Made by a program: the position numbers and the translations under genes. Positions 1-64,000 of a stretch of 64,000 bases of DNA are shown here, piece after piece (within the stretch, counting starts at the first letter, position 1; the number at the start of each line of letters is the position of its first letter). The DNA is from Promethearchaeota archaeon (lineage in GTDB: Archaea > Asgardarchaeota > Lokiarchaeia > Sigyniarchaeales > SOKP01). Where the stretch lies: contig JBHLNF010000009.1 in assembly GCA_048937405.1 (NCBI GenBank), positions 96,001-160,000 of the forward strand. Reading direction: 5' to 3'. The notes under the pieces were generated by a model. It saw only the letters and a program-made list of their open reading frames with translations, did no database searches and was not told where the DNA came from.

Positions 1-1
1 T

Positions 2-640
2 GATAAAAACACTTTAATATTAGTTACTGATGAAGGAAAAGATCCTAATAAATACTCAAGGTGTTTTGAATCTTTTTTAAGATTTTCTGCTGAATGTTGT
101 AATGTTCCCACTCAACAATCTCAAGTTCCTACTCAAGCAGCATCACAACAAACTGGCGCAGTTAGAACTCCAGGTGGTCAAGAATTAAAAACTTGGACTG
201 CTGAAGAATTAGCTCAGGAGGCTCAAAAACGGATGGCTTCTCAACCAGATATGCCCTCCTGGACAGAAGAAGAATTAACTAAATTTACTTCTGAACGTGG
301 GACCGGATTACCTGAAGGAATGGAGGTTTGGACTGAGGATGAATTACATGAATTATCACGAAAAAGACAAGGAGGACTGGATATACCAGAATGGAAAGTG
401 GATGAAAGTATGAAAGAATGCATTAAATGCGGCTATAGTTTAAGACCTGGATGGAGTCGTTGTCCAATTTGTGAAACTCCAGTAGACGCACAACCAGAAC
501 AGGAGATCTCTGAAGAATCCAAGGAAATGGATTCTAAGGTACCTAAAGAAGATTTTTCTGAAAAAGATATTCAAGAAGTTAATGAGGAATCAAAAGAAGA
601 ATCCTTAGAACAACTTAAAGATGAAAAAGAAGAGGACTAA
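2..640 (+). CDS. 5'-truncated hypothetical protein with three WTxEEL repeats, a C4 zinc ribbon and an acidic tail
   Basis: Frame of ORF 233..640 stays open to the window edge (DKNTLILVTDEGKDP...); WTAEEL/WTEEEL/WTEDEL; CIKC..CPIC. Confidence 0.8.
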   Translation, partial: DKNTLILVTDEGKDPNKYSRCFESFLRFSAECCNVPTQQSQVPTQAASQQTGAVRTPGGQELKTWTAEELAQEAQKRMASQPDMPSWTEEELTKFTSERGTGLPEGMEVWTEDELHELSRKRQGGLDIPEWKVDESMKECIKCGYSLRPGWSRCPICETPVDAQPEQEISEESKEMDSKVPKEDFSEKDIQEVNEESKEESLEQLKDEKEED

Positions 641-818
641 TAAATTTCTTAATTTTTTATTTAAGTATGCAATTTTACCTTATAGATATCAATAAAAGGT
701 AATTCTTCAATACTATATTCCAAAATCTTAATATTAAAAGAAATCAATAAGTTTCCCAACTTTTTTTAATTTAATTTTATTTTCAAAAATATATAAATTA
801 AGCTTTTTGAATATATAG

Positions 819-1817
819 TTGCTACTTAACATATTTTTATTCAAAGGAAATAAGATCCAGGATTTACAAGATCTAAATATATATAGCTATCCCAATGAAA
901 TTATCAGTATTGATAATAAAACACTAATCAATAAGATTATAAAGAATCATGATAAAGATAAATCTAGTCAAAAAACAAATTCAAATCAATTCACAATCGC
1001 GGAACCAATCGCTCAATTTATTGATGATTTAAATATATACTCTTCTTGTATTAATGGTAAAATCATTATTGGTTTAATTTTTGATAATGAAGATAATCCT
1101 TATGATTATAAAGAAATAATTGAGGAAGTACTGACTGAAATTTTGAATGATAATAATGGGTACTCCTTCAATGATGAGATTGAAGTTGAAAATTTACTAA
1201 TTTCTATGTTTATTGATATTAGAAGGTTTGGTGACGAAGTAATCGAAAAACCTCTTGATATTGAATATTATTATCAGACGGAATCCTTTTTCAAAATCTT
1301 TCTTTTTGGAATTGATGAAGTGGGAAAATCAAGTTTAATAAGACGAATGAAAACTGGTGAGTTTAATGATAATTTCTTTGTTCCAACAAGAAAATTCAAC
1401 ATTGAATATATCCCTGTAAAAGAAAAAGGTTTACTCGCAGTATGGGATATGCCAGGACAAAAATTATTTAGATCAAAATGGTTAAAAGGACTTCAGGATT
1501 CCAATATTATCATCTATATGATTGATGTAGCTAATCAAAGAAGGTTTGAAGAATCAAAAGAAGAGTTTTGGAATGTTTTGAATAACTATGAATTGAATGG
1601 AACGCCCCTACTTATATTAGGCAATAAGACAGATTTAGTAAAAGTTTCTAATGAGAGTAATGATGATCAACTAATCCTCTTGAAAGAAGAATTATTTAAT
1701 TTTTATGGTTTGAATAAAATAAAAAACCGAAAGTGGAAATTCCTATTTACCTCAGTTAAGACTAATTTTAATATCAGTAATGTAATTTCTGAGATATTTA
1801 ATCTACTCTCATCTTAA
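819..1817 (+). CDS. Arf-like small GTPase with N-terminal longin/uDENN-like domain
   Basis: G1 GIDEVGKS, G3 WDMPGQ, G4 NKTD, G5 TSVK; ~150 aa N-terminal alpha/beta extension. Confidence 0.85.
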   Translation: MLLNIFLFKGNKIQDLQDLNIYSYPNEIISIDNKTLINKIIKNHDKDKSSQKTNSNQFTIAEPIAQFIDDLNIYSSCINGKIIIGLIFDNEDNPYDYKEIIEEVLTEILNDNNGYSFNDEIEVENLLISMFIDIRRFGDEVIEKPLDIEYYYQTESFFKIFLFGIDEVGKSSLIRRMKTGEFNDNFFVPTRKFNIEYIPVKEKGLLAVWDMPGQKLFRSKWLKGLQDSNIIIYMIDVANQRRFEESKEEFWNVLNNYELNGTPLLILGNKTDLVKVSNESNDDQLILLKEELFNFYGLNKIKNRKWKFLFTSVKTNFNISNVISEIFNLLSS

Positions 1818-1905
1818 ATTAGAATCTATTATCTATTATCATATTACTATAATCCCTATAATAACAATGATAAGAAATAACATATTTTAACTCAAAATAA
1901 TAATC

Positions 1906-1961
1906 TTTAATGTTTTTTCTTTGGAAACCAAGGAATTAATCTTGAAACTTGTTTTTTATAA
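1906..1961. repeat. Direct repeat copy A: duplicate of the 3' end of the DUF1295 gene
   Basis: 56 bp with 4 mismatches to 2590..2645; minus strand reads YKKQVSRLIPWFPKKKH*. Confidence 0.9.
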
Positions 1962-2042
1962 AAATTTTTTTACTAAACTAGACAAAACTGTTAAAATAAT
2001 TTAATTCTTATTAATATTATTGTAAGAGGTAGAAATTGTATT

Positions 2043-2552
2043 ATGGTAAAAATTTATTGTTCCTATACCATCACAAATCCTCAAGAAATATATAATCCAA
2101 ATGATCAAATTTCAGGTATTTTTTATATTGAAAGCAAGGAAAAAGAAGGTAAAAAGGATAAAATATTAAAAAAAGTGGAAATTCATCTATGTGAAATATA
2201 TAAAGAAAAAGAAACGGATTTTGACATGGCAGTAGGATGGGGTACAAAAACTGAATGGTTTGAATATAAAAGGAAAATAAGAAAATATGAATTTAAAAGT
2301 AATATCAATATTAAATCAGGTGAAATAAAAAGCTATAAATTCGAAATCAAGCTGCCTTGGTGGACTCCAAGAGTTTCTGAAGATATTAGGGATTGGCACC
2401 TTGCTCTACTTTTTAAGCAGAAAACTGGTATGAAGTTAAATTTAGGTAAATCACCACTCAATGCTTATTATGTGATCCCCGTATTATATTCTGCTCGCCC
2501 AAGCTCCCCAATTAGTACTGCTGGAAGAAAAGAGGAAATTCCTAATTTTTAG
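2043..2552 (+). CDS. Arrestin-N/Vps26/SpoOM-like beta-sandwich protein
   Basis: IYNPNDQISG...KKVEIHL...IKSGEIKSYKFEIKLP pattern typical of arrestin N-domains. Confidence 0.55.
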   Translation: MVKIYCSYTITNPQEIYNPNDQISGIFYIESKEKEGKKDKILKKVEIHLCEIYKEKETDFDMAVGWGTKTEWFEYKRKIRKYEFKSNINIKSGEIKSYKFEIKLPWWTPRVSEDIRDWHLALLFKQKTGMKLNLGKSPLNAYYVIPVLYSARPSSPISTAGRKEEIPNF

Positions 2553-2569
2553 GAGCTCCTAAAAAAACT

Positions 2570-3493
2570 TTAATGACTATCGAAAGTAGTTTGATGTTTT
2601 TTCTTAGGAATCCAAGGTATTAATCTTGAAACTTGTTTTTTATAATTTATATAACTAGGTTTCCTTTCTAAATTTCTCCTTTCCATTAGAGGAATACTTA
2701 CTGCATTGAAAAGTATAGTTATAGAAATTGGACCAACAATCGTCCAATAATAGGATACATTCGCTGCTAAGGCAAAAAGAAATAATCCCCACCAAAATAA
2801 TATTTCTCCAAAATAATTTGGGTGTCTCGAAAAAGCCCATAATCCCTTTGTAATAATCTCTTGATTGCTTTTTCGTTTTTTAATAAATTTATAAAGCTGT
2901 TGATCAGCTAGTGCTTCTATAAGTATTGCAATAATCATAACTAAAAATGCAAAAATATCGATAATCCCGATTCTGTTTGCAGCTAAAGAAAATATTGGAT
3001 ATAGTGAAGTTGCCCCTAAATACACCAAGATTGTAGGCATTAATTGTAAGCCAATAAGATTGATAATCCAAAACTCTTTCCCCATTTTTAATCTGTAATT
3101 TTTATACCTCCAATCTTCATGCTTTAACCCTTGCCATTGACGTAACCAGTTATAAGTTAATCGAATTGACCAAATGGTAATGAGGATAGCAACAATTATA
3201 CTCCGTTGATAACCATATTTACTTGATGAGGTAAAAAGTAAATAATATAATGTTATTATTAATGGTGCTACACTCCAATAAGGATCATAAAAACTTGTAT
3301 TCTTGAAAATCGAGCTTATTATAAAAATAACAACTGTTCCCACTAAATCAGCGAATAAAATCATTAATAAAGGGTGTAAATGCCTGAATAAAATTCCAAC
3401 CATAATTGATATTGTACTTGCAATAATATAGGAAATTGTACAATACGCATATGCTTTGAATATTGATTTATTGTGTCTAGTGATATCTTTCAT
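2570..3493 (-). CDS. DUF1295 / steroid 5-alpha-reductase-like membrane protein
   Basis: YDPYWS, EDWRY, ADQQL, GLWAFSRHPNYFGE motifs; multiple TM segments. Confidence 0.9.
   Translation of the reverse strand: MKDITRHNKSIFKAYAYCTISYIIASTISIMVGILFRHLHPLLMILFADLVGTVVIFIISSIFKNTSFYDPYWSVAPLIITLYYLLFTSSSKYGYQRSIIVAILITIWSIRLTYNWLRQWQGLKHEDWRYKNYRLKMGKEFWIINLIGLQLMPTILVYLGATSLYPIFSLAANRIGIIDIFAFLVMIIAILIEALADQQLYKFIKKRKSNQEIITKGLWAFSRHPNYFGEILFWWGLFLFALAANVSYYWTIVGPISITILFNAVSIPLMERRNLERKPSYINYKKQVSRLIPWIPKKKHQTTFDSH
2590..2645. repeat. Direct repeat copy B, inside the 3' end of the DUF1295 gene
   Basis: Matches 1906..1961. Confidence 0.9.
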
Positions 3494-3741
3494 ATCTAAC
3501 TCACATTTCCCATTTCTGGTTAAGATTAATTCAATAGATTTATTAAATCTATGGAATTCTTTGAAATTACAATATCTTAATGGATTAATTAGAGTGAAAT
3601 TTCACACTTTTTTCAATTAATAGAGATTAGATTTTGAGTTTTGGAATATAATAATTAAAATAAAATCTAATATAACTCTAATTATAATCAAATATCAAAA
3701 AAACAAAAAAACAAAAAAATAAAAATTGATGTGAGAAACCT

Positions 3742-6087
3742 TTGGAAAAGAGAGGAGCCAAAGTAAAAATTGATGAATATAAAGGGCCTTTAGGTACAAT
3801 TAAAGGATTTGAATTAACAACAGGTAAAGTTTCTTATGGCGATGAAACTGAATGGGAACCTATGGGACCACATCCAATGCCACATATTCCAACTCTACGT
3901 TCATGGTTTTTCAAAATGATGAAAAGATATAAGCCTTTCTATATGCCAATTTGTGATATGTGCTGTTTATGCACATATGGGAAATGTAATCTTTCCAAGG
4001 GGCGAACAGGTGCATGTGGGATCAATATGGAGACACAACAGAGCCGAATAGTAGAGATTGCTTGTTGTATAGGAGCAGCGTGCCATTCTGCACACGGAGA
4101 TCATCTATTACATTGGTTAAAAGAAAAATATGGTAATGTTCCCATTAATTTCGGTAATAATATAGCCGTTGAGATGCCTCATACAAGATTAGTTGTTGGT
4201 ATGAAACCTGAAACTTTAGAAGATTTAGAAACCGCTATGGAGTGGGTGCATTTTACAATAACACACTTATTAGCAGCTGGACATACAGGACAAGAAAGTT
4301 CTTATTTAGATTATGAATCGAAAAGCTTTTTAGCAGGCTTAGCAGATTCAGTTGGTATGGAGATTTCTGACGCTGTTCAAATTGCTGCATACGGATTTCC
4401 TATGGGAGACCCAGATGTTCCAATAGTAGAACTTGGTATGGGAACATTAGATACAAGTAAGGCTGTAATTTTAATGATTGGACATAATGTTGCCCCTGGA
4501 GTCGAATTAGTTGATTATATAAGAGAAAAAGGTATAGACGATAAGGTAGATGTTGGAGCAATTTGTTGCACTGCTCATGATTTAACTAGATATTATGATG
4601 GTGCTAAGATTGTAGGTTCAATGTCAAGACAGCTTCATGTTATTCGATCAGGGATTCCAGATGTTGTAATGGTTGATGAACAATGTGTAAATCTAAGATC
4701 ATTTGAGCAAGCCCAATTGATTGGTGCTCCTTTTATCGCTACAAATGAAAAGAATATGAGTGGGTTACCTGATAGAACAAATGATCCAATCAATGAAATT
4801 GTTGATGATTTAGTAAGTGGAAAGGAACCAGGAGTCTTAATTTTAGATCCAATAAAAGCTGGTGCAGTGGCATCCGAAACGGCATTAAAAGTCAAACCTA
4901 TTAGAAAAGCAAAAAGTGGAGTTCCTGATGAACAAGGTTGTATTGATATGGCGATGAATTGTAATGGTTGTGGTAATTGCCAGAGAAATTGTCCAAACGA
5001 TTTACCCCTTGTAGAAGGAGTAAAATTGGCAAAGGATGGGGATTTTTCAGTATTGGCTGGAGTATTTGATGACTGTTTAGGATGTGGACGATGTGAGGGA
5101 GATTGCATGAAGGGTGTGTCTCCTTTGACTTTATTACAGTATGCTGCTAGAGAAAAGATTAGAAATGAGAAATTTAACTGTCGAGTAGGGCGCGGGCCTA
5201 TTATGGATACAGAAATTAGGAATGTTGGTGCTCCCATTGTCTTGGGAGAAATTCCAGGAATTGTTGCAATTATTGGATGTGCAAGTTATGCTCATGAAAT
5301 TCAAGAACTTTATAAAATGGCTGAAGAATTTCTAACTAGAAATTACATAGTTGTAGTCTCAGGCTGTGGAGCAATGGATATTGGTCTTGTAAAGGATGAA
5401 GAAGGGAAGACATTATATGATAGATTTCCAGGTGATTTTGATAGAGGCGGTTTAGTAAATGTAGGAAGTTGTGTAAGTAATCCTCATATTACTGGAGCTG
5501 CTATTAAAGTTGCTAATATCTTTGCTCGAAGACCATTACGTGGTAATTTTGAAGAAATTGCGGATTATGTTTTAAACAGAGTTGGTGCAGTTGGTGTTGC
5601 ATGGGGAGCTATGTCTCAAAAGGCAGCTAGTATAGCTAGTATGGCAAATGGTTTAGGTGTGCCTGCTGTTTGTGGACCTCATGCCGCAGAATATAGAAGA
5701 ATGTATATTGGACGCTCTGATGATGAAGATGTTTGGAAAGTGTTCAATGCTCGAGATGGAACAGCTGATCATCTAGTTGGACCTGGACCTGAACATCTAT
5801 TAACAACCGCGGAAAGTATAGAACAAGCTATCTGTTTAGTCGCCAAACTAGCTTTAAGACCAGCAGATAATTCTAAAGGACGAATGATAAAATTATCTCA
5901 TTGGATCGATTTAGAGAGAAAATATAAGGGTGTTAAATTCCCTAATGATTTAGAGAAATTTATCCGTCTAGAAGCTGATATTCCTATTAATATGAAAGAT
6001 GAAATAATGGCATATCTGAAAGAAAAAGGATGGAAACCAAAAGAGATAGTAGATCCAACACTTTTAAAAAGACTATGTAGGACCTAA
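3742..6087 (+). CDS. cdhA: CO dehydrogenase/acetyl-CoA synthase complex alpha subunit (archaeal CODH)
   Basis: WEPMGP, CDMCCLCTYGKC, GHNV, CCTAHD, two CxxCxxCxxxC clusters, GSCVSNPH, WGAMSQKA. Confidence 0.97.
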   Translation: MEKRGAKVKIDEYKGPLGTIKGFELTTGKVSYGDETEWEPMGPHPMPHIPTLRSWFFKMMKRYKPFYMPICDMCCLCTYGKCNLSKGRTGACGINMETQQSRIVEIACCIGAACHSAHGDHLLHWLKEKYGNVPINFGNNIAVEMPHTRLVVGMKPETLEDLETAMEWVHFTITHLLAAGHTGQESSYLDYESKSFLAGLADSVGMEISDAVQIAAYGFPMGDPDVPIVELGMGTLDTSKAVILMIGHNVAPGVELVDYIREKGIDDKVDVGAICCTAHDLTRYYDGAKIVGSMSRQLHVIRSGIPDVVMVDEQCVNLRSFEQAQLIGAPFIATNEKNMSGLPDRTNDPINEIVDDLVSGKEPGVLILDPIKAGAVASETALKVKPIRKAKSGVPDEQGCIDMAMNCNGCGNCQRNCPNDLPLVEGVKLAKDGDFSVLAGVFDDCLGCGRCEGDCMKGVSPLTLLQYAAREKIRNEKFNCRVGRGPIMDTEIRNVGAPIVLGEIPGIVAIIGCASYAHEIQELYKMAEEFLTRNYIVVVSGCGAMDIGLVKDEEGKTLYDRFPGDFDRGGLVNVGSCVSNPHITGAAIKVANIFARRPLRGNFEEIADYVLNRVGAVGVAWGAMSQKAASIASMANGLGVPAVCGPHAAEYRRMYIGRSDDEDVWKVFNARDGTADHLVGPGPEHLLTTAESIEQAICLVAKLALRPADNSKGRMIKLSHWIDLERKYKGVKFPNDLEKFIRLEADIPINMKDEIMAYLKEKGWKPKEIVDPTLLKRLCRT

Positions 6088-6197
6088 GATAATTTTTCTT
6101 ATTTTTTTTTCTATTTTTTTAGTTTCGTTTATAAAATAATAGGTTTACTAGACTATATTAAAATTTATTAAATTAGATTAGACTACTATTTAACTAA

Positions 6198-6587
6198 TTA
6201 TTTTAATAACCATTCTTTAGCATCTTCCATTGAGGATACTGCTTTAGCATTTAATCCTGAGAATTTATTCACAACATTAAGAAGTATTTTTTTTACACCT
6301 GTTATCCCTACAACAGCAGTTTTTTTTAAAAGTGGTTTTGATTTCTTACCAGATTCAACAAATGCATCAACTGCTTCTTTATTCGCATATGATCCAGTTA
6401 CATCAACTATTAATAAAATATCTTTTTTTCCTGATTGAAATGTAAGATCAGTAATTTTTTTGATTAAGGGTGCAAATTGTTCGGGATAAATATTAGTATA
6501 ATCATCAAGAAGAATTTCTTGTCCCTTGTAGTTAATCCATTTCATTCGCTTTTTAGCTTCAGCATCAAAATCTTTAATTTCTTGCAT
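6198..6587 (-). CDS. SpoIIAA/STAS-like hypothetical protein
   Basis: KTAVVGITGVKKILL...EDAKEWL signature. Confidence 0.65.
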   Translation of the reverse strand: MQEIKDFDAEAKKRMKWINYKGQEILLDDYTNIYPEQFAPLIKKITDLTFQSGKKDILLIVDVTGSYANKEAVDAFVESGKKSKPLLKKTAVVGITGVKKILLNVVNKFSGLNAKAVSSMEDAKEWLLK

Positions 6588-6717
6588 AGTAATTCAATTC
6601 TGATTGAATTCAAATAATCTAACAATAGACTAAGATTATATAAATCTATTCAAATAGAAAAGCTAAAACTTAATGTGAAAAGAATCTTATCATTACAAAA
6701 TAAGATCAAACTAAGAG

Positions 6718-6942
6718 ATGTATGGTATTTTGGATAAACAAGACAAGGATATTTTAAAATTATCAAAACTATGTAAACATTGGGCTGAACATAATGATTC
6801 CCATAAGGAAAATTTTATGAAATGGAGAAATATAGCAAAAGAAAAAGGTTTAGTATCTATAGCTGAAAAATTAGATGATGCAATTAGAATGTTAGATAAG
6901 TGTAATGAGTATTTAATTTCAGCAAATCAAGAATTAGAATAA
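6718..6942 (+). CDS. Small helical His-triad protein (HWxEHNxSH), putative metal (Ni) binding
   Basis: KHWAEHNDSHKENFMKW motif; 630 bp from cdhA. Confidence 0.65.
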   Translation: MYGILDKQDKDILKLSKLCKHWAEHNDSHKENFMKWRNIAKEKGLVSIAEKLDDAIRMLDKCNEYLISANQELE

Positions 6943-6966
6943 ACTTTAAAAATTTCATAAAGATAT

Positions 6967-8175
6967 TTAGAGAAAGAGATTAATTAGTGGGAGTAATTGT
7001 TCCCTAAAGTAATCGAGTCTTCCGTCTAATAATTCTGGGTTTTCTGAAAGCATCCATAAATATACAGGAATTTGTAATTCTGAATATTCAAATAGTTTTT
7101 CTCCACATATACTAAAACCATTAAGTGGCAAATCCAGTTTTATTGAATTTTCCCTTATTAAGCCAATTGAGTTGTAGAAGTTTGAGAGTGTTTGAAGTAA
7201 TAATGCTGTGTTATTTACTAACATTTCATCTGTATCTGACCCAGTATAGCTTCCAAAAATCAAACCATCCATTGATACTAAACTTGAAGCTTTTGCTTCT
7301 ACTTGATGGGCAAACTCTTCGAGTATATGTTCGATTATTTCAGAAGTATCAGATACTTTCTTTAGAGCTACACTGAACATTTGCATTATTGTTTCTCTCT
7401 GAAAAATCGTTGTATCACAATAATCGACTGAGAATCCTTCAAATTCCTTAGCTATACTGTTAAATTTGTTTTTTATACTTGTTACATTTTGCTGCCATTG
7501 AAGTGTTTTTCGTATGTCTTGATCACTCTTGCTTAAAACAACCAAAACTGAAGGCAATTCATGTAATTCTTGCAATACTTTTAAAACTTCTCGAAAATAA
7601 TTAGCAGCTTCAGGAATTCTATCAGGATCTTGGCTATCTACTACATATAACATAATATCCGCTTCAGTGAAAAATAGTTCTGGTCTATTAAAATATAGCT
7701 TCTCTCTGTACTGCACCTGTCCACCAAGATCCCAACTTATAATTGGATATCCAAAAAAATCGAGCTTCTCTCTTTTTACACCTCTAGTTGGTAAAAGAGA
7801 TTTAATAATAGAAAATTTATCTTGAACTACTGCAAGAATAGATGTTTTTCCTCCATTGTCAAGCCCTATCATCAATAGCTTTTTATGGCGTCTTAGTTGT
7901 TCCTTTATATTTTTCTGTATTACTTGAGCGATTTTTACCCATTTCAATAGCATACTAGGTAGAATCTCTTTTATCTCAGGAAGATTTGCTACAGATAAAT
8001 TTGCGAGTTCTTCAATATTTTTGATGCCTTCATTAGCCAAATGCTCAGAACTGATTTTATCAACACCTATTAACGTATCTGGTTTAAATCTTAGCACTTC
8101 ATCAATTTCATTAATCAGAACATTCCTTTTAAAGAAGTCTTTAATGGCTACACTCTTACTACTGTTTTCGGACAT
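6967..8175 (-). CDS. Small GTPase (Arf/Rag-like) with N-terminal helix-hairpin-helix and C-terminal roadblock-like domain
   Basis: LIGVDKISSEHLANEGIKNIEELA (HhH); GLDNGGKT, WDLGGQ, SKSD; ASSLVSMDGLIFGS (roadblock-like). Confidence 0.85.
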   Translation of the reverse strand: MSENSSKSVAIKDFFKRNVLINEIDEVLRFKPDTLIGVDKISSEHLANEGIKNIEELANLSVANLPEIKEILPSMLLKWVKIAQVIQKNIKEQLRRHKKLLMIGLDNGGKTSILAVVQDKFSIIKSLLPTRGVKREKLDFFGYPIISWDLGGQVQYREKLYFNRPELFFTEADIMLYVVDSQDPDRIPEAANYFREVLKVLQELHELPSVLVVLSKSDQDIRKTLQWQQNVTSIKNKFNSIAKEFEGFSVDYCDTTIFQRETIMQMFSVALKKVSDTSEIIEHILEEFAHQVEAKASSLVSMDGLIFGSYTGSDTDEMLVNNTALLLQTLSNFYNSIGLIRENSIKLDLPLNGFSICGEKLFEYSELQIPVYLWMLSENPELLDGRLDYFREQLLPLINLFL

Positions 8176-8397
8176 TAAACATCAAATTTAATTATTAATT
8201 TTCTTTTAACTAGTATTTTTATCTTTACTAGTAAAAAAAGGTATTATTAAATATATATTAATATTTGTAAAAAAAAACTTTATCTAATTGAAGTAGTATT
8301 AATTAATTAGTAATTAATAAAAGTATAAAAAATCAATTAATCAATATACCTATTTTCTATATTTAGGATAAGATAAACTTGAATTAGTTTAAATAAA

Positions 8398-9603
8398 ATG
8401 TCTGAGAATCGAATTCCTGAAAATCTGGTTATTTGCATAGACACGTCTAGATCAATGTATAGAACAGATTTTTCTCCACACAGATTAACATGTTGTATTT
8501 CTGCAATTAAGATACTGATTAAAGAGAGATTCACAATAGATAATTTAAGTGCGTTTGCTTTAATAAAATATGCTGACATCCCTACAATGGTTGTAGATTT
8601 TAGTACTTCAGGTTTTGAACATCATCTCATTGAAGGTTTAAATTCTTTGAAATGTGGTGGTTATTCTGCTATGGGGAATGCACTAGCTTTATCAATTAAA
8701 ACTTTAATTGGAGAATTACGTAAAATTGGAGCTAAATCACCTCGGATAATTCTGATTTCTGATGGAAATTTTATGAAAACAGCGGTTGATCCAATCAAGA
8801 TGGCACGTGTGGCTCAAGGGTTAAATATTCGAATAGATTCTTTTGGTATAGGCATAACAAGACGAGAAAATGTACTTAAGAAAATAAGTGATATTACTGA
8901 TGGTAGATTCTTTTATACTAATGATCCTGAATCATTAGTTAATTCAGCTAAGGAAATTGCTGATGATAACTATAAAACATACGGATCAGGTAAAGAAACA
9001 CTTATAGAAAATCCTGCTTTTCTTAGAAAGATTGCAGCAGATTTATTGAGAGTTCAAGATTTAACAAAAGATCAAGAACAAAGGGCAAAACAAATTAGAG
9101 GAGAAGTTGATTTTAAAAAATGTTCTATTTGCTTTTCGGATCAAAATCCATATACAAAAGGTTCTTTTTATGTAACTGGAAGATATTGTCCAAATTGTAC
9201 AACACCTTTTCATATACATTGTTTAGCAGCATGGGCAGACTCTCAAAAAAATCATCAAGTAAAGAAATCTGGTACTGCTAGATGTCCTCATTGTTTTTAC
9301 CTCCTGAAAATACCAATGGAGGTTACTCAAATTCAAAAACTACAAGTTCTTACCAGAGGAACGAAAGAAGACACTTCGCAGAAACCTGAAATTATGCCAG
9401 CTAAATATATAGAAGATGTTGCTTTGCTAGGGGAAGAGGCTCTCTTTAATGCATGCCCTGTATGTCATTTAATTTTTGACAAAGGTCAATCAGCTGTTCA
9501 ATGTGGAAATCTTCAGTGTAATACTCTTTATCATGAAGATTGTTTTAAAAAATTAAAAGAAGGACATTGTCGCAGTTGTGATATGAAGTTACATCTTTTC
9601 TGA
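8398..9603 (+). CDS. VWA domain (Ssl1/Rpn10-like) plus two C4HC3 RING-like fingers
   Basis: DTSRSM MIDAS, TDFSPHRL, LISDG; CSIC..CPNC..HIHC..W..CPHC and CPVC..CGNLQC..HEDC..CRSC. Confidence 0.85.
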   Translation: MSENRIPENLVICIDTSRSMYRTDFSPHRLTCCISAIKILIKERFTIDNLSAFALIKYADIPTMVVDFSTSGFEHHLIEGLNSLKCGGYSAMGNALALSIKTLIGELRKIGAKSPRIILISDGNFMKTAVDPIKMARVAQGLNIRIDSFGIGITRRENVLKKISDITDGRFFYTNDPESLVNSAKEIADDNYKTYGSGKETLIENPAFLRKIAADLLRVQDLTKDQEQRAKQIRGEVDFKKCSICFSDQNPYTKGSFYVTGRYCPNCTTPFHIHCLAAWADSQKNHQVKKSGTARCPHCFYLLKIPMEVTQIQKLQVLTRGTKEDTSQKPEIMPAKYIEDVALLGEEALFNACPVCHLIFDKGQSAVQCGNLQCNTLYHEDCFKKLKEGHCRSCDMKLHLF

Positions 9604-9636
9604 ATTTTTTAATCAGAACATTTAGAAGCTATAAAA

Positions 9637-9888
9637 TTACTCATTTTTTCTTGATTTCATCTTAATATCTATCTCTGAGATCAAATAACATAAAATATCA
9701 TATGTTGGACCAGAAAAGAATATTTCAGCAGCTTTTTCTCTTATCCTACTTTCAATATTATAATTTGGGTCTCGTTGAACAAATAGTTCTCTTTCTGCTA
9801 ACATCCAACACAATTTATCATAAGTATATCCTTTCTGCGCGAGATAGTATGCTGCCACATTAACCTGTGAAATTTCATCACTATTCAT
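9637..9888 (-). CDS. Stand-alone homolog of the C-terminal domain ('domain X') of Asgard one-domain gelsolins
   Basis: AAYYLAQKGYTYDKLCWMLAE aligns with AAYFLSLDKYSYNDLCWMLAE in 34462..35328. Confidence 0.8.
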   Translation of the reverse strand: MNSDEISQVNVAAYYLAQKGYTYDKLCWMLAERELFVQRDPNYNIESRIREKAAEIFFSGPTYDILCYLISEIDIKMKSRKNE

Positions 9889-10131
9889 CTTAATCAGATT
9901 TTTAATTTTTTTTTATTTAGTTTTTTTTGAACCTTACTTAATTAATAGTCTTCATACTTTTAATTCCAATTCTTAAATGAAATTTGATCAACAAGGATAT
10001 TTGAATTTTATTTTTCTAGAATTAATTTTAGAGATAGCATCACAGATAATTTTCTTTACCTTGAAAAAGTAAGCAGATTAAATAATATGTAATTCCTTTT
10101 TTAAATAATACATTAATTAATTGAATTAAAA

Positions 10132-11016
10132 ATGGATGATACTGAATTTTATACTTATAGAAAAGTAAAAGTGGAAAGAGGAAAATTTGAGCTACCCCCC
10201 CTACTAATTGGAACAATCTTCTATCAAAATGAAACTCTTGTTGATCGAAAAAATCCTGAAATTTTTGACCACCAAAAAGCGATTAAACGTATTAAAACAC
10301 AACAAACCTTATCAGAAAGATTTAAGATACCCAATTTAGTGGAAATATCTGCTAATACCCCTAAATCAATGATAAAATATTTAGAGTTTTATTTAGACAA
10401 TTTTGATCCTCCTTTCGTATTAGGAGGAGATTTTGAATCAAGGGTAGTTGGAATTGAATATCTTAATGAGCATGGTATAAAGCCAGATCAGTATATATAT
10501 AACACAATTTCAAATTTGAAAAACAAGAGAGAAGTAGAATTATTGCAGAAAAATAAAATAAAGTCAGTTGTAATATTAATTCTAGGTTCGGGAAATATGA
10601 CATCAACACAAAGATATGGATATATCACTCATAAAAATCAACCTAATAATGAGAGTTTAATTGATGGATTAAAAAAAATTGGAATTGAACAACTCTGGAT
10701 AGATGGTGGTGTTGTGAATTTAGAAAGTTTGGCTCATATAATCGAAACACAGCAATTAATCAGTACGTCATTAAAATTTCCTGTTGGTACAGCACCAAAT
10801 CTTTTTCTCTTTCCATATTCTTCCCCTCGATTAAATATAAAATATCTTACCAGATATCGAAGAGCTAGTATAATGTTTATTGTAGCATGGTATAGCAATT
10901 TTATATTTTATGGTGCGATTGAAGATGCTAAGGAATCCTTTGCATCGGTGTTTCAGTCAATAGAATTCAAAAACGTAATAAAAAGAGGAAATATTAAACT
11001 TTTTAATCAATCCTAA
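10132..11016 (+). CDS. MtrH-like pterin-dependent methyltransferase (divergent)
   Basis: PPLLIGTIFY, IYNTI, FPVGTAPN, FIFYGAIE match the MtrH/MtgA family. Confidence 0.75.
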   Translation: MDDTEFYTYRKVKVERGKFELPPLLIGTIFYQNETLVDRKNPEIFDHQKAIKRIKTQQTLSERFKIPNLVEISANTPKSMIKYLEFYLDNFDPPFVLGGDFESRVVGIEYLNEHGIKPDQYIYNTISNLKNKREVELLQKNKIKSVVILILGSGNMTSTQRYGYITHKNQPNNESLIDGLKKIGIEQLWIDGGVVNLESLAHIIETQQLISTSLKFPVGTAPNLFLFPYSSPRLNIKYLTRYRRASIMFIVAWYSNFIFYGAIEDAKESFASVFQSIEFKNVIKRGNIKLFNQS

Positions 11017-11180
11017 AAATAAAATGCTTTTTATTCTTATACAAAGATATCTAAATTCAAATTTATGATAAAAAGCTATTAATGCTAAGGTTTTAATATC
11101 ATAATTAAGCTTATGTATTTGCATAATAATTTTAATTTATCAATTTGATTACCCGATTTTATGAATAAAAGGAGTATGAG

Positions 11181-12329
11181 ATGATGGATAATCGTTATAC
11201 TGATGAGAAAGAGCTGGAGGCTATAAAACTAATTGATCAAGCAGAAACCTTTGCCGATCGCGGAAAAGGAAAGGAATCTATTCATTTTTACGAGAAAGCA
11301 GCTTCTATTTATCTTGAGCTAGGGAGTTACATTAAATTAGATGAACTTTACATTAGAATTGCTCAAATTATATCACAATTTAAGGATAACATTCAAGCGG
11401 TTTATAGATTAAAATCTATTATTAGAAAAACTGAAGAACTTAAACTTTATGAAGTTTCTGCAAAATTATTGATTCAATTAGGAAATCTATCATTTAATAT
11501 GCATGACTGGGAATCTGCTGGGGAAGCTTGGGAAAGTGCTTCAAATTATCTATTTCAAACTGATCCTGAAGAATATATCAATCTCTCTTCAATACTTCTC
11601 TTAAAAGCTGGGCAATCCTTTGAACGATCTAGAATTAAAAAGGATGAAGGTAAACGTCTGATTCTAAAAGCAGTAATGAAAATAAATAAATTTGATGAGC
11701 TCTATGAACAAGAAGAAAAAAACGCATTAAATTTGTTAATTAGGAAGGAGTTTGATGCTTCTGCTAAGAAATTCAATAATATTGCTTCATATTTTAAAAA
11801 AGCTCTAGCTGATTTAGATAATATAATAGATAAAGAAGAATCAGAAGAGACTTACCTCAATACAAAAGCTAGATTTATACATTTTGTAGCAGAATATCAA
11901 ACAGTATCTGCTTTATGCTTAAGGGTATCTGAAAATCATATTTACAATGAGAGAATAAAACAACTTGGAAATGAATCTTTTGAATTATTTAAGGAATCTA
12001 TTTCCATGCTTAAGACATATTTAGGCCCATTAAAATCAGATTTCGATCATGAAATAATATTAAGAATTACCTTTGATATAATGTTAATGGGAATAATTCA
12101 AGGAATGCTAGGAAAGCATTTTATCAGTCCGAATGATTATCTCTTCGAAGATATTGAGAAAAATAAACAATTGACAAAGGAATTAAAAAATTCACCATAT
12201 TATAAAATAACTGAAAGGATTGAAAAATTAGGGATAAGGGAAGCTCTCGATGAACTTAAAAAAACTCATCTGGGTCATTTTGAGCTGATAAAAAATACTT
12301 TAATCGAATATTTTGAAACCCTCAAATGA
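11181..12329 (+). CDS. All-helical TPR/SNAP-like repeat protein
   Basis: FYEKAASIYLELG, WESAGEAWESASNY helical-repeat pattern. Confidence 0.55.
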   Translation: MMDNRYTDEKELEAIKLIDQAETFADRGKGKESIHFYEKAASIYLELGSYIKLDELYIRIAQIISQFKDNIQAVYRLKSIIRKTEELKLYEVSAKLLIQLGNLSFNMHDWESAGEAWESASNYLFQTDPEEYINLSSILLLKAGQSFERSRIKKDEGKRLILKAVMKINKFDELYEQEEKNALNLLIRKEFDASAKKFNNIASYFKKALADLDNIIDKEESEETYLNTKARFIHFVAEYQTVSALCLRVSENHIYNERIKQLGNESFELFKESISMLKTYLGPLKSDFDHEIILRITFDIMLMGIIQGMLGKHFISPNDYLFEDIEKNKQLTKELKNSPYYKITERIEKLGIREALDELKKTHLGHFELIKNTLIEYFETLK

Positions 12330-12410
12330 TTAACTATCAATAACAGTGTTAATTTATACTCTCAGAAAATAAGAATATAACCTGGTATAGCTATTTTCTT
12401 AATTATTACC

Positions 12411-12566
12411 TTATAATTTATTTAAGATGGAAATTAGATAGCTAGCTTGAATCCCAATAATGTCAATTAATCTTTTTACCTCTTCATCAGTTTTAGGAAA
12501 AACATCAATATTCCCAATTTGAATTTGCTTTAATCCAACTTCTTTAACAACTTTATATGTCTCCAA
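12411..12566 (-). pseudogene. Possible C-terminal remnant of a radical SAM (PFL-activase/AmmeMemoRadiSAM-like) gene
   Basis: 51-codon frame LETYKVVKEVGLKQIQIGNIDVFPKTDEEVKRLIDIIG resembles the AKxAGLKxVxxGN tail; no upstream body. Confidence 0.35.
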
Positions 12567-12785
12567 AATTTAAAAAATTTAGCTAAAACAAAGAAGATAT
12601 AAATCTTGATGTAAAAGAGAGATTTTTAAGATTTTTTATAGAGCAATGAAAGAAAGAAAAAATAAAGATACATTAAAAAAATCATACTATTTCATATATT
12701 GAATTTTCAAGCCCTCTTTGTCTTTTTTGTAGCTATGTAGATATAACAAAAAAGTTTAAATAGATAAATTTATTATGTAACATTA

Positions 12786-12886
12786 AAGTGTTTATTTATC
12801 TAGAGAACTCTTTATAGATTTCTCGTACCACTATTTCTTTATTAATATTATTAAGTTTAATCCTAGATAGTGGTATTTAGACACTT
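12786..12886 (+). promoter_or_regulatory. Putative structured 5' leader RNA (three-way junction)
   Basis: P1 12786-94/12878-86, P2 12803-11/12816-24, P3 12826-36/12865-75; TATA-like tttaaata at 12755-62. Confidence 0.5.
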
Positions 12887-12925
12887 ATATAAAAAGAATC
12901 GAAAAAAAATTGGAGAATTAGGAAA

Positions 12926-14509
12926 TTGAAGATTTTATATGTTAACCCTGCTCGATTAACTTCTGGACTTGATGCCATAATTAAAGGTCCTCCTTTAAGT
13001 TTAATTTCAATTGCTGCAATGGTTCCAGAACATGATGCGAAATTATTTGATTTCAAAGTTCATAAGTATAATGAAAAGAGATTTCTTTCATTATTAAATC
13101 AAAATGACATAGTAGCTCTCACAAGCATGACACCACAAATATCTCATGCATTTGAAGTTGCCCAAATGGCAAAAGAGCAAGGATGCACTACAATAATTGG
13201 AGGATATCAGCCAACTTTAGATCCAGAATCAGTAGCGAGACATCCAGCAGTAGATTATGCTGTACGTGGGGAAGGGGAATATACTTTCCGCGAACTTATA
13301 GAATATATTGATGGTAATAAAGGAAATATACCATTAAGTAAAATTGATGGTGTCTCATATAAAAATAAAGAAGGCATAGTAATTCATAATAAAGATCGTA
13401 GATTAGAACTTAATTTAGATAATTTTCCAATGCCTCGAAGAGATCTATTAGATGATAAAAAATATGTTTATTTAGGTGCTAGGGTTGCTCAACTTGAAAC
13501 ATCACGAGGATGTCCCCATAATTGCAAATTCTGTTGTATTATAAAAATGTGGAGAAATCCAGATCGTCCTGTTACCTATCGTACAAAATCAACAAAAAGG
13601 ATCATGCAAGAAATATATAATATCGATTGGAAAAATGATTTCATTTTTTTCTGTGAAGACAACTTTACTATTAAAGTAAAAAGAACAAAAAAAATTCTTG
13701 AAACAATGATTCATTCGGGAATTCCAAATAAAATGTATTTTTCTTGTCAATCTAGAGTTGATACATTATATCGGAATCCATGGTTAATTGATTTAATGCA
13801 TAAAGCAGGTATGAGGCAAGTTTTTCTCGGAATTGAATCAGTTCATCAACAAAGTCTTGATGCTATGAATAAGCAAAATACTACTCCAGCTATGGTCAGA
13901 AAAGTTGTTACTGAACTTCAAGATCGTGGAATTTCGATTTTTGGTGGTGTTATAATTGGATTTCCTGGAGAAACTAAAACAATGGTGAGGCAAAATATTC
14001 AATTTGCTAGATCATTAAATTTAACCTGTATTCAATTTACACCTATTACCGCATTTCCAGGAACAGATTTTCATAATGAAATGAAAGAAAAAAATATGAT
14101 TACCAGTCACAATTACAAACACTATAACTTATTTCATCCGATGATGAGAACAGAGCAATTGTCTAATATAGAAATGTATAGACTAGTAGCTGAAGCCTAT
14201 TCTGCTTATTATTTAAGCGGTAATTGGTTAAGAGTACTCGCAAAAAGATACTGTAATCCATTTGGTAAATTTAATTGGATGGGTAAAAATGTTCCTCGAT
14301 TTGTTAAAACATGTATTGTGAGTGGTGTAGAAATGCTTCATACAATGGGGATGACAAGTAGTATAATTTCTGAAGAAATGAAACAAATTATGAAGAATGG
14401 AAAAAATATCAAATCTTTTGAAATTCAAAAACCAATAATTCAGGAAAAGAAATGTGATGTTGTACCTCTAGTTAAAAAAAAACAAGAATCAGTTAAAATT
14501 TCCTATTGA
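12926..14509 (+). CDS. Cobalamin-binding radical SAM protein
   Basis: PPLSL, IIGGYQPT, VRGEGE, ETSRGCPHNCKFC, LGIES, IGFPGET. Confidence 0.93.
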   Translation: MKILYVNPARLTSGLDAIIKGPPLSLISIAAMVPEHDAKLFDFKVHKYNEKRFLSLLNQNDIVALTSMTPQISHAFEVAQMAKEQGCTTIIGGYQPTLDPESVARHPAVDYAVRGEGEYTFRELIEYIDGNKGNIPLSKIDGVSYKNKEGIVIHNKDRRLELNLDNFPMPRRDLLDDKKYVYLGARVAQLETSRGCPHNCKFCCIIKMWRNPDRPVTYRTKSTKRIMQEIYNIDWKNDFIFFCEDNFTIKVKRTKKILETMIHSGIPNKMYFSCQSRVDTLYRNPWLIDLMHKAGMRQVFLGIESVHQQSLDAMNKQNTTPAMVRKVVTELQDRGISIFGGVIIGFPGETKTMVRQNIQFARSLNLTCIQFTPITAFPGTDFHNEMKEKNMITSHNYKHYNLFHPMMRTEQLSNIEMYRLVAEAYSAYYLSGNWLRVLAKRYCNPFGKFNWMGKNVPRFVKTCIVSGVEMLHTMGMTSSIISEEMKQIMKNGKNIKSFEIQKPIIQEKKCDVVPLVKKKQESVKISY

Positions 14510-14607
14510 ATTAAACTTAGTAATGAGCTTCAGATCTTTTCAAAAATTGTGGTATAAAAATAGAATTATGACCTTAATTAAAGCCCTATTTTTTAGAATA
14601 CTACCGT

Positions 14608-14931
14608 TTAAAATTTTATTATAAGTCTATTAAATTTCAATTTTGAGATTTTTCGAACTCCATGGTCACCAGATGCATAATCACAAGAAATTAATCCAGC
14701 CTCTTCAAGTTTCTTAATTTGGGCCGATATGTTTGCTTCAGTCATTTTTAAATTAGAAGCGATATTAGAAACATCCATTGGTTCTTCTTGGATATGATTA
14801 AGTATTTTGCGTCTAGTTCGTGAAGATAAGGCTTTAACTATTTTTTCAATTTGTTCATCTGACTCTACAGATATAGATTCAGATTTATTTTGCAAACTAA
14901 CTTCTAAAATACCTGATTGTGTGATTTCCAT
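14608..14931 (-). CDS. ArsR-family HTH transcriptional regulator
   Basis: KALSSRTRRKIL...ANISAQIKKLEEAGLI. Confidence 0.9.
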   Translation of the reverse strand: MEITQSGILEVSLQNKSESISVESDEQIEKIVKALSSRTRRKILNHIQEEPMDVSNIASNLKMTEANISAQIKKLEEAGLISCDYASGDHGVRKISKLKFNRLIIKF

Positions 14932-15776
14932 GAGTTTTTATCCAACCCTTAATAACTTTCTTATGGGGATCTACATTAAACCTATATTTTTGACGATATA
15001 TATATTTTCCTTGTGTATCTTTTGTATGGTTTCAATACATATGATTACATTAATTACAAATGATATTGAAAATCATTGAATATATAAAACAAAATTTTAT
15101 TTGGATAGATATTTGTTTAATAAAAAAAAACAAAGAATCTTAATGATAAACTTGCAATTTTCTAAGAATTCAGCGTAGTATATTTATGACCCTAAAGATT
15201 TTCAATGATAACTTATTCGAGAAAAATTAATTGATTTAATCATTATGAAATCATATCATTTTAATTTTCATAAAATAGCTTAAAAATTTATTAAATAAAA
15301 GTATCATTTTTTAATAATAATTAAATTTAAGAACCTTAAGCACTAGATAATGTGACCTACATTCTTTATTTTTTTGTAAAAATAATTTCTTAAAAAATAA
15401 AGTCAGAAATAAGATATCAATAAATTTCCATAGAATATTTCTCAATTAAGAATAGAAAGATAACTTTCTTAGTATTGAAATATAATAGATGAAAAAATAA
15501 TGAATAATATATTATAAAAGCTTCAAAACCTTAAAATAAGTTAATTTTTCCTTATTTTTTATATCTTATCATTCTAAATTTACGTTCAACAGATGATTTG
15601 AGAACAATTGAAATTAGAATTTTCCTTGATATTAATCATTTATATACTAATATTACTTATGTTACATATATATATAATAATTACAAATAAAAAGATATGA
15701 GTAATTCACAAATGAGCCTAAATTTAGCTCAAAAATCTTAAATGAAAAGAATATTTATTCAGAAAGATGAAATCAA

Positions 15777-16382
15777 TTGAAAGAATCAACTAATGTTATA
15801 ACTGTTAGAATTGATGAAAATTTAAATGATAATTTAGAGAAGGTCCGAAGAAAACTGGGTATTTCTAAAGCTGACCTTATTAGAAACTATTTAGAAATAT
15901 CAAAATATATAATTAAACAAAAAGGTTCACTTCAATCTTTAAATGATCGAGATTTTATGATAGTAAAAAGAAGTTTTTTAAGAAAACTTGTTGAGAAAGA
16001 AGAGGAAGAAGCACAAATTAAGTTAGGAGATAAATTAGCTCGCTTCATAAATGATTGCGCAAGAATAAATAGTAAAATTGATGATATCTTTTATAAATTA
16101 GATTTATGTGATAATTTAGGATTTTTTCGAAATTTTATTGATGATAATAAATATATTTTAATAGATAAGAAATTTGGACCTCAAAAATTTGTGGAAGCCT
16201 TTGCATGGAGAATTTTTAATCAAGAAGAATTCAATGCAAATTGGACTACGTCGAAAATTACTGACCAAAGCAAAATACGAACTGCTTACCAAAAACAGGT
16301 CCAACCAATTGATATATCCTCCTCCCATTATTCCTTTGAATTTGCTAAACTAACTGATGGAGAAGAAGAATATAATTTTTAG
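15777..16382 (+). CDS. CopG/ribbon-helix-helix regulator with C-terminal ligand-binding-like domain
   Basis: VITVRIDENL...GISKADLIR. Confidence 0.7.
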   Translation: MKESTNVITVRIDENLNDNLEKVRRKLGISKADLIRNYLEISKYIIKQKGSLQSLNDRDFMIVKRSFLRKLVEKEEEEAQIKLGDKLARFINDCARINSKIDDIFYKLDLCDNLGFFRNFIDDNKYILIDKKFGPQKFVEAFAWRIFNQEEFNANWTTSKITDQSKIRTAYQKQVQPIDISSSHYSFEFAKLTDGEEEYNF

Positions 16383-16386
16383 ATAT

Positions 16387-18117
16387 TTAACTTTTGTCAA
16401 TTATCTCTTTTAGACCCAATATTGGAGTAATGATCATATTAGGTCTAAATAACATCTCATAGTTTAATTCATGCAATGTTCTTTCGATATAGAAATAAGT
16501 AATCAAAATATAGTCTGCTTTCAGATTTTTTAATATTTTTCCCATCAACTTATTTTCCCATATATTAAGAACATTAAGTACTATATCGAGAACTTTTTTT
16601 AAAGGTCTTGCTGCGCGTCTGAAGAAAAGATTATATAGAATTTCTTCAGGTACTTCATATTTGTCTTTCTGAATAATTCTATTTTCAATAAATTTAAGCA
16701 AAGTGTTGAATTTTATATAGCTGAGAGCCCTTAAAAAAGAGGCTAGATCTTTCTCAATTGGAAATTTACTTTTTTTCTCTTCTAAAGAAAGTTGTGGATC
16801 GCCTTCAAAATCTATGAAATAAAAATTGTATTGGTCATCGATTTTATTATAAAGAATTTGCTCCATGTGCAAATCTTGATGTACAGGTTGAATATTAATC
16901 TTTTGGGCTTTAAATTCTGATTGAAATCTTTCAATAATATCTTTAATATCTATAAGGATTGAGCTAACTTTTGGTAAATTAAAAAATGCGCTTTCTGGTT
17001 GATCCGTCATGTAAGTGAGTAATTCTGAGATCATCGAATTCAATCTTTCTGTGTAGACTTTAAGATAGGGCTTACTATCAACGGTTTCTAAATTATATTC
17101 TGCTTGAGAGGATAAAATTAATGATTTATGTAGATTGTTGATATATCTTCCTATCTCAGAAGATACTCTAATGGTTTCAAAGCAATGATCTTTAATTAAT
17201 TGAGAAATATTTGATTTATTGTCAAATTTTGAATAATCATTATTCGCATCCTTGAATACAGTATTTATCATGTTATTAAGTTCAGTCCAGTATATGTCTC
17301 CCAAATTTCCTTTATTTGGAACACTTTCGATAATTCCAATCGTCTCTTTATCAAGTAGTTTAATTGTTCCATAAATCTTTGGAGCATTTGGAAATTTGTT
17401 TTTAACTAATACAAATAAAGCAGAAGGTTCTATAGTTGTTGAATAAACTTTGTAAGATTTTAGCACATATGAAATTGGGTCTTGTCCGGGAAATTTGTTA
17501 TTAATTATATTTAATGAAAATAAGGTATTTGTAGTGTTTCCTTTCCCTAATTGATTTATTGAAAGGCTATAGCGATCAGGATATAAGCTTGCTTCTACTA
17601 AATTTTGTACTTTTTTCATATTAACTTCATCCTCAAATTGTTTATTATAGAGGATTAATTTTAACTGCAAGGATGGGAATCTCTCTGAGATATTTGTATC
17701 AAATAACATTTTTTTCCAGAAAAAAAGACAAAATTCAGCTTCTAATAAGTTGAGCGTAAATACTTTTTGGTTATTTTCTATATTCATAACCAACTTTTTG
17801 CTGAAAGTATTTTCAGTAAGATCCACTATATTTGAATGTGTTTTTTCACTTGAATCCAGAATTTCTTCAATCTTTTTATAATATATTAGTGGAAGAAAAT
17901 ATGTTTTAGAATAATTTGGAGTCTTAACTTCGATTATTGTGAGAAAAATATTTTCTGTGATATTTTCAAAATATTGGAGAGAAACATCAAAATCTAAATT
18001 TGATAGGCTTGATTTATCCCCAAACCATCTTCTTGATAATAGCCATCCTTTAAACTCGTTTGAATTACAAATTCCTTGAATCATATTTTTTTCTAAAAAA
18101 TTTATCATAAAAATCAT
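16387..18117 (-). CDS. Maltokinase (Mak/Pep2)-like sugar phosphotransferase
   Basis: WLLSRRWFGDKS N-terminal cap, HQDLHMEQIL, IDFEGDP, KDLASFLRAL, ELNYE. Confidence 0.85.
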   Translation of the reverse strand: MIFMINFLEKNMIQGICNSNEFKGWLLSRRWFGDKSSLSNLDFDVSLQYFENITENIFLTIIEVKTPNYSKTYFLPLIYYKKIEEILDSSEKTHSNIVDLTENTFSKKLVMNIENNQKVFTLNLLEAEFCLFFWKKMLFDTNISERFPSLQLKLILYNKQFEDEVNMKKVQNLVEASLYPDRYSLSINQLGKGNTTNTLFSLNIINNKFPGQDPISYVLKSYKVYSTTIEPSALFVLVKNKFPNAPKIYGTIKLLDKETIGIIESVPNKGNLGDIYWTELNNMINTVFKDANNDYSKFDNKSNISQLIKDHCFETIRVSSEIGRYINNLHKSLILSSQAEYNLETVDSKPYLKVYTERLNSMISELLTYMTDQPESAFFNLPKVSSILIDIKDIIERFQSEFKAQKINIQPVHQDLHMEQILYNKIDDQYNFYFIDFEGDPQLSLEEKKSKFPIEKDLASFLRALSYIKFNTLLKFIENRIIQKDKYEVPEEILYNLFFRRAARPLKKVLDIVLNVLNIWENKLMGKILKNLKADYILITYFYIERTLHELNYEMLFRPNMIITPILGLKEIIDKS

Positions 18118-18416
18118 CAGTTCTTTTTTTACTAAATATGCTTGTTAATTTACAAAAACTATTATATTTTTCAATTCATTGAAACTTGGTTAAAACATTT
18201 TATTCACAAGGTCATTAGTAGATTGAAAAATTTGTGTATTAGTCATCTTATTAGTTAAGAGTTTTTCATAGAATCTTTCAAAATTTTTAAGAAATCTTTA
18301 CATTTTTGAACAAAAAATTTCATAGTCTTGATTAAAAATAAAAGTTATATTCATTCATCCTCTATTTTCGATTAAAATATTGAAAAGTTCTTGCCTTAAA
18401 TCATTGAAAGAATCTT

Positions 18417-20276
18417 TTATTTTTTTATACTTACAAATTGACTATTATAGATGTCGGCATAAAATCCATCCTTTGCTATTAATTCTTCATGAGTTCCTTG
18501 TTCAACTATATTTCCCCCATTCATTACGAGAATAATGTCTGCGTTGTGGATTGTTGATAATCTATGAGCTATAATAAAACTTGTACGGTTTACCATTAAT
18601 TTATCCATAGCTTTTTGTATTAATATCTCAGTTCGGGTATCTACGGAACTGGTAGCCTCGTCAAGAATAAGTATTTTGGGATCCGCTAAAACAGCTCGAG
18701 CAATGGTTATAAGCTGCATTTGACCTTGAGATATATTAGTAATTTGTTCATTAATAATCATATTATAGCTATTAGGTAATGAATGGACAAAATCATCCAC
18801 ATGTGCAGCTTTAGCAGCTTCAATGACTTCTTTATCACTCGCATCATTATGTCCATATCGTATATTTTCCATTATAGTCCCATTAAAAAGCCATGTATCT
18901 TGCAGAACCATAGCATATAATGTACGCAGATCTTTTCTAGTGAAATTTCTAATATCTTTTCCATCTACTAAAATAGTACCATCAAGTACATCATAAAAAC
19001 GCATGAGAAGTTTGACAATTGTGGTCTTTCCTGCCCCTGTTGGACCAACGATAGCTATTTTTTTACCAGATTCCGCTAAGGCAGAAAAATTATGGATCAC
19101 AATTTTATTTGGATCATAACCAAAATGTACATTTTTAAATTCGACCTGATAGGTATTTTTATCTTCAATTTTAATAGGATTTATCGTCTCTTCAATTTCT
19201 TCTTCTTCCTCAAGGAATTTAAAGACTCTTTCTGCAGCTGCAATAGTTTGCTGAATAGTGTTAGAGATATTTGCAAGTTGAGTTAGGGGTTGTGTAAAAG
19301 TACGGATATATTGGATAAACGCTTGAATATCACCAATTGATATAGAATTTATTACAACAAGCCAACTACCTAATATGCAAATTCCAACATAACCTAAATT
19401 CCCTATAAAAAACATCAATGGCATCATTAAACCAGAAAAAAAACTCGCTTTCCATGCAGATTTGTAAAGTGTATTATTGTACTCAGTAAATTTTTTAATG
19501 CTTTTTTCCTCTCCGTTAAAAGCTTTCATTACAACATGACCACTAAACATCTCTTCAACATGTCCATTTACATTTCCTAAATATTGTTGTTGTTTTATAA
19601 AATACTTCATAGACCTTTTCATAATTGTGCGCATTAAAGTTAGTGAAATTGGGATAATAATCAACGCAATGAGAGTTAGAAACCAACTGATAGATAACAT
19701 CATTATGAGAACACCAACTACAGTAACAATTGAAGTAATTATCTGGGTAAGGGTTTGACTTAAAGTCTGGTTGATTACATCCACATCATTAGTTACATGT
19801 GCAAGCACTTGACCATGTGTTCTTTTATCGAAATATTTGAGAGGTAATTTGTTAATCTTTGTGGAAATATCTTGTCTTAAGCGATAAGATGTATCTGTGG
19901 AAACTTTGGCCATTATCCAACCTTGTACAAATCTAAATATCGCAGAAAGTACATACAACCCAATTGTTAAAAGAATTATAAATCCAATATATTCAAAATC
20001 AATTGAACCTGTACCTCTTATTTGTTCAATTAAACCTTCAAATAATTTTGTAGTTGCCAAACCTAAAATCTTCGGACCAAAAATGACAGCGGTTGTAGAA
20101 GCTATCGCAAAAATGAAAGCAACTATTACTGCCTTTTTATACCTAGCCATATAAGCAAGTAATTTTCGGATTGTTCCTTTAAAGTCTTTTGATTTACCCC
20201 CCATCATCATAGGGAATGCTCCTCTACCCATTGGACCTCTACTCATTGGACCTCCTGGGGGGCCTCTTCGCATCAT
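18417..20276 (-). CDS. ABC exporter TMD-NBD, consensus-site subunit of a heterodimer
   Basis: GPTGAGKT, ISQGQ, ILDEATS, IAHRL. Confidence 0.95.
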   Translation of the reverse strand: MMRRGPPGGPMSRGPMGRGAFPMMMGGKSKDFKGTIRKLLAYMARYKKAVIVAFIFAIASTTAVIFGPKILGLATTKLFEGLIEQIRGTGSIDFEYIGFIILLTIGLYVLSAIFRFVQGWIMAKVSTDTSYRLRQDISTKINKLPLKYFDKRTHGQVLAHVTNDVDVINQTLSQTLTQIITSIVTVVGVLIMMLSISWFLTLIALIIIPISLTLMRTIMKRSMKYFIKQQQYLGNVNGHVEEMFSGHVVMKAFNGEEKSIKKFTEYNNTLYKSAWKASFFSGLMMPLMFFIGNLGYVGICILGSWLVVINSISIGDIQAFIQYIRTFTQPLTQLANISNTIQQTIAAAERVFKFLEEEEEIEETINPIKIEDKNTYQVEFKNVHFGYDPNKIVIHNFSALAESGKKIAIVGPTGAGKTTIVKLLMRFYDVLDGTILVDGKDIRNFTRKDLRTLYAMVLQDTWLFNGTIMENIRYGHNDASDKEVIEAAKAAHVDDFVHSLPNSYNMIINEQITNISQGQMQLITIARAVLADPKILILDEATSSVDTRTEILIQKAMDKLMVNRTSFIIAHRLSTIHNADIILVMNGGNIVEQGTHEELIAKDGFYADIYNSQFVSIKK

Positions 20277-22489
20277 AATAATTCCTCCATTGTATGTTGA
20301 GATAAAGCAATTTCCTTATATGTTTCACATGTCTTCAACAGCTCAATATGTTTACCCTTACCTACAATTTTACCATTGTCAAGTACAATTATTTGTTCTG
20401 CATCCATAATAGTGGAAACCCTTTGAGTCACAATTATTAATGTGATATTTTCAAAATTTTCTTTGAATGCCTTACGTAATGCTCTATCAGTTTTAAAGTC
20501 TAACGCGGAAAAACTATCATCCAAGATATAAATTGGAGATTGCTTTACAAGTGCTCGAGCTATGGATAATCTCTGTTTTTGTCCACCAGATACATTTCTT
20601 CCACCTTGTGCAATTCTTGTCTCCAAACCACTGGTTTTAGTATTTACAAATTCGGAAGCTTGCGAAATTTCAATTGCTGATTTTAAGGTTGTACTTTCAG
20701 CGTTTTCATTCGCATAATATAAATTACTTGAAATAGTTCCTGAGAATAAGGAACTTTTCTGAGGCACATATCCTATTTTTTCTCGTAAATCATATTGTGA
20801 AACTTCTCGAATATCCAAGCCATCGATTAAAATTGATCCAGACGAGACGTCATAAAATCTGAGTATCAAATTCATAAGTGTGGATTTACCGGATCCGGTT
20901 GCTCCTATAAACGCTGTCGTCTCTCCTGGACGTGCTATGAAGTTAATTTCACGTAAAACATTCTCTTCAGCACCAGGATATTTAAATGATACATTACGAA
21001 ATTCAATTGTAGCATCAAATGGTTCTTTAAACACGCGTAAATCTAGGGAATCTTTAATGGATGGTTCAGTATCCAATACCTCACCTATTCTTTTTATAGA
21101 TACACTAGCTCGTGGAAGCATAATAAACATCATAGAAATCATCAAAAATGACATTACAATTTGCATTGTGTATTGCATGAATGCCATCATATTTCCAATC
21201 TGCAATAATCCCTCCGCGACTTCATGAGATCCAATCCATATAATTAAAACCATAGTCCCATTCATTATAAACATCATTAGCGGCATTAGTATGAACATTA
21301 GCCTATTTATAAACAAACTCTTTTTCGTTAAATCAAGATTAACCTTATCAAAACGATTTTCTTCAAATTCTTGCTTGTTAAAACTTCTAACAACCATCAT
21401 ACCTGTAAGATTTTCACGTGTAATAAGGTTAAGTTCATCAATTAAATCTTGAATTGACTTAAATTTGGGTAAAGCAATTATAAAAACGATGATTATTATA
21501 AATATAAGTGATGCAACAGGTATAGCTATTATCCACCACATCGATGATGCTGAAGACATTGCATGAAAAATAGCGCCTATACCCAATATTGGAGCATAAA
21601 ACACAATACTAATCAACATAATAATGATCATCTGAATTTGAGTAATATCATTAGTTGAACGGGTCACTAAGGATGCTGTAGAAAACTTATCAAACTCAAT
21701 ATTTGTAAAACTTTCAACTTTTATGAACAAATCCTCTCGAATATCACGAGCCATTCCAGTTGCCGTTTTAGCAGATAAATAACTTACTCCGATAATACAT
21801 AACACTGATATTAATGTCATTAATAGCATTAAAATACCAACTCGCCATATATAATTCATTTGAATCTCTTTCATATCCATACCAAGAAGTTCGTATTCTG
21901 CTCTTATTCCCTGTATTACAGCTTGTCTCAACATTGTATCATCAAATGAATCAAATTCAGAATAGAACTCATTAATAATTTGAATTCTTATAACCTCGGG
22001 CAAATTTTCTAAATAACTGAATAAATCAGTATCTGTAGGAAAACCCAATGTTGTTGCTAGATCTGGATCTTCCATAATTTGTTTAACAAAAAATACAATG
22101 ACAATCGGTTTTGTCATTATTAAACTTAATTGAATGATATTCGATTTAGAATGATTACTGAGAACATATATTGGTTCGCTGCTAATAACAGGATATGTTT
22201 TAACATAATAATCATATTTATCAGAGTTATTATCATAAAGTATGTATTGATTTAGTATCATCGCTTTATCACTTGTACTATTTATGAAAAATAATGTTCT
22301 ATTCATTTCTTTTTGAGTAATTGCATCTGGTACTTTATCCTCAATACCACCTTGTTGAATTCCAACGTTGACAATGTCAGATAGATAATTTGGTAATGCT
22401 AAATTTACATTAGCTTGCACAAATAGTAGCATGATTGCTCCTATTATCATCGGAAGGTAGGGTTTTGTATATTTAAATGTCCTATTCAT
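20273..22489 (-). CDS. ABC exporter TMD-NBD, degenerate-site subunit with a large extracellular loop
   Basis: GATGSGKS, VSGGQ, ILDDSFS, VTQRV; 4-bp overlap with partner gene. Confidence 0.95.
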   Translation of the reverse strand: MNRTFKYTKPYLPMIIGAIMLLFVQANVNLALPNYLSDIVNVGIQQGGIEDKVPDAITQKEMNRTLFFINSTSDKAMILNQYILYDNNSDKYDYYVKTYPVISSEPIYVLSNHSKSNIIQLSLIMTKPIVIVFFVKQIMEDPDLATTLGFPTDTDLFSYLENLPEVIRIQIINEFYSEFDSFDDTMLRQAVIQGIRAEYELLGMDMKEIQMNYIWRVGILMLLMTLISVLCIIGVSYLSAKTATGMARDIREDLFIKVESFTNIEFDKFSTASLVTRSTNDITQIQMIIIMLISIVFYAPILGIGAIFHAMSSASSMWWIIAIPVASLIFIIIIVFIIALPKFKSIQDLIDELNLITRENLTGMMVVRSFNKQEFEENRFDKVNLDLTKKSLFINRLMFILMPLMMFIMNGTMVLIIWIGSHEVAEGLLQIGNMMAFMQYTMQIVMSFLMISMMFIMLPRASVSIKRIGEVLDTEPSIKDSLDLRVFKEPFDATIEFRNVSFKYPGAEENVLREINFIARPGETTAFIGATGSGKSTLMNLILRFYDVSSGSILIDGLDIREVSQYDLREKIGYVPQKSSLFSGTISSNLYYANENAESTTLKSAIEISQASEFVNTKTSGLETRIAQGGRNVSGGQKQRLSIARALVKQSPIYILDDSFSALDFKTDRALRKAFKENFENITLIIVTQRVSTIMDAEQIIVLDNGKIVGKGKHIELLKTCETYKEIALSQHTMEELL

Positions 22490-22537
22490 AAGTTCATTTG
22501 CTCTAATTTATTTGATTAAGTATTTAAACAGATAATA

Positions 22538-22993
22538 TTAATTCTCTAAATCAGGTATATCATCATTTATATTAATTTTATTTATCAATTTGTCTAATAT
22601 GGTGATGATCTCTCTCTTCTCATCATTATTATATGTAAAAATTAAATCTTCAAACCATTTATAACTAGTTCGAAAACATTCATTAAGAAATTCAAGTCCT
22701 TTTTGTGTTAAATTAAGATTTTTAATCCTTCGATCATTAGGATCTTCTGATCTATCAATCAATCCTAATTGAACCATTCGATGCAGCAACTGACTTGCTG
22801 CTGCACTTGAAATTCCCAATTCTATGCCAATAACTGATACATTACAACTGCCTTTACGATAAATTCGTATGAGAGCACCTATCTGAGGCATAGATATATC
22901 ATTTTCTTTTGAGAATTTAAAAATACTATTAAGTGATTTATACAAAGTTAACTGAACCCATTTTTTTACAGTTTCAGAAATATCTGAGCCCAT
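22538..22993 (-). CDS. MarR-family regulator of the ABC exporter operon
   Basis: ISMPQ...AASQLLHRMVQLGLIDR...DRR...LTQKG. Confidence 0.92.
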   Translation of the reverse strand: MGSDISETVKKWVQLTLYKSLNSIFKFSKENDISMPQIGALIRIYRKGSCNVSVIGIELGISSAAASQLLHRMVQLGLIDRSEDPNDRRIKNLNLTQKGLEFLNECFRTSYKWFEDLIFTYNNDEKREIITILDKLINKININDDIPDLEN

Positions 22994-23289
22994 TTTTGAA
23001 TTCTATTGATTTTTTAAGACTGTTAAATTAGTTAATGCAATTTAATAATTAAAATTTATTAATATTTAAATTAACTTAGACAAAAAAATCAAATTTAGAT
23101 GAATACTCTAATTTAGAAGATTTAAATGAAAAAGATCTGAAAGAATAACGGATAGATTTAGATCATTTTTTAAATGGTTAATTCTTATTATTTCTAAATT
23201 TCAAACGTATTCTTGATAAAATTTATCATATCTTATAGTAATTCGTTCAATTTTCCAAAAAGTTAAAAATAATTGGTGATTTAAGAAAA

Positions 23290-25467
23290 ATGGATAATGA
23301 TAATACTATTTGCCTATTATTTTGCCTTCATTTTCATCAACCTGTTGATAACTTCAATTTTGTTATAGAAGATTGTTATAAAAAATCATATGAACCTCTA
23401 ATTGAGAATATTTTTAAATATGAAGATGTGAAATTTACACTTCACTTTTCAGGCAATTTATTAGAATGGTTTATTAAAAATAAGCCAGATCTTATAAAAA
23501 AGATAAAGGTTATGGCAAAAAGGGGTCAGATTGAGATTATTGGAGGCGGGTATTATGAGCCAATATTTGCAATCATTCCATATCGCGATAAAATTGCTCA
23601 AATGAAAAAGTTATCGAGGCTAATAAAAGAAGAATTCGGATTAGAAGTAAAAGGTGCTTGGTTATCAGAAAGAGTTTGGGAACCAAATTATCCCTCTTTC
23701 TTAAATGATGTTGGATTAAAGTATGTAATCGTTGATGACAATCATTTTCGTTCTACTGGGATAACCGAGGAAGGAACCTTTTATTCATATATTACCGAAG
23801 ATGAAGGAAAAACTTTACGGATATTTCCTATTAACGAAGAATTGAGATATTTAACACCTTGGAAACCTACTTATATGTCTGTTGATTATTTAAAAGAAGC
23901 TGCTGATGAAAAGGGTGATAGATGTGCTTTATTAATATCAGATGCAGAAAAAATGGGTGTCTGGGGAACAACACATCAAATTTGCTATGTGGATGGGTGT
24001 GGACATGAAGAAGGAGATAATGGCAAGCCTTTTATTCCCGCATTTTTTGAACAAATTAGAAAAAATTCATGGATTAAATCAGTAACACTTTCAGAATATA
24101 TGAATCAATATCCTGCGAAAAGTTTAGTATATCTACCAACTGCTAGTTATGATAAAATGGAAGAATGGGTTTTACCCACTAATATTCGTAAAAAATTCAA
24201 AATAATAAGGAAATCATTAAGAGAAGATGAAGAAAAGAAGGTGATCTATCAATTTCTTCGTGGTGGTTTTTGGAGATATTTTTTAGTAAAATATCCTGAA
24301 TCCAATAATATGCACAAGAAGATGATTCATATAAGAAATAAACTTATTAATGTTGAAGAAACTCTGTTAAAGGTCGAAAATGAACAACTTATTTCTGTTA
24401 TATTAAAAAAAATTGAAGAAGCATGGGATGAGATTTATAAAACTCAATGCAATGATTGTTATTGGCATGGATTATTTGGTGGAGTTTATTTACAATTTCT
24501 TAGATTTTCAGTTTACACTCATTTAATTAATGCTGAGAGAATAATTGATGATATTAATTCTTTAATTAATCCTAAGATGAAATCATACATTTATATAACT
24601 CCTATCGATTTTATCAAAGATAGCAAGACAGAATACTTAATTGAATCTGATGTCTTTAATATTTATGTTAACCCTAACGATGGTGGAACTATTTTTGAGT
24701 TAGATTATAAACCAAAATCTTATAATTTATTGAATACATTAACAAGATGGTCTGAAGCATATCATGAAAGTAAGAAACTAGAAGAAAAAGAAGTTATGGT
24801 TGATAGATTTAAAAGAAATTTATTACGTCTTAGGATATTACATAATGATGTTACTCTTGAACAATTACAAGCAGATCTATATTATGAGTTTGGAGATTTT
24901 ATTGATGATTCTTTCAAGGTCACGAGTAGTGAAAAGGAAGGAAAAACTGCAATTGTTGAGATGGAAAAAATAGGAAGTATAAAAGATCCAGATACTGATG
25001 AAAGAAATACAGTACGAATCATAAAAGATATATATGTAAAAGAAAGTGAAATTGAAATTAAACTAAGAATGAACTTTAACGATGGTCATAAACAAGAAAA
25101 AATAATTGGGCGGATTCTTAAAAACTTAAATGTCGCGATTGATATTCCTTTTTTCTTTAACGGAGACACAAAAAGTTTCCGATGGGAAAGTAAGCATATA
25201 AATATTAAAGATACTGAAAATAATGATTTGTTAGAGCCTTTTGAATTTGTTGGTTCACACTTTAAAGCATATGATGTTACCTATGACCTAAGTTTTGAAC
25301 TTGAGATTTCGAGTAAAGCAGATTCAATAAAAATTCGTAAATTTCCTATAATCGCATATGCTTATACAGATGAGGGTTATAAAGAGATATATGAGGGTAT
25401 AAATATTACACCTATTATTAAGCTTGAGAAGAATTTAGAAGTTCAATTAAAGCTAAGAGTCTTTTAA
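23290..25467 (+). CDS. GH57 alpha-amylase / 4-alpha-glucanotransferase
   Basis: HFHQP, EIIGGGYYEPI, WLSERVWEP, SDAEKMG, QCNDCYWHGLFGG. Confidence 0.93.
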   Translation: MDNDNTICLLFCLHFHQPVDNFNFVIEDCYKKSYEPLIENIFKYEDVKFTLHFSGNLLEWFIKNKPDLIKKIKVMAKRGQIEIIGGGYYEPIFAIIPYRDKIAQMKKLSRLIKEEFGLEVKGAWLSERVWEPNYPSFLNDVGLKYVIVDDNHFRSTGITEEGTFYSYITEDEGKTLRIFPINEELRYLTPWKPTYMSVDYLKEAADEKGDRCALLISDAEKMGVWGTTHQICYVDGCGHEEGDNGKPFIPAFFEQIRKNSWIKSVTLSEYMNQYPAKSLVYLPTASYDKMEEWVLPTNIRKKFKIIRKSLREDEEKKVIYQFLRGGFWRYFLVKYPESNNMHKKMIHIRNKLINVEETLLKVENEQLISVILKKIEEAWDEIYKTQCNDCYWHGLFGGVYLQFLRFSVYTHLINAERIIDDINSLINPKMKSYIYITPIDFIKDSKTEYLIESDVFNIYVNPNDGGTIFELDYKPKSYNLLNTLTRWSEAYHESKKLEEKEVMVDRFKRNLLRLRILHNDVTLEQLQADLYYEFGDFIDDSFKVTSSEKEGKTAIVEMEKIGSIKDPDTDERNTVRIIKDIYVKESEIEIKLRMNFNDGHKQEKIIGRILKNLNVAIDIPFFFNGDTKSFRWESKHINIKDTENNDLLEPFEFVGSHFKAYDVTYDLSFELEISSKADSIKIRKFPIIAYAYTDEGYKEIYEGINITPIIKLEKNLEVQLKLRVF

Positions 25468-25598
25468 TATTTAAATCTTGGGATTTTTTCTTTGATTATT
25501 GACATAAGCTCTAATATTGTCGGATTTAACTATCTTTAAATATATCATTAAACTAATAAATACTAATAAGTATTAAATTTGCATCGTTTTTGACACTT

Positions 25599-25739
25599 AT
25601 GGGAACCAACGGTAATGGTAAACGGAATGGCTGGACTTACAATGAAAAAACAGTAAAGAGAAATATTGAAAATAATCATTTTGTTAAAAATATTCGAAAA
25701 AAGTTAGTAGAAGAAAAATTAAAGAAAAAATATCGATAA
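25599..25739 (+). CDS. Small basic protein, 46 aa (paralog 1; not in the ORF track)
   Basis: MGTNGNGKRNGWTYNEKTVKRNIENNHFVKNIRKKLVEEKLKKKYR*; ungapped similarity to 25908..26063. Confidence 0.7.
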   Translation: MGTNGNGKRNGWTYNEKTVKRNIENNHFVKNIRKKLVEEKLKKKYR

Positions 25740-25907
25740 CTTGTTTTAATTATGTATGTTTAATTTTTATAATTATAATTCTTACTCCTTTTATAAATCA
25801 AAAAGTATCTATTAAAATCTCTTCCAATTTATTGAAGGTACTTTCTTATATGCAGTTTCTTCTTTTATTAGTAGATAATATAGAATTAAAAAAAATCGAT
25901 CTGAATT

Positions 25908-26063
25908 ATGAAAGCTTATAAAAATACAGACTGTTCAAGTTGGAACTGTTGTGATGAGAATTTATACGAGTGTATTGATAGATCACAATTCGTGAAAAAA
26001 ATCAGAAAACAACTTAAAGAAAAGAATTTTAAGAAGAATTCAGATAGATTATCTATAAAATAG
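25908..26063 (+). CDS. Small basic Cys-containing protein, 51 aa (paralog 2; not in the ORF track)
   Basis: MKAYKNTDCSSWNCCDENLYECIDRSQFVKKIRKQLKEKNFKKNSDRLSIK*. Confidence 0.7.
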   Translation: MKAYKNTDCSSWNCCDENLYECIDRSQFVKKIRKQLKEKNFKKNSDRLSIK

Positions 26064-26077
26064 AATTTTTTCAGAAT

Positions 26078-26797
26078 TTAACTTTCAAAACCATATTTTC
26101 CAATTAATGGAACAAAACGAACGCCAGTTATTTTCTTAGAGTCAAATTGATCTCCTTGTTTTTTAATAATATATAAATTTTGAGCATAACTTTTTGATCC
26201 TGCCGGAATACAGAGAATTCCTCCCTCTTTTAACTGTTTACGCAAAGGAACAGGAACTCTGGTTGGTGAAGCTGCTGTAACTAATATCTTATCATAAGGA
26301 GCTTCTTTAGGATATCCTAATGTTCCATCTCCATGAATTACCGAAACATTCTGATCATACCCTGTTTTTTTAAGGCTTTCCTGAGCATTTTTTACTAACT
26401 CCTCATGGCGTTCAATTGTAAAGACATGACCGGGATTTTCTGAATTTTTTGGTGCAACCAATTCTGCACATAATGCAGCATGATACCCAGAACCTGTCCC
26501 AATTTCTAAAACTTTTTCACCTTCAGATAATTCTAAATACTCACACATCATAGCATTCATATGAGGGGCACTGATAGTCTGTCCTAAGCCAATAGATAAA
26601 GGAGTATCCAAATAAGCACTTGATTCTGCCTCCTTTGGCACAAATTTATGTCTAGGCACGAGAAACATTGCTTTAATCACTTCTGGTTTAGTTAGAATTC
26701 CTCTATCCTTGAGACTTTCAACCAGTCGTTTTCTCTTTTCTTCAAAATTCATTTTTGTTATTGAAACCATAATGCCTAGTATCGCGTGTTCTTTCAC
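26078..26797 (-). CDS. pcm: Protein-L-isoaspartate O-methyltransferase (true start may be a downstream Met)
   Basis: GQTISAPHM, VLEIGTGSGYHAA, GDGTLG, APYDKI, VRFVPL. Confidence 0.95.
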   Translation of the reverse strand: MKEHAILGIMVSITKMNFEEKRKRLVESLKDRGILTKPEVIKAMFLVPRHKFVPKEAESSAYLDTPLSIGLGQTISAPHMNAMMCEYLELSEGEKVLEIGTGSGYHAALCAELVAPKNSENPGHVFTIERHEELVKNAQESLKKTGYDQNVSVIHGDGTLGYPKEAPYDKILVTAASPTRVPVPLRKQLKEGGILCIPAGSKSYAQNLYIIKKQGDQFDSKKITGVRFVPLIGKYGFES

Positions 26798-26804
26798 ATA
26801 AAAA

Positions 26805-28040
26805 TCATTTTTTTATGATATAAATCTTTGCGTTTGCTTCGACTTCCTTATTAATGCGTAAATTAATTCTAACAGGATCAGTATATCTTTTTCTAGATAT
26901 GTTTTTTATCTTTTCACCTTTATAAATCATCTTTTTTATTGTTTCAATGGTATAAGTATTGGAACCTATGATTATAATTTCATCTCCTATGTTTAAGGGA
27001 AATTCTAGGCTTTCTAATAAAACATTAGCCGACTTACTGTTTTGATCATATGAAAGGATTTTTCCTATGTAATGTTTTTTAAATTGAGAGATATTTCCTC
27101 TCCTATTTAACTCAATATCTTCAATAGTTGGTCTATGAAAATAAAATCCCGTATGAAATCCTCGATTATATACCATTGAAAGTCTTTTTAACCAGTTAGT
27201 AATTTTTTCTTTTCCATAGGTTCTATCAAAAAAACTATCTATTGCTTCTCTATAACATTCTGAAACTGTTTTTATATAAAGAGGATCTTTCATTCTACCT
27301 TCAATCTTAAAGCTATCGATATTAGCATCAATAAGTTCAGGAATATATTCAATCATACATAGATCTTTTGCATTTAAAAACATTTCTCCATTGTAAATAA
27401 ATTCATTATTCTCATCATCGATTACTCTCCATTCTCTTCTACATGGTTGTACGCAATTTCCTCGATTCGCAGAATATTCTTCAGATTCACAGATAGTAGC
27501 GGATAAATAACATCTTCCTGAAACTGATGTACACATGGAACCATGGACAAAACATTCGATTTCTGCTTTTGAAAGTAAATGCTTAATAAGTTTTATTTGT
27601 TTCAATGACAACTCTCTTGCTAAAATAATTCTTTCTGCGCCCAATTCTTCATAGAATTTAGCAGCTTCTATATTTGAAATATTAGCTTGGGTAGATATAT
27701 GAAATTTCATATTATTACGTTTAGCTATTTGAATCACTGCAAGATCATGGGCAATAATCGCATCAATTTCATTATCTTTTGCTTCTGAAATTAAAGATTC
27801 TAAGTCCTGTAATTCTGAATCATAAATTAGAATATTAGTTGTAAGATATGCTTTTATTGGTGGATTTTGGTTATGACAAAAATCAGCTACTTTCTTTAAA
27901 TCTTTTCTCTCAAAATTTTTAGCCGTTTTCCTCATATTATATTTCTCAATACCAAAATAAATAGCATCTGCTAAACCCCCTATGACTTTTAGTGAATTCC
28001 AATCTTGAATTGGTACAAGTAATTCTGGTTGATTTTCCAT
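26805..28040 (-). CDS. Peptidase U32 family protein (TrhP/RlhA-like RNA hydroxylation)
   Basis: ADAIYFG, HISTQ, LARELS, FVHGSMCTSVSGRC, NRGNCVQPCR, SFKIEGRMK. Confidence 0.92.
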   Translation of the reverse strand: MENQPELLVPIQDWNSLKVIGGLADAIYFGIEKYNMRKTAKNFERKDLKKVADFCHNQNPPIKAYLTTNILIYDSELQDLESLISEAKDNEIDAIIAHDLAVIQIAKRNNMKFHISTQANISNIEAAKFYEELGAERIILARELSLKQIKLIKHLLSKAEIECFVHGSMCTSVSGRCYLSATICESEEYSANRGNCVQPCRREWRVIDDENNEFIYNGEMFLNAKDLCMIEYIPELIDANIDSFKIEGRMKDPLYIKTVSECYREAIDSFFDRTYGKEKITNWLKRLSMVYNRGFHTGFYFHRPTIEDIELNRRGNISQFKKHYIGKILSYDQNSKSANVLLESLEFPLNIGDEIIIIGSNTYTIETIKKMIYKGEKIKNISRKRYTDPVRINLRINKEVEANAKIYIIKK

Positions 28041-28129
28041 ACTATATTATTAAGATATTTATTGACAATCTATAATATTACAATATAAAATAAAGAATTT
28101 TAAAATTGTTATAAAAAAAGGAGTATAAA

Positions 28130-28453
28130 ATGGAATTAAGAATGCCAAAGTGCAAAATAACTATATTGAAGAAGTCATTGAATAAAGAATTGATTGAAGA
28201 ATTTATCAGTGATGAATATACTGGTATGAAACCATGTGAGATTTTTGACGAAGGTCAAGAAATATTAATCGATCCAAATCTAGCTCAGGTACCTGATGGA
28301 TTCTGCCATTGGGCATGGGCAGATATAAGAAAAGATATAATGCTTGTAGCATCAGGAGGAGATGTCCTAGGGATGAAATATAAAGGTACTGTTATTACCG
28401 GATGCTCTGATTGGTTTCGACCTGTAATATTCAAAGTAGAAAGGATTGAGTGA
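28130..28453 (+). CDS. TIGR04076-family protein
   Basis: PCEIFDEGQE, PDGFCHWAW, GCSDWFRPVIFKVERI. Confidence 0.85.
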   Translation: MELRMPKCKITILKKSLNKELIEEFISDEYTGMKPCEIFDEGQEILIDPNLAQVPDGFCHWAWADIRKDIMLVASGGDVLGMKYKGTVITGCSDWFRPVIFKVERIE

Positions 28454-28589
28454 AATATTTTCATTTGCATTTGAAGGTGAGTTCCCAGAAGATAAAAGAA
28501 AAAAAGGTACTGACTTACTTTTAAAGATCAAACCCAATGAACTAAAAGCCATTGAACATCTAAAAGAAGCAGTAAAAGTTTGGAAATAA
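28452..28589 (+). pseudogene. Start-less C-terminal gene fragment directly after the TIGR04076 stop
   Basis: Open frame EIFSFAFEGEFPEDKRKKGTDLLLKIKPNELKAIEHLKEAVKVWK* with protein-like composition, followed by a T-rich tract. Confidence 0.4.
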
Positions 28590-28734
28590 GATTATTAATT
28601 AATATTTCTTTTTTTATTCTCGTTCTAAAAGAGGTAAAATTTAATTATAAAGAAAGCGATTTTATAAAAATTAAAAGTATCGTATTAATTATTGAAAAAT
28701 AATTTGAAAATTGTAATATTTGAGGTTTATAATA

Positions 28735-29301
28735 ATGAAAGTGGTATTATTTAATGGAAGTCCCAGAAAAGAAGGAAATACATATCATTGCTTAAATGTT
28801 GTTATGGATGAATTAAAAGCAGCTGGAATAGAATGTGATTATAATTGGATTGGGATGGAAAAAATGCAAGGGTGTACTGCTTGCATGAAATGTAGAGAAA
28901 ATGGTGATCAAAAATGCGTACTAACTGGAGATAAAATGAATGACTATATTGAAAAGATGATAAATTCTGATGGTATAATAATTGGTTCTCCTACATATTA
29001 TTCTAATTTAACAACAAACACAAAAGCATTAATTGAACGTTGCGGATTTGCTGCTGGAAGAAAATTAAAACACAAAGTAGGAGCAGCAGTTATAGCAGTT
29101 AGGAGGGCTGGAGCAAACCATGCTTTTTCAAGTATAAACTATTTCTTTCTTATAAACCAGATGTTTGTTGTTGGTTCTAGTTATTGGAATGTAGGAATTG
29201 GAAGACAAGCGGGAGAAGTTTTAGATGATGAAGAAGGTATAGAAACATTTGAAAATTTAGGCAAGAACTTTGCTTTTTTGCTAGAAAAACTGAAAAAATA
29301 A
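28735..29301 (+). CDS. Iron-sulfur flavoprotein (Isf; flavodoxin-like)
   Basis: NGSPRKEGNT, CTACMKC..C, GSPTY, RRAG, SSYWN; GAGGT RBS before ATG 28735. Confidence 0.9.
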   Translation: MKVVLFNGSPRKEGNTYHCLNVVMDELKAAGIECDYNWIGMEKMQGCTACMKCRENGDQKCVLTGDKMNDYIEKMINSDGIIIGSPTYYSNLTTNTKALIERCGFAAGRKLKHKVGAAVIAVRRAGANHAFSSINYFFLINQMFVVGSSYWNVGIGRQAGEVLDDEEGIETFENLGKNFAFLLEKLKK

Positions 29302-29391
29302 CCTTTTTCATTCTTTTAAATAAGATTTTTTCAATATTTATCGAAATTGATAAATATACTATCTATCATTTAGCAATCAAAATAAATAAAA

Positions 29392-30567
29392 ATGCGAGTT
29401 TTGGATTTAGGTCAAGTAAATAAGCTAATTTTGAACAAACAACATTTAACTGAAAATGCAAAAATTGATGATATATTACAAATAACTGATGATTTATGTG
29501 GACTTCATTCCACGGAACTTACTACATCATATTTTTCTCTTTTTGCAAGAACAAAAAATTTTATTAAAAATGATTTGGAAAATGAACTTTACCTAAATAA
29601 AAATCTCGCAAGAATACGAGGAATGAGAAGAACTATCTTTATTGAAACCAAAAATTTTATTCCAATAGTATATGCAGCAACTTCTAATATAATTAGTAAA
29701 TCTTTCGAAAAATATATGGAATTTCATAAGATTACATTGAAAGAATATCAGGAAATATCGAAAAAAATATTGGAACTATTAATAGGAAAAGAATTGTCCG
29801 CATCAGAAATAAGAAAAGAAGTGAACTCCAAATCAAATATTCCAGCAATTATCCAATTTATGTGTAACTATGGTTTACTCATTAGAGGAAAACCAATCAA
29901 AAATTGGAAAGATCGAAGAAATAACTATGCAGTATTTAAAAACTATTTCCCTAACCTAAATTTAACAAAATTTAATGAAAATAAGGCGATTCAACTCCTT
30001 ATAGAAAAATATATTAAAGCATATGGACCAGTTTCAGAAAATGATATATCATGGTGGACAGGTTTAACCAAAACCAAAATAAGAAATGCTTTAAGTGCTA
30101 TAAATAGTAAATTAAGAGAAATCAAAATTACTAATATGAAACAACCATTTCTAATATGTGAAGAAGATATAGACCAGCTAAATAATTTACCTAATTCGCA
30201 AAAACAAACATTAAATATATTACCCAGACTCGATTCGTATCCAATGGGATATAAGGATCGTGAAAGGTATATAGATGCCAAAAATTATAATCTGATATTT
30301 GATCGTTCTGGAAATATAACATCAACTATTTTTTTAGATGGGATTGCAGTTGGTGTTTGGGATCTAGAAGATAAACCTGAACCGATGCTTAAAATATTTT
30401 TATTTGGTTCAATTAATGAAGAATATATCGATGAATTGTATTTAAAAGCTCAAAATGTAGGAGAATTCTTCTTTGATGAGATTGTAAAAATAAAAGAATG
30501 TGAAAAAATGATTCCACTAACAGAAAGAAATGCTGGGGGCTTTATGTCTCCACTTAAAAATTCTTGA
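29392..30567 (+). CDS. HTH_42 / AlkZ-like DNA glycosylase family protein
   Basis: CGLHSTE, MRRTIF, YIKAYGPVS..DISWWTG, LPRLDSYPMGYKDR, GVW. Confidence 0.85.
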   Translation: MRVLDLGQVNKLILNKQHLTENAKIDDILQITDDLCGLHSTELTTSYFSLFARTKNFIKNDLENELYLNKNLARIRGMRRTIFIETKNFIPIVYAATSNIISKSFEKYMEFHKITLKEYQEISKKILELLIGKELSASEIRKEVNSKSNIPAIIQFMCNYGLLIRGKPIKNWKDRRNNYAVFKNYFPNLNLTKFNENKAIQLLIEKYIKAYGPVSENDISWWTGLTKTKIRNALSAINSKLREIKITNMKQPFLICEEDIDQLNNLPNSQKQTLNILPRLDSYPMGYKDRERYIDAKNYNLIFDRSGNITSTIFLDGIAVGVWDLEDKPEPMLKIFLFGSINEEYIDELYLKAQNVGEFFFDEIVKIKECEKMIPLTERNAGGFMSPLKNS

Positions 30568-30733
30568 AAAGTAGGAATAATTGATTGAAAAGAAATAAGT
30601 TTTATTAAAATAATGGAAATTTATTTGGACTTAGGTTAAATTGTGGAAATATTAAGTTTTTGAAGATATTTGCTAAAATTTCTTTAAAATAGTGAAAAAT
30701 TTAAACTAAATAAAAAATAATAAAAATAAATAT

Positions 30734-31315
30734 CTATTTTTTTTTCCAATAAGTAAAGTATACTATTATAAGTATAATCAACGCAGGAATTCCGAGTAAA
30801 ATTAATATCCACATTAAGGTTAAAAACCATGAATAAACCCAATATCCCCATGGCTTATTCCCAATTGGTGTATTATAATTTCCATCTGCAGCAATATAAA
30901 TACAATAAGCTATAAACATAAAGAAACCAAAACCACCACCCCCACCCCAATTTTGCTTTCTATGCTTTTCCTTTTTGTTTCTTGCTTTAAACCACTCTTG
31001 ATCTTCTGTGGGTAACTTACTCCACCATATGTATCCTCCTAAGCCAAAAAATAATGCTGCCGGAGCGCCCACAAATAGTAATTCCGCTAATATTAATTGT
31101 ATAAAGAATCCAACGATATAATTTAGTGTCCAATTTCCAATAAAGCCTGTTTGTGGGTCAACGAAAGGATTTACCTCTATTATCCAAAACAATGTCAAGA
31201 TAGCTCCTATAATTAAAAAAACAGCTGCTACAATCATCACTATAAAAGCATTAGTATGTTTCTTTATTGTTTCTTTCCAGAATTGTTCTTCACTTATATC
31301 ATTACTATTTTCCAT
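30734..31315 (-). CDS. Hypothetical membrane protein (4 TM)
   Basis: Four hydrophobic segments; GGGGG motif. Confidence 0.75.
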   Translation of the reverse strand: MENSNDISEEQFWKETIKKHTNAFIVMIVAAVFLIIGAILTLFWIIEVNPFVDPQTGFIGNWTLNYIVGFFIQLILAELLFVGAPAALFFGLGGYIWWSKLPTEDQEWFKARNKKEKHRKQNWGGGGGFGFFMFIAYCIYIAADGNYNTPIGNKPWGYWVYSWFLTLMWILILLGIPALIILIIVYFTYWKKK

Positions 31316-31501
31316 ATAAATTCCCCATTAATTTCATTAAAATTTTTATGTATTGACAGGAAAAATGAGTATTTAAACTTATCTACTCATAATCATTATA
31401 TCCCAAAAATTTTTATACTCTAAGGCTTATTTGGAACTATTATACGATTTGATAATTGAAAAATTAATAAAGACTGAGAACTATAAACATTATAAGGATA
31501 T

Positions 31502-31525
31502 AAATTATAATGATCCTAACAATTT
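31502..31525. promoter_or_regulatory. Degenerate copy of the putative MarR operator upstream of marR
   Basis: aaattataatGATCCTAACaattt carries the right half-site of the 32079 palindrome. Confidence 0.5.
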
Positions 31526-31534
31526 AGTGTAAAT

Positions 31535-31999
31535 ATGAATGAAGAAGAAACTTCTGGATTATGCGATAATTCATGTAAACCTGAATCTATTGTTGATGTG
31601 TTTTCTTTAATTAATACTTTAAGTAAGAAATATGAAAAATTAAAGCGAAATAATATTCAGGAATTAGAACTAACACCAGCACAGTATTTTATATTAAGTC
31701 AACTATGGGAATCAGATGGACAACAATTTAAAGAATTAGCAGAAAAATGTGGATGTTCAAGATCCACCATTACTGGGGTGGTAGATACAATGGAAAAAAA
31801 GATGATAGTTACTCGTGAATTACATCCTTCTGATAGGAGAAGCCTACTTGTCAAACTTACAAAAAAGGGTAAAAACTTAAAAAATGAAACACCACCTCTA
31901 GAATCGATCCTTGATGGATGCTGCCCAGAAATTAATGAAGAAGAGATGAAAAAGTTAGGGGAATTACTTCAGAAATTATTAAACTCACTAAAATATTAA
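31535..31999 (+). CDS. Cys-rich MarR-family regulator
   Basis: LTPAQY..L..LW, DRR...LTKKG; CDNSC, CGC and CC clusters. Confidence 0.92.
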   Translation: MNEEETSGLCDNSCKPESIVDVFSLINTLSKKYEKLKRNNIQELELTPAQYFILSQLWESDGQQFKELAEKCGCSRSTITGVVDTMEKKMIVTRELHPSDRRSLLVKLTKKGKNLKNETPPLESILDGCCPEINEEEMKKLGELLQKLLNSLKY

Positions 32000-32078
32000 C
32001 GCTTTAACTTGTCCTCCTCTTAAGTTTTACTTTTGATTATTTTGTTAGGTACTTAATTATACGAAACGAAACATTTAT

Positions 32079-32098
32079 ATAGTTAGGATCCCAACTAT
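32079..32098. promoter_or_regulatory. Palindromic operator overlapping the TATA box
   Basis: atagttaGGATCCcaactat (20 bp, one mismatched pair) abutting tttatata 32074-81; related sites near 32042 and 32120. Confidence 0.7.
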
Positions 32099-32140
32099 CA
32101 ATTATCTAACAATTAAATATTAATGAGGTCCTAATTACTT

Positions 32141-32224
32141 ATGGAAGATAAAGATAAAGAATGTTGTTCTGAAAAACCAAAAAATGATGAAGAGGAATCC
32201 CATTCAAAGGAAGGATGTTGTTAA
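32141..32224 (+). CDS. 27-aa acidic CC/CC micropeptide, putative metal-binding (not in the ORF track)
   Basis: MEDKDKECCSEKPKNDEEESHSKEGCC*; GAGGT RBS at 32125-29; TATA box upstream. Confidence 0.7.
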   Translation: MEDKDKECCSEKPKNDEEESHSKEGCC

Positions 32225-32383
32225 ATTAACAGAATTCAATCAAAAGTAATATTGAAAAAATATAATCTCAAGTTTTTTATTTTTTTTTTGATTTATTCGA
32301 TTGAAATTATAAATTTAGTATGACTGATTGTGAATAAAAATTAAAAAGTAATTATCCAAAATATCAAAATACGATAAATAGGT

Positions 32384-34072
32384 GTGAATAAAATAGCAGT
32401 AGTCTACATGCGTAAATTGGAATTAGAACCTGAGACTTATGAATCAAAATTCACTGAACTTGCAAAAGGTACGAATATCAAAGTTCAGAATTGGATATTA
32501 GAACGAATCAAAGCACCACAAATTATACTCGAAGTAGGGTGCGGTACAGGGACTCTTGCTAAAAAAATGGCCCTAAATGGAAATCAAGTCTTAGCAATTG
32601 ATAAAAACTTACAAATGATCGACACTGCTATGAAAAATTTTCCTTCTGAACCCAACACGAAACTTTTATACCAAATAGGATCTATCACTGATTTACCTGC
32701 TGAAGATAATTCTAAAGATTTGATTGTAAGTACTTTTATGCTTTCAGAACTTAGACCACTTGAACAACAAAATTTTCTGAGAAATGCTTGGAAGGTTTTA
32801 AAACCGAATGGTCGGATGATACTTGCTGCAGAATTTGTCCCTTCAGGGATTTGGAAAATTTTATTTAACATTAAACGTTGGAAATACAAAAAGAAATTAA
32901 GAAGACTCCGACTGCCGAGTACATTTGTAGTCAAATGGTTTTTCAATTATTTAGAGCCCATTGGTTTTAAATTAATGGCAGAAAAAAAATGGAATCATGG
33001 TTCTATTCGAGTTATTGAATTAAAGAAGATTCAGAATGATAATTTAAAAGAACCTGGTTATTATCGTCCTAAGCCTAAAAAGTTTAAAGGAATTCGGGCT
33101 CAAATGAATATTTATCGTTGTATTTTTACAGGACAGGTAGATCACATACCAATTGAGCCAGGGATTTACAAATCGGGGTCTCCTGATATGAATTCGCCTA
33201 TTCTTGTTACTGCTAATTACATTTATACATATATTAAATTAATGCGTGCTCTTAAAGGGATTGATGCTTGGGTATTATGTGTTGACTCAAATGGGATAAA
33301 TGTTTGGTGTGCAGCTCGAGGAAATAATTTTGGAAATAAGCAATTGATTGAAGTTGTAGAAGCAACTGACATCGCAGATGTCTCCAATAAGAAAACATTG
33401 ATTCTTCCTCAACTTTCCGCGGGAGGAGTTGCATCACCACTGATAAAAAGTGAAGCCCCAAATTTCAAATATAATATTCTATTTGGACCTGTATGGGCGA
33501 AAGACATCCCTAAATTTCTAAATGAACGCCCTACCCGAAAACCGGATAAGATGAAATTAGCTAAATTTACGGCTTCTCATCGTTTGCGTGCAGCCATTAC
33601 ACATACTACATTTTTATTACGGAAAATTTTCTTTTGGCCAAGTATTGTTCTAATATTAATTTTTCTTGGACTAAATATGGCAAGTATTATAGATGTGAAT
33701 AAACTATTGTTTATTGGTGAAATCTGGCTATGGGTTATTATAACAAATATATCCATTATGATTTTATTTCCTCTTACAAATTTTACACGAAAATTTATTA
33801 CTAAGGGTATTATTTATGGAGTTATTAACGTCTTTCTCTTAAGTTATATTTCTTGGCTTTTTCATACTTCACTACTTTTGATATTCTGGCAATCATTTTT
33901 TTATTTTTGGCTAGCATTTTTTTCTACTATGTCATATAGTGGGTATACTATGGCAACAAGTCCTCGAGAGATTCAAGATGAATATCCTACTTTCAGTAAA
34001 ATCAATATGATATTATTAATAATTGGCATTATTACTTTAGCTACAGGTTTCATCTTACCCTTGATATTTTAA
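32384..34072 (+). CDS. Class I SAM methyltransferase fused to an HgcA-like corrinoid-binding domain and ~5 TM helices
   Basis: LEVGCGTG, STFMLSEL; PIEPGIY, SPILVTANY, GINVWCAARG, LILPQLSAGGV, FGPVWA; hydrophobic C-terminus. Confidence 0.88.
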   Translation: MNKIAVVYMRKLELEPETYESKFTELAKGTNIKVQNWILERIKAPQIILEVGCGTGTLAKKMALNGNQVLAIDKNLQMIDTAMKNFPSEPNTKLLYQIGSITDLPAEDNSKDLIVSTFMLSELRPLEQQNFLRNAWKVLKPNGRMILAAEFVPSGIWKILFNIKRWKYKKKLRRLRLPSTFVVKWFFNYLEPIGFKLMAEKKWNHGSIRVIELKKIQNDNLKEPGYYRPKPKKFKGIRAQMNIYRCIFTGQVDHIPIEPGIYKSGSPDMNSPILVTANYIYTYIKLMRALKGIDAWVLCVDSNGINVWCAARGNNFGNKQLIEVVEATDIADVSNKKTLILPQLSAGGVASPLIKSEAPNFKYNILFGPVWAKDIPKFLNERPTRKPDKMKLAKFTASHRLRAAITHTTFLLRKIFFWPSIVLILIFLGLNMASIIDVNKLLFIGEIWLWVIITNISIMILFPLTNFTRKFITKGIIYGVINVFLLSYISWLFHTSLLLIFWQSFFYFWLAFFSTMSYSGYTMATSPREIQDEYPTFSKINMILLIIGIITLATGFILPLIF

Positions 34073-34160
34073 AACAAATTAAAATAAATACAATAAAAAA
34101 ATAATATTAATATGAGAAAAAAAGGTGGTTAAAATTACATTAAAATCAAAATCAGTTAAA

Positions 34161-34430
34161 ATGGCAATACTCATTCCAAAAATCTCAATTAATCCTGATT
34201 TATGTACGGGTTGTGGTATTTGTGGAGAAGTTTGTCCTTTTGGGATTCCAACTCCAGATGCAGAAGGGAAATATAGAATCAGTGAACCAGAACGTTGTAC
34301 GGAATGTTCTGCTTGTAAAAAAAATTGTCCTACAATGGCAATTCTCCTGCAAGAACAAAAAGGTTGTGGTTGTTTATGGAATGCACGTAGAGTTTCTAAA
34401 AATCCTCCAAATAACAGTTGTTGTGGATAA
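34161..34430 (+). CDS. HgcB-like 2x[4Fe-4S] ferredoxin with C-terminal Cys tail (upstream GTG at 34125 also possible)
   Basis: CTGCGICGEVCP, CTECSACKKNCP, GCGC, terminal SCCG. Confidence 0.85.
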   Translation: MAILIPKISINPDLCTGCGICGEVCPFGIPTPDAEGKYRISEPERCTECSACKKNCPTMAILLQEQKGCGCLWNARRVSKNPPNNSCCG

Positions 34431-34461
34431 GATCCACTTAAAATTCTTATTTTCTTACTAA

Positions 34462-35328
34462 TTAATATATAAATGTCTTCTTTTCCTTTTCTAGGAAGCT
34501 TTTCTTGATCAATAAATCCATTTCAGCATTTAACCAACAGAGTTCATCATAAGTACAGCTTGAATTAAACACTTCTCCTGCTTTTTGTTTTATATCTTCA
34601 ATAGAGGGCATATCAAGATTCATTTTCTGAATTTTTTCCGCTAACATCCAACATAAATCATTATAAGAGTATTTATCTAAGGAGAGAAAATAAGCTGCTT
34701 CTCTTATTTGCGTTTGTAGGTCAGGTTCTTCTGATGTTATCTCAATAAATTTTGGTTTAATTTTTCTATGTTCTTTAATTTGTTGTAACCAAGCTTCTAC
34801 ATCTGAAATTTCCTCAGTTTGAATTTGATCAGATGATTCTTCAAACTTAATGAATTTAACAGCACTATAGCTTTCATTTTCTCCTTTTTTTGCTTCCAAG
34901 ATTCTATGATTTTTGATCTGTTGGAACCATTGTACTATTCTCTCTTCTGAAATTCCTTCGAACGTAGCAGAATTCACACTCTCAAGTGGTGTCTCAAAAA
35001 CGAATTCAGGTCTCCGCTCTATTGTTTTGCCAGGAATATGTCCTTTTCTAAGATCATGTATCATCGCTAAAAAGGCACCATATTCTCTCTTTTGTTTCAT
35101 GATAAGTATTTTTGCAGATCCTCCTCTCTTTTTGTCAATATTCCTTGCAATCTCTGCAGTAATATCTTTTTTATTTTTTTTTACTTCTAATCCAACCCAA
35201 ATATAAATTGTATTTTTTTCCTCATCATCAACAAGATAAACATCATTTTCATTGAAAGGTAAACTGTCTATCTTTATCAATTCCCCATTATCGGCAATAC
35301 TGAATAGTTGCATTATTTTCACTCTCAA
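34462..35328 (-). CDS. One-domain gelsolin with C-terminal domain X (1DGelX-type)
   Basis: FNENDVYLVD...IYIWVG gelsolin core; duplicated YxxLCWxxAE domain. Confidence 0.85.
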   Translation of the reverse strand: MRVKIMQLFSIADNGELIKIDSLPFNENDVYLVDDEEKNTIYIWVGLEVKKNKKDITAEIARNIDKKRGGSAKILIMKQKREYGAFLAMIHDLRKGHIPGKTIERRPEFVFETPLESVNSATFEGISEERIVQWFQQIKNHRILEAKKGENESYSAVKFIKFEESSDQIQTEEISDVEAWLQQIKEHRKIKPKFIEITSEEPDLQTQIREAAYFLSLDKYSYNDLCWMLAEKIQKMNLDMPSIEDIKQKAGEVFNSSCTYDELCWLNAEMDLLIKKSFLEKEKKTFIY

Positions 35329-35478
35329 GTACTTTCTAATAATATAAAAATAAATGAATTTAAGATTTAAAAATCTTTTTTGCCTTCATGATTTTTAGAT
35401 TTCCTTAAGTTTTTTAATATGATCTCTATTATGTTCTTAAGAAATATTTATTTTATAAATTTCAATCACTTTTAAAAA

Positions 35479-36015
35479 ATGAGAAAAGATATGGCAGATA
35501 ATAAAGATTTCACTCCACAAGAATATGAAGACCTCATTAAAGAATTAATAAAGGAGAATGAACAACTTAAAAAGAAAATAGCTGAATTAGAACATCGACA
35601 TCAAGAATATAGAGTTCAAAGAGAGACAATAGATGCTCCTAAACCCGTTATCGAAACCCATGACTCTATAGTTGACATGTCACCACCTAAAATTACAGAA
35701 GAAAAATTTCAATCTGAAAAATTAGTTGAAAAACCTCCAATAGAAGAGGAGATCAAGCCTATTGAACAAACACATAAAAGAATCCATTCAGAATCGATTT
35801 TTTCTGAAAATGTAGCCCCTCTTGAAATGCATAAAGGAGACATTATGATAGGAGATTCAAGAAGAGAATGTCCTAAATGTGGAAATAAAAATAAGGCACT
35901 TATTCGAGAAACAGTAGATAAAACTCATATAATATGTAACTATCCCCGAATGTATGGAAAAAAATATCATTGTGGGGATTGTGGCGTAGAATGGCGAGTT
36001 CCAATAGAAATGTAG
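35479..36015 (+). CDS. Coiled-coil plus C-terminal zinc ribbon protein
   Basis: Heptads at aa 15-45; CPKCG...DKTHII..YP.MYGKK..CGDCGVEW. Confidence 0.75.
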   Translation: MRKDMADNKDFTPQEYEDLIKELIKENEQLKKKIAELEHRHQEYRVQRETIDAPKPVIETHDSIVDMSPPKITEEKFQSEKLVEKPPIEEEIKPIEQTHKRIHSESIFSENVAPLEMHKGDIMIGDSRRECPKCGNKNKALIRETVDKTHIICNYPRMYGKKYHCGDCGVEWRVPIEM

Positions 36016-36169
36016 ATAAATTTTTTTACCTTTATATTACTTTTATTATTCCCATCTGAATCTTAAGATAACTGTAAAATTTTAAATAAAACATGTTCGG
36101 TTTTAACTTTAAATTATATTCTTCTTTATTATTTTTATATTATACACTAAAGATGAGATTATTAAAACT

Positions 36170-36496
36170 ATGAGTAATAAAAATATCAAGAAAGTAATCA
36201 TGAATTTAGACTCGCTACTCGATTATCAAAAAGATTCTGTTGTAAGTAGAGCTTTAATAAATAAAGATGTTGGTACGGTTACACTATTCTCGTTTGATAA
36301 AGGGGAAGGATTAAGCGAGCATACTGCACCATTTGATGCCTTGGTTTTCATTTTCGAGGGAAAAGCTGAAATAACAATCTCTAATGAGAAATTTGATCTT
36401 AAAAGCGGTCAACTTATTATAATGCCTGCAAATGAACCACATGCTTTATATGCTCCAGAAAAATTTAAAATGATGTTAATTATGATAAAATCTTAA
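36170..36496 (+). CDS. Cupin domain protein
   Basis: FDKGEGLSEHTAPFDA, MPANEPHAL. Confidence 0.92.
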   Translation: MSNKNIKKVIMNLDSLLDYQKDSVVSRALINKDVGTVTLFSFDKGEGLSEHTAPFDALVFIFEGKAEITISNEKFDLKSGQLIIMPANEPHALYAPEKFKMMLIMIKS

Positions 36497-36539
36497 ATAA
36501 TAAGATCCCTTTTATTATTTCATATTCTTTATATTATAT

Positions 36540-36698
36540 ATGTCAGAAAGAGAGATCTCTGAAGAGGAATTAGAGGAAAAATTAAAAAAAGCTCTTAATG
36601 CCAGTGAGAAAAAAAGAGATGTATTTAAGATTTTGAGAAGCGAAAAAGAGGCTTTAGAGATAAAAGAGAAGCGAATGAAAGAAAAATTCAAATATTAA
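36540..36698 (+). CDS. Small charged coiled-coil protein, 52 aa (not in the ORF track)
   Basis: MSEREISEEELEEKLKKALNASEKKRDVFKILRSEKEALEIKEKRMKEKFKY*; T-tract downstream. Confidence 0.6.
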   Translation: MSEREISEEELEEKLKKALNASEKKRDVFKILRSEKEALEIKEKRMKEKFKY

Positions 36699-36733
36699 TT
36701 ATGGCTTAATTCTTTTTTCTTTATAAATTTAAA

Positions 36734-37969
36734 TTAAGCAGAATTTTTTTTTATATCTGTAATGATATGCTTGGAAAAAGTATATAAAAGCATTGTTACT
36801 ACAATAAAAAATACTGACGCTATCAATATAGCAAAATAAAGTGTTGTATTGTTATAATAATTTAAAAAAGGTGCAAGTGTTATTGGGACTAATGCTATCC
36901 CTGTAAAATATGATGCTGTTAAAGAACCTGCTAAAGCACCTCGTCTTTGGGAAGATAAAACTTGACTATAATAAGTTATTGATGTAAAGAGCATTCCTCC
37001 TGCTATTCCAGATAGAAACCAACCAAATGATAAAATTATAAATCTCTTTTGATTAGTTATATCTCCTATGGCTAAAAAAATAACAATTGAAGTAATTAGT
37101 ATTGTAGAACCCAAAAGTAAAGGTAGTTTTGGATCCTCTCTTTTTATTAAATTTCCTGTTAGAATCCCTGCTATAGCAGCTCCAATTCCCGCTAAACTTA
37201 AGATTAAACCTACAAGTAATAACGAGACATTTGCTTCTATAAGATTTTTCGAGGTCCAGATATTAATTGCTATATATGTATGAGATATTAAGAAAGCAGA
37301 AAGTATCATAAGAATAACTGGAATGCGACGCCATTCTTTTGATAATTGACTTAAAAAAGTACGAATTCCTAAATCCTTCACTTTCTTTTGAGGAGGTCTT
37401 TTAACCAAAATGAAATAAACTAAGCAAAAACCTGAAATCGTAATAAATATAATATAAATCCACTGCCAGGTTATATTCAGGATTATAAGAGTAGCGATTA
37501 ATGGACCTAATCCCACTCCTAAATTTGCACTAGCACTTAATAAACCCATTTTCTTAGCTACATTCTGCGAAGGGGTAATATCGATCATTAGAGCTATTAG
37601 AACAGGGTTAATAAAACCAAATCCTATTCCCCCTACTATATTAGCAATTATATACATCTCTAAATTAATTGAAAATCCTGCTGTCAACATCGCAATAGTA
37701 AATAAGATTAAACCCAATATTAATACTGGGATTCTACCTTTAATATCAGAAATCGCCCCAGAAAAGAGTTGCGTTATTGCAAATGGTATCATAAAAGAAG
37801 GAATAGCAATTAATAAATTATCAAGATTGACTTGAAAATACGAAGAAAGAACTCCAAATAAAACATTAATAATATTTCCTGTCATAGGACCTAACAGAAA
37901 TAACAAAAATATAACGAATTCAAGTAATTTTGAGTAGTAAGTAGATTGTTCTAGGGTACTCTGATACAT
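36734..37969 (-). CDS. MFS transporter
   Basis: GAISDIKGR motif A; ~12 TM. Confidence 0.9.
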   Translation of the reverse strand: MYQSTLEQSTYYSKLLEFVIFLLFLLGPMTGNIINVLFGVLSSYFQVNLDNLLIAIPSFMIPFAITQLFSGAISDIKGRIPVLILGLILFTIAMLTAGFSINLEMYIIANIVGGIGFGFINPVLIALMIDITPSQNVAKKMGLLSASANLGVGLGPLIATLIILNITWQWIYIIFITISGFCLVYFILVKRPPQKKVKDLGIRTFLSQLSKEWRRIPVILMILSAFLISHTYIAINIWTSKNLIEANVSLLLVGLILSLAGIGAAIAGILTGNLIKREDPKLPLLLGSTILITSIVIFLAIGDITNQKRFIILSFGWFLSGIAGGMLFTSITYYSQVLSSQRRGALAGSLTASYFTGIALVPITLAPFLNYYNNTTLYFAILIASVFFIVVTMLLYTFSKHIITDIKKNSA

Positions 37970-38209
37970 GTTTTCAATTATTGGTAATTCTTATTTAAAT
38001 TATTGTCTTTTAATTTAAAGTAAACCTATATGTATTATTAATTGATAAATGAATGGTTTAAATAGTTAAATAAAAATAGTAAAAGGATGTTAGTTATTAA
38101 ATAAGCTGTTTCTGAAGACTTAATATAGAAAACTCGAGACCTGTTCATTGAATATACTAATTATTTAAATATAGATTTGGATTTTCAAAATTTCGAAGAA
38201 GAATGATAA

Positions 38210-39763
38210 CTAAGGGGATATTTCAATGGGAATATTACGAATAGGTAAAATTACTTCAGTTTTTTCATTTTTAAAAAATTTTTTAAAAAATTCAGGATGT
38301 TCAGTATGGATTGGAATTAGTTTTTTGGGAACAATTTCATTTATAAATCTAATTAAATCATGAGGTTTAACATGACCTGACGCATGAATCCGGTATGAAG
38401 GCACACCAATATCTAACAAATCTGTTGATATAAATCTCTTATCCATTCGATATTCCTCTGAGTAGGGATCTACACTGGATGAAATAAAAGCACCTCGTAA
38501 GTTTTTAGGTATAAATTTCTTTATTGTGGCAAAATCTTGAATAGAGGTGATATATAAAAAAAACTTTTTATTCATATATTTTAAATCTTCTAGACTAATA
38601 ATCCGCTCATCATTTTCAATAGAATTTAACAACCGATCAAGATCCTTTTTCCATTGAAAATTACGTTTTTCATATGAGAGAATAATGATATTTTCAGTTG
38701 TAGTTAAATTTGGATCTTTCATTGAACGGTATATTGCCTTTTTATTCAAACGATTATAAAAATATGCGTCTTTATCAGAGATTATGTATTTCCAATTATA
38801 CTTTTTCGCAATATCTACATAAGTTCTAAACCGATCCCAATCTACTCTTTCATACTGAACAATGATATAATCAAATGGTATAATATTGAATAACTTTCTT
38901 AAATGCCTCTTTACTATCCTCTCAGATTCAATTGAGCCTTTATGTACGCTTGTTCCTTCACAAATCAATGCGATTATTTTTCCCCCTCTTTTAGTAAAAT
39001 CATTTAATTGTTTAGCTTTAGTTTTACTTATTTCTTTAACCTTTTTTATTAAATCTGCGGTCAAAAATTGAAGGTGACCATGCATTCTAAAATCTCCTGT
39101 ATAAACAATTATTCCCGCTGATGTGCATATAATAAACCCATAAGCAGCAGGAATAGAATGATCAACATGAATAGGATAAATTTCCATTTTTTTAAGTTTG
39201 ATAATATCACCTGTCCTAAATTTTATCCATTTTAATCCATATAAGAAATTTTCAAACCTTTGAGCTGAACTTCTTGAGCAGGCTTTAATAATTCTTTTTG
39301 TAACTACTCCTGTGTAAATTGGGATATTACGATTTAGAAATGATATTCCTCGATAATGATCTCTATGAGGGTGAGAAATTAAAACGCCATCAAGATTTGA
39401 AGGAGGATCAATCTTTTCTTTACATTCTCTTACTTTTTGAGGATATTTAAGTTTTTTATGATCAAAAATAAAATTGGAGGAATAAAGGTTCTTCACTGGA
39501 AGATCAATTTCTCTAGGTAATATATTATGATCTTTTAAAGCTTTAATTTCATTAATATCTGGAAAATTTGCTCGAAACATGGAAAAATCAGTAGTGTTGA
39601 TCCCAAAATCTAAAAGTAATTTTACATTATATCCGAAATCTTCCAAAAGAACAATATTACCTCCAACCTTGCATAAACCACCGAGGAAAGTTAATTTTAC
39701 TTTATTCTCCAAAAATTTCATCTTATTGGAATCTATAATTAAGCTGATCATAATCATTGACAA
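38210..39763 (-). CDS. MBL-fold beta-CASP ribonuclease, RNase J-like (likely start 39721)
   Basis: GG..KVGGN, DFG, SHPHRDH, VDHS, YTGDFR, CEGT, HASGH, PIHTE. Confidence 0.88.
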   Translation of the reverse strand: MSMIMISLIIDSNKMKFLENKVKLTFLGGLCKVGGNIVLLEDFGYNVKLLLDFGINTTDFSMFRANFPDINEIKALKDHNILPREIDLPVKNLYSSNFIFDHKKLKYPQKVRECKEKIDPPSNLDGVLISHPHRDHYRGISFLNRNIPIYTGVVTKRIIKACSRSSAQRFENFLYGLKWIKFRTGDIIKLKKMEIYPIHVDHSIPAAYGFIICTSAGIIVYTGDFRMHGHLQFLTADLIKKVKEISKTKAKQLNDFTKRGGKIIALICEGTSVHKGSIESERIVKRHLRKLFNIIPFDYIIVQYERVDWDRFRTYVDIAKKYNWKYIISDKDAYFYNRLNKKAIYRSMKDPNLTTTENIIILSYEKRNFQWKKDLDRLLNSIENDERIISLEDLKYMNKKFFLYITSIQDFATIKKFIPKNLRGAFISSSVDPYSEEYRMDKRFISTDLLDIGVPSYRIHASGHVKPHDLIRFINEIVPKKLIPIHTEHPEFFKKFFKNEKTEVILPIRNIPIEISP

Positions 39764-39875
39764 AGCATTAAATAAATTTCTAGAAGAAATTAAATAAAGT
39801 AATCACTAAAGAATTTATTGCAATATTTTAGGGAAAGATATTTATTTATAAACATAAATTTGATTTATCAAGAAG

Positions 39876-41396
39876 ATGACATCTATACAAGTTTTTGATG
39901 GAAATGATACAATTGGTGGAAATAAAATATATATTGAAGAAAATGGTCATGGACTTTTCCTAGATTTTGGAATGAATTTTAATAAATATGGAAATTTTTT
40001 CCAAGAGTATATTTCACCACGATCTAAGCGAGGACTTCATGATCTCATAAATTTAGATTTAATCCCTAAACTTGATATCTATAGGAAAGATTTAATTCCC
40101 AAAGATTTAGATATTTCATCATACCCTTCATTGAATATAGAGGCTGTACTTCTTAGTCATGCCCATATGGATCATTGGGGAAATATTGGGTTACTCAGAC
40201 CAGACTATCCTATTATTGCCTCTCCTTCTACTATAATGCTTCTTAAAACAATATCGGATAGTTCTTCTTCTAAGCTTGGCTCTAATGTTGTATATTATTC
40301 TCTAAAAACACCAAAAGAAGATGGAAGGATTTTGGATTCCGATCGAAATAAGGTTATCGGTCGTGATTTTGTTTGTACAGATAATTTCTCAGAATCTTTT
40401 CATGATTTCTTTACATCAAATACTAAAAATCGGAAAAAGTTTGAAAAAGGTAATTTATCATCTCTAAAAAACTTCTCTTCTAATTTTGAAATTAATGCTT
40501 ATGAAGTAGATCATTCAATATATGGAGCAACAGCCTATATATTAACTGGTGATAATACTATTGTATATACAGGCGATTTTCGACTTCATGGAAAAAAACG
40601 AAAAAAAAGTGAAGAATTCATTAAAAAAGCTAGAGATGCATCTGTTTTGATAATCGAAGGTACTAGAGTTGCTGGTGATGATATTAATGAATCTGAAGAG
40701 ATTGTATATAATAATTGTTTAGAAAAGGCTGAGAAAGCTAATGGTCTAATTGTTGCAGATTTCACAGCACGTAATTTTGAAAGACTGGAAATGTTTAGTT
40801 TAATTGCTAAAAAATTAGGAAGAATTTTGATAATTACAGCTAAAGATGCTTATTTACTTTATGGTCTCAGAAAAGTAGATAATATTGATAGGATAAAAGA
40901 TTTAAGAGTCTATAATGATATGAAAATTTCAAGTAAAAATTGGGAAAAAATTCTTTTAAACATAGAACCTAAAATAAATTTTATAGATCCTTCCGAAATC
41001 TTTAAAGATCAAGAGAGATATATTATTTGTTTTTCGTTGTATGATATTAAAAATCTATTAGATATTAAGCCAAATAATGGATTGTATATTTATTCTTCCA
41101 GTGAAGCTTTTGAGGAAGAGTCAGAATTCGATTTCATTCGCTTAAGCAATTGGGTAAAATATTTTAATTTTGAAATTGTTGGATTTAACATTAATATGGA
41201 TAAACGCAAACTCAGACCTCAATTTACAAAAGGATATCATGCTTCTGGTCATGTTTCAAAATCAGACTTAATCAGAGTAATTGATAAAATAGATCCTGAT
41301 ATTATAATTCCTGTACATACAGATTATCCTCAATGGTTTAGTAAAAATTTTGAGAATGCTGTTCTTTTAAAGAATAATAAACTCTTTAAAATCTGA
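39876..41396 (+). CDS. MBL-fold beta-CASP ribonuclease, RNase J-like
   Basis: IGGNKI, DFG, SHAHMDH, VDHS, YTGDFR, EGT, HASGH, PVHT. Confidence 0.9.
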   Translation: MTSIQVFDGNDTIGGNKIYIEENGHGLFLDFGMNFNKYGNFFQEYISPRSKRGLHDLINLDLIPKLDIYRKDLIPKDLDISSYPSLNIEAVLLSHAHMDHWGNIGLLRPDYPIIASPSTIMLLKTISDSSSSKLGSNVVYYSLKTPKEDGRILDSDRNKVIGRDFVCTDNFSESFHDFFTSNTKNRKKFEKGNLSSLKNFSSNFEINAYEVDHSIYGATAYILTGDNTIVYTGDFRLHGKKRKKSEEFIKKARDASVLIIEGTRVAGDDINESEEIVYNNCLEKAEKANGLIVADFTARNFERLEMFSLIAKKLGRILIITAKDAYLLYGLRKVDNIDRIKDLRVYNDMKISSKNWEKILLNIEPKINFIDPSEIFKDQERYIICFSLYDIKNLLDIKPNNGLYIYSSSEAFEEESEFDFIRLSNWVKYFNFEIVGFNINMDKRKLRPQFTKGYHASGHVSKSDLIRVIDKIDPDIIIPVHTDYPQWFSKNFENAVLLKNNKLFKI

Positions 41397-41581
41397 TAAA
41401 AAACTATTAAAAATTGAAATTTAGTCCACTTATTTTTTTTAAAAATTAAAAAAAAGGGAATAAGTAAGATTTAAAATAATACTAAAAAAAGTTCATTAAC
41501 TTATTTTTATATATTTCATATCTTCCAAAATTCCTAATACTTAAATCCTTTGCTCTTTTATCTAATTAATAATTACACTTA

Positions 41582-41836
41582 TTAATAAAAAGACTTTCGG
41601 CCTTGAGAACTCGTTCGAGGTCCTTTTTCAATTACATTCACATTACTTGCTTGTGGTCCTTTTTGACCTTCTGTAACTTCATATTCTACAATATCTCCTT
41701 CATAAACAATCTTGAATTCGCCTTCTTCACCTTTTATAGCAGAATAGTGAACAAAAATATCAGGAGAACCATCGTCGGGAGTAATGAAACCATAGCCCTT
41801 TTTTTTGTTAAACCATTTAACTGTTCCTTTTCCCAT
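41582..41836 (-). CDS. cspA: Cold-shock domain protein
   Basis: [13 protein letters not shown] (RNP1), IFVHYSAI (RNP2), KGPQA. Confidence 0.95.
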
Positions 41837-42152
41837 TTAAAAAACCTGTATAAATTGGGATTATTAAAATTAAGTATTTCTTTGTAATAAGTTTATGCTA
41901 GACTCTTAAAAAAAGTAAAATTATACTCATTTTATTTCCAATAATAATATCAAATGAATATAAAAGATATAGTTTTTATAAAAAATACTTACAATATGAA
42001 TTTCAAAATTTTCAGATCAAATAGATTTTATACCACATTAAAATTAAAGCCTCGAGGTATTATAAAATAACATTTTTCGATTATTTGAAAAACTATATGA
42101 GGAAATTATAATTTTACACATTATCATTTTACTGATAATTTAAAATACAGAA

Positions 42153-43427
42153 ATGTTAAAAAGAATTCAAGACAAAAATATCCATGTCAATAACTCAAAA
42201 GTAATTAATCGGACATGGCCTTTATTTACAATTGCATTTGTAAGATTATTATATGTATCCATTTTTGAAAGAGCTTTAGCAAATTACCTTTATTTTGTTG
42301 TTGATATAAGCGCAAGTACTCTAGGATTTATAAGTTCCGTGGGTGCTCTTATATATATCGTTGGTCCACTTTTTGGGCAATTTATTACCAAGAAATATTT
42401 AGGGATTCGTAATGCACTCATTCTAAACTGTTTTTTAACAGTCGGATTAACAGGAGCACAAATTTTTTATCCTGAAGTGTGGTTCTTAATAATATGTCGA
42501 ATTTTATTAGGATTAGCAATGGGATTATTTTGGCCAAATTGCCTTACATTACTGAGTCAATGGCAAGGAATAGATAGTAAGGAGAAATCGAAGAAGAATT
42601 TTTCATTATTCAATCTTTCTTGGAATTCTGGTTATATTGGTGGACTTTTTCTTGGGTTTATATGGGCTTTAACTTGGAATGATTATTTTGCAATGATAAT
42701 GTCCTGGTTAATATCATTTATATTAATTCCTGTTGGATTTTTTTTAGAAAAAGATACAGAAATTGAGACTTCTGAAAAACTTATAATTTATCAATCAGAG
42801 GATCCCCTTTCTCATTTAGATATAAAAGAAGATTTATCTGTTAATTCTCACACACCTATGATTATATTTCCTATATTATTTTCATGGATAAGCATTATCT
42901 TTTTATCGATATCAAAACCCATTTTCATATTTGGCTATCCTGTGATTTTAAAAGCTTTTGGAGGTTCTTCGGCCCTAACTTATATTGTACAAGGCGGAAA
43001 TCAATTTTTCCAACTTTTAGGATTAACTTGGGTAAATTATATGAAGATACATACAAGAAAAATAGCGACATTGATAAGTATTTCTTTAGTGTCTTTGGTA
43101 GCTTTGACAATTTTCCTTGTAGATGATATCTTATATATAACAATAATTATACCATTTGTTGGATTGTTTTTAGGATTAGTCCACGGATGTGGGATGAAGA
43201 TCATGCTTGAGTACGGTACAGCAGAAAATACTTCAAAATATGCTACTATTAATGAGGTCTTAATAGGGATCGGTTTTGGATTAACTCCAATTGTTGCAGG
43301 ATATGTTGTGGAAGTGTTTATATATGGAATTCACGTTTTTGAAGTATTTTTTGGACTTATTGTTTTATTACCTCTTATATTTCTTTCTAGAAATGTTAAA
43401 CGGGGAAACCCAAAGAATGAAGAATAA
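42153..43427 (+). CDS. MFS transporter
   Basis: ~12 TM in two halves; RILLGLAMG, GFGLTPIVAG. Confidence 0.8.
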   Translation: MLKRIQDKNIHVNNSKVINRTWPLFTIAFVRLLYVSIFERALANYLYFVVDISASTLGFISSVGALIYIVGPLFGQFITKKYLGIRNALILNCFLTVGLTGAQIFYPEVWFLIICRILLGLAMGLFWPNCLTLLSQWQGIDSKEKSKKNFSLFNLSWNSGYIGGLFLGFIWALTWNDYFAMIMSWLISFILIPVGFFLEKDTEIETSEKLIIYQSEDPLSHLDIKEDLSVNSHTPMIIFPILFSWISIIFLSISKPIFIFGYPVILKAFGGSSALTYIVQGGNQFFQLLGLTWVNYMKIHTRKIATLISISLVSLVALTIFLVDDILYITIIIPFVGLFLGLVHGCGMKIMLEYGTAENTSKYATINEVLIGIGFGLTPIVAGYVVEVFIYGIHVFEVFFGLIVLLPLIFLSRNVKRGNPKNEE

Positions 43428-43448
43428 GTTATATCTCTATTTTATTGT

Positions 43449-43928
43449 TTAATCGGGATTTTTACAAATCAATTTGTCTAGATGGGTTGACAGTTCTGAT
43501 TCCAAACTTTGATTAACTGGATATCCTTTTTCTATATGTTCTGAAACGTGATTTCTTAAAAATAGTTCAAGATCAATCGATGTTTCTAATTTCTGTAAAA
43601 AAATATCATCTTCATAATTTGTATCTGTAATCCTAGAAAGGTACATATAAATTATTATACTTATAGCTTCCTCCAAATTCCTAGATCCGACTATTAGAGC
43701 ATAGTCTCCATCAAATAGTGATCCATGATAACTAAAGATATTTGTATTTCCCCATTTCTTAATCTTGTCCTGTAAAAAATTTAATACTCCAAGAATCTCT
43801 AAAGGTGATTTATCTGGGTTAAGTTTAAAGAATATACCACATTCAGCTTTTTGTTCATAAATAGTTAGTAAATTATTTATTTGAATTTTGAGTTTAACTT
43901 TAAATTCAGAAGAATTAATTTTTGACAT
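43449..43928 (-). CDS. Hypothetical protein
   Basis: 159-aa ORF filling the gap; no recognised motif. Confidence 0.7.
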   Translation of the reverse strand: MSKINSSEFKVKLKIQINNLLTIYEQKAECGIFFKLNPDKSPLEILGVLNFLQDKIKKWGNTNIFSYHGSLFDGDYALIVGSRNLEEAISIIIYMYLSRITDTNYEDDIFLQKLETSIDLELFLRNHVSEHIEKGYPVNQSLESELSTHLDKLICKNPD

Positions 43929-44074
43929 ACAATATTATAAACAAATTAACAATTTCTATTATGATTTTCTAGCTTGAGTTATAAAAATGCAAAAATTTAA
44001 ATATTTACTAACAAAAATGTAAAATGCTTTAAAATTAAAACTTAATTATAAATAATTAGAGAGGTGATACCTAT

Positions 44075-44380
44075 ATGATTTTTATAACTACTCAATGGAT
44101 CCCATATCATAAAACTGAAGAATGGTTCAAATTATTTCAAGAAGTTCAAGGTAAATTTCCACCTTATATAAAGAAATGGCAAACTTTCGCTGCTCCTGAT
44201 AAAAATCGGGGAATAAAGGGTTATAATATTATCTTTGTAGAAAAAGGGAAAGCAGATGAAGCAGTAATCGAGGTTTCAAAATTGTTCACGCCATTCTGGA
44301 AAATTGAAGGTTTTTCAATGAAAACTGAGATGGTAATGGCAATGAGAGATGCGGTTAAGGTATTAGGTAAAAGTTTGTAA
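44075..44380 (+). CDS. Hypothetical small alpha/beta protein
   Basis: GAGGTGA RBS upstream; TATA-like element. Confidence 0.75.
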   Translation: MIFITTQWIPYHKTEEWFKLFQEVQGKFPPYIKKWQTFAAPDKNRGIKGYNIIFVEKGKADEAVIEVSKLFTPFWKIEGFSMKTEMVMAMRDAVKVLGKSL

Positions 44381-44416
44381 TCAAGTAATAATCTACTAAT
44401 TCTTTCATTATTTTTT

Positions 44417-46480
44417 TTATTTTTCAAAATATTTTTCTATTTTAATAATCCAAGGATGATTATTAATATTTTCTACTTCATTATTTATATCCTCATCACT
44501 TCGTAAGTTTTTAATAAAAAGATCTAATCTTTCAAATGATAACTGCTTTAGATTTTTAAGATATAAGGATACTCTATTAATTAATTCTGTATTTAAACCA
44601 TCTGATTTAAGCTTACGGGAAAATATAATCTCGCTTATTAAAAGATTTATTAATTTGTTAAAATATTCAATAATATTTTTGTTTTCATCTCTTATAATCT
44701 CATTTTCATTTATATGGATCATTATATCTGCCAATTTATTAAAAACATCATATTCCTCAAGGAATTTGAGTGGTAATCTATTAATATTATTAACAGAAAT
44801 TTCTGTGGTTAAATGTGCTCCCAAATTAAATACAGAATCATAATAAAAGTTCATTACCTTTGAATTCATTAATAAGAGAAGATATTTAATACTAAATTTA
44901 TCATCTAAATTCTCCTTTGGGATTATAGCGATACAAGTACTTAAAGGATAATATTTCATATTGTCATAAGCTACAGTGAGATTTGAACTAATTGTTTGCA
45001 TGATTAATTTTTCAGGTTTTTGAAATATCGATTCATCCCGAGCCCTATGGAGGGCTTTAGGGTCATAATTCACATACAAACCATTAAAATCTATAAAATA
45101 ACGTCCAATATTTTTACCCCTAAGAGTTTTTTTAAACTTTTCACTAACTTTATGATCTTTTAAGAATTTTGTGTCGTTTCCAGTAGCTATACACGTTTTT
45201 GCTTCAAAATAGTCATTTAAAATAAAATCTTTATTATTTCTAATATAATTTATGATTTCAAGTTCATCATGTAAAAGTTCCAAATTAAAGTTATAATTTT
45301 CTTGCTTTAAGTAGATGTTTTGGGGTAATTCCTTGATTAAAATATCTTTAGATGTTATTATGTTTTGTTTATTAAAATTAGTTTTTATTTTGATTTTATG
45401 AGTTTTTATTGGAAGGGTATTTTTTATAAGAATAATAACGGCTTCGGCTGTTATAGAAGGAAAAGCTCCAGCTCCAACATCAATGATTTCTTCAATAGTA
45501 GTATGCTCAAGAAGAAATTTCCTTAGTAAATCATAATTATTAGATCTAATTATATTTTTATGAATAACAAAACAATTTATTGAAAATAAGTTGCATATAT
45601 TAATAGAGCGCTCAATAAAGATTCCAAATGTATTCATTAGACCTTTAGTGGTTTTATATCTTTCCTGGAATATTGCCTTCTCGAGAGGAGAGAGGTTTTT
45701 ATTTGAAATATACGGGGGATTTTCAATTATTATATCAAAACCTCCTCTCTCCATTATTTTTGGGAATTCATAGAACCAATGAAAAGGTTTTAATGTATAT
45801 AGCATTGTCTTTTCCTCTCTTTCTGTTAGATCCAATTTTTTTAAATCTTTATGGGTATGAAATAAATACTTAATTTCATCATAAAAACAGGCATTCAAAT
45901 CTTTATGATTTAAAGAAGTTATTTCTGATTTGTTAATGTAGCCAATTACGGCATTACCTAATTTTAAATTAAAATGTATATTTTGCTTATCATTATCCTT
46001 TTCATTATGAACCAAGTGTTTTATCGTAGCCAATAATCTTTTTTTTGTATTTTCAATTGCATCTTTTTCAATATCTACACCAAATAAATTACGCGAAATA
46101 ATTTCTTTTTTTATCTTTAAATTTGTCCAATTTATTATTCCTAGGCTTCTCAAATTAACCATATATTTTTCTATGACTTTTAAAGCAGCAATTAAAAGGT
46201 GTCCACTTCCAACAGCAGGATCTAATACTTTCAAATCCCTTAATACTTCAAAAACATATTCAAATTGTTCTCTATCAATTTTATCAATAGTATAAACTAA
46301 GGAACCTCTATTATCATTCTCTTTTCGAATGTATTTTTCAAATAATTCATCTATAGATATTTTATTTGTTGAAAATCTCTTATTAATTTTAGTCACAAGA
46401 AATTTATCTATTGTAATTTGAGCAATGTAATTAGTTAAATTTTCAGGTGTGTATACTCTTCCTATCTTCTGTGAATTCAT
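44417..46480 (-). CDS. Orphan N6-adenine DNA methyltransferase (Eco57I/TaqI-like with C-terminal specificity domain)
   Basis: VYTPE, VLDPAVGSG, FGVDI, GFDIIIENPPY, LRGKNIGRY, YLLLLMNSK; no nuclease domain. Confidence 0.88.
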   Translation of the reverse strand: MNSQKIGRVYTPENLTNYIAQITIDKFLVTKINKRFSTNKISIDELFEKYIRKENDNRGSLVYTIDKIDREQFEYVFEVLRDLKVLDPAVGSGHLLIAALKVIEKYMVNLRSLGIINWTNLKIKKEIISRNLFGVDIEKDAIENTKKRLLATIKHLVHNEKDNDKQNIHFNLKLGNAVIGYINKSEITSLNHKDLNACFYDEIKYLFHTHKDLKKLDLTEREEKTMLYTLKPFHWFYEFPKIMERGGFDIIIENPPYISNKNLSPLEKAIFQERYKTTKGLMNTFGIFIERSINICNLFSINCFVIHKNIIRSNNYDLLRKFLLEHTTIEEIIDVGAGAFPSITAEAVIILIKNTLPIKTHKIKIKTNFNKQNIITSKDILIKELPQNIYLKQENYNFNLELLHDELEIINYIRNNKDFILNDYFEAKTCIATGNDTKFLKDHKVSEKFKKTLRGKNIGRYFIDFNGLYVNYDPKALHRARDESIFQKPEKLIMQTISSNLTVAYDNMKYYPLSTCIAIIPKENLDDKFSIKYLLLLMNSKVMNFYYDSVFNLGAHLTTEISVNNINRLPLKFLEEYDVFNKLADIMIHINENEIIRDENKNIIEYFNKLINLLISEIIFSRKLKSDGLNTELINRVSLYLKNLKQLSFERLDLFIKNLRSDEDINNEVENINNHPWIIKIEKYFEK

Positions 46481-46600
46481 TTTTTATATATTAATATTTT
46501 ATAGAGATGAAATGATAATAATTTTGATTCTCTTTTTAATAAATATAATTGAGTTAATATGAATTATTAATAACAATATTACGATCCTAATCTAGCAAAT

Positions 46601-46819
46601 ATGGAAGAATTTAGCAAACTAGATAAAAAAATTCGAAATGTCTCTTTATTAGTAATATTAATTGCAATAATAATCATTATTTTTTGGATGATAAGTTATA
46701 TAGATTCTCCAGAAAATAATTCTCCATTATTAATGGCTATTGGTATTGCGCTTCTCCTCGGAGGAATATTATTATTTACAAAAGTTCAATATATTATTTT
46801 GATGAGGAAACGTTATTAA
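46601..46819 (+). CDS. Small two-TM membrane protein
   Basis: Two hydrophobic helices. Confidence 0.6.
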   Translation: MEEFSKLDKKIRNVSLLVILIAIIIIIFWMISYIDSPENNSPLLMAIGIALLLGGILLFTKVQYIILMRKRY

Positions 46820-46853
46820 AAATAATCTGATATAACCAGACTGAAGCTTATTA

Positions 46854-47129
46854 TTATATTATTAACGTAATTACTAACGGAAAAACTATACTGATCAATA
46901 ATATAATCCAAAACCAAAATGTCCCAAACATTTTAGTTTGTTTTTTATAATTATAATATTCCTCTTTAAAGCGTATTCCAACATCATATATTTCCTCTAA
47001 TTTTGCTTGAAAAAAATTCGCTATTAGAATTAAAGGAAAAATAAGAAATCCATCAATATTTATTCCTCTTAAACCAAAACCTAGCGATATGATGATTATT
47101 CCAAAATATATTGGATGCCTACAGAATGA
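46854..47129 (-). pseudogene. 3' half of the IS-interrupted PEMT/ICMT-family methyltransferase gene
   Basis: Frame SFCRHPIYFG...QAKLEE...FKEEYYNYKKQTKMFG...* joins in frame to ...LTNGIY at 48580. Confidence 0.92.
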
Positions 47130-47330
47130 GTGAACTACACACAGCCGAAAGGCTGTCGCTTCCTACGAGTGCGCAACCGCTTCTACTACGGGTTGGTCTG
47201 TATGTCGTAGAAAACCATTCCATCGTGTTAGGAATGATTCCTCGTTCACGGAGGATTCATGCGATAAGAAATCGAATTTATGTTTCTCTGATAAAAACCG
47301 GATCATGATATTAATTGCTGAGTTGAGATC
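47130..47330 (-). ncRNA. Predicted right-end/omega RNA scaffold of TnpB (5' boundary approximate)
   Basis: GC-enriched region overlapping the tnpB 3' end with ACAGCC-TTTC-GGCTGT hairpin; inferred from family knowledge. Confidence 0.55.
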
Positions 47331-48461
47331 TCGGTCAATACGATTTCCACAATCACAAATAATAAATCTCTCAAAAATTACCCTATTTTTGAGCTTTCCA
47401 CATTTGCAGCAGGCTTTTGTAGTCTTGAATTCGTCAATTCTTATTACTTTTTTACCCATTTTTTCTGCTTTGTAGGTTAAGAATTCGACAAATCGAGACA
47501 AATAGCCTGTGTTGTGAACCGAATGGTTGAGTGTGTGATTTAACCTATTCTTTTTAGCATTACCCGTTCCTTTCTTCTTTTGAGCCATCTGTTTTACTTT
47601 TAAATCTCCAACAATAATCGTGTTCGCTTTGGTATTAGTTACAATTTGGTTTGAGAGCCAATGCTGGAAATCTTTCAGTTGATAAGCGCATTTTTTAATC
47701 ATCCGAAGCAGTTTTGAATGATACCAATGCCATTTATTACTGTATCTCTTACAATGATCTCGTTTTGAGTGGACTTCTTCTATTTTTTTTTTCCAATAGA
47801 GGTCTGCTCTTCTGTGAGTGAATTGTACTGAGTTTCCAGAAAGGTTTATCCCTACAGTTTGATTTATTCCTAAATCAATTGCTTGATAAGAGCGATTATC
47901 ATAATATTCAGGGACGTTGAGATCGTATGTGAGGGAAATATACCATCTCTCATCAGACTGAAAAAGTTCTATTTGCTTAATAGTCCCTTGAGGAATGAGA
48001 TGAGAGGGAACTTCAAATTCAAGTATGATATTCGAAGGATGTTTATGAGAGAAGATGATTGAACTCTCTTGTAATTTAAAACCAGATTGATTATAACAAA
48101 GGGTGGTGAAATACTTCTTCCCTTTAAATCGGGGGGATCTTGCATCTTTATCTCCCTTTTTCCATAACACAAAGAAGGATTTATAGTTTGCATCGAGTTT
48201 TTTCAGTACTGTCTGGAGAACTTTTGAATATACCCATTTATATTCTGGATATTTCTCTTTTAATTCCGGTAATGCTCTTGATTGGATAAGATAATTAAGA
48301 TAGCGACGTTTTTCTCGTGGAAGATCCTTATTTTTGTACCAATTTTCCATTCGTTCAGCTAACGCAAAATTATATAAGAGGCGACATTTGTCTGATAAGA
48401 TCCAAAGAAGGAGTTCTTGCTTTTCAGAAGGGAATATCCTAATTCTTTGCGTTAGCTTCAT
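47163..48461 (-). CDS. tnpB: TnpB RNA-guided endonuclease
   Basis: MKLTQRIRIFP (likely start 48461), CRLLYNFAL, PRFK, AIDLG, IVGDL, IDEF, CCKC..CDC, DRDLNSAINI. Confidence 0.93.
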   Translation of the reverse strand: MKLTQRIRIFPSEKQELLLWILSDKCRLLYNFALAERMENWYKNKDLPREKRRYLNYLIQSRALPELKEKYPEYKWVYSKVLQTVLKKLDANYKSFFVLWKKGDKDARSPRFKGKKYFTTLCYNQSGFKLQESSIIFSHKHPSNIILEFEVPSHLIPQGTIKQIELFQSDERWYISLTYDLNVPEYYDNRSYQAIDLGINQTVGINLSGNSVQFTHRRADLYWKKKIEEVHSKRDHCKRYSNKWHWYHSKLLRMIKKCAYQLKDFQHWLSNQIVTNTKANTIIVGDLKVKQMAQKKKGTGNAKKNRLNHTLNHSVHNTGYLSRFVEFLTYKAEKMGKKVIRIDEFKTTKACCKCGKLKNRVIFERFIICDCGNRIDRDLNSAINIMIRFLSEKHKFDFLSHESSVNEESFLTRWNGFLRHTDQPVVEAVAHS

Positions 48462-48579
48462 TTCTATAATGAGAGTACACCGCAAATTAAAAAAGAGGAG
48501 TGGATAAAGATTTAGTGATTTTTTCTTCATGCTCAATTCATCATCTCCCTAAAAGGAGGTGTATTCTTGAGCTTTTGTA

Positions 48580-48954
48580 ATAAATTCCATTTGTTAATAA
48601 TTTGCTAACAGTATCTTTGGCTCCAACCACTCTACGCATTAAAATAGTCCTTAATAATATTAATATTCCTAAAATCATTAATATTAACCCTAGAATATCA
48701 AACCATCTTACATTAAAAGGATCTTTAAAAATTGAAGGTTTTTGAATTATTTCCTCTTCAGAAGGAATTATCATTGGCGCATAGCAAAAGAAATTAAAAA
48801 GAATGACTGAAATAATGTTAATAGTGGTGTTTTCTAATATTTCCGTATATTTATCACGATTTTTAAGAAAATAAGCAAATATCATTATAAGAACAAATAA
48901 ACTTCCTATTAGGCTTAATCTAAATATCCATAATATCGACATTTTGTTCACCAA
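48580..48954 (-). pseudogene. 5' half of the IS-interrupted PEMT/ICMT-family methyltransferase gene
   Basis: TM segments then KLLTNGIY; the last 12 aa of the track ORF are IS-derived. Confidence 0.9.
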
Positions 48955-48975
48955 ATTAATTTTTTATCATGTAAT

Positions 48976-49542
48976 TTATTCTTTTATTATTTTGAAAGGT
49001 AAATATCTTCCTACTCTATTTTTGTAGTTTTTATAATCATCGCCAAATCTTTGAAGTAGAAATTTTTCCTCATCGATGGCTTTTGAATTAAAAGTAATTA
49101 TATTAAAAATAGCGATTAATAAGACAATTATAGTTGGAATTATTAGAAAAGAACCGAAAACAAGTAAAAATACCCCAAAAACGATAGGGTTTCTCATAAT
49201 TCTATAAATTCCTGTAGTAATAAGCTCAGTTTCGTCTATAGGGAGTTCAATCCTAAAGTTAATCCCAAGTGCTACAATTCCCAATATTTCCAATAAAAAT
49301 CCAAATGAGATAAGAATCATCCCAGTTATAATAATCATGTCATTCGATAAGAAATTTAAATGCCAGAAAGTCTCAATTAAATTATTGAAAAATATATATA
49401 AGATAATCAGAACTAACCATAAGAATATCGATACCGAACTAAACTGTGTCAATATAGCAGATCCCTCATGAGTACCATGAGGATTACTACCGCTTTTTTT
49501 TACTACTATAAGAGGCCAAATAAAGCCAATAATAAATAACAA
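48976..49542 (-). CDS. Isoprenylcysteine carboxyl methyltransferase/PEMT-family membrane protein (start uncertain)
   Basis: LITTGIYRIMRNPI, DEEKFLLQRFGDDYKNYK..VGRY. Confidence 0.88.
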   Translation of the reverse strand: MLFIIGFIWPLIVVKKSGSNPHGTHEGSAILTQFSSVSIFLWLVLIILYIFFNNLIETFWHLNFLSNDMIIITGMILISFGFLLEILGIVALGINFRIELPIDETELITTGIYRIMRNPIVFGVFLLVFGSFLIIPTIIVLLIAIFNIITFNSKAIDEEKFLLQRFGDDYKNYKNRVGRYLPFKIIKE

Positions 49543-50023
49543 TATAGAAATAATAAAAAATGTTTTAATATAGATTGTATCGATAATTTCTTCTCACCAC
49601 GTTTTATCCTATTACCTATTTTCTGTATAATTTAGAAATTTAACCATCCTATTGATAAGGGAAGAAATAACTCTATCCCGATCCGCTTCTATCTTATTAA
49701 TAAATCTATCAGAATGCATTATATTTAAGTCTTTTAGTCACACCTAATTTATCTAAAAAAATATTTGTGAAGGGATAATGTTAAAGGATAATCTATGAGA
49801 TTTATGAATGAATAAATAAATATTTGTGTTCTCCAATTCACTTTCCATACACTAATCTTTCTATTATATCTTAAAAGTATCAATCCAAAAGAAATTAATA
49901 TTTCATAAAAAGAGAAATTGATAAAATATCTTTTTCTTCTGACTCAACAATTCAATAGATTGTTTTTATTTGAGTACTAATTTCGAGTATTTAAAATTAT
50001 TATTAATTTTAAAAATGAAGATT

Positions 50024-50704
50024 TTAAAATATGTAATTATCCCCAACACAGACTCGCTTAAATTGATACGGATATTTTTCCTTTATAAGATTGTAATATT
50101 GTGAACAATGACAGGCCCCAATAAAATCAATATCTTCTAAATAAAATAAATCTTTAAAACCATGAAATCCCCCTATTATTGCTTTAATTCTGGAAATATT
50201 CTGAGTTTTTATGATAAATTTTTCTAGACCCGGATGTGCACAACCAACTAATACAACAAATTCATTATCCTCAGTTTTTAGAAAAACTGATTGCTCTGGG
50301 ATAAAACTTCCTTTGATTTGTCCTGAAATAAAGAGATTTTTTTCAATTTCGATCATTTCTGAACTCCCATAGATTTGATTATTTGGAAATGCATCTGAAA
50401 ACCCTTTTTCCTCATCATTTGGAACATAAACCTTGATATTCGAATTAATTTGTAATATATTTACTAAACCACCTGTATGATCAAAATGGGCGTGGGAAAT
50501 AACTATGTTGCTTATAGCTGAAATTTCAACATTGAATTTTTTAATATTATGGATTAGAATATCTCCATTTCCTCCAGTATCAAATAAGGTAAAATTTTCT
50601 GTGAAATAATTATATATTAACACTGAAAATCCAAAACCAGGTAAAAATTCCGGTTTGTGGCATTTATTATCAAAAACAATATAGATTTTAAATGATTGGT
50701 TCAT
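50024..50704 (-). CDS. MBL-fold metallohydrolase (methanopterin-pathway MJ0301-like class)
   Basis: FDTG, SHAHFDHTGG, EQS, GCAHPG, GGFH, CHC. Confidence 0.85.
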   Translation of the reverse strand: MNQSFKIYIVFDNKCHKPEFLPGFGFSVLIYNYFTENFTLFDTGGNGDILIHNIKKFNVEISAISNIVISHAHFDHTGGLVNILQINSNIKVYVPNDEEKGFSDAFPNNQIYGSSEMIEIEKNLFISGQIKGSFIPEQSVFLKTEDNEFVVLVGCAHPGLEKFIIKTQNISRIKAIIGGFHGFKDLFYLEDIDFIGACHCSQYYNLIKEKYPYQFKRVCVGDNYIF

Positions 50705-50906
50705 TTTTATTCAAATTTAATTTTTACTAACAATAATTCTATAGTTACTATTAGTCTAACTATAATGGAAATTTATTATATACAATGTAATCTTTCCTGT
50801 TGTACTAATCCAGCTTTCTTTAAAATTATTTAAACTATCTCAAAAGATCATAAAACTATTAAATTTAAATCCCCCTAGTTTATATATAATTTCAATTTAT
50901 TTCAGG

Positions 50907-51437
50907 TTGAGAACAAAAATTCCTTTCTATAAAATATGCATATGCGGAGACTTTAGTGTAGGCAAGACTACATTACTTCACCAATATTTGCAAAGGAGAT
51001 TTACCCCAAATGTTGGTTCGACAATCGGATCCAATTTTTTCGCAAAATATATTAGAATTCCCAATATTAAAGATACTTTTACTTTGCAGATATGGGATTT
51101 AGCAGGACAAGATCGCTATAAGTGGGTAAGACATGAATTTTACAAAGGAGCAAAGGGAATTGTATATGTTTTTGATTTAACAAGAAGGAACACCTTCGAA
51201 AATATTAAAAAATGGAAAGATGAAACTGAGAAAGTTCTTGGAAATTTATCAAGTGTACTTGTTGGAAATAAACTTGATTTAATAAATTCTGGAAATAGAA
51301 TAGTTGAAAAACGAGAAGCAGAGAGTTTAAAAAAGAACATTTCTGCCTGTGAATATTTTGAAGCTAGTGCGAAAATAGGTACTAGTGTAGAAGAATTCTT
51401 TTTGAAATTAGTATCACATATATATAAAACATCCTAA
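50907..51437 (+). CDS. Rab-like small GTPase without C-terminal prenylation Cys
   Basis: GDFSVGKT, STIGSNF, IWDLAGQDRY, FYKGA, NKLD, SAK. Confidence 0.93.
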   Translation: MRTKIPFYKICICGDFSVGKTTLLHQYLQRRFTPNVGSTIGSNFFAKYIRIPNIKDTFTLQIWDLAGQDRYKWVRHEFYKGAKGIVYVFDLTRRNTFENIKKWKDETEKVLGNLSSVLVGNKLDLINSGNRIVEKREAESLKKNISACEYFEASAKIGTSVEEFFLKLVSHIYKTS

Positions 51438-51543
51438 ATACTCTTAAAATTAAGTTATGAGAGAATTAATAGGTGAATACTTAATTTATTCATTGTTTGA
51501 ACCTTAAAAAAAACTATAAAAGTAATTAGTTCTTCGAATAAGA

Positions 51544-52380
51544 TTAAAAGAAAATAAACGATTCTAAATTAAGTAATCCAAATCCACTTTCTAATAATTC
51601 ACCCAAGCGAGAAATAAAACGGGTTGCAGGAGCTCCATCTACAACGTCATGATTAATTAAAACTGTAACTGCTAAATAGTCTCTAATTTCAATTTTTTCC
51701 TCAATTACACCTGGTTTTTTAGTTATTGCTCCAATACCAAAAGCTAGAGGGTGAGTTGTTGTTGGTATTGGCCATCCGTGAAGTTTTCCAAACATACCTA
51801 CCGAAGTAACTATGATGGTTCCCATAAGTTGCTTGATTTTTCTTGGATCTCTAAATTTATTCTTTAGAAGGAATGTTCTAATGAATTTCGGTAAAGCCAC
51901 ATATGTCTTTACATTTTTCTTCATACTGTGATTTCCTAATACTGTTGCTTCGCTAATTTTTTCAGATTGAGCTCTCCTAATTTCTTCATTGATTTGTTTA
52001 ATTGTTTTTTTATTGGTTTGTCTAATGATAAGTGGTATAGGAGTCTTTACTCCTTCAATTGTCCTCTCAATACTTACAGAAATATCAACATCCTCGAATT
52101 GGATGATCTTATTCTTTCCCATCATCATAGAATGAACTTCCTTATATTCACTAGCCGCTTGTCCAACACATTTAAGAAACCATGCAGTAAATGATATTTT
52201 TTCTCCAGTGTTCTTTTCATGTTCCTGAATTTTCTTCCTACCTTCTGTTACATCAAATTCAATTAAACCTTTTACATAATGCTTTTTTGCGCCTAATGAT
52301 AGGAAGTCTAGAGTAGGGATTCTAACTTTTGGGAATTCGATAATCTTATAGTGACCGATATTGCTTAATTCTTTCATCAT
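51544..52380 (-). CDS. Stand-alone 2-oxoacid dehydrogenase E2-type acyltransferase catalytic domain
   Basis: GTIIVTSVGMFG, NHDVVDGAPATRF; no lipoyl domain. Confidence 0.88.
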   Translation of the reverse strand: MMKELSNIGHYKIIEFPKVRIPTLDFLSLGAKKHYVKGLIEFDVTEGRKKIQEHEKNTGEKISFTAWFLKCVGQAASEYKEVHSMMMGKNKIIQFEDVDISVSIERTIEGVKTPIPLIIRQTNKKTIKQINEEIRRAQSEKISEATVLGNHSMKKNVKTYVALPKFIRTFLLKNKFRDPRKIKQLMGTIIVTSVGMFGKLHGWPIPTTTHPLAFGIGAITKKPGVIEEKIEIRDYLAVTVLINHDVVDGAPATRFISRLGELLESGFGLLNLESFIFF

Positions 52381-52641
52381 TAATGGTTTTTTTAAATTGA
52401 AATTAATTCTATGATAGTCTAGATCCTACAATTTATAAACTTGATCTAGCAAATAAATACCAATTTTTCTTATTTTATTAGTTCAATATTCTTTTCTTTC
52501 TCTATTATCAAGCATTTAAATAAATTGCCTATATAGTCGTGTTGTATCAATATAGAAAAGAAAATATTATTAGCAATTATGTTCTAAACTTTATTAGAGT
52601 TAATCAAAAAATACCTTTTTGAATAACAAAGCGATAAGATC

Positions 52642-54063
52642 ATGGATTCTGAAACAGAAGAATTACTTATAAATATAGCAAATAAAGCACATTTAGATGA
52701 GGGTATCGAGGGAATTAGATCAATACTTCTAACTATGTATCGCTTTCCTTTTCTTAAAAATAAAAAAGTATCTCAAAAAACGGGAATTGCGATTCCCGCT
52801 CTTGCGGCTGTTAGAGGTGAATTAGTAAAAGCGGGTATAATTGCAGATAAAGTTTTTCTCGGAGAGAAGGGAAAGATATGGGTTACAAAGAATTTAAATT
52901 TAACTTTCGATTATGATCCTTTTCCTAATGGAATTAATTTTGATCTAGATGATATTCCAGAAGAATTTTTATATTTAAAAGAGATAGAAAGCCATCTAAA
53001 GGAACGACCAAGAGCAGAATATGCTCTTGATCAATCACATGCAAACTTAATGACGATTTTAAAAAGAACTTTCTATTTGATTAAAAAAGGTGATATTGAA
53101 GGAAGAAAAATAATTTTTCTCGGTGATGACGACGCAACTTCGATTGCAGTCGCGTTAACTGGATTAGCAAAAGAGATCACTGTTTTAGACATCGATGAGC
53201 GAATTTTAGATTTTCTTTCCAATGTAATTTTACAAAAATCATTGAAAAATTTTAATATTGTTCACCATGATTTAAGAAATCCAAGTCCTAAAGATATTCA
53301 AAATAATTATGATGTTGTTATAATGGATCCTCCTTATACAAATGAGGGATTACGTTTATTTTTAAAGAGGGCTAAAGAAGTGCTTAAATCATACATCAAT
53401 ATTAACGGAAAATTATATCCTATAAATGGAAAGAAATGTTTTCTATGTTTTGGAAATAAACCCCCGAATGATACATTAAAAGTACAATTATCAATATTAG
53501 ATCACGGATTTATTCTCAAGGAAATGATTCCTAATTTTAATCACTATATAGGTGCAAGTATTATAGGACAATTTAGCCATCTTTATTACTTACAAACATT
53601 AACAACTTCAAGTACTCCATTTAATTATAATTATGATTCACAACCACTCTACACTTCTGAATTAAAAAATGGAAGAAATATTTCTTTTCGACCCATTGGA
53701 TATCATTTCACAGGAGAAATGCGATTTAATTCTATTGATCTACTTATGGACAATAAAGCAATATTTCAAGCATTTCTAGAATCACTTACCTCAGCATATT
53801 TAGCAATTGTTGATATTTATAATCATAATTACTATCCTTTTGGATATAGTGTGGTTGCAATATTAGAAACAAGTCATGCTGCTGTTCATACTTGGCCAGA
53901 ACATGGATATGTCAGTATAGATTATTTTATATGTGATGAATTTCAGAAGGGAATAAAAGCTCTTAAGATATTAAAACAAATACTTAACCCAAAAAACGCC
54001 AAATTCTTTTATATTGAACGTGGTAAAGAATTAACCGAAAGTTATAATCCTATTGAAATTTAA
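52642..54063 (+). CDS. bpsA: Branched-chain polyamine synthase (BpsA) fused to a C-terminal pyruvoyl AdoMet decarboxylase (SpeD)
   Basis: RP....LDQ, GDIEGRKIIFLGDDD, DIDERIL, DPPY, FNHY; then GYH...YPFGYS..ILETSHAAVHTWPEHGYVSIDYFIC...ERG. Confidence 0.85.
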   Translation: MDSETEELLINIANKAHLDEGIEGIRSILLTMYRFPFLKNKKVSQKTGIAIPALAAVRGELVKAGIIADKVFLGEKGKIWVTKNLNLTFDYDPFPNGINFDLDDIPEEFLYLKEIESHLKERPRAEYALDQSHANLMTILKRTFYLIKKGDIEGRKIIFLGDDDATSIAVALTGLAKEITVLDIDERILDFLSNVILQKSLKNFNIVHHDLRNPSPKDIQNNYDVVIMDPPYTNEGLRLFLKRAKEVLKSYININGKLYPINGKKCFLCFGNKPPNDTLKVQLSILDHGFILKEMIPNFNHYIGASIIGQFSHLYYLQTLTTSSTPFNYNYDSQPLYTSELKNGRNISFRPIGYHFTGEMRFNSIDLLMDNKAIFQAFLESLTSAYLAIVDIYNHNYYPFGYSVVAILETSHAAVHTWPEHGYVSIDYFICDEFQKGIKALKILKQILNPKNAKFFYIERGKELTESYNPIEI

Positions 54064-54132
54064 GGTTAAAGAAATAAAATTTATATTTAAGAATTAAAAA
54101 TTTTATTAGAACTCTTCAAATTTGATTTTAAA

Positions 54133-54960
54133 TTAAAGATCCTCTAATCCTTTTATATTAAGTGGTGATCGTGGAGTCGTTCTGAGATATTTTACAGCAG
54201 GATAGCCTAAGATGAATGCTCCAAGAACATGCCCTTCTATTCCTAAAATATCCAGAATTCCCGGATTTCCCGCAATTGAGCCTTGAAGTCCTCCCATCCA
54301 GCAAGTTCCTAATCCGAGACTTTCAGCCGCTAGCATACCATAAGTTATTGCTATTCCTGTATCATTTCCCCTTAAAGTCAGTAAAGTCATGTTTTTTTGA
54401 ACTGTTTCGTAATATAGTACTATTAAATGTGGTGCTCCGAAAAAAACAGGATCTCTGTTTATTGATTTATAATATTCTATCGCTTTTTCAGCGGATTCAA
54501 ATCCCCCATATAAATAAGTAGTTTTTAATACTTCAGTACTCAACTTACTTAATTTTTCTTGGTCAGAAATAATAAGATAGCGCCACATTCGATTATTAGC
54601 TCCACTGGGAGCATATCTCATTGCTTCAAAGACTTTATTTATTAATTCTTTAGGAACCTTTTTCTTCTTATAACGTCTGACTGAACGTTTTGCTCGTAAT
54701 AATTGAAAAAGTTTATCATATTCTAGAAGTGTTTCAGGCGTATCAATTCCAGGATAAACGTCAATATCATCCATATCCTTGGTTAGAATAGCATTTTCAG
54801 GACAAATCGCTATACAATGTCCACACATAATACACGGTAACATCTTCTCATTAAATCCAATATCCCCATTTTCCATGACGTAAAAAGGAGGACGTCTACA
54901 TTCTTGTAAGCAAAGTTTACACTTTGTACACTTTTCTTGATTTATACCTATTATTGACAT
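54133..54960 (-). CDS. Nitroreductase family protein with N-terminal ferredoxin
   Basis: CTKCKLCLQEC, CIMCGHCIAICP, RSVRRY, APSGAN, GLGTCW, GYP. Confidence 0.93.
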   Translation of the reverse strand: MSIIGINQEKCTKCKLCLQECRRPPFYVMENGDIGFNEKMLPCIMCGHCIAICPENAILTKDMDDIDVYPGIDTPETLLEYDKLFQLLRAKRSVRRYKKKKVPKELINKVFEAMRYAPSGANNRMWRYLIISDQEKLSKLSTEVLKTTYLYGGFESAEKAIEYYKSINRDPVFFGAPHLIVLYYETVQKNMTLLTLRGNDTGIAITYGMLAAESLGLGTCWMGGLQGSIAGNPGILDILGIEGHVLGAFILGYPAVKYLRTTPRSPLNIKGLEDL

Positions 54961-55183
54961 TTTGTTAACCTTTTTTTTTAGTTATTAAATTAATAATTTA
55001 TTAAAAGGTTGTACTCTGATGATGTTAGTTATTAAGAATTAATTATCATTATCAAAAATATTACTCCAAAAAAGATTCTCCTGTTTAAAATTTCTTTTAT
55101 TATTTTTTATAGTCTAATTCACTATCTTTTTTTCTATTTCGATAAAAAAATTTACAAACATTTATATATGAAAATGAATATTT

Positions 55184-55231
55184 TTTTTACAGTAAAAATT
55201 TTTACAGTAAAAGAAATTTTTACTAATAAAA
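55184..55231. promoter_or_regulatory. Tandem palindromic operator array (TTTTAC-N-GTAAAA)
   Basis: Copies at 55184-98 and 55199-212, degenerate copy at 55217-31, downstream of TATA tttatata 55161-68. Confidence 0.7.
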
Positions 55232-55234
55232 TAA

Positions 55235-55660
55235 GTGAGTTTTATGGCAAAAAAAGAAGAGAAGAAAAAGAAAAAACCAATGTTTGATAAAGTGGGACTT
55301 GTTTTTAGGAGTCCTGTAAGGGCAGATATTTTAAGGGAATTAGCTGAAAATCCTCAACGACCTACAGAAATTGCCGAAAATATAGGGCTTCAAAAACAAA
55401 ATATTAATTATCATTTAAATGCTTTAAAACGGGGAGGTATAGTAAAAGTTCGGAAAGAGGAATATCCCGAAGCAGAAATCCCAAAAGGAAAAGGTAAAAG
55501 GATTAATGGAGTAAGTAAAAACGGAAAGGTAAAAGTAGTTCAAGGAGTAGAACTTACTAAAAATGGTAAAGATATTGTAAATAAGTTTATAAGTCCACTT
55601 TATGAGGATAATTTGCCAAAAAAAAACGAACGTATAAAAGAAAAAAAGGAGGATGAATAA
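55235..55660 (+). CDS. ArsR-like winged-helix regulator with an extended basic wing
   Basis: SPVRADILREL..PTEIAE..KQNINYHLNALKRGGIV...LTKNG. Confidence 0.85.
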   Translation: MSFMAKKEEKKKKKPMFDKVGLVFRSPVRADILRELAENPQRPTEIAENIGLQKQNINYHLNALKRGGIVKVRKEEYPEAEIPKGKGKRINGVSKNGKVKVVQGVELTKNGKDIVNKFISPLYEDNLPKKNERIKEKKEDE

Positions 55661-55662
55661 GT

Positions 55663-56697
55663 TTGAAAAATGAAGTTATAAAAATTGTTAAAACCATATT
55701 TGAAAATCCACTAAGCTATCTTAAATTTGATATACCTCAAGTTTATAAAAATATGACAGTTATCCCCATCATTGTTCAAGATGATAAATTTATTGAATTT
55801 ATTAATATCAAAGAAGCAGAAGAACTAGAATTAATCGAAATTGTTGAAACAGAATCGGTTGGTCAATTGGAAGTTAAAAATAAAAGTGATACACAAGTAT
55901 TAATTCCATTTGGAATGACGGTTCATGGGGGAAAACAAGATAGAACCATATGGGAGCCTATTTTATTACCTGTAGGAGGAAAACAAAAGATAGTTAGTAA
56001 GAATCCAGGAACTGTTAAAGAAAAATACACAATCCCTGCTAAATGTGTGGAACAATCAAGATGGAATTATAAAAAAAATCCAGGTTTTAAATCATCAAAT
56101 ACAAGACTACATCCTAATGTTGCTTATGAAGCTATTTCAGCGGCTGGGCAAAATGCAGTATGGAATGAGATTCAATCACATAGATATGAAATGAATTACC
56201 TCCCATCTATTGCTCCTACTCAAAGTTACCTTGAAATGACAAAAGAATCTGAAAAACAAACAGGAGATCTTATTAAGCATTTTATTAATATAGAAAATCA
56301 ATGTGGAATTGCAGTGTTTATTAATGGAGAATTTATTGGCATAGAGTTTTATGCAAATCCTAATGCATGGAAAACAATGAGTAAAGATATTCTCACAGCT
56401 TTTTCCATTGAAGCATTAAGATTTATGGATAAACCTAAAAAAAGGGTTACTGAGTTTCATGATGAACTTCTAAAATTTTTACCAAAATTAAGTTTCGAAT
56501 ACACTACTAGAGAAGGAATAGCTCTTGGAAATGTAGTAGAATTTAGTTCTACGGATAATAAATGGCGCGGAATTACACTAGTACATGATAAAAATATGGC
56601 ACAATTTTACTTGGTTTCAAAACGAGGTGGTTATCAAGAGAAACCTCGTTCCAATATTCAATTCCAAACCGTAATTGATCAAAGATATCAAGTTTAA
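55663..56697 (+). CDS. ARPP-1 (DUF6569) family protein
   Basis: GGKQDRTI, IPAKCVEQSRW, QNAVW, QCGIAVFING..IEF. Confidence 0.8.
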   Translation: MKNEVIKIVKTIFENPLSYLKFDIPQVYKNMTVIPIIVQDDKFIEFINIKEAEELELIEIVETESVGQLEVKNKSDTQVLIPFGMTVHGGKQDRTIWEPILLPVGGKQKIVSKNPGTVKEKYTIPAKCVEQSRWNYKKNPGFKSSNTRLHPNVAYEAISAAGQNAVWNEIQSHRYEMNYLPSIAPTQSYLEMTKESEKQTGDLIKHFINIENQCGIAVFINGEFIGIEFYANPNAWKTMSKDILTAFSIEALRFMDKPKKRVTEFHDELLKFLPKLSFEYTTREGIALGNVVEFSSTDNKWRGITLVHDKNMAQFYLVSKRGGYQEKPRSNIQFQTVIDQRYQV

Positions 56698-56902
56698 GCA
56701 AAAATCTAAATTATATTACTTTTTTTTTATATCTTGTTTTTCGTTATGTTGATACAGAATCAAAAAACTTTAAGAATTAATAAAAAAGCTGTGTTGTATA
56801 CAATATTTGTATACTTTAAAAATGGTATAGAATAAATTAAAATTAAACTTATCAAACACTATAAATTAAAGTAGAAATATTCTATTAAAAAATTGAATTT
56901 AT

Positions 56903-58276
56903 ATGGTATATTTTCAGATTAGTCCTGTAGGATTTGATTGTGGAATAAATAAAGACGAATGTCAAAGATATCCAGATTTCTGTAAAGAGTGTGTAGAAGA
57001 ACAGCTTCATAAAATTGGTTTATACCTAGATCAAAATTTAAAGATTACAATGATTGATTCAGAAGAAAAACGTATCAAGGTATTTAAGGATTTAATCTGG
57101 CAAACCTTTTTAGATGTTCTAAACATTAAACACATTATATTAATGACAAAAGATTCAGGATTACCAATAATAGATTATCCACTTTCAGGTGCTGGTATAA
57201 ATATTGAATTATTATTAGGATTTATACAAGCAAATATAACTTTTTCTGAAACAGGGACGACAATTAATGATAATTCCAAAAGTGGAAAAGATAATCCCTT
57301 TTATGAGTTTCATTATGAGACTTTCAATATTTTACTAAAAAACAGAGAACAAATTAGGATTTGTTTAGTTTTAGATCATAAGGCTTCTGATAGTCTGAAA
57401 AATCTTGTTATTGAGTTTTTAAATGAATATGAGTCAAGATATTTTGATAAATTAGAGAGATTTATTAATACCAAGAAGCTTGAATTCGAAGATACAATTG
57501 ATTTCATAATTGACACTTTCAATATTAAATTGGTCTTTCCTATGACTCTAACCCATACATTTTTACCAAATACATTAGAAGCAATCAAAAAAAATCCTAT
57601 ACAAAAAGCTATAATCGATTTTGCTAAACAATTATTAGCTTCAAAGCACTTCTTTTTTATTATCAATTTAATTGATGAAGTTCAAAAAATTGTACATATT
57701 GAGGCTAAAAATATACTTTACGAGATATATCAACTTTTAGAACAAAATAGTATATATCCAACGACAATTGAGATAGCTGAAGATAAGGTTCTGAAATTTC
57801 ATGAATCAAATGCAACACGATTAGCCAGTAATGAGCTTATTTCTCCAATTATTGCTAATGATGATGCTATTAATGAACTGAAAAAAAAAGCTCAATCAAT
57901 GAGTGAGGAAGAAGTTAGAAAGGCAATATCTGCTTATATTAAAAAAGCTCAAACTGCTGAAAAATCTTTAATATACAAGGAAGCTCTACGAGAATATGAG
58001 AGAGCTTTATATTTAGCAACTGGTTTTGATTTTAAGGAAGAAATTGGGCGAATATCATTTTCCGTCTTAGAACTTGATAAAAAGATTAAAGAAATGGATC
58101 TTGAATATGCCTTGATTGCTGCTGAAAAAGCTGAAAAAAAGAAAGACTATATAAATGCTATTAATTACTATAAACAAGGATTAAAGATTCTTAGAGATGT
58201 CCAAGATTTCAATGGAAATGAAAATCGAATTAAAAAATTAGAAAAAAAGATTTTAAACCTCCAAAAGCATTTGTGA
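56903..58276 (+). CDS. Soluble protein: Cys cluster, longin-like domain and TPR-like tail
   Basis: IILMTKDSGLPI...LLLGFIQA; helical repeats ALREYERAL, AINYYKQGL. Confidence 0.7.
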   Translation: MVYFQISPVGFDCGINKDECQRYPDFCKECVEEQLHKIGLYLDQNLKITMIDSEEKRIKVFKDLIWQTFLDVLNIKHIILMTKDSGLPIIDYPLSGAGINIELLLGFIQANITFSETGTTINDNSKSGKDNPFYEFHYETFNILLKNREQIRICLVLDHKASDSLKNLVIEFLNEYESRYFDKLERFINTKKLEFEDTIDFIIDTFNIKLVFPMTLTHTFLPNTLEAIKKNPIQKAIIDFAKQLLASKHFFFIINLIDEVQKIVHIEAKNILYEIYQLLEQNSIYPTTIEIAEDKVLKFHESNATRLASNELISPIIANDDAINELKKKAQSMSEEEVRKAISAYIKKAQTAEKSLIYKEALREYERALYLATGFDFKEEIGRISFSVLELDKKIKEMDLEYALIAAEKAEKKKDYINAINYYKQGLKILRDVQDFNGNENRIKKLEKKILNLQKHL

Positions 58277-58355
58277 TGTGAAATTACTTAATATAACTTA
58301 TTAAAACTTTCTTGCTGGTTTATAGGATAATTATTTTCTCCGGATAGACGTGAGT

Positions 58356-61300
58356 TTAAGTCGAAGGCACTATCATTTTTTTTTCTAGAATTGATTCAAG
58401 AGCGTCTATTACTAAATCTTTATTCTTTTCATCAACCAGTTCTACTACGTCTGGTAAATAAAATTTTTGTTTGCCTTTAGATATTGAATAAATGACATTT
58501 AAAAGACGATTTTGCATTTTACTTAATTCAGCTTCTTCTTTAACTTTTGCAATATGTTGGGGGCTGTTTAATTGGTATAATTCTTTATAAGGTAAGTCAA
58601 AATATTCCTCAATAATTGAAGGCATTATTTTTTCAAATTTCGCAATATTTCCAGTCCAATTCGCTAAATCTTCTGAAAACTTTAAATCAGTTGCTAATAA
58701 AAGATTTTCTAATTGACTTACAAATCTTTCAGAAGCTTTATCTTTTAGAATGAAAATTGCTCGTAATTCTTTATAATCACCTATAAGAAATTGGAATTGG
58801 TTGAAATCAAGTTCAATTAGATTTTCAATATTTTTCGCTGTTCTTAATTTAGTATCTTCTTTTATTATTACATCTTTTCTTACAATTTCTTTACTGATAG
58901 TTGTGATTGCATGAATGAATCCAGAAAGTAATTCTTTTCTGTACTTTTCTAAGGCATAATAACTCTTTAAATATAAGTATAGACCACTTTCCCTTTGAGC
59001 AACTAAAATTGCTTCAATATTCATGAGATCTTTATATTTCTGAGTTCTTTCTAATAATTTTGATTGAAATTCTCTTTTTTTTGGTAAAATTATATAATGT
59101 CTTATACCTATAATGCTTAATATACCAACAAGAACAAATATGCCAGCAAATAATATCCAAGTTAAATAATTTGGACCTGGTTCTTTAGAGACAATGATAA
59201 TAAATGAAGTTTTAGTAGTCTTATATATATCTCCCTCAATAAATATATTAAGTGTCAATGTGTAAGTTCCTTCTTTAGTATTTTCTGGTATACTTATTTT
59301 TGCTTCATATGTTCCATTACCAGTATATTGAAATTCATTCAAATTATATTGCAAATCATAATAAGAAACATTTGCATTTTCAATAATATTTCTAGTATTA
59401 TATTCAGTAAGTTTAATAATAAGATCAGTAGATTTACCTGCAAATATTTCAAGTGAATTGTTAAAGCTAATTGTTTTAATATTAATCTCTATTTGCTGAA
59501 CTGTTATTGTAACATCACTAGAAAATTTGAAATAGTTTTCCTTTTCAGCAGTAACTATGAAATGGTGAATTCCAATAGATAATTCGCCCGGATTGAAAAT
59601 TCTAGAGTATTGCGGAATATTGTGATATAACGATTCAGAAGTATTTGAGTCATTTACCAGAACTGTAGCACCATCAATATAACTTTTTGTCATAAAATCT
59701 ATATAGCGAACTGTAATGTTTAAAGATTCATTCCAGACTATTGATATGGATCTGTCAGATGTTTTTTCAATCTGATTCAAAAAAATTTCCAAAGATGTAG
59801 ATTTTGGTAATATATTTACATTAACATTTTTAAAAGCAGTTTCATATCCAGGATGATCTACTTGAATTAGTAAAGTGTAAACATCTAACGATAAGCCTTC
59901 TGTTGAACATTCTACAATAAAACCGCTAGGCGTTAGTTCAACATCATAAAATGAAGACCATGTTATATTTAATATAGCTTCTGTAATTATTTCACTTGAA
60001 CTTTCAACCATATAATTCACTTCTAAAGAAAAATTCTCAGTAGAATGAACATCAATAAAAGATTTATTCACATTTACTATTGTAGGAATTGGATGGACTG
60101 TTAATGAAATATAAGCAGATGTCGAGCCATAATTAGTTTTATTTGCAAATACTTGAATTGTGAAAGTTTCAAGAGTACCTTGAGTAGGTACATCATAAGT
60201 TGAAAAATTGAGAATATATGTACCTTCGATAGTATCATTTAATATTTCGTATGGTTTATGCCAATCAGTTGAAATATTGGTTTTTCCAGGTATTAAAGTA
60301 TGTGTAAGTGCTCCAGTTACATTTACATTACAGATTGCATAATCGTTTGAATTAGCATTTATTACTGTACTAGGGACTTCTAATGCAAGTGGTTGTTCAA
60401 TTATTACTAAGACAATTAAGTTATTAACAGATTGATTCTCAAAATAGATTTTTGAAGCATTAAAAGAGAAAAAGTAAGACCCTATCGCTAAACTACTTGT
60501 ATCCACTTCTGCTGCGTAAATACCCGATCCAAGATAAGCCATTGTTCCAGAAATTCCACCATGTAATGTTCCATTATAAGTTACTGTTGCATAGTCAATA
60601 TATGTATTACAATCATAATCAGTGAAATTAACTTTTATTAAAAGTGGATCTCCGGATATACGCTCTATATATGAATCTACAGCTACCAGATTAGTATGAT
60701 GCCATACAATGAAATTAAAATTTGAGTATCCTACTTTATCCCTATCGATATATGATTGATTATTTGTCCATAATAGATTCACTTCATAACTGCCAATGGT
60801 CATGTTTTTTCCAACCGTAAAATCACCAAATAGAACTTCATATGAGGTTAACTCTTTGTTAGTACTCCAATATATAGTTCCATTAGGAAATTTGATGGTA
60901 CAGTTTACATAGGTATTTTCATAAGGTATTGTATCGTTTAATGTCATATTAATTTGAAAAATATCCCCTAAAGTAATGTTTGATTGTTGGATATAATGAG
61001 TTTCATTCCAAACATTAATTCCACCTTGAGTAATATAATTTCTGCTAACCGCTCTGATTTCCCATAATCCTGACGCTAATACCCCCACCGGTATTTTTAA
61101 AGTTTCAGATCCAATCCCAATACCTATACAACTATCGTTTTTTTCCACATCATATCCATCTAATATAGAAGTAATATCCCAATCACTGGGTTTTTTGATT
61201 TCAACCCAATTATTTAAATAGCCATACGGAATAGAAAAAGAGCAATCAGTTTTCCAATTAATCTGATTATCAATTTCATAAAAAGATCCATCTAATCCTC

Positions 61301-62366
61301 CGATAGTTGAATTAAAAGTTTTAACAGCCACCGAGCTAATTGTTATATTATAAATTTTCAATTCTTCGGTGATTGTGTCATTTTTCGAGATTGTGAATAT
61401 AACATCACTAGTTTGAGTTCGACTTCTTTCAACATCAATAAAGGCTACACCCTTACCAGAAGTAATATTTTGATAGGAATAATTCATATTAAATTCAACA
61501 TCTTTAGCTATGATTAAGTTCGGTATGTTAGATTCAGTCCATACATTAAATTCGATATCATCAAAATATATTTTTTGATCTTTACTTGGCGGAGTAGCAC
61601 CAATATCACTTTCTACATTAAGACCTACCCTTATTGTCACATTTTCAGGCAATTGTTGATCATAATTAGAAAGATCATAAGTAACTTTCATTTCAGTCCA
61701 AAAACCTGGTGCTAAATTATATAGAATTTCAGATTTGTTTATCTCATTTTCTCCTATCATAATTGAAATAAACGTACTTATATCATCGGAAGGGTTGAAT
61801 AATTGGGATTCCATATAATAATACATGGAAAGACTTGCTAAGGTATTTGTGACAGAATTTTCTGAAATAGTTAAATTTTCTTCAAAATAACTAATATCTC
61901 CTTTAGAAAAACTTTGACCTTTTTTAATTGTGATTCCTACACATTGTTCCTCATCAATTGTTTGCCAAGGTTCTTCAACAAAATTAGAATTGTTTGTGTA
62001 ATATTCCCATGGGTTTTTACTTGAAGGGAAAGTACCATTGATGACCCTCTGCTTATAATGTGATACTCCATCATAATTTATTGTTACATTTTTAGAAATC
62101 CAGTCTTCCAATAAGGTGAAACTAATATTTTCTGGTAAAGACGTAGGGAAAATTGTATTAGAGATTGTGGCATGTTGAGAAATTAATAATGGTTTAGAAT
62201 TAGGTCCGTTTGAAGAGAGTTTGGGATTGTCAAAATCATTCAAATTGGTAAATAAATTTTCATTTGAATCTGGATTGAAATTAAAAATATAAATAAAAAT
62301 AGAAATACACAACAAACACGATAACACAATTCCAACTTTTCTTGCTTTTTTATAAATAATAATCAA
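58356..62366 (-). CDS. Large surface protein: N-terminal signal/TM, beta-rich ectodomain, TM, cytoplasmic longin-like and winged-helix-like tail
   Basis: Many NxS/T sequons; TM WILFAGIFVLVGILSIIGI; ILVAQRESGLYL...LLSGFIHAI. Confidence 0.85.
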   Translation of the reverse strand: MIIIYKKARKVGIVLSCLLCISIFIYIFNFNPDSNENLFTNLNDFDNPKLSSNGPNSKPLLISQHATISNTIFPTSLPENISFTLLEDWISKNVTINYDGVSHYKQRVINGTFPSSKNPWEYYTNNSNFVEEPWQTIDEEQCVGITIKKGQSFSKGDISYFEENLTISENSVTNTLASLSMYYYMESQLFNPSDDISTFISIMIGENEINKSEILYNLAPGFWTEMKVTYDLSNYDQQLPENVTIRVGLNVESDIGATPPSKDQKIYFDDIEFNVWTESNIPNLIIAKDVEFNMNYSYQNITSGKGVAFIDVERSRTQTSDVIFTISKNDTITEELKIYNITISSVAVKTFNSTIGGLDGSFYEIDNQINWKTDCSFSIPYGYLNNWVEIKKPSDWDITSILDGYDVEKNDSCIGIGIGSETLKIPVGVLASGLWEIRAVSRNYITQGGINVWNETHYIQQSNITLGDIFQINMTLNDTIPYENTYVNCTIKFPNGTIYWSTNKELTSYEVLFGDFTVGKNMTIGSYEVNLLWTNNQSYIDRDKVGYSNFNFIVWHHTNLVAVDSYIERISGDPLLIKVNFTDYDCNTYIDYATVTYNGTLHGGISGTMAYLGSGIYAAEVDTSSLAIGSYFFSFNASKIYFENQSVNNLIVLVIIEQPLALEVPSTVINANSNDYAICNVNVTGALTHTLIPGKTNISTDWHKPYEILNDTIEGTYILNFSTYDVPTQGTLETFTIQVFANKTNYGSTSAYISLTVHPIPTIVNVNKSFIDVHSTENFSLEVNYMVESSSEIITEAILNITWSSFYDVELTPSGFIVECSTEGLSLDVYTLLIQVDHPGYETAFKNVNVNILPKSTSLEIFLNQIEKTSDRSISIVWNESLNITVRYIDFMTKSYIDGATVLVNDSNTSESLYHNIPQYSRIFNPGELSIGIHHFIVTAEKENYFKFSSDVTITVQQIEINIKTISFNNSLEIFAGKSTDLIIKLTEYNTRNIIENANVSYYDLQYNLNEFQYTGNGTYEAKISIPENTKEGTYTLTLNIFIEGDIYKTTKTSFIIIVSKEPGPNYLTWILFAGIFVLVGILSIIGIRHYIILPKKREFQSKLLERTQKYKDLMNIEAILVAQRESGLYLYLKSYYALEKYRKELLSGFIHAITTISKEIVRKDVIIKEDTKLRTAKNIENLIELDFNQFQFLIGDYKELRAIFILKDKASERFVSQLENLLLATDLKFSEDLANWTGNIAKFEKIMPSIIEEYFDLPYKELYQLNSPQHIAKVKEEAELSKMQNRLLNVIYSISKGKQKFYLPDVVELVDEKNKDLVIDALESILEKKMIVPST

Positions 62367-62571
62367 CTCTTAAGCTTAATTCTTTAATAATCTTAACCTG
62401 CTTAATTTATTAACTTTAAATCAATTATACCTATACAAATAATTAAATTTTCAAATTATAAATTATATGTTTCTTTGATATCCTATTATTCTACTGAAAA
62501 AAATTACTTTTTTCTTTGTAACTAAAAACCCTAAAATACCTCAGATACTAACTATACAAATTAGTTAACAG

Positions 62572-63165
62572 TTAAAAATTTTTTGATATTAATTTTTGAC
62601 CTTCACTAAGAGCTTTTAGATTCAGTTCTAATCCTTTTCCTAAGAAATATTCCTTTAATGAATTTTCAACTATTTCTCTTTTTATTGGTAAGAATTTTAA
62701 AATATAACCCAAAATAACAATATTCATCGTTTGTAAGTTTCCAAGAGAGTCTACAGCAATTTCATGAGCAGGAATAAAATAAATATTATTTGAATTTTCA
62801 TACAAAGTATCTAATAAATACTCTAATGAGGGATAGTCTTTATCAACCTCATGCTTCTCATAAGTACAGATTATTAAATTAGTACTTTTATCTGTTTTAG
62901 CAAAATTCAAAACGTCCAATATAGTACATTCTTCTAAAGCTAATATCATATCTGCTGTTCCTATCATTGGTATTGGAGCAAGAAGTTTATTTCCAAAACT
63001 AAGAAAACAAGTTACTTTTCCCCCTCTCTGACTAAGACCATGAGTTTCAGACGTAATGACTTTATATCCCTCAATTCTTAAAGCATTCCCTAAAATTTGT
63101 AATAAACTGACTAATCCTTGACCCCCTAAACCAGTAAGCACTATCCTATAACTGTGAATCTTCAT
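62572..63165 (-). CDS. iorB: Indolepyruvate ferredoxin oxidoreductase beta subunit
   Basis: GLGGQG, SETHGLSQRGG, NIVILG. Confidence 0.9.
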   Translation of the reverse strand: MKIHSYRIVLTGLGGQGLVSLLQILGNALRIEGYKVITSETHGLSQRGGKVTCFLSFGNKLLAPIPMIGTADMILALEECTILDVLNFAKTDKSTNLIICTYEKHEVDKDYPSLEYLLDTLYENSNNIYFIPAHEIAVDSLGNLQTMNIVILGYILKFLPIKREIVENSLKEYFLGKGLELNLKALSEGQKLISKNF

Positions 63166-63167
63166 TT

Positions 63168-63998
63168 TTACTCCTCCTTCTCGATTGCTTTATTTGGGCA
63201 AATTTCTTCACATATCCCACATCCTAGACATAAATTTGGATCAATAAATGCAAATTCTTCTTTTGAATCAATGGCAGGACATATTAATTTATTATAACAT
63301 AGCCCACAATTATTACATAATTCAGGATTAACATATCTTATCGTTGGAGCCTCTCTTTTAATTGTTTTTTGTTTACACTCATCCCTAATAAGAATAACAT
63401 GCAATCTTTTATTTTCTATCACATCAACTCCTTTTTCATAAATAAGTTTTGTTAGATTTGATAAATATTTTTCATCAGCATTTTCATAATGATTAATTGT
63501 AGTAATACTCGCACCTGTACCATGTAAGAAATCTTCCAAATTTATTGCTTCTTTTGATGGTCCCTCCTTATAGTAACGGGTATCACTCCCTGGATTTGGT
63601 TGTTGTCCTGTCATTCCAATCCATCCATTATCTAGTATTAAAACTAAAATTGGAGTTTTATTATATATTCCATTTATTAGCGCAGGTATTCCAGAATGAA
63701 AAAAAGTTCCATCACCAATAATAGCTATATTAAGACTTTCGCTTGTTCGAGCAACTCCTTGAGCTAAGGCAATACTAGAACCCATACAATATTTAACATT
63801 AGCAAAAGAAAAAGGAGGTAAAGCTAAAAGTGTATAACATCCAATATCTTGATAAAAATAAATATCTTTTCCTTTTTTTAATTTGATTTTTTTAACAGCT
63901 TTTTGTAGAGCATATCCTGTTGTTCTGTGGGGGCATCCCGCACATAATACGGCTTGTCTTGCCATTAAATTATACTTTTTCTTATTAATTTGCCCTAA
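63168..63998 (-). CDS. iorA: Indolepyruvate ferredoxin oxidoreductase alpha subunit, C-terminal part (truncated by window end)
   Basis: LCAGCPHR, DIGCY, CMGSSI, GDGTFFHSG, MTGQQP, two ferredoxin motifs; frame open to the edge. Confidence 0.92.
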   Translation of the reverse strand, partial: LGQINKKKYNLMARQAVLCAGCPHRTTGYALQKAVKKIKLKKGKDIYFYQDIGCYTLLALPPFSFANVKYCMGSSIALAQGVARTSESLNIAIIGDGTFFHSGIPALINGIYNKTPILVLILDNGWIGMTGQQPNPGSDTRYYKEGPSKEAINLEDFLHGTGASITTINHYENADEKYLSNLTKLIYEKGVDVIENKRLHVILIRDECKQKTIKREAPTIRYVNPELCNNCGLCYNKLICPAIDSKEEFAFIDPNLCLGCGICEEICPNKAIEKEE

Positions 63999-64000
63999 AT

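What the first reader, a model, noticed from the sequence alone, without database searches (positions are those of the whole stretch)
31502..34430. Self-contained, regulated HgcAB-like metal(loid) methylation module with its own SAM methyltransferase fused to the corrinoid protein
Seen: four co-oriented genes, namely a Cys-rich MarR, a 27-aa CC/CC peptide, a methyltransferase-corrinoid-TM fusion and a 2x[4Fe-4S] ferredoxin ending GCGC...CC, with a palindromic operator at the promoter. Established: corrinoid domain plus TM anchor plus a ferredoxin with a Cys tail is the HgcA/HgcB architecture of mercury methylators; canonical HgcA has no methyltransferase domain; SAM can serve as HgcAB methyl donor. 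The N-terminal domain (VYMRKLE..PETY, STFMLSEL) recalls the corrinoid-associated methyltransferase CpaM, usually a separate gene (recognised from memory). Inference: one polypeptide channels methyl from SAM to cobalt to a thiol-bound substrate, inducibly. Cys pairs in the regulator, peptide and ferredoxin suggest a soft-metal sensing, delivery and methylation pathway whose substrate may not be Hg. Asgard hgcA-like genes have been reported, so the novelty is the fusion plus peptide plus regulator package.
Basis: partly seen in the sequence, partly recalled or inferred. Interest (0 to 1): 0.9.

Follow-up and report, generated by a model that had tools for sequence, protein, structure and literature searches.

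The report
Arsenic-linked HgcAB-like methylation cassette in Asgard
An Asgard archaeon carries a regulated four-gene cassette whose enzyme fuses a SAM methyltransferase to a relative of the mercury-methylating protein HgcA, and in sister genomes the same enzyme sits inside arsenic-resistance operons, so it most likely works on arsenic, not mercury.

Summary
Four co-oriented genes are present: a MarR with three cysteine pairs, a 27-aa CC..CC peptide, a CpaM-like SAM methyltransferase fused to an HgcA-like corrinoid and 5-TM protein, and an HgcB-like ferredoxin. A conserved palindromic operator abuts the TATA box.

The fusion is not a canonical HgcA. Its cap helix reads NVWCAARG, it scores below the NCBIfam cut-offs, and it falls in a separate clade.

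The fusion plus ferredoxin pair is widespread in Asgard archaea. New here: in 21 of 23 further loci of the same family (those without the MarR-peptide unit) the pair lies with ars-operon genes, typically ArsR<->ACR3-(ArsM)-fusion-ferredoxin-Trx-like CxC protein. Paralogues of this MarR sit next to bona fide ArsM genes. In the window's sub-lineage the pair lies behind a MarR-operator-peptide unit that also occurs without it.

Best reading (about 0.55): an arsenic-responsive module that passes methyl from SAM to cobalt to a thiol-bound metalloid. Arsenic methylation itself is inferred, not shown.

First readers of this scan noted the same module in other genomes. None of those notes had been checked.

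Verdict: a new variant of a known kind, with fairly high interest.

The parts
31500..31526 (+). marR promoter region: TATA-like ATAAATTATA (31500-31509) followed by the operator right half-site GATCCTAAC (31512-31520)
   Evidence: Sequence. Imperfect palindrome I2. The block AAGGATATAAAT..CCTAAC is conserved upstream of MarR in L003-L006, L060 and L062.
31535..31999 (+). MarR-family regulator, 154 aa, with three conserved Cys pairs: an N-terminal CxxxC (CC in relatives), CGC just before the recognition helix, and GCC near the C-terminus
   Evidence: Pfam MarR 61.2 bits. Cys pairs conserved in five orthologues. Paralogues lie next to ArsM in four genomes.
32044..32049 (+). Upstream operator half-site GTTAGG
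   Evidence: The block TTTGTTAGG is conserved in L001, L003-L006 and L060.
32062..32081 (+). Archaeal BRE/TATA (CGAAACGAAAC.TTTATATA) of the peptide/enzyme transcription unit
   Evidence: Conserved block in the alignment of the MarR-peptide spacer. Promoter activity is inferred.
32080..32097 (.). 18-bp palindromic operator TAGTTAGGATCCCAACTA (one mismatch)
   Evidence: repeat I7. Perfect palindrome in L003 and L005. TAGTTAG-N4-CTAACTA is kept in L004 and L006. One-mismatch copies occur in L060, and a looser copy in L061. MarR binding is inferred.
32141..32224 (+). 27-aa acidic micropeptide with an ECC pair near the N-terminus and a GCC pair at the C-terminus. GAGGT SD at 32125-32129.
   Evidence: Conserved as a 25-32-aa ORF with SD, in-frame indels and invariant Cys pairs in six genomes, and in G008 and G132 without the enzyme downstream. 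No family match.
32273..32289 (+). Oligo-T tract between the peptide and the enzyme gene: a possible partial archaeal terminator
   Evidence: Conserved ATTTTTTTTT block. No structured RNA (z = +0.66) and no Rfam match. Function is inferred.
32384..34072 (+). Fusion protein (562 aa from GTG): CpaM-like SAM methyltransferase, HgcA-like corrinoid domain and 5-TM domain. Alternative starts are ATA 32393 and ATG 32408.
   Evidence: AF2 model pLDDT 93.7, pTM 0.90. Best fold match is the HgcAB model 9a0b_A.
32399..33025 (+). Class I SAM methyltransferase domain (aa 6-214): LEVGCGTG motif, D73, D112, STFMLSEL
   Evidence: NF043040 CpaM 129.9 bits, profile positions 2-215 of 216. Invariant residues in A1. 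Folds like SAM methyltransferases.
33146..33553 (+). Corrinoid-binding domain (aa 255-390) with cap helix NVWCAARG at 33299-33322 (Cys309) and the PQLSAGG loop
   Evidence: N306, V307, W308 and C309 are invariant across 50 family members, canonical HgcA included.
33572..34066 (+). Five transmembrane helices (aa 397-561) with the conserved loop motif STMS.SGYTM.TSPREIQ.EYP
   Evidence: AF2 helices 397-432, 438-465, 471-494, 497-521 and 527-561. Motif conservation. The loop lies in the predicted ferredoxin interface.
34125..34430 (+). HgcB-like 2x[4Fe-4S] ferredoxin with GCGC (34362-34373) and a terminal CC (34419-34424). Alternative starts are ATT 34134 and ATG 34161.
   Evidence: NF040864 HgcB 54.9 bits is the best family. 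In A3 the eight cluster Cys, G80, C81 and C83 are invariant; G82, C99 and C100 are kept in at least 90% of rows. Directly downstream of the fusion in 27 of 27 loci. Complex prediction 0.75 against control 0.00.

Best explanation
What the cassette is:
- It encodes a non-canonical member of the HgcAB corrinoid methyltransferase superfamily that carries its own SAM-using domain.

Proposed mechanism (all steps inferred):
- The CpaM-like Rossmann domain takes the methyl from SAM and puts it on Co(I) of the corrinoid, which is held under the cap helix (Cys309).
- The HgcB-like ferredoxin docks on the cap helix, the PQLSAGG loop and the conserved TM loop. It supplies low-potential electrons. With its GCGC motif and terminal CC it presents a thiol-bound soft metalloid, which receives the methyl.

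Shown by comparative genomics:
- The home of this orthologue group is the ars operon: ArsR<->ACR3-(ArsM)-fusion-ferredoxin-Trx-like CxC protein-p122.

Inferred from that:
- The physiological substrate is most likely As(III) or methylarsenite bound to thiols.
- In the window's sub-lineage the enzyme pair has been moved behind a separate unit. That unit is a Cys-pair MarR repressor, an operator overlapping the end of the TATA box, and a CC..CC micropeptide.
- The MarR is read as a metalloid-sensing repressor, and the peptide as a small thiol chaperone or buffer.
For: Architecture and family:
- CpaM, HgcAB_like, HgcA and HgcB are the top NCBIfam hits.
- SAM motifs and cap-helix residues G304, N306, V307, W308, C309, A310, A311, R312 and G313 are invariant in 20 fusions.
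- The AF2 model is confident (pLDDT 93.7, pTM 0.90) with five TM helices. Its best fold match is the HgcAB model 9a0b_A (E 1.9e-12).
- All three architectures occur in Asgard genomes: split CpaM plus HgcAB-like, CpaM::HgcA plus HgcB, and the triple fusion. This is a Rosetta-stone link between the three parts.
- A ferredoxin lies directly downstream in 27 of 27 orthologous loci, and is downstream or fused in 20 of 20 distant loci.

Complex prediction for fusion plus ferredoxin:
- Score 0.75, best of 3 controls 0.00.
- That mark was reached by 58 of 80 solved complexes and 2 of 110 mismatched pairs.
- The runs agree in at least 94% of contacts, and the partner's pLDDT is at least 76.
- The interface includes the cap helix and the GCGC motif.

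Arsenic link:
- ACR3 (TIGR00832, 283.4 bits, cut-off 282.8) lies 28-56 nt upstream in 14 loci.
- A CVCE-motif ArsR is adjacent in 10 loci. ArsC and ArsM lie nearby.
- In G209 the operon reads ArsR<->ACR3-ArsM-fusion-ferredoxin-p90-p122.
- In G129 the order is MarR-ArsM-DUF166-like gene-fusion-ferredoxin.
- p90 is fused to ArsM in G138.
- MarR paralogues (47-55% identity) sit next to bona fide ArsM in G171, G129, G180 and G065.

Cassette history:
- The site is empty in G192 and G132.
- G000's own ars locus lacks the pair.

Literature:
- SAM is the methyl donor for HgcAB (PMC11588087).
- hgcAB is controlled by an As-responsive ArsR (10.1101/2022.10.17.512643).
Against: - No biochemical or expression data exist for any member.
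- In the window itself no ars gene is adjacent, and the regulator is a MarR, not an ArsR.
- More divergent members of the NVWCAARG clade (P0142, P0144) and most paralogues in other Asgard families have no ars genes nearby.
- ArsM and the fusion occur in one operon in G209 and G129, so the two are not simply redundant.
- P. mercurii ND132, which has canonical HgcAB, made no methylarsenicals (10.1101/2022.10.17.512643, section 20).
- All family scores are below the curated cut-offs.
- Cobalamin could not be placed in the model.
Confidence: 0.55

Rival explanations
1. It is a genuine mercury methylase. Like canonical HgcAB, it transfers methyl from SAM through cobalt to Hg(II), and the fused domain only makes SAM use more efficient.
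For: It shares the HgcA-type corrinoid domain, the cap-helix Cys and Trp, five TM helices and an HgcB-like partner with GCGC and CC. SAM is the HgcAB methyl donor (PMC11588087).
Against: - The cap helix NVWCAARG is not among the six motifs of verified methylators (PMC10087281).
- HgcA scores 172.6 bits against a cut-off of 275.
- The protein lies outside the canonical clade, which is separated with 100% support.
- Tested organisms with the neighbouring fused-HgcAB type do not make methylmercury (PMC10087281, PMC10083202).
- The gene context is arsenic resistance, and no mer genes were seen among the flanking genes examined.
Confidence: 0.1
2. It acts on arsenic or another metalloid, but not as a primary arsenite methylase. 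It might add later methyl groups to ArsM products, or methylate Sb, Se or Te species that travel with arsenic.
For: ArsM and the fusion are co-oriented in one operon in G209 and G129, which suggests complementary rather than identical roles. A thioredoxin-fold CxC protein (p90) accompanies both.
Against: G000 and at least 12 other genomes with the fusion have no ArsM above the cut-off, so the enzyme must be able to work without ArsM.
Confidence: 0.2
3. The corrinoid system has a non-metal substrate, for example reductive dehalogenation of halomethanes or methylation of a membrane thiol or lipid. On this view its ars-operon position reflects co-regulation only.
For: A 2026 preprint reports CCl4 dechlorination by heterologously expressed HgcAB (10.64898/2026.04.26.720869). 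The TM domain is highly conserved. Divergent family members are not ars-linked.
Against: A dehalogenase needs no SAM methyltransferase domain, yet the SAM motifs are invariant. The pair is tightly embedded in the operon between ACR3/ArsM and p90 in many genomes. Cys pairs occur on the ferredoxin tails, the peptide and the regulator.
Confidence: 0.1
4. The CC..CC peptide is itself the substrate (S-methylation of its cysteines), or it is merely a Cys-rich leader peptide for attenuation at the T-tract, and not a metalloid chaperone.
For: The peptide is the first ORF behind the operator. It is followed by a conserved oligo-T tract.
Against: The MarR-peptide unit exists without the enzyme downstream in G008 and G132. 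Most orthologous enzyme loci have no such peptide. The spacer shows no structured attenuator.
Confidence: 0.05

Closest known systems
HgcA/HgcB mercury methylation pair (NCBIfam NF040863 / NF040864)
   Same: A CFeSP-type corrinoid domain with a cap-helix Cys. A C-terminal five-helix membrane domain. A separate 2x[4Fe-4S] ferredoxin with an extra Cys after the second cluster and a terminal CC. SAM as the likely methyl source.
   Different: An N-terminal Rossmann SAM methyltransferase is fused on. The cap helix ends RG instead of GK. Scores are below the cut-offs (172.6 of 275; 54.9 of 99). The protein belongs to a separate clade. The ars-operon context is far tighter than the ArsR link reported for hgcAB.
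HgcAB-like fusion protein with its adjacent CpaM methyltransferase (NCBIfam NF043039 / NF043040), for example in Pyrococcus furiosus
   Same: The same three modules are always found together: a CpaM-type methyltransferase, an HgcA-like corrinoid/TM protein and an HgcB-like ferredoxin. None has a known function. Tested hosts of this type do not methylate Hg.
   Different: The fusion point differs. Here CpaM is fused to the HgcA part and the ferredoxin is free. There the HgcA and HgcB parts are fused and CpaM is free. Triple fusions also exist (P0256, L040, L043). The window's protein is in a sister clade (97-99% support) and below both cut-offs.
ArsM, the As(III) S-adenosylmethionine methyltransferase
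   Same: A SAM-dependent class I fold. It resides in ars operons and is found next to the same p90 and p122 genes and the same MarR subfamily in this archaeal family.
   Different: There is no ArsM membership (41.5 bits against 263), and no conserved ArsM-type Cys set was seen in the methyltransferase domain. Methyl transfer would go through a corrinoid and needs a ferredoxin.
Corrinoid iron-sulfur protein large subunit (AcsC/CdhE) of the Wood-Ljungdahl pathway
   Same: A homologous corrinoid-binding domain (PF03599; PDB 2h9a, 4c1n, 9fzy).
   Different: Only 70 bits to the CdhE model. There is no N-terminal [4Fe-4S] domain. It is membrane-anchored. A cap-helix Cys is present. The methyl donor is SAM, not methyl-tetrahydrofolate or methyl-tetrahydropterin.

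Membership tests
HgcA (NF040863, mercury methylation corrinoid protein) | HMM score at or above the curated cut-off of 275 bits | tested here: not met
   172.6 bits. Canonical representatives score 355-394 bits.
HgcA (NF040863, mercury methylation corrinoid protein) | Cap-helix motif of verified methylators (NVWCAAGK, NVWCASGK, NVWCAGGK, NIWCAAGK, NIWCAGGK, NVWCSAGK; PMC10087281) | tested here: not met
   The motif is NVWCAARG. Cys309 and Trp308 are kept, and GK is replaced by RG.
HgcA (NF040863, mercury methylation corrinoid protein) | Corrinoid-binding domain followed by a five-helix transmembrane domain | tested here: met
   PF03599 matches aa 240-346. The AF2 model has five helices at 397-561. 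It matches the HgcA model 9a0b_A.
HgcA (NF040863, mercury methylation corrinoid protein) | Placement inside the canonical HgcA clade | tested here: not met
   The canonical clade is separated with 100% support in both FastTree and IQ-TREE. The window's protein falls in a distinct NVWCAARG clade.
HgcA (NF040863, mercury methylation corrinoid protein) | Methylates Hg(II) | not testable with these tools
   This needs an enzyme or culture assay.
HgcAB-like fusion protein (NF043039) | Score at or above 285 bits and a C-terminally fused dicluster ferredoxin | tested here: not met
   181.4 bits, covering profile positions 14-269 of 350 only. The ferredoxin is a separate gene.
CpaM corrinoid protein-associated methyltransferase (NF043040) | Score at or above 180 bits | tested here: not met
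   129.9 bits. It is still the best family for aa 6-214 and aligns over profile positions 2-215 of 216. Related fusions score 211-266 bits.
CpaM corrinoid protein-associated methyltransferase (NF043040) | Class I SAM-binding motifs and association with an HgcA-like corrinoid protein | tested here: met
   GCGTG, D73 and D112 are invariant. The domain is fused in frame to the corrinoid protein.
HgcB (NF040864) | Score at or above 99 bits | tested here: not met
   54.9 bits, the best-scoring family.
HgcB (NF040864) | Two CX2CX2CX3C motifs, a further Cys after the second cluster and a C-terminal Cys pair, encoded next to the hgcA-type gene | tested here: met
   The eight cluster Cys, C81 and C83 are invariant; C99 and C100 are kept in at least 90% of 25 homologues. 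The gene is adjacent in 27 of 27 loci.
MarR family (PF01047) | Winged-helix MarR domain above the gathering score | tested here: met
   61.2 bits against 24.6.
ars (arsenic resistance) operon | Co-transcribed or adjacent ArsR, ACR3/ArsB, ArsC or ArsM | tested here: inconclusive
   Not met in the window: no ars gene lies within 31316-34461, and G000's ars locus is on contig C7. Met for orthologues: 21 of 23 loci hold at least one ars-locus gene within 1.5 kb.
ArsM (NF008823) | Score at or above 263 bits | tested here: not met
   41.5 bits over the SAM-binding core only.

The most novel reading that the evidence does not exclude
The NVWCAARG fusion and its ferredoxin are a cobalamin-dependent, SAM-fed arsenite (metalloid) methyltransferase. 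That would be an ArsM-independent route to methylarsenicals in anoxic sediments, carried by most Lokiarchaeia-type Asgard archaea. It would also imply that the HgcAB superfamily arose as a metalloid-detoxification system, with mercury methylation as a side branch.
Probability: 0.35. Interest if true: 0.85.

Novelty: new variant of a known kind. Interest (0 to 1): 0.72.

Why it matters
Why microbes keep hgcAB-type genes is an open question. Published hints so far are an arsenic-responsive ArsR upstream of hgcAB and, more recently, SAM as the methyl donor.

This Asgard branch adds two things that make the question testable. First, a dedicated SAM-binding domain is fused to the corrinoid protein, which points to how SAM could reach the cobalt in this branch of the family. 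Second, the enzyme is repeatedly embedded in the operon between ACR3/ArsM and thiol proteins, which names arsenic as the substrate to test.

If confirmed, sediment arsenic methylation budgets and hgcA-based surveys would need revising. Such surveys discard or mislabel these genes, which are annotated only as 'methyltransferase domain-containing protein'. A new thiol-based MarR-type metalloid sensor and a four-cysteine micropeptide would also be defined.

Tried and rejected
- Expression: no RNA holder was listed for the stretch. Only DNA runs from sediment, mangrove and other metagenomes hold it, so expression could not be examined and read laying was not used.
- RNA elements: Rfam gave no hit over 31000-34800 at E up to 0.1. 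The peptide-enzyme spacer folds no better than shuffles (z = +0.66). A riboswitch or structured attenuator was therefore dropped.
- Literature: no paper in the library holds both 'CpaM' and 'corrinoid'. The J Bacteriol 2023 paper PMC9879109, cited in PMC11588087 for possible selenoprotein homologues of hgcA/hgcB, is not held. Searches for HgcA-like, hgcAB-like or fused hgcAB found no description of an N-terminal methyltransferase fusion or of an Asgard ars-operon context.
- Second word-index protein search: it returned only close orthologues and gave no names for distant relatives.
- p90, p122, p76 and the peptide: no Pfam or NCBIfam family. The p90 model matches thioredoxins and glutaredoxins only weakly (best E 5.9e-3).
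- Strict ArsM/fusion displacement was considered and rejected. G209 and G129 carry both in one cluster. The presence table (fusion only 13, both 5, ArsM only 4, neither 3) is only descriptive.
Cobalamin is not an available ligand.
- The apparently truncated second HgcA-like ORF in G000 is cut by the contig end and is not a pseudogene.


Full report
**1. What is in the window**

Between a divergently oriented membrane-protein gene (30734-31315, minus strand) and a gelsolin-like gene (34462-35328, minus strand) lie four plus-strand ORFs.

- MarR, 31535-31999. It matches Pfam MarR at 61.2 bits against a cut-off of 24.6.
- A 27-aa ORF, 32141-32224. It has no family match.
- A 562-aa protein, 32384-34072. 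Residues 6-214 match the NCBIfam model for the corrinoid protein-associated methyltransferase CpaM (129.9 bits, profile positions 2-215 of 216). Residues 255-553 match HgcAB_like (181.4 bits) and HgcA (172.6 bits). The acetyl-CoA decarbonylase gamma subunit model reaches only 70 bits.
- A 101-aa ferredoxin, 34125-34430. It has two CX2CX2CX3C motifs, and HgcB is its best family (54.9 bits).

All four enzyme-family scores are below the curated cut-offs. These proteins are therefore relatives, not members, of the named equivalogs. The best matches to the fusion are annotated as Lokiarchaeota, Promethearchaeota, Thor-, Hod-, Hermod- and Heimdallarchaeota. The organism is thus an Asgard archaeon. 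GC content is about 28%.

**2. Regulation**

The spacer between MarR and the peptide holds a conserved purine-rich BRE followed by TTTATATA (32062-32081). Overlapping the last two bases of the TATA box is the 18-bp palindrome TAGTTAGGATCCCAACTA (32080-32097).

In five related genomes the block is conserved. The palindrome is perfect in two of them, and TAGTTAG-N4-CTAACTA is kept in two more. A half-site GTTAGG lies about 35 nt upstream. The right half-site GATCCTAAC recurs between a TATA-like box and the marR start codon. An operator overlapping the transcription start region fits repression by the adjacent MarR, but binding is inferred.

The MarR carries three Cys pairs that are conserved in its orthologues and largely absent from its paralogues in the same genome:
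- N-terminal CC (CxxxC in the window);
- CGC or CNC just before the recognition helix;
- GCC near the C-terminus.

A conserved oligo-T tract (32273-32289) separates the peptide from the enzyme gene. No RNA structure or Rfam family is present there.

**3. The peptide is a real gene**

Six genomes keep an ORF of 25-32 codons with the following features:
- an SD-like sequence 6-10 nt upstream of the ATG;
- indels that stay in frame;
- many replacements in the acidic, lysine-rich linker;
- invariant Cys pairs near both ends.

**4. Family placement of the enzyme**

A search of 1.8 billion cluster representatives with the C-terminal 333 residues found 980 relatives at E up to 0.001. The cap-helix motif sorts them.

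- NVWCAAGK proteins of about 330-390 aa. Three sampled ones score 355-394 bits on the HgcA model.
- NVWCAA[C/T/S/G]G proteins with a fused C-terminal ferredoxin. Two sampled ones score 378-448 bits on HgcAB_like.
- NVWCAARG proteins with an N-terminal methyltransferase, which is the window's type.
- A few other methyltransferase fusions, including the triple fusion CpaM-HgcA-HgcB (P0256).

Two trees were built, both rooted on the genome's own CdhE: FastTree with 126 rows and IQ-TREE under LG+C20 with 57 rows. Both separate the canonical clade with 100% support. Both place the window's protein in an NVWCAARG clade (13 rows at 99%, 14 rows at 97%) that is distinct from the ferredoxin-fused clade (99%).

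NVWCAARG is not among the six motifs used to define verified methylators (PMC10087281). Lin et al. (PMC10083202) placed some Thor- and Lokiarchaeota sequences in their fused-HgcAB subtree after trimming the first 327 alignment columns. Such trimming could hide this N-terminal domain; that is my inference.

**5. Structure**

With a 50-row alignment, AlphaFold2 gives mean pLDDT 93.7 and pTM 0.90. The model has three parts:
- a Rossmann methyltransferase, about residues 1-215;
- a corrinoid domain, about residues 255-390;
- five long helices, residues 397-561.

The best Foldseek match is the deposited HgcAB model 9a0b_A (E 1.9e-12, TM-score by target 0.59). The remaining matches are SAM methyltransferases.

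Across 20 fusions the following are invariant or nearly so:
- the SAM motif (G52, C53, G54, G56), D73 and D112;
- the cap helix G304, N306-G313;
- PQLSAGG;
- the membrane-loop motif STMS.SGYTM.TSPREIQ.EYP.

**6. The partner ferredoxin**

A ferredoxin follows the fusion in 27 of 27 orthologous loci that retain downstream DNA. In 20 distant Asgard loci it is either downstream or fused to the enzyme. In 25 homologues the eight cluster Cys, G80, C81 and C83 are invariant, and G82, C99 and C100 are kept in at least 90% of rows.

A complex prediction gave a score of 0.75, with the best of 3 controls at 0.00.
- That mark was reached by 58 of 80 solved complexes and 2 of 110 mismatched pairs.
- The runs agree in at least 94% of contacts, and the partner's pLDDT is at least 76.
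- My own alignments were used, so these calibration counts hold only roughly.
- The interface joins the cap helix (308-314), the PQLSAGG loop, residues 367-393 and the conserved membrane loop (516-538) to both cluster regions and the GCGC segment of the ferredoxin.

This supports binding but does not show it. The pass may partly reflect likeness to the published HgcAB model.

**7. The arsenic context (the main new result)**

Orthologues at 53-68% identity in the same archaeal family are not next to a MarR. In 14 loci they lie 28-56 nt downstream of an ACR3 arsenite efflux gene (TIGR00832, 283.4 bits against a cut-off of 282.8). In 10 loci they lie beside an ArsR that carries the As(III)-type CVCE motif. 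They are followed by a 90-aa CxC protein (p90) and a 122-aa protein (p122). ArsC or ArsM is sometimes nearby. In all, 21 of 23 such loci hold at least one ars-locus gene within 1.5 kb.

Operon variants found:

| Genome | Gene order |
|---|---|
| G209 | ArsR<->ACR3-ArsM-fusion-ferredoxin-p90-p122 |
| G144, G212, G216 | ACR3-ArsM-p122, without the fusion |
| G138 | ArsM fused to p90 in one 370-aa ORF (G205 has ArsM directly followed by p90) |
| G129 | MarR-ArsM-DUF166-like gene-fusion-ferredoxin |

The p90 model has a thioredoxin/glutaredoxin-like fold, with the CxC at the start of helix 1. The fold matches are weak.

Distant paralogues in other Asgard families, and the more divergent clade members, mostly lack ars neighbours. 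ArsR-type regulators do precede some of them. The arsenic link therefore holds for this orthologue group and not for the whole superfamily.

**8. History of the cassette**

- The window's genome has an ars locus on contig C7 (ArsR<->ACR3-p90-p122) with no fusion or ferredoxin. It has no ArsM above the cut-off.
- In same-genus genomes G192 and G132 the membrane-protein and gelsolin genes are only 140-186 nt apart, which is an empty site.
- G008 has, next to that same membrane-protein gene, MarR (75% identity), the operator, a CC..CC peptide and an FMN-reductase-type flavoprotein, but no enzyme within the stretch read.
- G132 has MarR and the peptide elsewhere.
- G195 has MarR-peptide-flavoprotein-fusion-ferredoxin.

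MarR-operator-peptide is therefore a unit of its own. In one sub-lineage (six genomes) the enzyme pair lies behind it instead of in the ars operon, which I read as a relocation.

MarR paralogues of 47-55% identity stand directly beside bona fide ArsM genes in G171 (337.8 bits), G129, G180 and G065. This supports reading the MarR subfamily as arsenic-responsive.

**9. Mechanism, and what is shown versus inferred**

Shown:
- the domain architecture;
- conservation of the catalytic-type residues;
- obligate pairing with the ferredoxin;
- the conserved operator and peptide;
- the ars-operon residence of the orthologues.

Inferred:
- SAM methylates Co(I) through the fused domain. For canonical HgcAB, SAM-dependent formation of methylcob(III)alamin with Cys ligation was shown experimentally (PMC11588087).
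- The ferredoxin supplies electrons and presents the substrate on its Cys tails.
- The acceptor is thiol-bound As(III) or a methylarsenical.
- MarR senses the metalloid through its Cys pairs.
- The peptide buffers or hands over the metalloid.

Caveats:
- ND132, which has canonical HgcAB, produced no methylarsenicals (10.1101/2022.10.17.512643).
- ArsM and the fusion coexist in some operons.

For these reasons I keep the specific claim 'arsenite methyltransferase' at about one third. The broader claim 'arsenic-linked corrinoid methyl-transfer module' I put a little above one half.

**10. Novelty**

NCBIfam already recognises that a CpaM methyltransferase accompanies HgcAB-like proteins. The arsenic-responsive regulation of hgcAB is published.

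I found no description in the searchable literature of the following:
- the CpaM::HgcA fusion clade with its free ferredoxin;
- its embedding in Asgard ars operons next to ACR3 and ArsM;
- the MarR-operator-micropeptide unit.

Public records name these proteins only 'methyltransferase domain-containing protein'. First readers of this scan noted the same module in other genomes. None of those notes had been checked.

Noticed in passing
window 32384-32410 and 34124-34163: For both the fusion and the ferredoxin, the listed GTG start lies inside the GGTG Shine-Dalgarno-like sequence. An in-frame ATA (32393) or ATT (34134) follows 5-8 nt later. At the fusion's position other genera have ATG (protein begins MAVVYMRKLE), while sister genomes have ATC or CTG. 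Near-cognate start codons may therefore be in use.
   Followed up: partly
window 34462-35328 (-): A gelsolin-repeat protein (PF00626, 24.8 bits), an Asgard eukaryotic-signature-type gene, flanks the cassette. It is conserved at this site in relatives.
   Followed up: no
window 30734-31315 (-): A 193-aa membrane protein with a GGGGGFGFF stretch and no family (only a weak DUF4064 hit) is the conserved divergent neighbour of the MarR unit. This holds even in G008, where the enzyme is not found behind that unit.
   Followed up: partly
window 29392-30567 (+): AlkZ-like DNA glycosylase (PF06224, 139 bits) upstream of the locus.
   Followed up: no
G000 contig C27:222142-223093 (L056), outside the window: The same genome has a second system of the classical split type: a free 220-aa CpaM followed by an HgcA(B)-like gene with cap helix NVWCGACG. 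The second gene is cut by the contig end.
   Followed up: partly
L070:2747-3856 (G138) and L074 (G205): In G138 ArsM is fused to the 90-aa CxC thioredoxin-fold protein (p90) that follows the fusion-ferredoxin pair in other ars operons. This is a Rosetta-stone link between p90 and arsenic methylation. G205 shows ArsM directly followed by p90.
   Followed up: partly
L023:757-1122 and L055 downstream of p90: p122 (also seen as p76) is a conserved last gene of these Asgard ars operons. It has no Pfam or NCBIfam family.
   Followed up: no
P0256; L040:4692-6452; L043:4605-6518: Triple fusions CpaM-HgcA-like-HgcB-like (587-638 aa) exist, some of them in Asgard genomes. P0256 scores 381 bits on HgcAB_like and 266 bits on CpaM.
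   Followed up: partly
L054:8331-8897 (G195) and L060:559-1125 (G008): An FMN_red (PF03358) flavoprotein with a CxxCxxC motif follows the CC..CC peptide in two genomes. The window lacks it, and instead has a spacer about 57 nt longer before the fusion gene.
   Followed up: partly
L055:663-1379 (G000 C7): A 239-aa class I methyltransferase lies next to, and co-oriented with, the ArsR of the genome's own ars locus. No Pfam family beyond generic methyltransferase domains matched it.
   Followed up: no

Follow-up and report, generated by a model that had tools for sequence, protein, structure and literature searches.

The window, a 64,000-nucleotide stretch of a contig from a Promethearchaeota archaeon, carries a very small open reading frame (ORF) between a regulator gene and two enzyme genes. 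The features of the locus are as follows.

31535..31999, plus strand: MarR-family regulator gene, 154 aa (Pfam MarR, E 9e-17)
32045..32056, no strand: operator-like imperfect palindrome, the upstream one, read from the window, TTAGGTACTTAA
32074..32081, plus strand: archaeal TATA-like box, TTTATATA
32080..32097, no strand: 18-bp near-perfect palindrome, the presumed MarR operator, overlapping the 3' end of the TATA box, TAGTTAGGATCCCAACTA
32125..32129, plus strand: Shine-Dalgarno-like GAGGT, ending 11 nt 5' of the ATG
32141..32224, plus strand: micropeptide gene, ATG start, 27 aa, read from the window and the ORF list, MEDKDKECCSEKPKNDEEESHSKEGCC
32273..32289, plus strand: T6-A-T10 tract 3' of the micropeptide cistron, probably a full or partial oligo-T terminator of the archaeal type
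32384..34072, plus strand: fusion of a SAM methyltransferase and an HgcA-like corrinoid/membrane protein (Pfam Methyltransf_11 and CdhD), start probably GTG 32384 (alternative 32408)
34125..34430, plus strand: HgcB-like 2x[4Fe-4S] ferredoxin (Pfam Fer4), CGC motif present, CC-G tail at the C-terminus

The sequence-only reading had placed a 27-aa ORF at 32141..32224, and we recover it with exactly the sequence given there. The TATA box, the GAGGT and the T-tract between the ORF and the hgcA-like gene are also present, the tract covering 32273-32289 (earlier given as about 32274-32289). The Cys pairs of the micropeptide are residues 8-9 and residues 26-27, the C-terminus. The four Cys make up 15% of the 27 residues, aromatic residues are absent, and the peptide is net acidic. 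In a structure model it is predicted to be disordered (pLDDT 54.5) and has no helix, as for the HgcB tail. Among ATG ORFs of 20-45 aa in the whole window genome (28% GC), 7 out of 16,344 contain at least two CC pairs; the pattern by itself is rare within this genome, yet not unique. Decisive for the ORF being more than chance is its conservation, not the rarity of the CC pattern.

A profile of the micropeptide matches 32 of the 399 genomes of the phylum, all within two sister genera. Besides the window's own genome, these are 28 out of 53 in its genus and 3 out of 42 in the sister genus; the 303 others have no match. One further genome carries a variant that the profile missed, in which the N-terminal pair is CC and the C-terminal motif C-x-C-x-C, and together with the 32 it makes up the set of 33 genomes used below. 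The family ranges from 25 to 38 aa. The ATG and all four Cys are kept in 26 of 26 aligned copies, which were gathered by a profile that rewards Cys pairs. The sequence-only reading had staked itself on the ORF and its Cys pairs being conserved in related genomes, and the ATG, the SD-like motif and both pairs are indeed conserved across 32 genomes. It had also proposed to look for synonymous changes in the CC pairs, and the 104 Cys codons of the alignment are 94 TGT and 10 TGC with no replacement. An SD-like 4-mer is found at -18 to -5 in 21 of the 26 copies, versus 8.5% of 20,000 random ATGs of the genome.

The substitution pattern agrees with a coding sequence. The pN/pS of the ORF is 0.54, or 0.66 when the Cys columns are removed, i.e. 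selection on the other residues is only moderate; K4 and an E, a K and an S are nevertheless at least 90% conserved. The mean pairwise difference at codon positions 1, 2 and 3 is 0.28, 0.19 and 0.38, and all length differences among the copies are in frame. All 26 copies have the micropeptide frame open, versus a +1 ORF in 13 and an antisense ORF in three, and a gene in either of these two frames is rejected since only the micropeptide frame is always open. A chance ORF is rejected on conservation. Against 1.84 billion proteins the profile gives seven matches, each of 25-37 aa and with the same Cys pairs, which rejects a fragment of a larger protein. Read-through as a selenoprotein is also rejected, as the stops printed for the copies are all TAA except for one TGA (genome L047). 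Of the four features generally asked of a real small gene, the ORF has three, namely a conserved start, stop and frame, purifying selection and a ribosome-binding site; the fourth would be evidence of translation. Judged by these signatures, it is most probably a genuine protein-coding gene; it is under selection and has invariant Cys pairs.

Standard gene callers drop genes of fewer than 30 codons. The exact 27-aa sequence was not found among about 15 billion predicted proteins; one out of five family members looked up is present in that collection, as a 32-aa protein without a name. In the ESM Atlas the best matches are unnamed clusters at 0.84-0.86, under the level that counts as more than a lead. 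An Rfam scan of 31900-32500 gave a plant miRNA as its sole match, at chance level (E 0.83). At the level of abstracts, we found no publication on such a micropeptide under archaeal or Asgard Cys-rich small proteins, metallochaperones, hgcA or arsenic.

The micropeptide had been read as the first gene behind the operator. This is borne out by two features, each present in 23 of 26 copies: TTTAWATA at -60 to -77 relative to the ATG, and a palindromic operator with at most two mismatches. The three copies without the operator belong to ArsR-type loci. The upstream palindrome and the main operator flank the TATA box, and the upstream block is seen as TTAGGAtcTTAA in MarR-type loci. Allowing at most one mismatch, the operator is a single site in the 4.47-Mb window genome, and therefore the micropeptide promoter is the repressor's only evident target. 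On the other side of the cistron, 19 of 26 copies have a run of at least seven T in the 100 nt that follow, versus 8.3% of random 100-nt windows; the other seven copies lack such a run. In most copies the tract lies 45-66 nt past the stop codon, and its block is aligned in all 17 downstream regions compared. T runs of at least 10 occur at 0.067 per kb per strand in the window genome. The conserved tract would suit an archaeal oligo-T terminator, with the peptide expressed more strongly than the enzyme, as had been proposed earlier for the latter point.

The regulator has five invariant Cys, C14, the C72-x-C74 motif and the vicinal C129-C130 in GCCP, none of which varies among the 25 unique orthologues compared. 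Orthologues of at least 62% identity lie directly upstream of the micropeptide in 29 of 29 genomes, one of them with the variant peptide, and no such micropeptide is found at five paralogous MarR loci. In four further genomes the orthologous MarR is absent, and the micropeptide stands behind a canonical ArsR with the CVC metalloid-site motif.

The downstream fusion consists of a class I SAM methyltransferase and a CdhD/HgcA-like part with the cap helix NVWCAARG. All its NCBIfam scores are under the cut-offs: 172.6 bits for HgcA (cut-off 275), 181.4 for HgcAB-like (285) and 129.9 for CpaM (180). The ferredoxin likewise reaches 54.9 bits for HgcB, under the cut-off of 99, and its terminal Cys pair is kept in 9-10 of 11 orthologues. 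By these scores the two proteins are related to the HgcA/HgcB mercury-methylation pair and are not members of it. About 30 of 41 related genomes have an orthologue of the fusion. Another genus of the same order has the fusion/HgcB-like pair behind ArsR and an ACR3 arsenite pump, and the ACR3 of these more distant relatives matches TIGR00832 with 298 bits, above cut-off. A selected micropeptide with its own repressor and operator heads an operon related to the mercury-methylation machinery.

The placement before an hgcA-like gene, noted earlier for the window, holds for 22 of the 33 genomes, where the micropeptide precedes the fusion and the HgcB-like gene. It does not hold for the other 11, where no hgcA-like or ars gene is near the MarR-micropeptide pair; the pair there adjoins an Isf/WrbA-like flavoprotein and an endonuclease IV gene. 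Because 11 of the 33 genomes have no adjoining hgcA-like gene, the tightest partner of the micropeptide is the regulator and not the enzyme. About half of the window's genus has the hgcA-like operon and no micropeptide, so the enzyme does not need the peptide. In one genome (L050) the micropeptide sits inside the operon, between two genes and 3' of a flavoprotein.

We compared the micropeptide with known small thiol proteins. None of 26 micropeptides has a Pfam match better than E 7.4, and there is no significant NCBIfam match. The metallothionein or ArsD likeness suggested earlier therefore does not extend to family membership: by these profile searches the peptide belongs to neither family. 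Metallothioneins typically have at least nine Cys in CxC, CxxC and CC motifs that build a metal-thiolate cluster, and no aromatic residues. Like metallothioneins and phytochelatins, the micropeptide is small, has many Cys and acidic residues and no aromatic ones, and is putatively inducible through a metal repressor, and presumably a bulk rather than a catalytic product. It differs from SmtA-type metallothioneins in that four Cys are probably too few for metal-thiolate clusters, and from phytochelatins in that it would be made on the ribosome. ArsD is a protein of about 120 aa with a thioredoxin-like fold and a C12-C13-C18 site, and it docks on the ArsA ATPase; its Cys pairs are C12-C13, C112-C113 and C119-C120, and vicinal Cys bind trivalent arsenicals. 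With ArsD and the two-Cys ArsR sensors the micropeptide shares vicinal Cys and ArsR- and ACR3-linked surroundings. Unlike ArsD it is 27 aa long, predicted to be disordered and without a sequence match, and no arsA or ArsA-like gene was seen in the loci and neighbours scanned.

HMA chaperones such as MerP and CopZ are about 70 aa long and carry a GMxCxxC loop on a ferredoxin-like fold, whereas CxxC occurs in none of the 26 micropeptides and none matches Pfam HMA. The CPxCG zinc-finger micro-proteins of haloarchaea are encoded by sub-50-aa genes overlooked by gene callers and bind metal through Cys. In these micro-proteins CxxC knuckles fold round Zn, in contrast to the micropeptide, which has CC pairs but lacks both CxxC and a predicted fold. 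Further parallels are the CC tail of HgcB and the CC/CU arm of HgcA, which are also short, flexible and disordered, and whose conservation is likewise limited to vicinal Cys at a terminus or close to it. In excerpts of the published work, CC and CU motifs are described as recurrent at the HgcA N-terminus and the HgcB C-terminus (bioRxiv 10.1101/2022.07.06.499078), HgcB is suggested to obtain Hg(II) "from an unknown source" through its terminal Cys pair (PMC7305189), and tail and arm are proposed to take up Hg(II) and transfer it to or from the corrinoid (PMC7305189; bioRxiv 10.1101/2022.07.06.499078). An excerpt of PMC11868830 states that methylarsenite binding requires just two cysteines. Unlike these arms, the micropeptide is free-standing, has two pairs and its own promoter, operator and T-tract, and also occurs at loci with no HgcA-like or HgcB-like gene.

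Our best explanation, to which we give a probability of roughly 0.5, is that the micropeptide is a thiol peptide, made on induction, that chelates soft metal(loid)s of the arsenic or mercury kind or passes them on. We favour a chelator or chaperone because of the context, i.e. a Cys-rich MarR or a CVC-type ArsR, an HgcAB-like operon, and ACR3 in relatives. The peptide would be cytoplasmic, acidic and intrinsically disordered, with the two vicinal Cys pairs as its working parts. The dedicated MarR, or the ArsR that replaces it in four genomes, would repress the promoter, in the case of MarR by occupying the palindrome fused to the TATA box. Thiol-reactive As(III), methylarsenite or Hg(II) would then modify the regulator cysteines and derepress the promoter. 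Bulk synthesis of the micropeptide would follow, with the oligo-T tract limiting read-through into the enzyme genes. Finally, the dithiol pairs may bind the metal(loid), either buffering it or carrying it, in one direction or the other, between the peptide and the HgcB-like CC tail of the methyltransferase-HgcA-like corrinoid system. Translation of the micropeptide, its inducer, its metal binding and the hand-off are all inferred. In favour of the metal(loid) reading, vicinal Cys are shared by the MarR (GCCP) and the HgcB-like tail (CC), and there are Cys-gaining variants; against it, four Cys are few for a metallothionein-type cluster.

A thiol stress peptide unrelated to metals is the alternative that the hgcA-free loci bring up, and we consider it rather unlikely. 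The MarR would be a sensor of Cys oxidation or alkylation of the OhrR/YodB/QsrR type, and the peptide, acting with the adjacent Isf/WrbA-like flavoprotein, a dithiol that is sacrificed or recycled in quenching oxidants, quinones or aldehydes. OhrR, a peroxide sensor, is the best NCBIfam match of the MarR (E 7.6e-16) and its nearest named relative, which counts against the metal(loid) reading; however, the match reaches 58 bits, far under the cut-off of 200. An FMN_red flavoprotein directly adjoins the micropeptide in 16 of the 33 genomes. Its four-Cys motif is invariant in 17 of 17 aligned members, and its best NCBIfam matches are NAD(P)H:quinone oxidoreductase and WrbA. In eight genomes of the genus the module stands apart from hgcA-like genes, beside an endonuclease IV-like gene and near an aldehyde:ferredoxin oxidoreductase gene, as assigned by family scan at two of these loci and from size and position only at the others. 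The 11 loci free of hgcA and ars genes fit an oxidative or electrophile stress module at least equally well as a metal(loid) one. Speaking against thiol stress, the CVC-motif ArsR stands in front of the same micropeptide in four genomes, and in 22 of the 33 genomes the HgcAB-like operon follows, which adjoins ACR3 in relatives. Vicinal disulfides are also strained, and no thiol-disulfide reductase gene is found beside the micropeptide. Should the peptide be a redox thiol after all, it would represent a gene-encoded low-molecular-weight thiol of a kind new in archaea. It is improbable, in our view, that the peptide is instead a regulatory partner of the repressor, sharing or competing for the inducer with MarR via metal-bridged Cys pairs and so giving feedback, by analogy with CopZ-to-CopY copper transfer. 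The strict coupling with one MarR orthologue group (29 of 29, and none at the five paralogous loci), the invariant vicinal pairs in both proteins and the operator unique in the genome would suit such a partner, but the four ArsR genomes have no orthologous MarR and the L050 copy lies within the operon, behind the flavoprotein.

The other two alternatives concern the transcript and the downstream enzyme. The micropeptide is the first short ORF after the promoter, has paired codons for a single amino acid and is followed by a conserved T-tract, as a cis-acting leader would be, in which translation of the Cys codons, or translation per se, governs termination at the tract and the peptide has no function. 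We think this very improbable, and the attenuator that had been offered for the T-tract is, in its classical form, not supported. There are no conserved pairs or hairpin between the stop codon and the T-tract, and thus no conserved alternative pairing, in the 17 sequences compared, and the fold of the window RNA is no more stable than that of shuffled sequences (z +1.08). The tract is also beyond reach of a ribosome terminating at the stop codon, the long T run is absent in 7 of 26 copies, and the L050 copy lies between two genes. Moreover, the conserved K4, E, K and S and the variants that add Cys argue for a functional peptide, and the downstream genes are unrelated to cysteine supply. A RiPP-like precursor modified by the corrinoid methyltransferase, e.g. 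by S-methylation, seems extremely unlikely. In 11 genomes the micropeptide does immediately precede the methyltransferase-corrinoid fusion, and its size and Cys content recall some RiPP precursors. Nevertheless, 11 of the 33 genomes have no such enzyme nearby, no radical SAM enzyme, peptidase (protease) or exporter was seen in the neighbourhood scanned, and the geopeptide family TIGR04229 matches one of 26 micropeptides, not significantly (E 0.29).

Returning to the metal(loid) reading, it can be taken one speculative and distinctly unlikely step further. A free-standing dithiol carrier might be the missing "unknown source" or "exogenous thiolate" of HgcAB-type methylation. It would supply the HgcB-like CC tail with As(III) or Hg(II), remove the more toxic two-coordinate methylarsenite or methylmercury, and set the induction level of the CC-bearing MarR via the same ligand. 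Such a carrier would found a new class of archaeal metallochaperones of fewer than 30 residues, acting in trans like the CC/CU arms of HgcA and HgcB. If the peptide is a metal(loid) carrier at all, it would be the smallest known dedicated metallochaperone and a handle on how sediment Asgard archaea deal with arsenic or mercury. A 27-residue peptide is cheap to synthesise, and therefore As and Hg binding, transfer to HgcB-like tails and an effect on the MarR-operator complex are directly testable.

The copies also vary in their Cys content. Three aligned copies have an additional CC and others a CCC, giving 5-6 Cys in total, and gain of Cys is typical of metal-binding peptides. Degenerate copies exist as well: the one in genome G003 lacks the C-terminal half, and the second copy in G051 ends in YCR.

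The 27-aa ORF claimed by the sequence-only reading is present. It starts with ATG and encodes a product with two Cys pairs, MEDKDKECCSEKPKNDEEESHSKEGCC.

Features around the peptide ORF in the window
31535-31999, MarR-family regulator gene, upstream of the peptide ORF (Pfam, E 9e-17)
32045-32056, imperfect palindrome, 5' of the peptide ORF (sequence read)
32074-32081, TATA-like element TTTATATA, 5' of the peptide ORF (sequence read)
32080-32097, 18-bp palindrome TAGTTAGGATCCCAACTA, the presumed operator, 5' of the peptide ORF (sequence read)
32125-32129, GAGGT, Shine-Dalgarno (SD)-like, 5' of the peptide ORF (sequence read)
32141-32224 (+), peptide ORF (sequence read)
32273-32289, T6-A-T10 tract, 3' of the peptide ORF (sequence read)
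32384-34072 (+), fusion gene: class I SAM methyltransferase, CdhD/HgcA-like domain and membrane anchor in one gene, downstream (domain scan)
34125-34430 (+), two-cluster ferredoxin with a CCG C-terminal end, 3' of the fusion gene (domain scan)

The CC-pair motif alone is no proof of a gene: across this genome (GC content 28%), 7 of the 16,344 ATG ORFs that are 20-45 aa long carry at least two pairs. Among related loci, a small CC...CC ORF lies within 1.5 kb 5' of the fusion-gene orthologue in 9 of 19, plus one degenerate copy. A first profile built from nine copies finds the peptide in 30 of 54 genus genomes at E<=1, and the 26-copy profile, A2, finds it in 32 of the 153 genomes of the order. 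Searched against the phylum at E<=0.01, A2 matches 32 of 399 genomes: that of the window itself, 28 of 53 in its genus and 3 of 42 in one sister genus, with none in the remaining 303 genomes of 83 genera. The ORF and its Cys pairs are thus conserved in related genomes, as the claim of a micropeptide gene implied. Among 1.84 billion protein representatives A2 has seven matches, each a peptide of 25-37 aa that shares these Cys pairs. An exact look-up of five family members in about 15 billion proteins returned only the 32-aa form, which is nameless; the 27-aa forms are shorter than the usual gene-calling length.

All 26 A2 copies, which are related to one another and were gathered by a profile that rewards Cys pairs, keep the ATG and both pairs. 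Beyond the cysteines, the columns conserved at 90% or more are K4, one E, one K and one S, and the remainder is variable and acidic; identity averages 47% per column. At the four Cys columns the only codons are TGT (94) and TGC (10). Summed over pairs, pN is 0.25 and pS 0.46, a ratio of 0.54, or 0.66 once the Cys columns are excluded; over 293 of 325 pairs dN/dS has a median of 0.51, and the mean pairwise difference at codon positions 1, 2 and 3 is 0.28, 0.19 and 0.38. Length differences within the peptide are whole codons, whereas the downstream non-coding stretch has gaps of 1, 5 and 12 bases. The peptide frame alone stays open throughout the 26 copies, of which 13 have a +1-frame ORF and 3 an antisense one. 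An SD-like 4-mer lies between -18 and -5 in 21 of these 26, compared with 8.5% of random ATGs. The peptide gene is real and under selection, with invariant Cys pairs. The G003 copy is degenerate and has lost its C-terminal half. In G051, a second copy (L035:2356-2433), located between a flavoprotein gene and the fusion gene, is also degenerate, with a YCR end replacing CC.

The tightest partner of the peptide is the regulator. A protein search of 134 family genomes identified a MarR orthologue (identity at least 62%) in 29, including the window's. In 28 of these a profile-detected peptide lies 140-250 nt 3' of the MarR gene on the same strand, with the exception of G008, where the gap is about 1.2 kb. 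The 29th genome, G022, has a variant ORF at the peptide position, with CC N-terminally and C-x-C-x-C C-terminally. No such ORF was found downstream at five loci with paralogous MarR genes (40-57% identity). The orthologues have a mean column identity of 80%, far above that of the peptide, and five invariant cysteines: C14, C72-x-C74 and the vicinal C129-C130 within GCCP; most have an additional Cys adjoining C14. The TATA box is fused to the palindrome in 23 of 26 copies. No second copy of the palindrome was found in the window's genome at up to one mismatch, so the peptide promoter looks like the sole target of the repressor.

The three copies lacking the operator, and the degenerate G003 copy, follow an ArsR/SmtB regulator that is transcribed divergently (NCBIfam HTH_metalloreg, 76.7 bits, exceeding the cut-off of 55), and the metalloid-site CVC motif is present in 11 of 11 ArsR orthologues. 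MarR and a canonical metalloid-type ArsR are exchangeable ahead of the same peptide and operon.

Against NCBIfam, the fusion protein scores 129.9 bits with CpaM (cut-off 180), 172.6 with HgcA (275) and 181.4 with HgcAB-like (285), and the nearest model of the ferredoxin is HgcB at 54.9 bits (cut-off 99). Since every score is under the curated cut-off, the two are relatives, not members, of the mercury-methylation pair. About 30 of 41 related genomes carry an orthologue of the fusion gene. In another genus of the order, the fusion and ferredoxin pair is placed after ArsR and an ACR3 arsenite pump (TIGR00832, 298.1 bits, cut-off 282.8).

Gene arrangements in the 33 peptide-bearing genomes
MarR - peptide - fusion gene (the window's order): 11 genomes
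MarR - peptide - flavoprotein - fusion gene: 7 genomes
ArsR type: 4 genomes, one ordered flavoprotein - peptide - fusion gene
Fusion gene not nearby: 11 genomes

The flavoprotein belongs to the FMN_red family, with weak WrbA-type matches and a four-Cys motif invariant in 17 of 17 aligned members. Eight of the 11 fusion-less genomes are from the window's genus; there the order is MarR - peptide - (flavoprotein), with an aldehyde:ferredoxin oxidoreductase gene ahead of the module and an endonuclease IV-like gene after it, neighbour families having been scanned in two loci and judged from size and position in the rest. The three sister-genus genomes have other neighbours beside the peptide. In about half of the genus the fusion operon lacks the peptide and is accompanied by ArsR alone or by no regulator. 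At loci lacking MarR and peptide, a gene like the one for the 193-aa membrane protein in the window directly abuts the fusion gene, so the MarR-peptide module resembles an insert between two conserved neighbours. The peptide is frequently linked to an HgcAB-like system that occupies ars operons in relatives.

A run of at least seven T occurs within 100 nt past the stop in 19 of 26 copies, compared with 8.3% of random 100-nt windows, and the T-rich block is the best-conserved part of 17 aligned downstream regions. Since archaeal RNA polymerase needs no hairpin to stop at oligo-T, the best reading of the tract is a terminator, full or partial, after the peptide cistron, in which case the peptide message would outnumber that of the enzyme. 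The suggestion that the tract favours expression of the peptide fits this reading. The alternative suggestion of an attenuator is not supported for a hairpin switch: RNAalifold found no conserved pairs in the 17 regions, and the putative window transcript folds no better than shuffles (z +1.08). The tract could instead belong to a second promoter, since a TATA-like word precedes it in many loci.

Pfam gave no match better than E 7.4 for any of the 26 members, and NCBIfam only insignificant ones (Hpn in 2/26 at E 0.34, geopeptide in 1/26 at E 0.29), i.e. neither database has a family model for the peptide. AlphaFold2 with the family alignment predicts no helix (pLDDT 54.5). The window copy has ten acidic, five basic and zero aromatic residues. 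Depending on the copy, 14 to 21 residues separate the Cys pairs, and some lineages have added cysteines, either an extra CC five residues past the first pair (three aligned copies) or CCC (three copies). In the G118 copy (L064:5332-5442) and the library protein P0002, the first Cys-pair unit is duplicated internally, resulting in three pairs. Variable spacing and added cysteines are how a flexible ligand-binding peptide behaves, as opposed to a folded domain or recognition motif.

We propose, with a probability of about 0.5, that this is an inducible dithiol peptide for soft metal(loid)s. A thiol-reactive metal(loid) would be sensed by the cysteines of the regulator, and derepression would yield much peptide and less enzyme. 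Each Cys pair could bind a two-coordinate species, e.g. Hg(II) or methylarsenite; alternatively, As(III) might be bound by three of the four thiols. The peptide would then buffer the toxicant, or swap it with the HgcB-like protein through the CC tail of the latter. This mechanism is made reasonable by a proposal that the terminal Cys pair of HgcB acquires Hg(II) (PMC7305189), and by reports of CC and CU motifs on the HgcA N-terminal arm and the HgcB end (Haft and Gwadz, bioRxiv 10.1101/2022.07.06.499078), of two cysteines sufficing for methylarsenite binding (PMC11868830), and of ArsR control of hgcAB, with a response to arsenic, in a bacterium (10.1101/2022.10.17.512643; PMC10349881).

The strongest rival, though an unlikely one, is a role in thiol stress that does not involve metals. 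OhrR is the best named relative of the MarR protein, though the score is 58 bits and the cut-off 200; the flavoprotein is similar to quinone reductases, and the eight genus genomes with the module beside endonuclease IV and near the aldehyde oxidoreductase have no ars or hgc gene there. That the peptide is a partner of the repressor agrees with the 29/29 coupling to the MarR orthologue, but the four ArsR-type loci do not fit, and we consider this improbable. The ORF as a pure leader fits poorly and is less probable again, and a RiPP precursor, also a poor fit, is the least probable of all.

Gene-encoded metal-binding Cys peptides are already known as a kind. The present peptide differs in having no sequence relation to them, in being far smaller and archaeal, and in its vicinal pairs and its own MarR; literature searches found no paper describing such a peptide. 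The gene is cheap to test and bears on the question of the metal donor of HgcAB-type enzymes. Weighing against it, the function is one we infer, the range is two genera, and one third of the occurrences lie away from metal(loid) genes.

Some further observations concern the neighbourhood. The 193-aa membrane protein (30734-31315 (-)), divergent from MarR, has a glycine-rich loop and no significant family match (best DUF4064, E 0.007). A gelsolin-repeat protein (34462-35328 (-), Pfam E 1.9e-5) is convergent with the hgcB-like gene, a position kept in most genus loci; its presence points to an Asgard archaeon. An FMN_red flavoprotein gene (28720-29301 (+)) is located 3 kb 5' of the peptide, with an AlkZ-like DNA glycosylase gene intervening; its product has the same four-Cys motif as the flavoprotein found 3' of the peptide in other genomes. 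GTG 32384, rather than ATG 32408, is the probable start of the fusion gene: IAVVYMRKLE, encoded from the GTG, is conserved in relatives, among them order-level ones that start MAVVYM. On the same contig, beyond the window (G000:C27:222160-223085), a CpaM-like methyltransferase ORF is followed by an HgcA-like fragment, a paralogous split system 29-35% identical to the fusion; several relatives have split pairs of this kind. In the sister-genus genome G134 (L065:2543-2982), the genes 3' of the peptide encode an HgcB-like ferredoxin and a flavin reductase, and the short contig carries no hgcA-like gene.

Between arsR and the fusion gene, two genomes with ArsR but no CC...CC peptide share a different, conserved ORF of 46 aa (L015:1275-1415, L023:2275-2415), which has one G/A-CC-GG motif and may be a small gene analogous to that of the peptide. 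In two higher-GC relatives of the order, a small ORF just 5' of the fusion gene (L029:3201-3464 (-), L032:2266-2538 (+)) encodes what by eye looks like an AbrB/SpoVT-type DNA-binding protein, recalling the putative "antitoxin-like" regulator reported 5' of archaeal hgcA (PMC10349881).

Follow-up and report, generated by a model that had tools for sequence, protein, structure and literature searches.

In the tnpB-only IS200/IS605 element ISGst2, the nuclease GstTnpB2 cleaves the empty donor joint (Meers et al., 10.1101/2023.03.14.532601). Related systems provide detail on how such elements define their ends and guides. In IS608, a 4-nt guide at the foot of each hairpin pairs with the cleavage motif (PMC5934647), and in ISDra2 a terminal pseudoknot stands just before a 16-nt guide (PMC10097598). 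Furthermore, some TnpB proteins have a rearranged active site, of which RIIr-5 is the largest type (PMC10691335). The archaeal TvTnpB, which has this rearranged layout, is active, and residue E467 of Fanzor2 has been shown to be catalytic (PMC10530073). Assignment as a pro-Fanzor requires both a DPG motif and an IS607 context (PMC10711439). Our literature search found no characterised Asgard TnpB.

The locus described here lies in a 64,000-nt stretch of DNA (hereafter the window; C27:96001-160000) from the genome (G000; 4.47 Mb, 29 contigs) of a Promethearchaeota (Loki) archaeon, in which a PEMT/ICMT-family gene is interrupted by a tnpB element (Table 1). Very probably, a single account embraces its ends, its target, its insertion in trans and the omegaRNA-guided cutting of the empty allele, namely that of a non-autonomous IS200/IS605 element.

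Table 1. Features of the tnpB element and its surroundings (positions in the window)
Feature	Position	Strand	Remarks
tnpB-only IS200/IS605 element, 1,450 nt	47130..48579	-	ends from siblings and orthologues
Target motif and predicted TAM, TTTAT, outside the element	48580..48584	-	siblings, empty alleles and L039
Left-end hairpin	48531..48572	-	outer stem GCTCAA/TTGAGC; inner stem 48561-48542, TTTA loop
Left DNA guide G_L, AATA	48562..48565	-	predicted pairing with TTAT for TnpA cleavage
tnpB, 432 aa from ATG 48461	47163..48461	-	455-457 aa with a disordered upstream extension
Right end	47130..47162	-	G_R GAAG 47162-47159, hairpin 47158-47140, terminal TTCAC
Predicted omegaRNA scaffold, about 126 nt	47130..47255	-	overlaps the 3' end of tnpB
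Predicted 16-nt RNA guide, UCAUUCUGUAGGCAUC	47114..47129	-	host-derived; from right end, pseudoknot and ISDra2
Host gene, 5' half, 121 codons	48580..48942	-	PEMT/ICMT-family membrane methyltransferase-like
Host gene, 3' half, 91 codons and stop	46854..47129	-	orthologue alignment

The interrupted gene and the ends of the element

Excision of the element yields the joined sequence GIYSFCRHPIYFG, which encodes a 212-aa protein that aligns without gaps, at 68-76% identity, to ten 212-aa PEMT-family orthologues. PF04191 is present in the orthologues, one of which sits in the same gene order as in the window. The initial annotation had proposed that this removal restores the reading frame, and it was correct in this as well as in its junction sequences, coordinates and left-end hairpin. 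It placed the start of the host ORF at the in-frame TTG 48954, and we move this to ATG 48942, as used by the orthologues. The 5' half now runs for 12 codons inside the element before reaching a stop, giving 133 aa.

Empty alleles, which the initial annotation had proposed to seek in reads or related MAGs, were recovered at the DNA level for 12 orthologues. All 12 are uninterrupted and carry a Tyr codon ending in TAT, and in ten of them TTTAT is followed by TCW at the junction position. No empty allele of the same species was found, the nearest orthologues being 72-76% identical. Target duplication is absent at the junction. Cuts at 48578/47129 and 48579/47130 leave identical DNA (TAT), and cuts at 48580/47131 and 48581/47132 leave TAC and the same peptide. 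Thus, four cuts, and not the two implied by a claim of one alternative junction, give one peptide, and the frame alone is insufficient to fix the ends. Contigs from two runs of one study span both junctions with zero differences, the right junction is also spanned in contigs of a second study, and contigs of other copies diverge at 47129/47130. A joint that skips the element was absent from four public DNA contig sets, which cannot show that no such joint exists.

The ends are fixed by about ten sibling copies in the same genome, among them three more long copies, at 92, 90 and 78% identity, as well as six internally deleted copies of 580-591 nt. Subterminal hairpins are present at both ends and terminal inverted repeats are absent; the left hairpin (folding z = -2.5) is conserved among siblings. 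Alignment of these copies, a check that had been proposed earlier, gave concordant ends. TTTAT precedes eight of 11 left ends, compared with a background frequency of 0.6%, whereas TTTTT precedes two and one is degenerate, and the first base inside the left end is C or T. All 11 right ends read GTTCAC (nine) or GTTCAT (two) and diverge thereafter, with T in eight, A in two and G in one as the following base. The sibling ends resolve the 1-nt ambiguity, upholding the earlier cut, and, together with the orthologues, support the right end TTCAC chosen there. Given the two copies behind TTTTT, the motif may be less strict than TTTAT; at these copies the empty site in relatives is too diverged for the original target to be read. 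The insertion site of a close relative, L039, is empty in the window's own genome, where TTTAT is followed directly by the right flank of L039. Elsewhere in this genome, TTTAT plus the guide of the window copy has no match with three or fewer mismatches.

The absence of stops from both halves of the host gene had been taken as a sign of recent insertion. This argument is weak, given that stop-free halves are expected in 35% of cases at 4% divergence, and the genome has no near-identical copy, the closest being 91.8% identical. The dN/dS of the disrupted gene is not raised: it stands at 0.19-0.28, and orthologue pairs of similar divergence give 0.16-0.20, a comparison with little power because the orthologues are distant. 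Relative-rate tests gave a mixed outcome, and 10 of 94 otherwise invariant residues have been lost.

Several neighbouring observations deserve mention. At 48976-49542 (minus strand), relatives L104 and L106 have four tandem PEMT-family paralogues, and this genome has only one intact gene in addition to the disrupted one. A 687-aa Eco57I/N6-methylase-like gene at 44417-46480 (minus strand) is syntenic in L104. The six miniature copies (G000 C7:3511, C7:803802, C7:866567, C19:68473, C28:286650 and C26:203432) are alike in make-up, are 79-84% mutually identical, retain both ends and the omegaRNA scaffold, and form a PATE-like family. At G000 C27:213431 a solo left end stands behind TTTAT and is followed by neither a tnpB nor a right end. 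A second family (G000 C24:531, C28:32266, C7:340529, C21:21812 and C25:177135) has a similar left hairpin, the target TTTAC and a guide that is mostly AAAG or AAGG; three of its copies encode a TnpB of about 420 aa in which, too, DEAYTS precedes the zinc finger, here a reduced one. The insertion site of L040:2372-3820 is empty at G000 C27:74040, where it reads TTTAC and carries a seed mismatch, and therefore this site would be immune to the L040 guide.

The nuclease and its predicted omegaRNA

The protein has a WED/REC/RuvC/zinc-finger architecture (PF12323, PF01385 and PF07282) with a C4 zinc finger, scores 176 bits against a cut-off of 100 with model NF040570, and matches the fold of ISDra2 TnpB (8h1j, TMq 0.62). 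Its catalytic triad, in 455-aa numbering, is D219/E367/D401, and G308 occupies the position normally held by Glu. Specifically, RuvC-II reads IIVGDL, Gly standing in for Glu, and the zinc finger is immediately preceded by an invariant Glu. Among 120 homologues, D219 and E367 are conserved in every one, G308 and D401 in 119 each, and RuvC-I is DLG in 117. In alignment, E367 falls on E467 of mimivirus Fanzor2 (ApmFz2), and the best PDB match of the RuvC region is also Fanzor2. By residue layout, we provisionally assign the protein to the rearranged type RIIr-5, or TnpB2. Judged by the same residues it is Fanzor-like in its active site, yet it is no pro-Fanzor because it has DLG and IS605 ends. 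Collateral activity is reportedly missing from rearranged-site enzymes.

Nineteen aligned right-end regions share a fold with conserved stems, and RNAalifold by itself paired GUGAAC (47249-47244) with the terminal GUUCAC (47135-47130) as a pseudoknot that includes two pairs with changes on both sides. In the full structure, whose stems and pseudoknot covary, 94% of cells are paired, a value that none of 500 shuffles equalled, although the relatedness of the sequences inflates this result. Folding of the single sequence was not significant (z = -0.8), and thus the alignment alone is informative. Because the pseudoknot ends at GUUCAC, and the terminal pseudoknot of ISDra2 directly precedes its guide, the scaffold should extend from about 47255 to 47130 and the guide should begin at 47129. 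Comparison and published mechanism lend strong support to the earlier predictions of TTTAT as the TAM, of this guide start and of targeting to the empty allele. The six miniature copies are 95% identical to the window copy in the 5' scaffold and 67-79% identical in the tnpB remnant. This greater conservation of the scaffold suggests that miniature copies kept their omegaRNAs for use by TnpB in trans.

Mobilisation, persistence and alternative explanations

The bases AATA before the left hairpin and GAAG before the right are as expected for TTAT and TCAC, respectively. In IS608, base four of the guide is the partner of the final base of the motif. We found these two bases to be complementary in 25 of 30 left ends, drawn from relatives as well as from this genome, with all four pair types represented, in a set that was hand-picked and related, and that includes a few mis-parsed ends. 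Two relatives (L050 and L052) have a Y1 tnpA gene directly upstream of a related tnpB and a right end as in the window element, and the TnpBs of such tnpA-linked relatives are 48% and about 55% identical to the window protein. The nearest of them use TTTAA targets, and so the insertion motif is the sole basis for the predicted TAM preference of TnpB itself. Two congeners that carry close copies encode a Y1 TnpA. However, no TnpA was found in the 29 contigs of the window's own genome with PF01797, NF033573, tblastn or a custom HMM. The initial annotation held that TnpA must act in trans, which is right in form, but no such enzyme was found in the assembly, and for this reason the element is probably stranded at present. 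In another relative, the left hairpin of a tnpA element with the target TTTAA (L073:1943) is closely similar, which makes this a candidate mobiliser type, and a second left end with TTTAT/AAAA lies nearby (L073:2949).

The anatomy of the element, its ends and target motif, the lack of duplication, the intact tnpB, the empty alleles, the conserved triad and the covariation of the predicted RNA structure are observed. We envisage that the element, as a single strand, was placed 3' of TTTAT by a Y1 TnpA of outside origin with the help of the AATA DNA guide, and that this insertion interrupted the host gene. An omegaRNA would then arise when tnpB is transcribed together with the right end, its guide being formed by the first ~16 host bases, and TnpB, using its relocated catalytic Glu, would cut only TTTAT followed by the guide sequence, which is the empty allele. 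Repair from a filled copy would then restore the element, and with no TnpA found in the assembly this copy is probably unable to jump at present. Insertion in trans, omegaRNA production, empty-allele cleavage and repair are proposed here by analogy with the known mechanism, as shown for ISGst2.

It is rather unlikely that the same element is a stranded relic with real ends whose TnpB or omegaRNA is no longer expressed or active. Such a fate would fit with the failure to find a mobiliser in its own genome, siblings that are only 90-92% identical, a mismatch at the foot of the right hairpin (a private change of the window copy at 47157) and the stops carried by close relatives L039 and L041. However, all four long copies in the genome keep open frames, and the tnpB copies have dN/dS values of 0.12-0.31. 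The window copy has 15 synonymous and 14 non-synonymous private changes, compared with a neutral ratio of 1:3.6 (p = 3e-4), a pattern that we read as purifying selection, although some of these changes may predate the insertion.

Far less probable is mobilisation by an Asgard Cas1, as in aCas1-TnpB transposons. The host is an Asgard archaeon and the junction reads GTTCACTCA, a motif found downstream of aCas1-linked TnpBs (PMC10691335), but TCA follows TTCAC in only two of 11 copies and is here a host Ser codon, so the match to Asgard aCas1-TnpB loci is a coincidence. Moreover, no Cas1 was found in this genome, flanking repeats and duplication are absent, and relatives are linked to Y1 tnpA. 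We likewise consider it most improbable that a serine recombinase moved an IS607-type or pro-Fanzor element. The relocated Glu, the Fanzor2 match and a broken serine-recombinase gene elsewhere in the genome might be cited in its favour. Against it stand DLG in place of DPG in RuvC-I, three IS605 traits (ends that form hairpins, a target of 5 nt and a right-flanking base that varies), Y1 tnpA rather than a serine recombinase as the partner in this clade, and a score of 60 bits with the IS607_TnpB model, whose cut-off is 350. In an IS607-like element of this genome (L001; G000 C10:104920-108156), a serine-recombinase gene interrupted by stops lies upstream of a 396-aa TnpB-like ORF. Finally, it is scarcely credible that the element is an IStron that splices out like an intron and leaves a working host gene, even though it lies in sense in an ORF with open halves and a dN/dS that is not raised, given that Rfam gave no match at threshold, that the 5' end has no group I intron, that the left end and the start of tnpB are a mere 118 nt apart, that none of the nine other copies tested splits a long ORF, and, as a weak point, that the host has lost the invariant residues noted above.

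If a non-autonomous IS200/IS605 element is the correct reading, it seems appropriate to question how the family persists. One sibling (C25:54032; G000 C25:52583-54032) lies upstream of a long polymerase-like gene, at a site that in a sister species is occupied by L038. These two are sisters in the tree (99%) and 94% identical, compared with a median of 85.5% for the two genomes, which places them in the top ~3% of windows, and dS between them is 0.12 in tnpB and 0.42 in the neighbouring gene. The flanks are near-identical for ~70 nt on each side before identity falls, and the region is mosaic; tnpB remains under purifying selection. We tentatively suggest, while thinking it doubtful, that with no resident transposase the family is maintained in these Asgard archaea through RNA-guided homing into the same site, even across species. 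TnpB would cut any empty alleles that it encounters when DNA is exchanged, and the element would be copied into the same site. This is one case, and ordinary recombination could be an alternative source of the shared site. If homing is true, the pair would offer evidence from nature of TnpB-driven spread of elements from one archaeal species to another in the absence of TnpA. L038-L040 come from MAG H3M.118, which NCBI labels Candidatus Odinarchaeota and which we place in the host's own genus (G067 = G101).

Relation to known systems

The biology of this locus repeats a published mechanism that has already been described. Its value is practical: a compact 432-aa Asgard TnpB with a rearranged site, whose predicted TAM, scaffold and guide are defined well enough for direct testing.

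With Fanzor2 and pro-Fanzor IS607 TnpBs the window protein shares the alternative Glu, E367 being aligned to E467 of ApmFz2 (PMC10711439). It differs in having DLG instead of DPG and IS605 instead of IS607 ends, and lies outside the lineage proposed as the Fanzor ancestor (PMC10711439). The predicted pairing of guides and cleavage sites at both ends resembles IS608 and ISDra2 (PMC5934647, PMC10097598), both of which, unlike the window element, encode TnpA. ISDra2 is further similar in omegaRNA size, terminal pseudoknot and protein fold, whereas its TnpB keeps the canonical Glu, E278, and shares about 21% identity with the window protein. RIIr-5 or TnpB2 proteins such as Thermoplasma volcanium TvTnpB have Gly at the RuvC-II Glu (PMC10691335, PMC10530073), and TvTnpB also shares the alternative Glu just before the zinc finger, the IS605 context and an archaeal host, but its TAM is TGAC versus the predicted TTTAT. 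The window element differs from ISGst2 in its Asgard host, its relocated catalytic Glu and the failure to find tnpA in the genome. By its features, it resembles ISGst2 in the predicted TAM TTTAT, terminal TTCAC, hairpin ends with DNA guides, absence of duplication and PATE-like derivatives, and would further resemble it in mobilisation in trans and cleavage of the empty donor joint, as demonstrated in ISGst2.

Follow-up and report, generated by a model that had tools for sequence, protein, structure and literature searches.

A BpsA-like aminopropyltransferase fused to a class 1b AdoMetDC (SpeD) domain in a Promethearchaeota archaeon

The open reading frame at 52642..54063 (+) of the window (the whole 64 000-nucleotide stretch of DNA analysed here) encodes, without internal stops, a protein of 473 amino acids plus a stop codon, in which a BpsA-like aminopropyltransferase (Pfam BpsA_C) and a complete class 1b AdoMetDC (SpeD) share one reading frame. 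The earlier note on this DNA had claimed a fusion of this kind and the fusion is real: the Pfam domains and the folds agree along the single frame, and fused full-length homologues are 59–90% identical to it. The AlphaFold2 model has a pLDDT of 90.9, and a Foldseek comparison of this model with Tk-BpsA (PDB entry 5xnf) gave an E value of 4e-20 over 348 columns, suggesting a common fold. The fusion had been thought to be undescribed, which is consistent with our literature search, where no paper describing a BpsA-type–SpeD fusion was found. We consider it fairly probable that the protein is a self-sufficient bifunctional polyamine-aminopropylating enzyme, which would cut itself, make its own dcSAM and act on an acceptor that is either made without dcSAM or imported.

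Domain layout and polyamine genes of the host

The N-terminal winged-helix-like domain comprises residues 1–105 (52642..52956; this and all features below are on the + strand) and is the standard N-domain of the BpsA family. It gives weak matches to DtxR-type wHTH profiles and to HTH_24 (E = 0.033), the AlphaFold2 model has helices at residues 3–119, and the profile alignment with Tk-BpsA and Pf 2qm3 begins at profile position 3. The HTH-like N-terminus that had been noted is thus present but is not an extra domain, as it aligns with Tk-BpsA's own N-terminal domain; an additional HTH region is ruled out in favour of a normal BpsA N-domain. The Rossmann-type catalytic domain, residues 114–317 (52981..53592), matches BpsA_C with 153 bits (cut-off 27), over profile positions 5–198 of 243 only. 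A short linker of low model confidence (residues 343–351, 53668..53694; pLDDT < 50) precedes the SpeD domain at residues 352–473 (53695..54060), the start of which had been placed at about 53695 and was found at about nucleotides 53695–53704. No other polyamine genes were found near the open reading frame within the window, and Rfam gave no match in the window.

The fusion is the only AdoMet_dc protein and the only BpsA_C protein in the host genome, which is 100% complete with a size of 4.47 Mb. Neither SpeE nor CASDH was found in this genome; its two weak matches to PF01564 come from generic methyltransferases. A pyruvoyl arginine decarboxylase (PvlArgDC), an agmatinase homologue and two deoxyhypusine-synthase (DHS) homologues are present, and these genes are pairwise adjacent. 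As the genome's sole enzyme of both kinds, the fusion probably makes polyamines alone, and as there is no SpeE and no second SpeD, its first acceptor would be an amine that is made without dcSAM, or an imported one. The assembly contains no 16S rRNA. The growth-temperature proxies comprise an IVYWREL value of 54 °C, which is inflated by the GC content of 29%, a charged-minus-polar bias of 4.5 and a tRNA GC fraction of 0.60 from 7 tRNAs only.

The transferase domain and canonical BpsA

The transferase is in the same Pfam family as BpsA (EC 2.5.1.128), for which structures are available from Thermococcus kodakarensis (TK1691; PDB entries 5xnc and 5xnf) and Thermus thermophilus (PDB entry 6j27). 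It shares with Tk-BpsA the two-domain build of a winged-helix-like N-domain and a Rossmann catalytic domain, and the profile alignment extends from the N-terminus to NFNEY. The donor-side residues are kept, namely GDDD, Asp130/Gln131 and Asp229. The GDDD motif, which places the aminopropyl group of dcSAM (PMC12979288), is found at residues 161–164 (53122..53133) and aligns without gaps to 5xnc, where it is Gly157–Asp160; in 33 fused proteins Gly161, Asp162 and Asp164 are invariant and Asp163 is at least 90% conserved. On the acceptor side, Asp225 and Tyr290 of Tk-BpsA are kept as Asp229, in the motif DPPYT (residues 229–233; 53326..53340), and as Tyr302, in the motif NFNHY (residues 298–302; 53533..53547). 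The acidic residues of the pocket (Asp130, Asp162–Asp164, Asp229 and Glu340) are conserved.

Judged by its sequence, the transferase is nevertheless a distinct 'DPPYT' subfamily of the BpsA family, divergent from canonical BpsA, to which it is ∼27% identical. The earlier note had listed GDDD and DPPY as intact BpsA motifs. This holds for GDDD; DPPY is there but marks the other subfamily, to which the Tyr-Thr pair is specific. Canonical BpsA has DPPET at this position, and the characterized enzymes have DPPE (Thermococcus and Pyrococcus) or DPVE (Thermus), which rules out DPPY as a canonical BpsA motif. In a profile–profile alignment with 20 canonical sequences Glu259 and Tyr316 of Tk-BpsA fall in gaps; the canonical RRE dipeptide insert and an 18-residue insert with NWY (containing Tyr316) are missing from the DPPYT type. 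The canonical tail, LYNDEE(S/A)STT-COOH, aligns with LYTSE (residues 336–340; 53647..53661), a remnant of the C-terminal lid motif (L/I)Y(N/E)DEE in which one conserved Glu is left and after which the chain runs on into SpeD. Using hhalign, Tyr337 and Glu340 align with LYNDEE, and Tyr337 is invariant in 103 sequences; a complete replacement of the acidic lid by SpeD is ruled out by the retention of this Tyr and Glu. In canonical BpsA a flexible, free acidic C-terminal cluster carries the aminopropyl group (Glu339 and Asp342–Glu345 in the T. kodakarensis enzyme), whereas the fusion is without most of this cluster.

It is rather unlikely, in our estimation, that the fusion is a genuine BpsA, turning spermidine into N4-bis(aminopropyl)spermidine with dcSAM made on site, the spermidine being imported or self-made from putrescine or agmatine. 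Such a reading would agree with the BpsA_C membership, with Tk-BpsA and Tt-BpsA being the best solved relatives and with the retention of GDDD, of the Asp225 and Tyr290 equivalents and of part of the lid; PMC12979288 describes Tt-BpsA as a generalist, and uptake of spermidine would permit the canonical BpsA-like reaction. The low identity, the two gapped residues and the position of the last cluster Glu away from a free C-terminus all argue against it, as does the gene content. Canonical BpsA works downstream of a spermidine-forming SpeE, whereas the genome of the fusion contains neither SpeE nor CASDH, and in SpeE-bearing Asgard families it is the canonical DPPE-type BpsA that is found beside SpeE and SpeD. 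The earlier proposal of a BpsA making N4-bis(aminopropyl)spermidine was not borne out by the comparison, and the host encodes no spermidine synthase from which spermidine could come. The fusion probably aminopropylates agmatine, putrescine or homospermidine, because it belongs to a separate subfamily, which in the sampled Asgard genomes is found where SpeE was not, and is both the sole SpeD and the sole aminopropyltransferase found in its host.

The SpeD domain and its predicted self-cleavage

AdoMet_dc (PF02675) matches residues 355–461 with 82 bits over the full length of the profile (positions 1–107 of 107), and the AdoMetDC equivalog in NCBIfam, TIGR03330, reaches a score of 83.4 (cut-off 75.65). 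The modelled domain superposes on T. maritima SpeD (PDB entry 1tlu) with an r.m.s.d. of 1.6 Å and a TM score of 0.87, consistent with a class 1b fold. In the T. maritima enzyme Ser63 reportedly becomes the pyruvoyl group, and His68 and Cys83 are said to be catalytic. Ser411, His416 and Cys431 are at least 90% conserved in the 33 fused proteins. The predicted self-cleavage site, Thr410/Ser411 (53869..53874), lies in the context LETSH..HTWPE and has the same S-H-x-x-x-HTWPE spacing as ESH-bearing fused relatives; Thr precedes the cleavage Ser, in place of the Glu (ESH) usual in class 1b. ETSH or KTSH is found throughout the Loki/Thor/Hod clade, and ESH in basal fused Asgard proteins and in bacterial proteins. 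The xTSH clade (45 sequences; 99% support) is nested among ESH-bearing fused proteins, and Ser411, His416, Cys431 and HTWPE are kept across it. The residue preceding the cleavage Ser varies among pyruvoyl enzymes, and the missing Glu is thus a weak criterion.

We regard it as improbable that the SpeD domain is instead a pyruvoyl arginine or ornithine decarboxylase feeding the acceptor, or an inactive structural or dimerization domain such as the N-terminal domain of human spermine synthase. The noncanonical ETSH site could be read in this way, SpeD homologues with ADC or ODC activity are widespread, fusions can contain a degraded SpeD domain (PMC10407285; PMC12803844), and one fused relative, P0126, has a clearly dead SpeD (with neither the Ser nor the His). 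However, the catalytic residues and HTWPE persist in the nested xTSH clade, the TIGR03330 score is above its cut-off, the genome already has a PvlArgDC, and the dcSAM required by a GDDD-type transferase could come from nowhere else in it. An AdoMetDC supplying the attached transferase is the reading that we retain.

Fused and unfused relatives

Unfused DPPYT-type proteins are found in the Asgard families f7, f29 and f2, in Bathyarchaeia and in many metagenomic clusters. They have LDQ, GDDD, DPPYT, NFxxY and IYTxE in common with the fusion, are 30–39% identical to it and are intermingled with fused proteins on the tree, but carry a zinc-ribbon tail (CxxC...CxxC) of roughly 50 residues in the place of SpeD; in some bacterial proteins the zinc ribbon and SpeD occur together. 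The zinc-ribbon-type relatives were found in 28 of 28 f7 genomes and SpeD in 0 of 28, so not all members of the subfamily can rely on a class 1 SpeD. A search for class 2 AdoMetDC gave no match in four f7 genomes, and the control genomes were likewise silent.

These f7 proteins, one of which (from a SpeD-less genome) has GDSD, might be taken to indicate that the DPPYT domain aminopropylates or alkylates a macromolecule or another small amine, with the winged-helix N-domain and, in unfused proteins, the zinc ribbon serving for target recognition. Amino-directed methyltransferases also have DPPY, as their motif IV, and N6-adenine methyltransferases and METTL5 are matched weakly. We give this reading little credence, since Tk-BpsA shares the N-domain yet uses small polyamines, the acidic pocket described above is conserved, and classical dcSAM chemistry is indicated by SpeD being fused to the transferase or in an operon with it.

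More than 300 fused relatives of 471–482 residues were found in NCBI, JGI, ENA and Logan assemblies, with hosts among several Asgard lineages, the cultured Vagococcus and Erysipelothrix, and Patescibacteria; the fusion is annotated in RefSeq. Within the window's own family, f1, full-length matches without stops are present in 27 other genomes. The fusion is thus present in related genomes, and the possibility that an assembly error or a frameshift joined two adjacent genes, for which we found no supporting evidence, can be dismissed given these independent proteins, the other f1 genomes and the complete genomes of cultured bacteria that carry fused genes. Nor is the fusion specific to this lineage, since cultured mesophilic Firmicutes carry it too.

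SpeD is present in 17 of the 70 f1 genomes, and its whole-profile copies are always in a fusion-sized frame of about 475–500 residues (one frame is cut by a contig end, and genome G104 has an additional partial second match), which points to a self-contained module. DHS is found in all 70 of these genomes and the fusion in about a quarter; f1 can therefore do without the fusion and does not obtain the DHS substrate through it, and an obligatory role as the spermidine source for deoxyhypusine synthase is ruled out. The gene is accessory within f1. In a census of 301 Asgard genomes, matches to SpeE are scarce in the DPPY-type families: 0/11 genomes in f29, 1/21 in f24, 0/7 in f2 and 4/68 in f1 (weak matches only). 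In f29 a separate speD gene lies about 60 bp upstream of an unfused DPPY-type gene. The Rosetta-stone logic of the earlier note is backed by these speD–bpsA-like operons in another Asgard family, by a domain tree whose well-supported branches require three or more switches into or out of the fused state and by the host's having one SpeD and one BpsA_C protein, both in the fusion.

Proposed reaction and comparison with known systems

In the reaction that we propose, the SpeD domain would cleave itself between Thr410 and Ser411, with Ser411 becoming the pyruvoyl group, to give a chain of 46.8 kDa (the transferase and the first half of SpeD) and a pyruvoyl-headed chain of 7.4 kDa. The latter would decarboxylate SAM, and the resulting dcSAM would be consumed by the N-terminal DPPYT-type transferase. 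In favour of this reading, P0126, the fused relative with the dead SpeD, has GDAD, and the f7 protein from a SpeD-less genome has GDSD. Candidate acceptors are agmatine or putrescine, given the pyruvoyl ArgDC and the agmatinase homologue, and homospermidine, given the two deoxyhypusine-synthase homologues that adjoin the ArgDC and agmatinase genes. The product would be an aminopropylated diamine or triamine, for which branching is not required; spermidine and N1-aminopropylagmatine are candidates, perhaps with further extension.

A wider proposal is put forward tentatively, and we would not yet call it likely: a DPPYT enzyme, fused to SpeD or in an operon with it, may stand in for spermidine synthase in a number of Asgard lineages, among them those of Heimdallarchaeota- and Hodarchaeales-labelled proteins, and may make a polyamine new for archaea, such as an aminopropylated derivative of homospermidine or agmatine, possibly acylated by the neighbouring E2-like acyltransferase (51544..52380). 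If so, the closest archaeal relatives of eukaryotes would be without the eukaryotic SpeD/SpeE route. The findings suggest that many Asgard lineages have no SpeD/SpeE spermidine route and that polyamines dependent on dcSAM form an accessory trait in Asgard archaea, a point relevant to the assembly of the polyamine and hypusine pathways of eukaryotes. The BpsA literature, a 2026 review included, treats the family as a speciality of thermophiles and does not mention the DPPYT subfamily, whereas the fusion marks a large uncharacterized subfamily that is widespread outside thermophiles. It also offers a clean experimental handle, being one gene with cultured carriers in Vagococcus (V. fluvialis) and Erysipelothrix (E. 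anatis and HDW6B).

The SpeD domain resembles other class 1b AdoMetDCs (T. maritima TM0655, PDB entries 1tlu and 1vr7, and the B. subtilis type described by TIGR03330) in its full domain, its fold, its Ser, His and Cys residues and its HTWPE motif. It differs from the TM0655 type in being fused to the C-terminus of a 350-residue transferase and in having Thr for Glu before the cleavage Ser; after the predicted cleavage its 'small' β chain would have 410 residues. AdoMetDC–aminopropyltransferase fusions are known from Pelagibacter, a delta-proteobacterium and Ca. Krumholzibacteria, with both activities shown, and animal spermine synthase is a descendant of bacterial fusions of this type (PMC11107197; PMC12803844). 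As in these SpeD–SpeE fusions, a donor-making and a donor-using enzyme are on one polypeptide in the Asgard protein. Fusions that form and use dcSAM have been known and validated only for the SpeE type (PF01564), with SpeD at the N-terminus; the Asgard fusion has a transferase of another family, the BpsA type (PF01564 scores 13.3 bits on it, below the cut-off), and the opposite domain order, with SpeD at the C-terminus.

Architecture of the fused protein and its relatives

The gene at 52642–54063 (+ strand) has 473 open codons, in which Pfam places a BpsA_C domain (residues 114–317, 153 bits) ahead of a complete AdoMet_dc domain (residues 355–461, 82 bits); the protein also passes the NCBIfam AdoMetDC equivalog TIGR03330 (83.4 against a cut-off of 75.65). 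The AlphaFold2 model, calculated from an alignment of 103 sequences, has a mean pLDDT of 90.9 and low confidence only at residues 324–330 and 343–351. Among solved structures, the transferase part of the model is most similar to BpsA from Thermococcus kodakarensis (Tk-BpsA; 5xnf; E 4e-20 over 348 columns) and the SpeD part to T. maritima SpeD (1tlu; r.m.s.d. 1.6 Å, TM 0.87). The open frame, the Pfam and TIGR03330 matches and the model thus bear out the in-frame BpsA–SpeD fusion described in an earlier note.

A word-indexed search found 311 relatives; those nearest to the window protein are labelled Lokiarchaeota or Promethearchaeota. The best 120 of these 311 are all 471–482 residues long, 59–90% identical and carry both Pfam domains. 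Their sources are independent assemblies from NCBI, JGI, ENA and Logan, which bear the labels Lokiarchaeota, Thorarchaeota, Hodarchaeota or Promethearchaeota. When 1.84 billion representatives were searched exhaustively with HMMER, 4283 relatives emerged, with many additional fused clusters among them; both domains are present in 33/33 aligned fused proteins. Named fused members include archaea (Odinarchaeota, Heimdallarchaeota and Hodarchaeales), candidate division WWE3/Patescibacteria and, among cultured mesophiles, the bacteria Vagococcus fluvialis and Erysipelothrix spp. (annotated ‘adenosylmethionine decarboxylase’ in RefSeq WP_ entries), and some bacterial proteins have a triple architecture of transferase, zinc ribbon and SpeD. 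The transferase-domain tree requires five changes of fused state, at least three of them forced by well supported branches. The earlier note had allowed that the fusion might be an assembly artefact if related genomes lacked it; as it recurs across independent assemblies, it is neither an artefact nor unique to this genome (assembly of 4.47 Mb in 29 contigs, 100% complete; GC of the window ∼29%). In one fused relative, P0126, SpeD is degraded (Ser missing, His replaced by Gln, AWPE) and GDAD stands in place of GDDD; both halves seem to have decayed jointly.

Ser411, His416, the HTWPE motif and Cys431 show at least 90% conservation among the fused proteins. The residue preceding the cleavage Ser is Thr (ETSH or KTSH) across a whole clade of 45 sequences (99% support), which branches from within the fused proteins of Heimdall, Hod and Odin that bear the canonical ESH; the Thr is therefore derived and maintained. 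From these residues we infer that the SpeD domain is self-processing, with predicted chains of 46.8 and 7.4 kDa. We take Ser411, His416 and Cys431 to be equivalent in role to the T. maritima SpeD residues reported by Toms et al. (2004; listed as reference 12 in PMC10407285).

Distribution in Asgard genomes

In the window's own family (f1), SpeD was found in 17 of 70 genomes, the frame of the full-profile copy being always of fusion size (truncated at the end of a contig in one case; one genome, G104, has an additional partial second match), and deoxyhypusine synthase (DHS) was found in all 70, mostly as two copies. The fusion module is therefore accessory and self-contained in this family. BpsA-type proteins, SpeD and SpeE were surveyed in 301 Asgard genomes, the counts being read as patterns and not as statistics because kin genomes are not independent. 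SpeD lies inside the fusion in 20/21 genomes of f24 (SpeE in 1/21) and in 27/68 of f1 (SpeE in 4/68, weak matches only). Family f2 has the DPPY type, the branch of BpsA_C proteins to which the window protein belongs, with an unlinked SpeD in 5/7 genomes and SpeE in 0/7. Family f29 has an unfused DPPY type with speD ∼60 bp upstream and SpeE in 0/11; this stand-alone SpeD (locus L067, 1580–1960, − strand; also read at L070–L075) conserves LKETHIS(I/L)HTWPE in seven genomes, with Thr at the expected position of the pyruvoyl-forming Ser. In families f8, f10, f11, f17, f19, f21, f22 and f25, SpeD is present, SpeE matches are strong (>160 bits) and those to the fusion are weaker and partial; the single cluster read (G066, f22) has, beside speD and speE, a BpsA gene of the canonical DPPE type whose product bears an acidic tail. 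A zinc-ribbon DPPY type is present in 28/28 genomes of f7, with SpeD and SpeE each in 0/28. The single f7 protein read (G026; locus L066, 588–1736, − strand) has GDSD in place of GDDD, and the f7 protein may use a different donor.

Genomic neighbourhood

No polyamine genes were found among the neighbours of the fusion in the window, which encode a metallo-β-lactamase-fold protein, a Ras-family small GTPase (50907–51437, +), an E2-like acyltransferase, a nitroreductase and an ArsR-type HTH protein followed by an ARPP-1 domain protein (55235–56697, +); four related loci likewise have the ArsR gene close to the fusion. The acyltransferase (51544–52380, −) is a stand-alone 278-residue, CAT-type, 2-oxoacid-dehydrogenase E2-like protein with HxxxDG, and its gene adjoins the fusion divergently. 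It is next to the fusion in 7/11 related loci (for example in G156, G177, G189 and G049), in some divergent upstream and in others tandem downstream. In genus g1 it occurs in 10/10 fusion-bearing genomes and also in two genomes without the fusion; no such link was found in genus g4. The acyltransferase may acylate the polyamine product of the fusion. In Vagococcus a GNAT acetyltransferase gene follows the fusion. Elsewhere in the window, a 457-residue protein (56903–58276, +) has a weak C-terminal MIT-domain match below the Pfam cut-off, and positions 4001–6000 have a local GC of 0.378 (∼0.28 elsewhere) and strong GC skew; no Rfam family matched in the window.

Comparison with characterised enzymes and routes

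AdoMetDC–SpeE fusions have been published and validated (PMC11107197, PMC12803844). We found no paper on a BpsA-type fusion or on BpsA in Asgard archaea, and ‘fusion’, ‘fused’ and ‘Asgard’ are absent from the text of a 2026 review of branched-chain polyamines; the fused proteins are already in public databases under automatic names. The canonical clade was sampled with a DNA pattern for NFNEYVNWGY (40 loci), which fetched Thermococcus, Methanothermococcus, Thermoplasmata and MAGs labelled Deltaproteobacteria, Spirochaetia, Dadabacteria, Ignavibacteriales and Acidobacteriota. Canonical-type BpsA (DPPET, tail ...YEDEESSTT) is present at L026, L039, L046, L049, L052, L062 and L065, labelled Dadabacteria, groundwater Deltaproteobacterium, Spirochaetia, Ignavibacteriales and Acidobacteriota, and the canonical clade thus extends to MAGs of lineages without a thermophile reputation.

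Profile–profile comparison of 101 sequences of the window subfamily with 20 canonical BpsA sequences gave a probability of 100% and 27% identity over 324 aligned columns. The fusion shares D130/Q131 with canonical BpsA, and its GDDD (161–164), D229 and Y302 correspond to 157–160, Asp225 and Tyr290 of Tk-BpsA. The C-terminal lid Tyr and one Glu are also shared (LYTSE in the fusion, canonical (L/I)Y(N/E)DEE; the subfamily consensus is IYTxE, and Tyr337 does not vary among 103 sequences). In contrast, Tk Glu259 aligns to a two-residue gap, the 18-residue insert bearing Tk Tyr316 is absent from the subfamily, and the fusion has DPPYT where canonical BpsA has DPPET. The canonical chain ends in ...DEE(S/A)STT, whereas that of the fusion passes through a nine-residue linker into SpeD; unfused subfamily members have a ∼50-residue CxxC...CxxC zinc-ribbon tail following IYTGE. 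In the 2026 review, it is the acidic tail residues of BpsA themselves that carry the aminopropyl group, and product specificity is set by the tail (PMC12979288). Given the acceptor-side and lid differences and the 27% identity, the transferase is outside the characterised BpsA clade, though within the Pfam family.

The fusion is the sole AdoMet_dc and the sole BpsA_C protein of its genome; two matches to PF01564 (SpeE) are generic methyltransferases. The most economical reading of the sequences is a bifunctional enzyme in which the SpeD part would make dcSAM and the transferase would use it on an amine either imported or formed in the cell independently of dcSAM; the transferase would thus replace SpeE instead of working after it. 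The earlier note had proposed N4-bis(aminopropyl)spermidine as the product, which is less likely and would need iteration by the enzyme or uptake of spermidine; nothing here points to this product specifically.

CASDH was not found in the genome, which encodes two alanine-racemase-fold decarboxylases, one over the lysA equivalog cut-off and the other with lysA as its top match, far under the cut-off. A pyruvoyl ArgDC gene adjoins one DHS homologue divergently and an agmatinase homologue adjoins the second in tandem (the two regions being C7:1025983–1027817 and C28:281525–283315). This arrangement resembles the agmatine route to homospermidine through ADC, a DHS homologue (SpeY) and a ureohydrolase that has been demonstrated in bacteria (PMC13625781).
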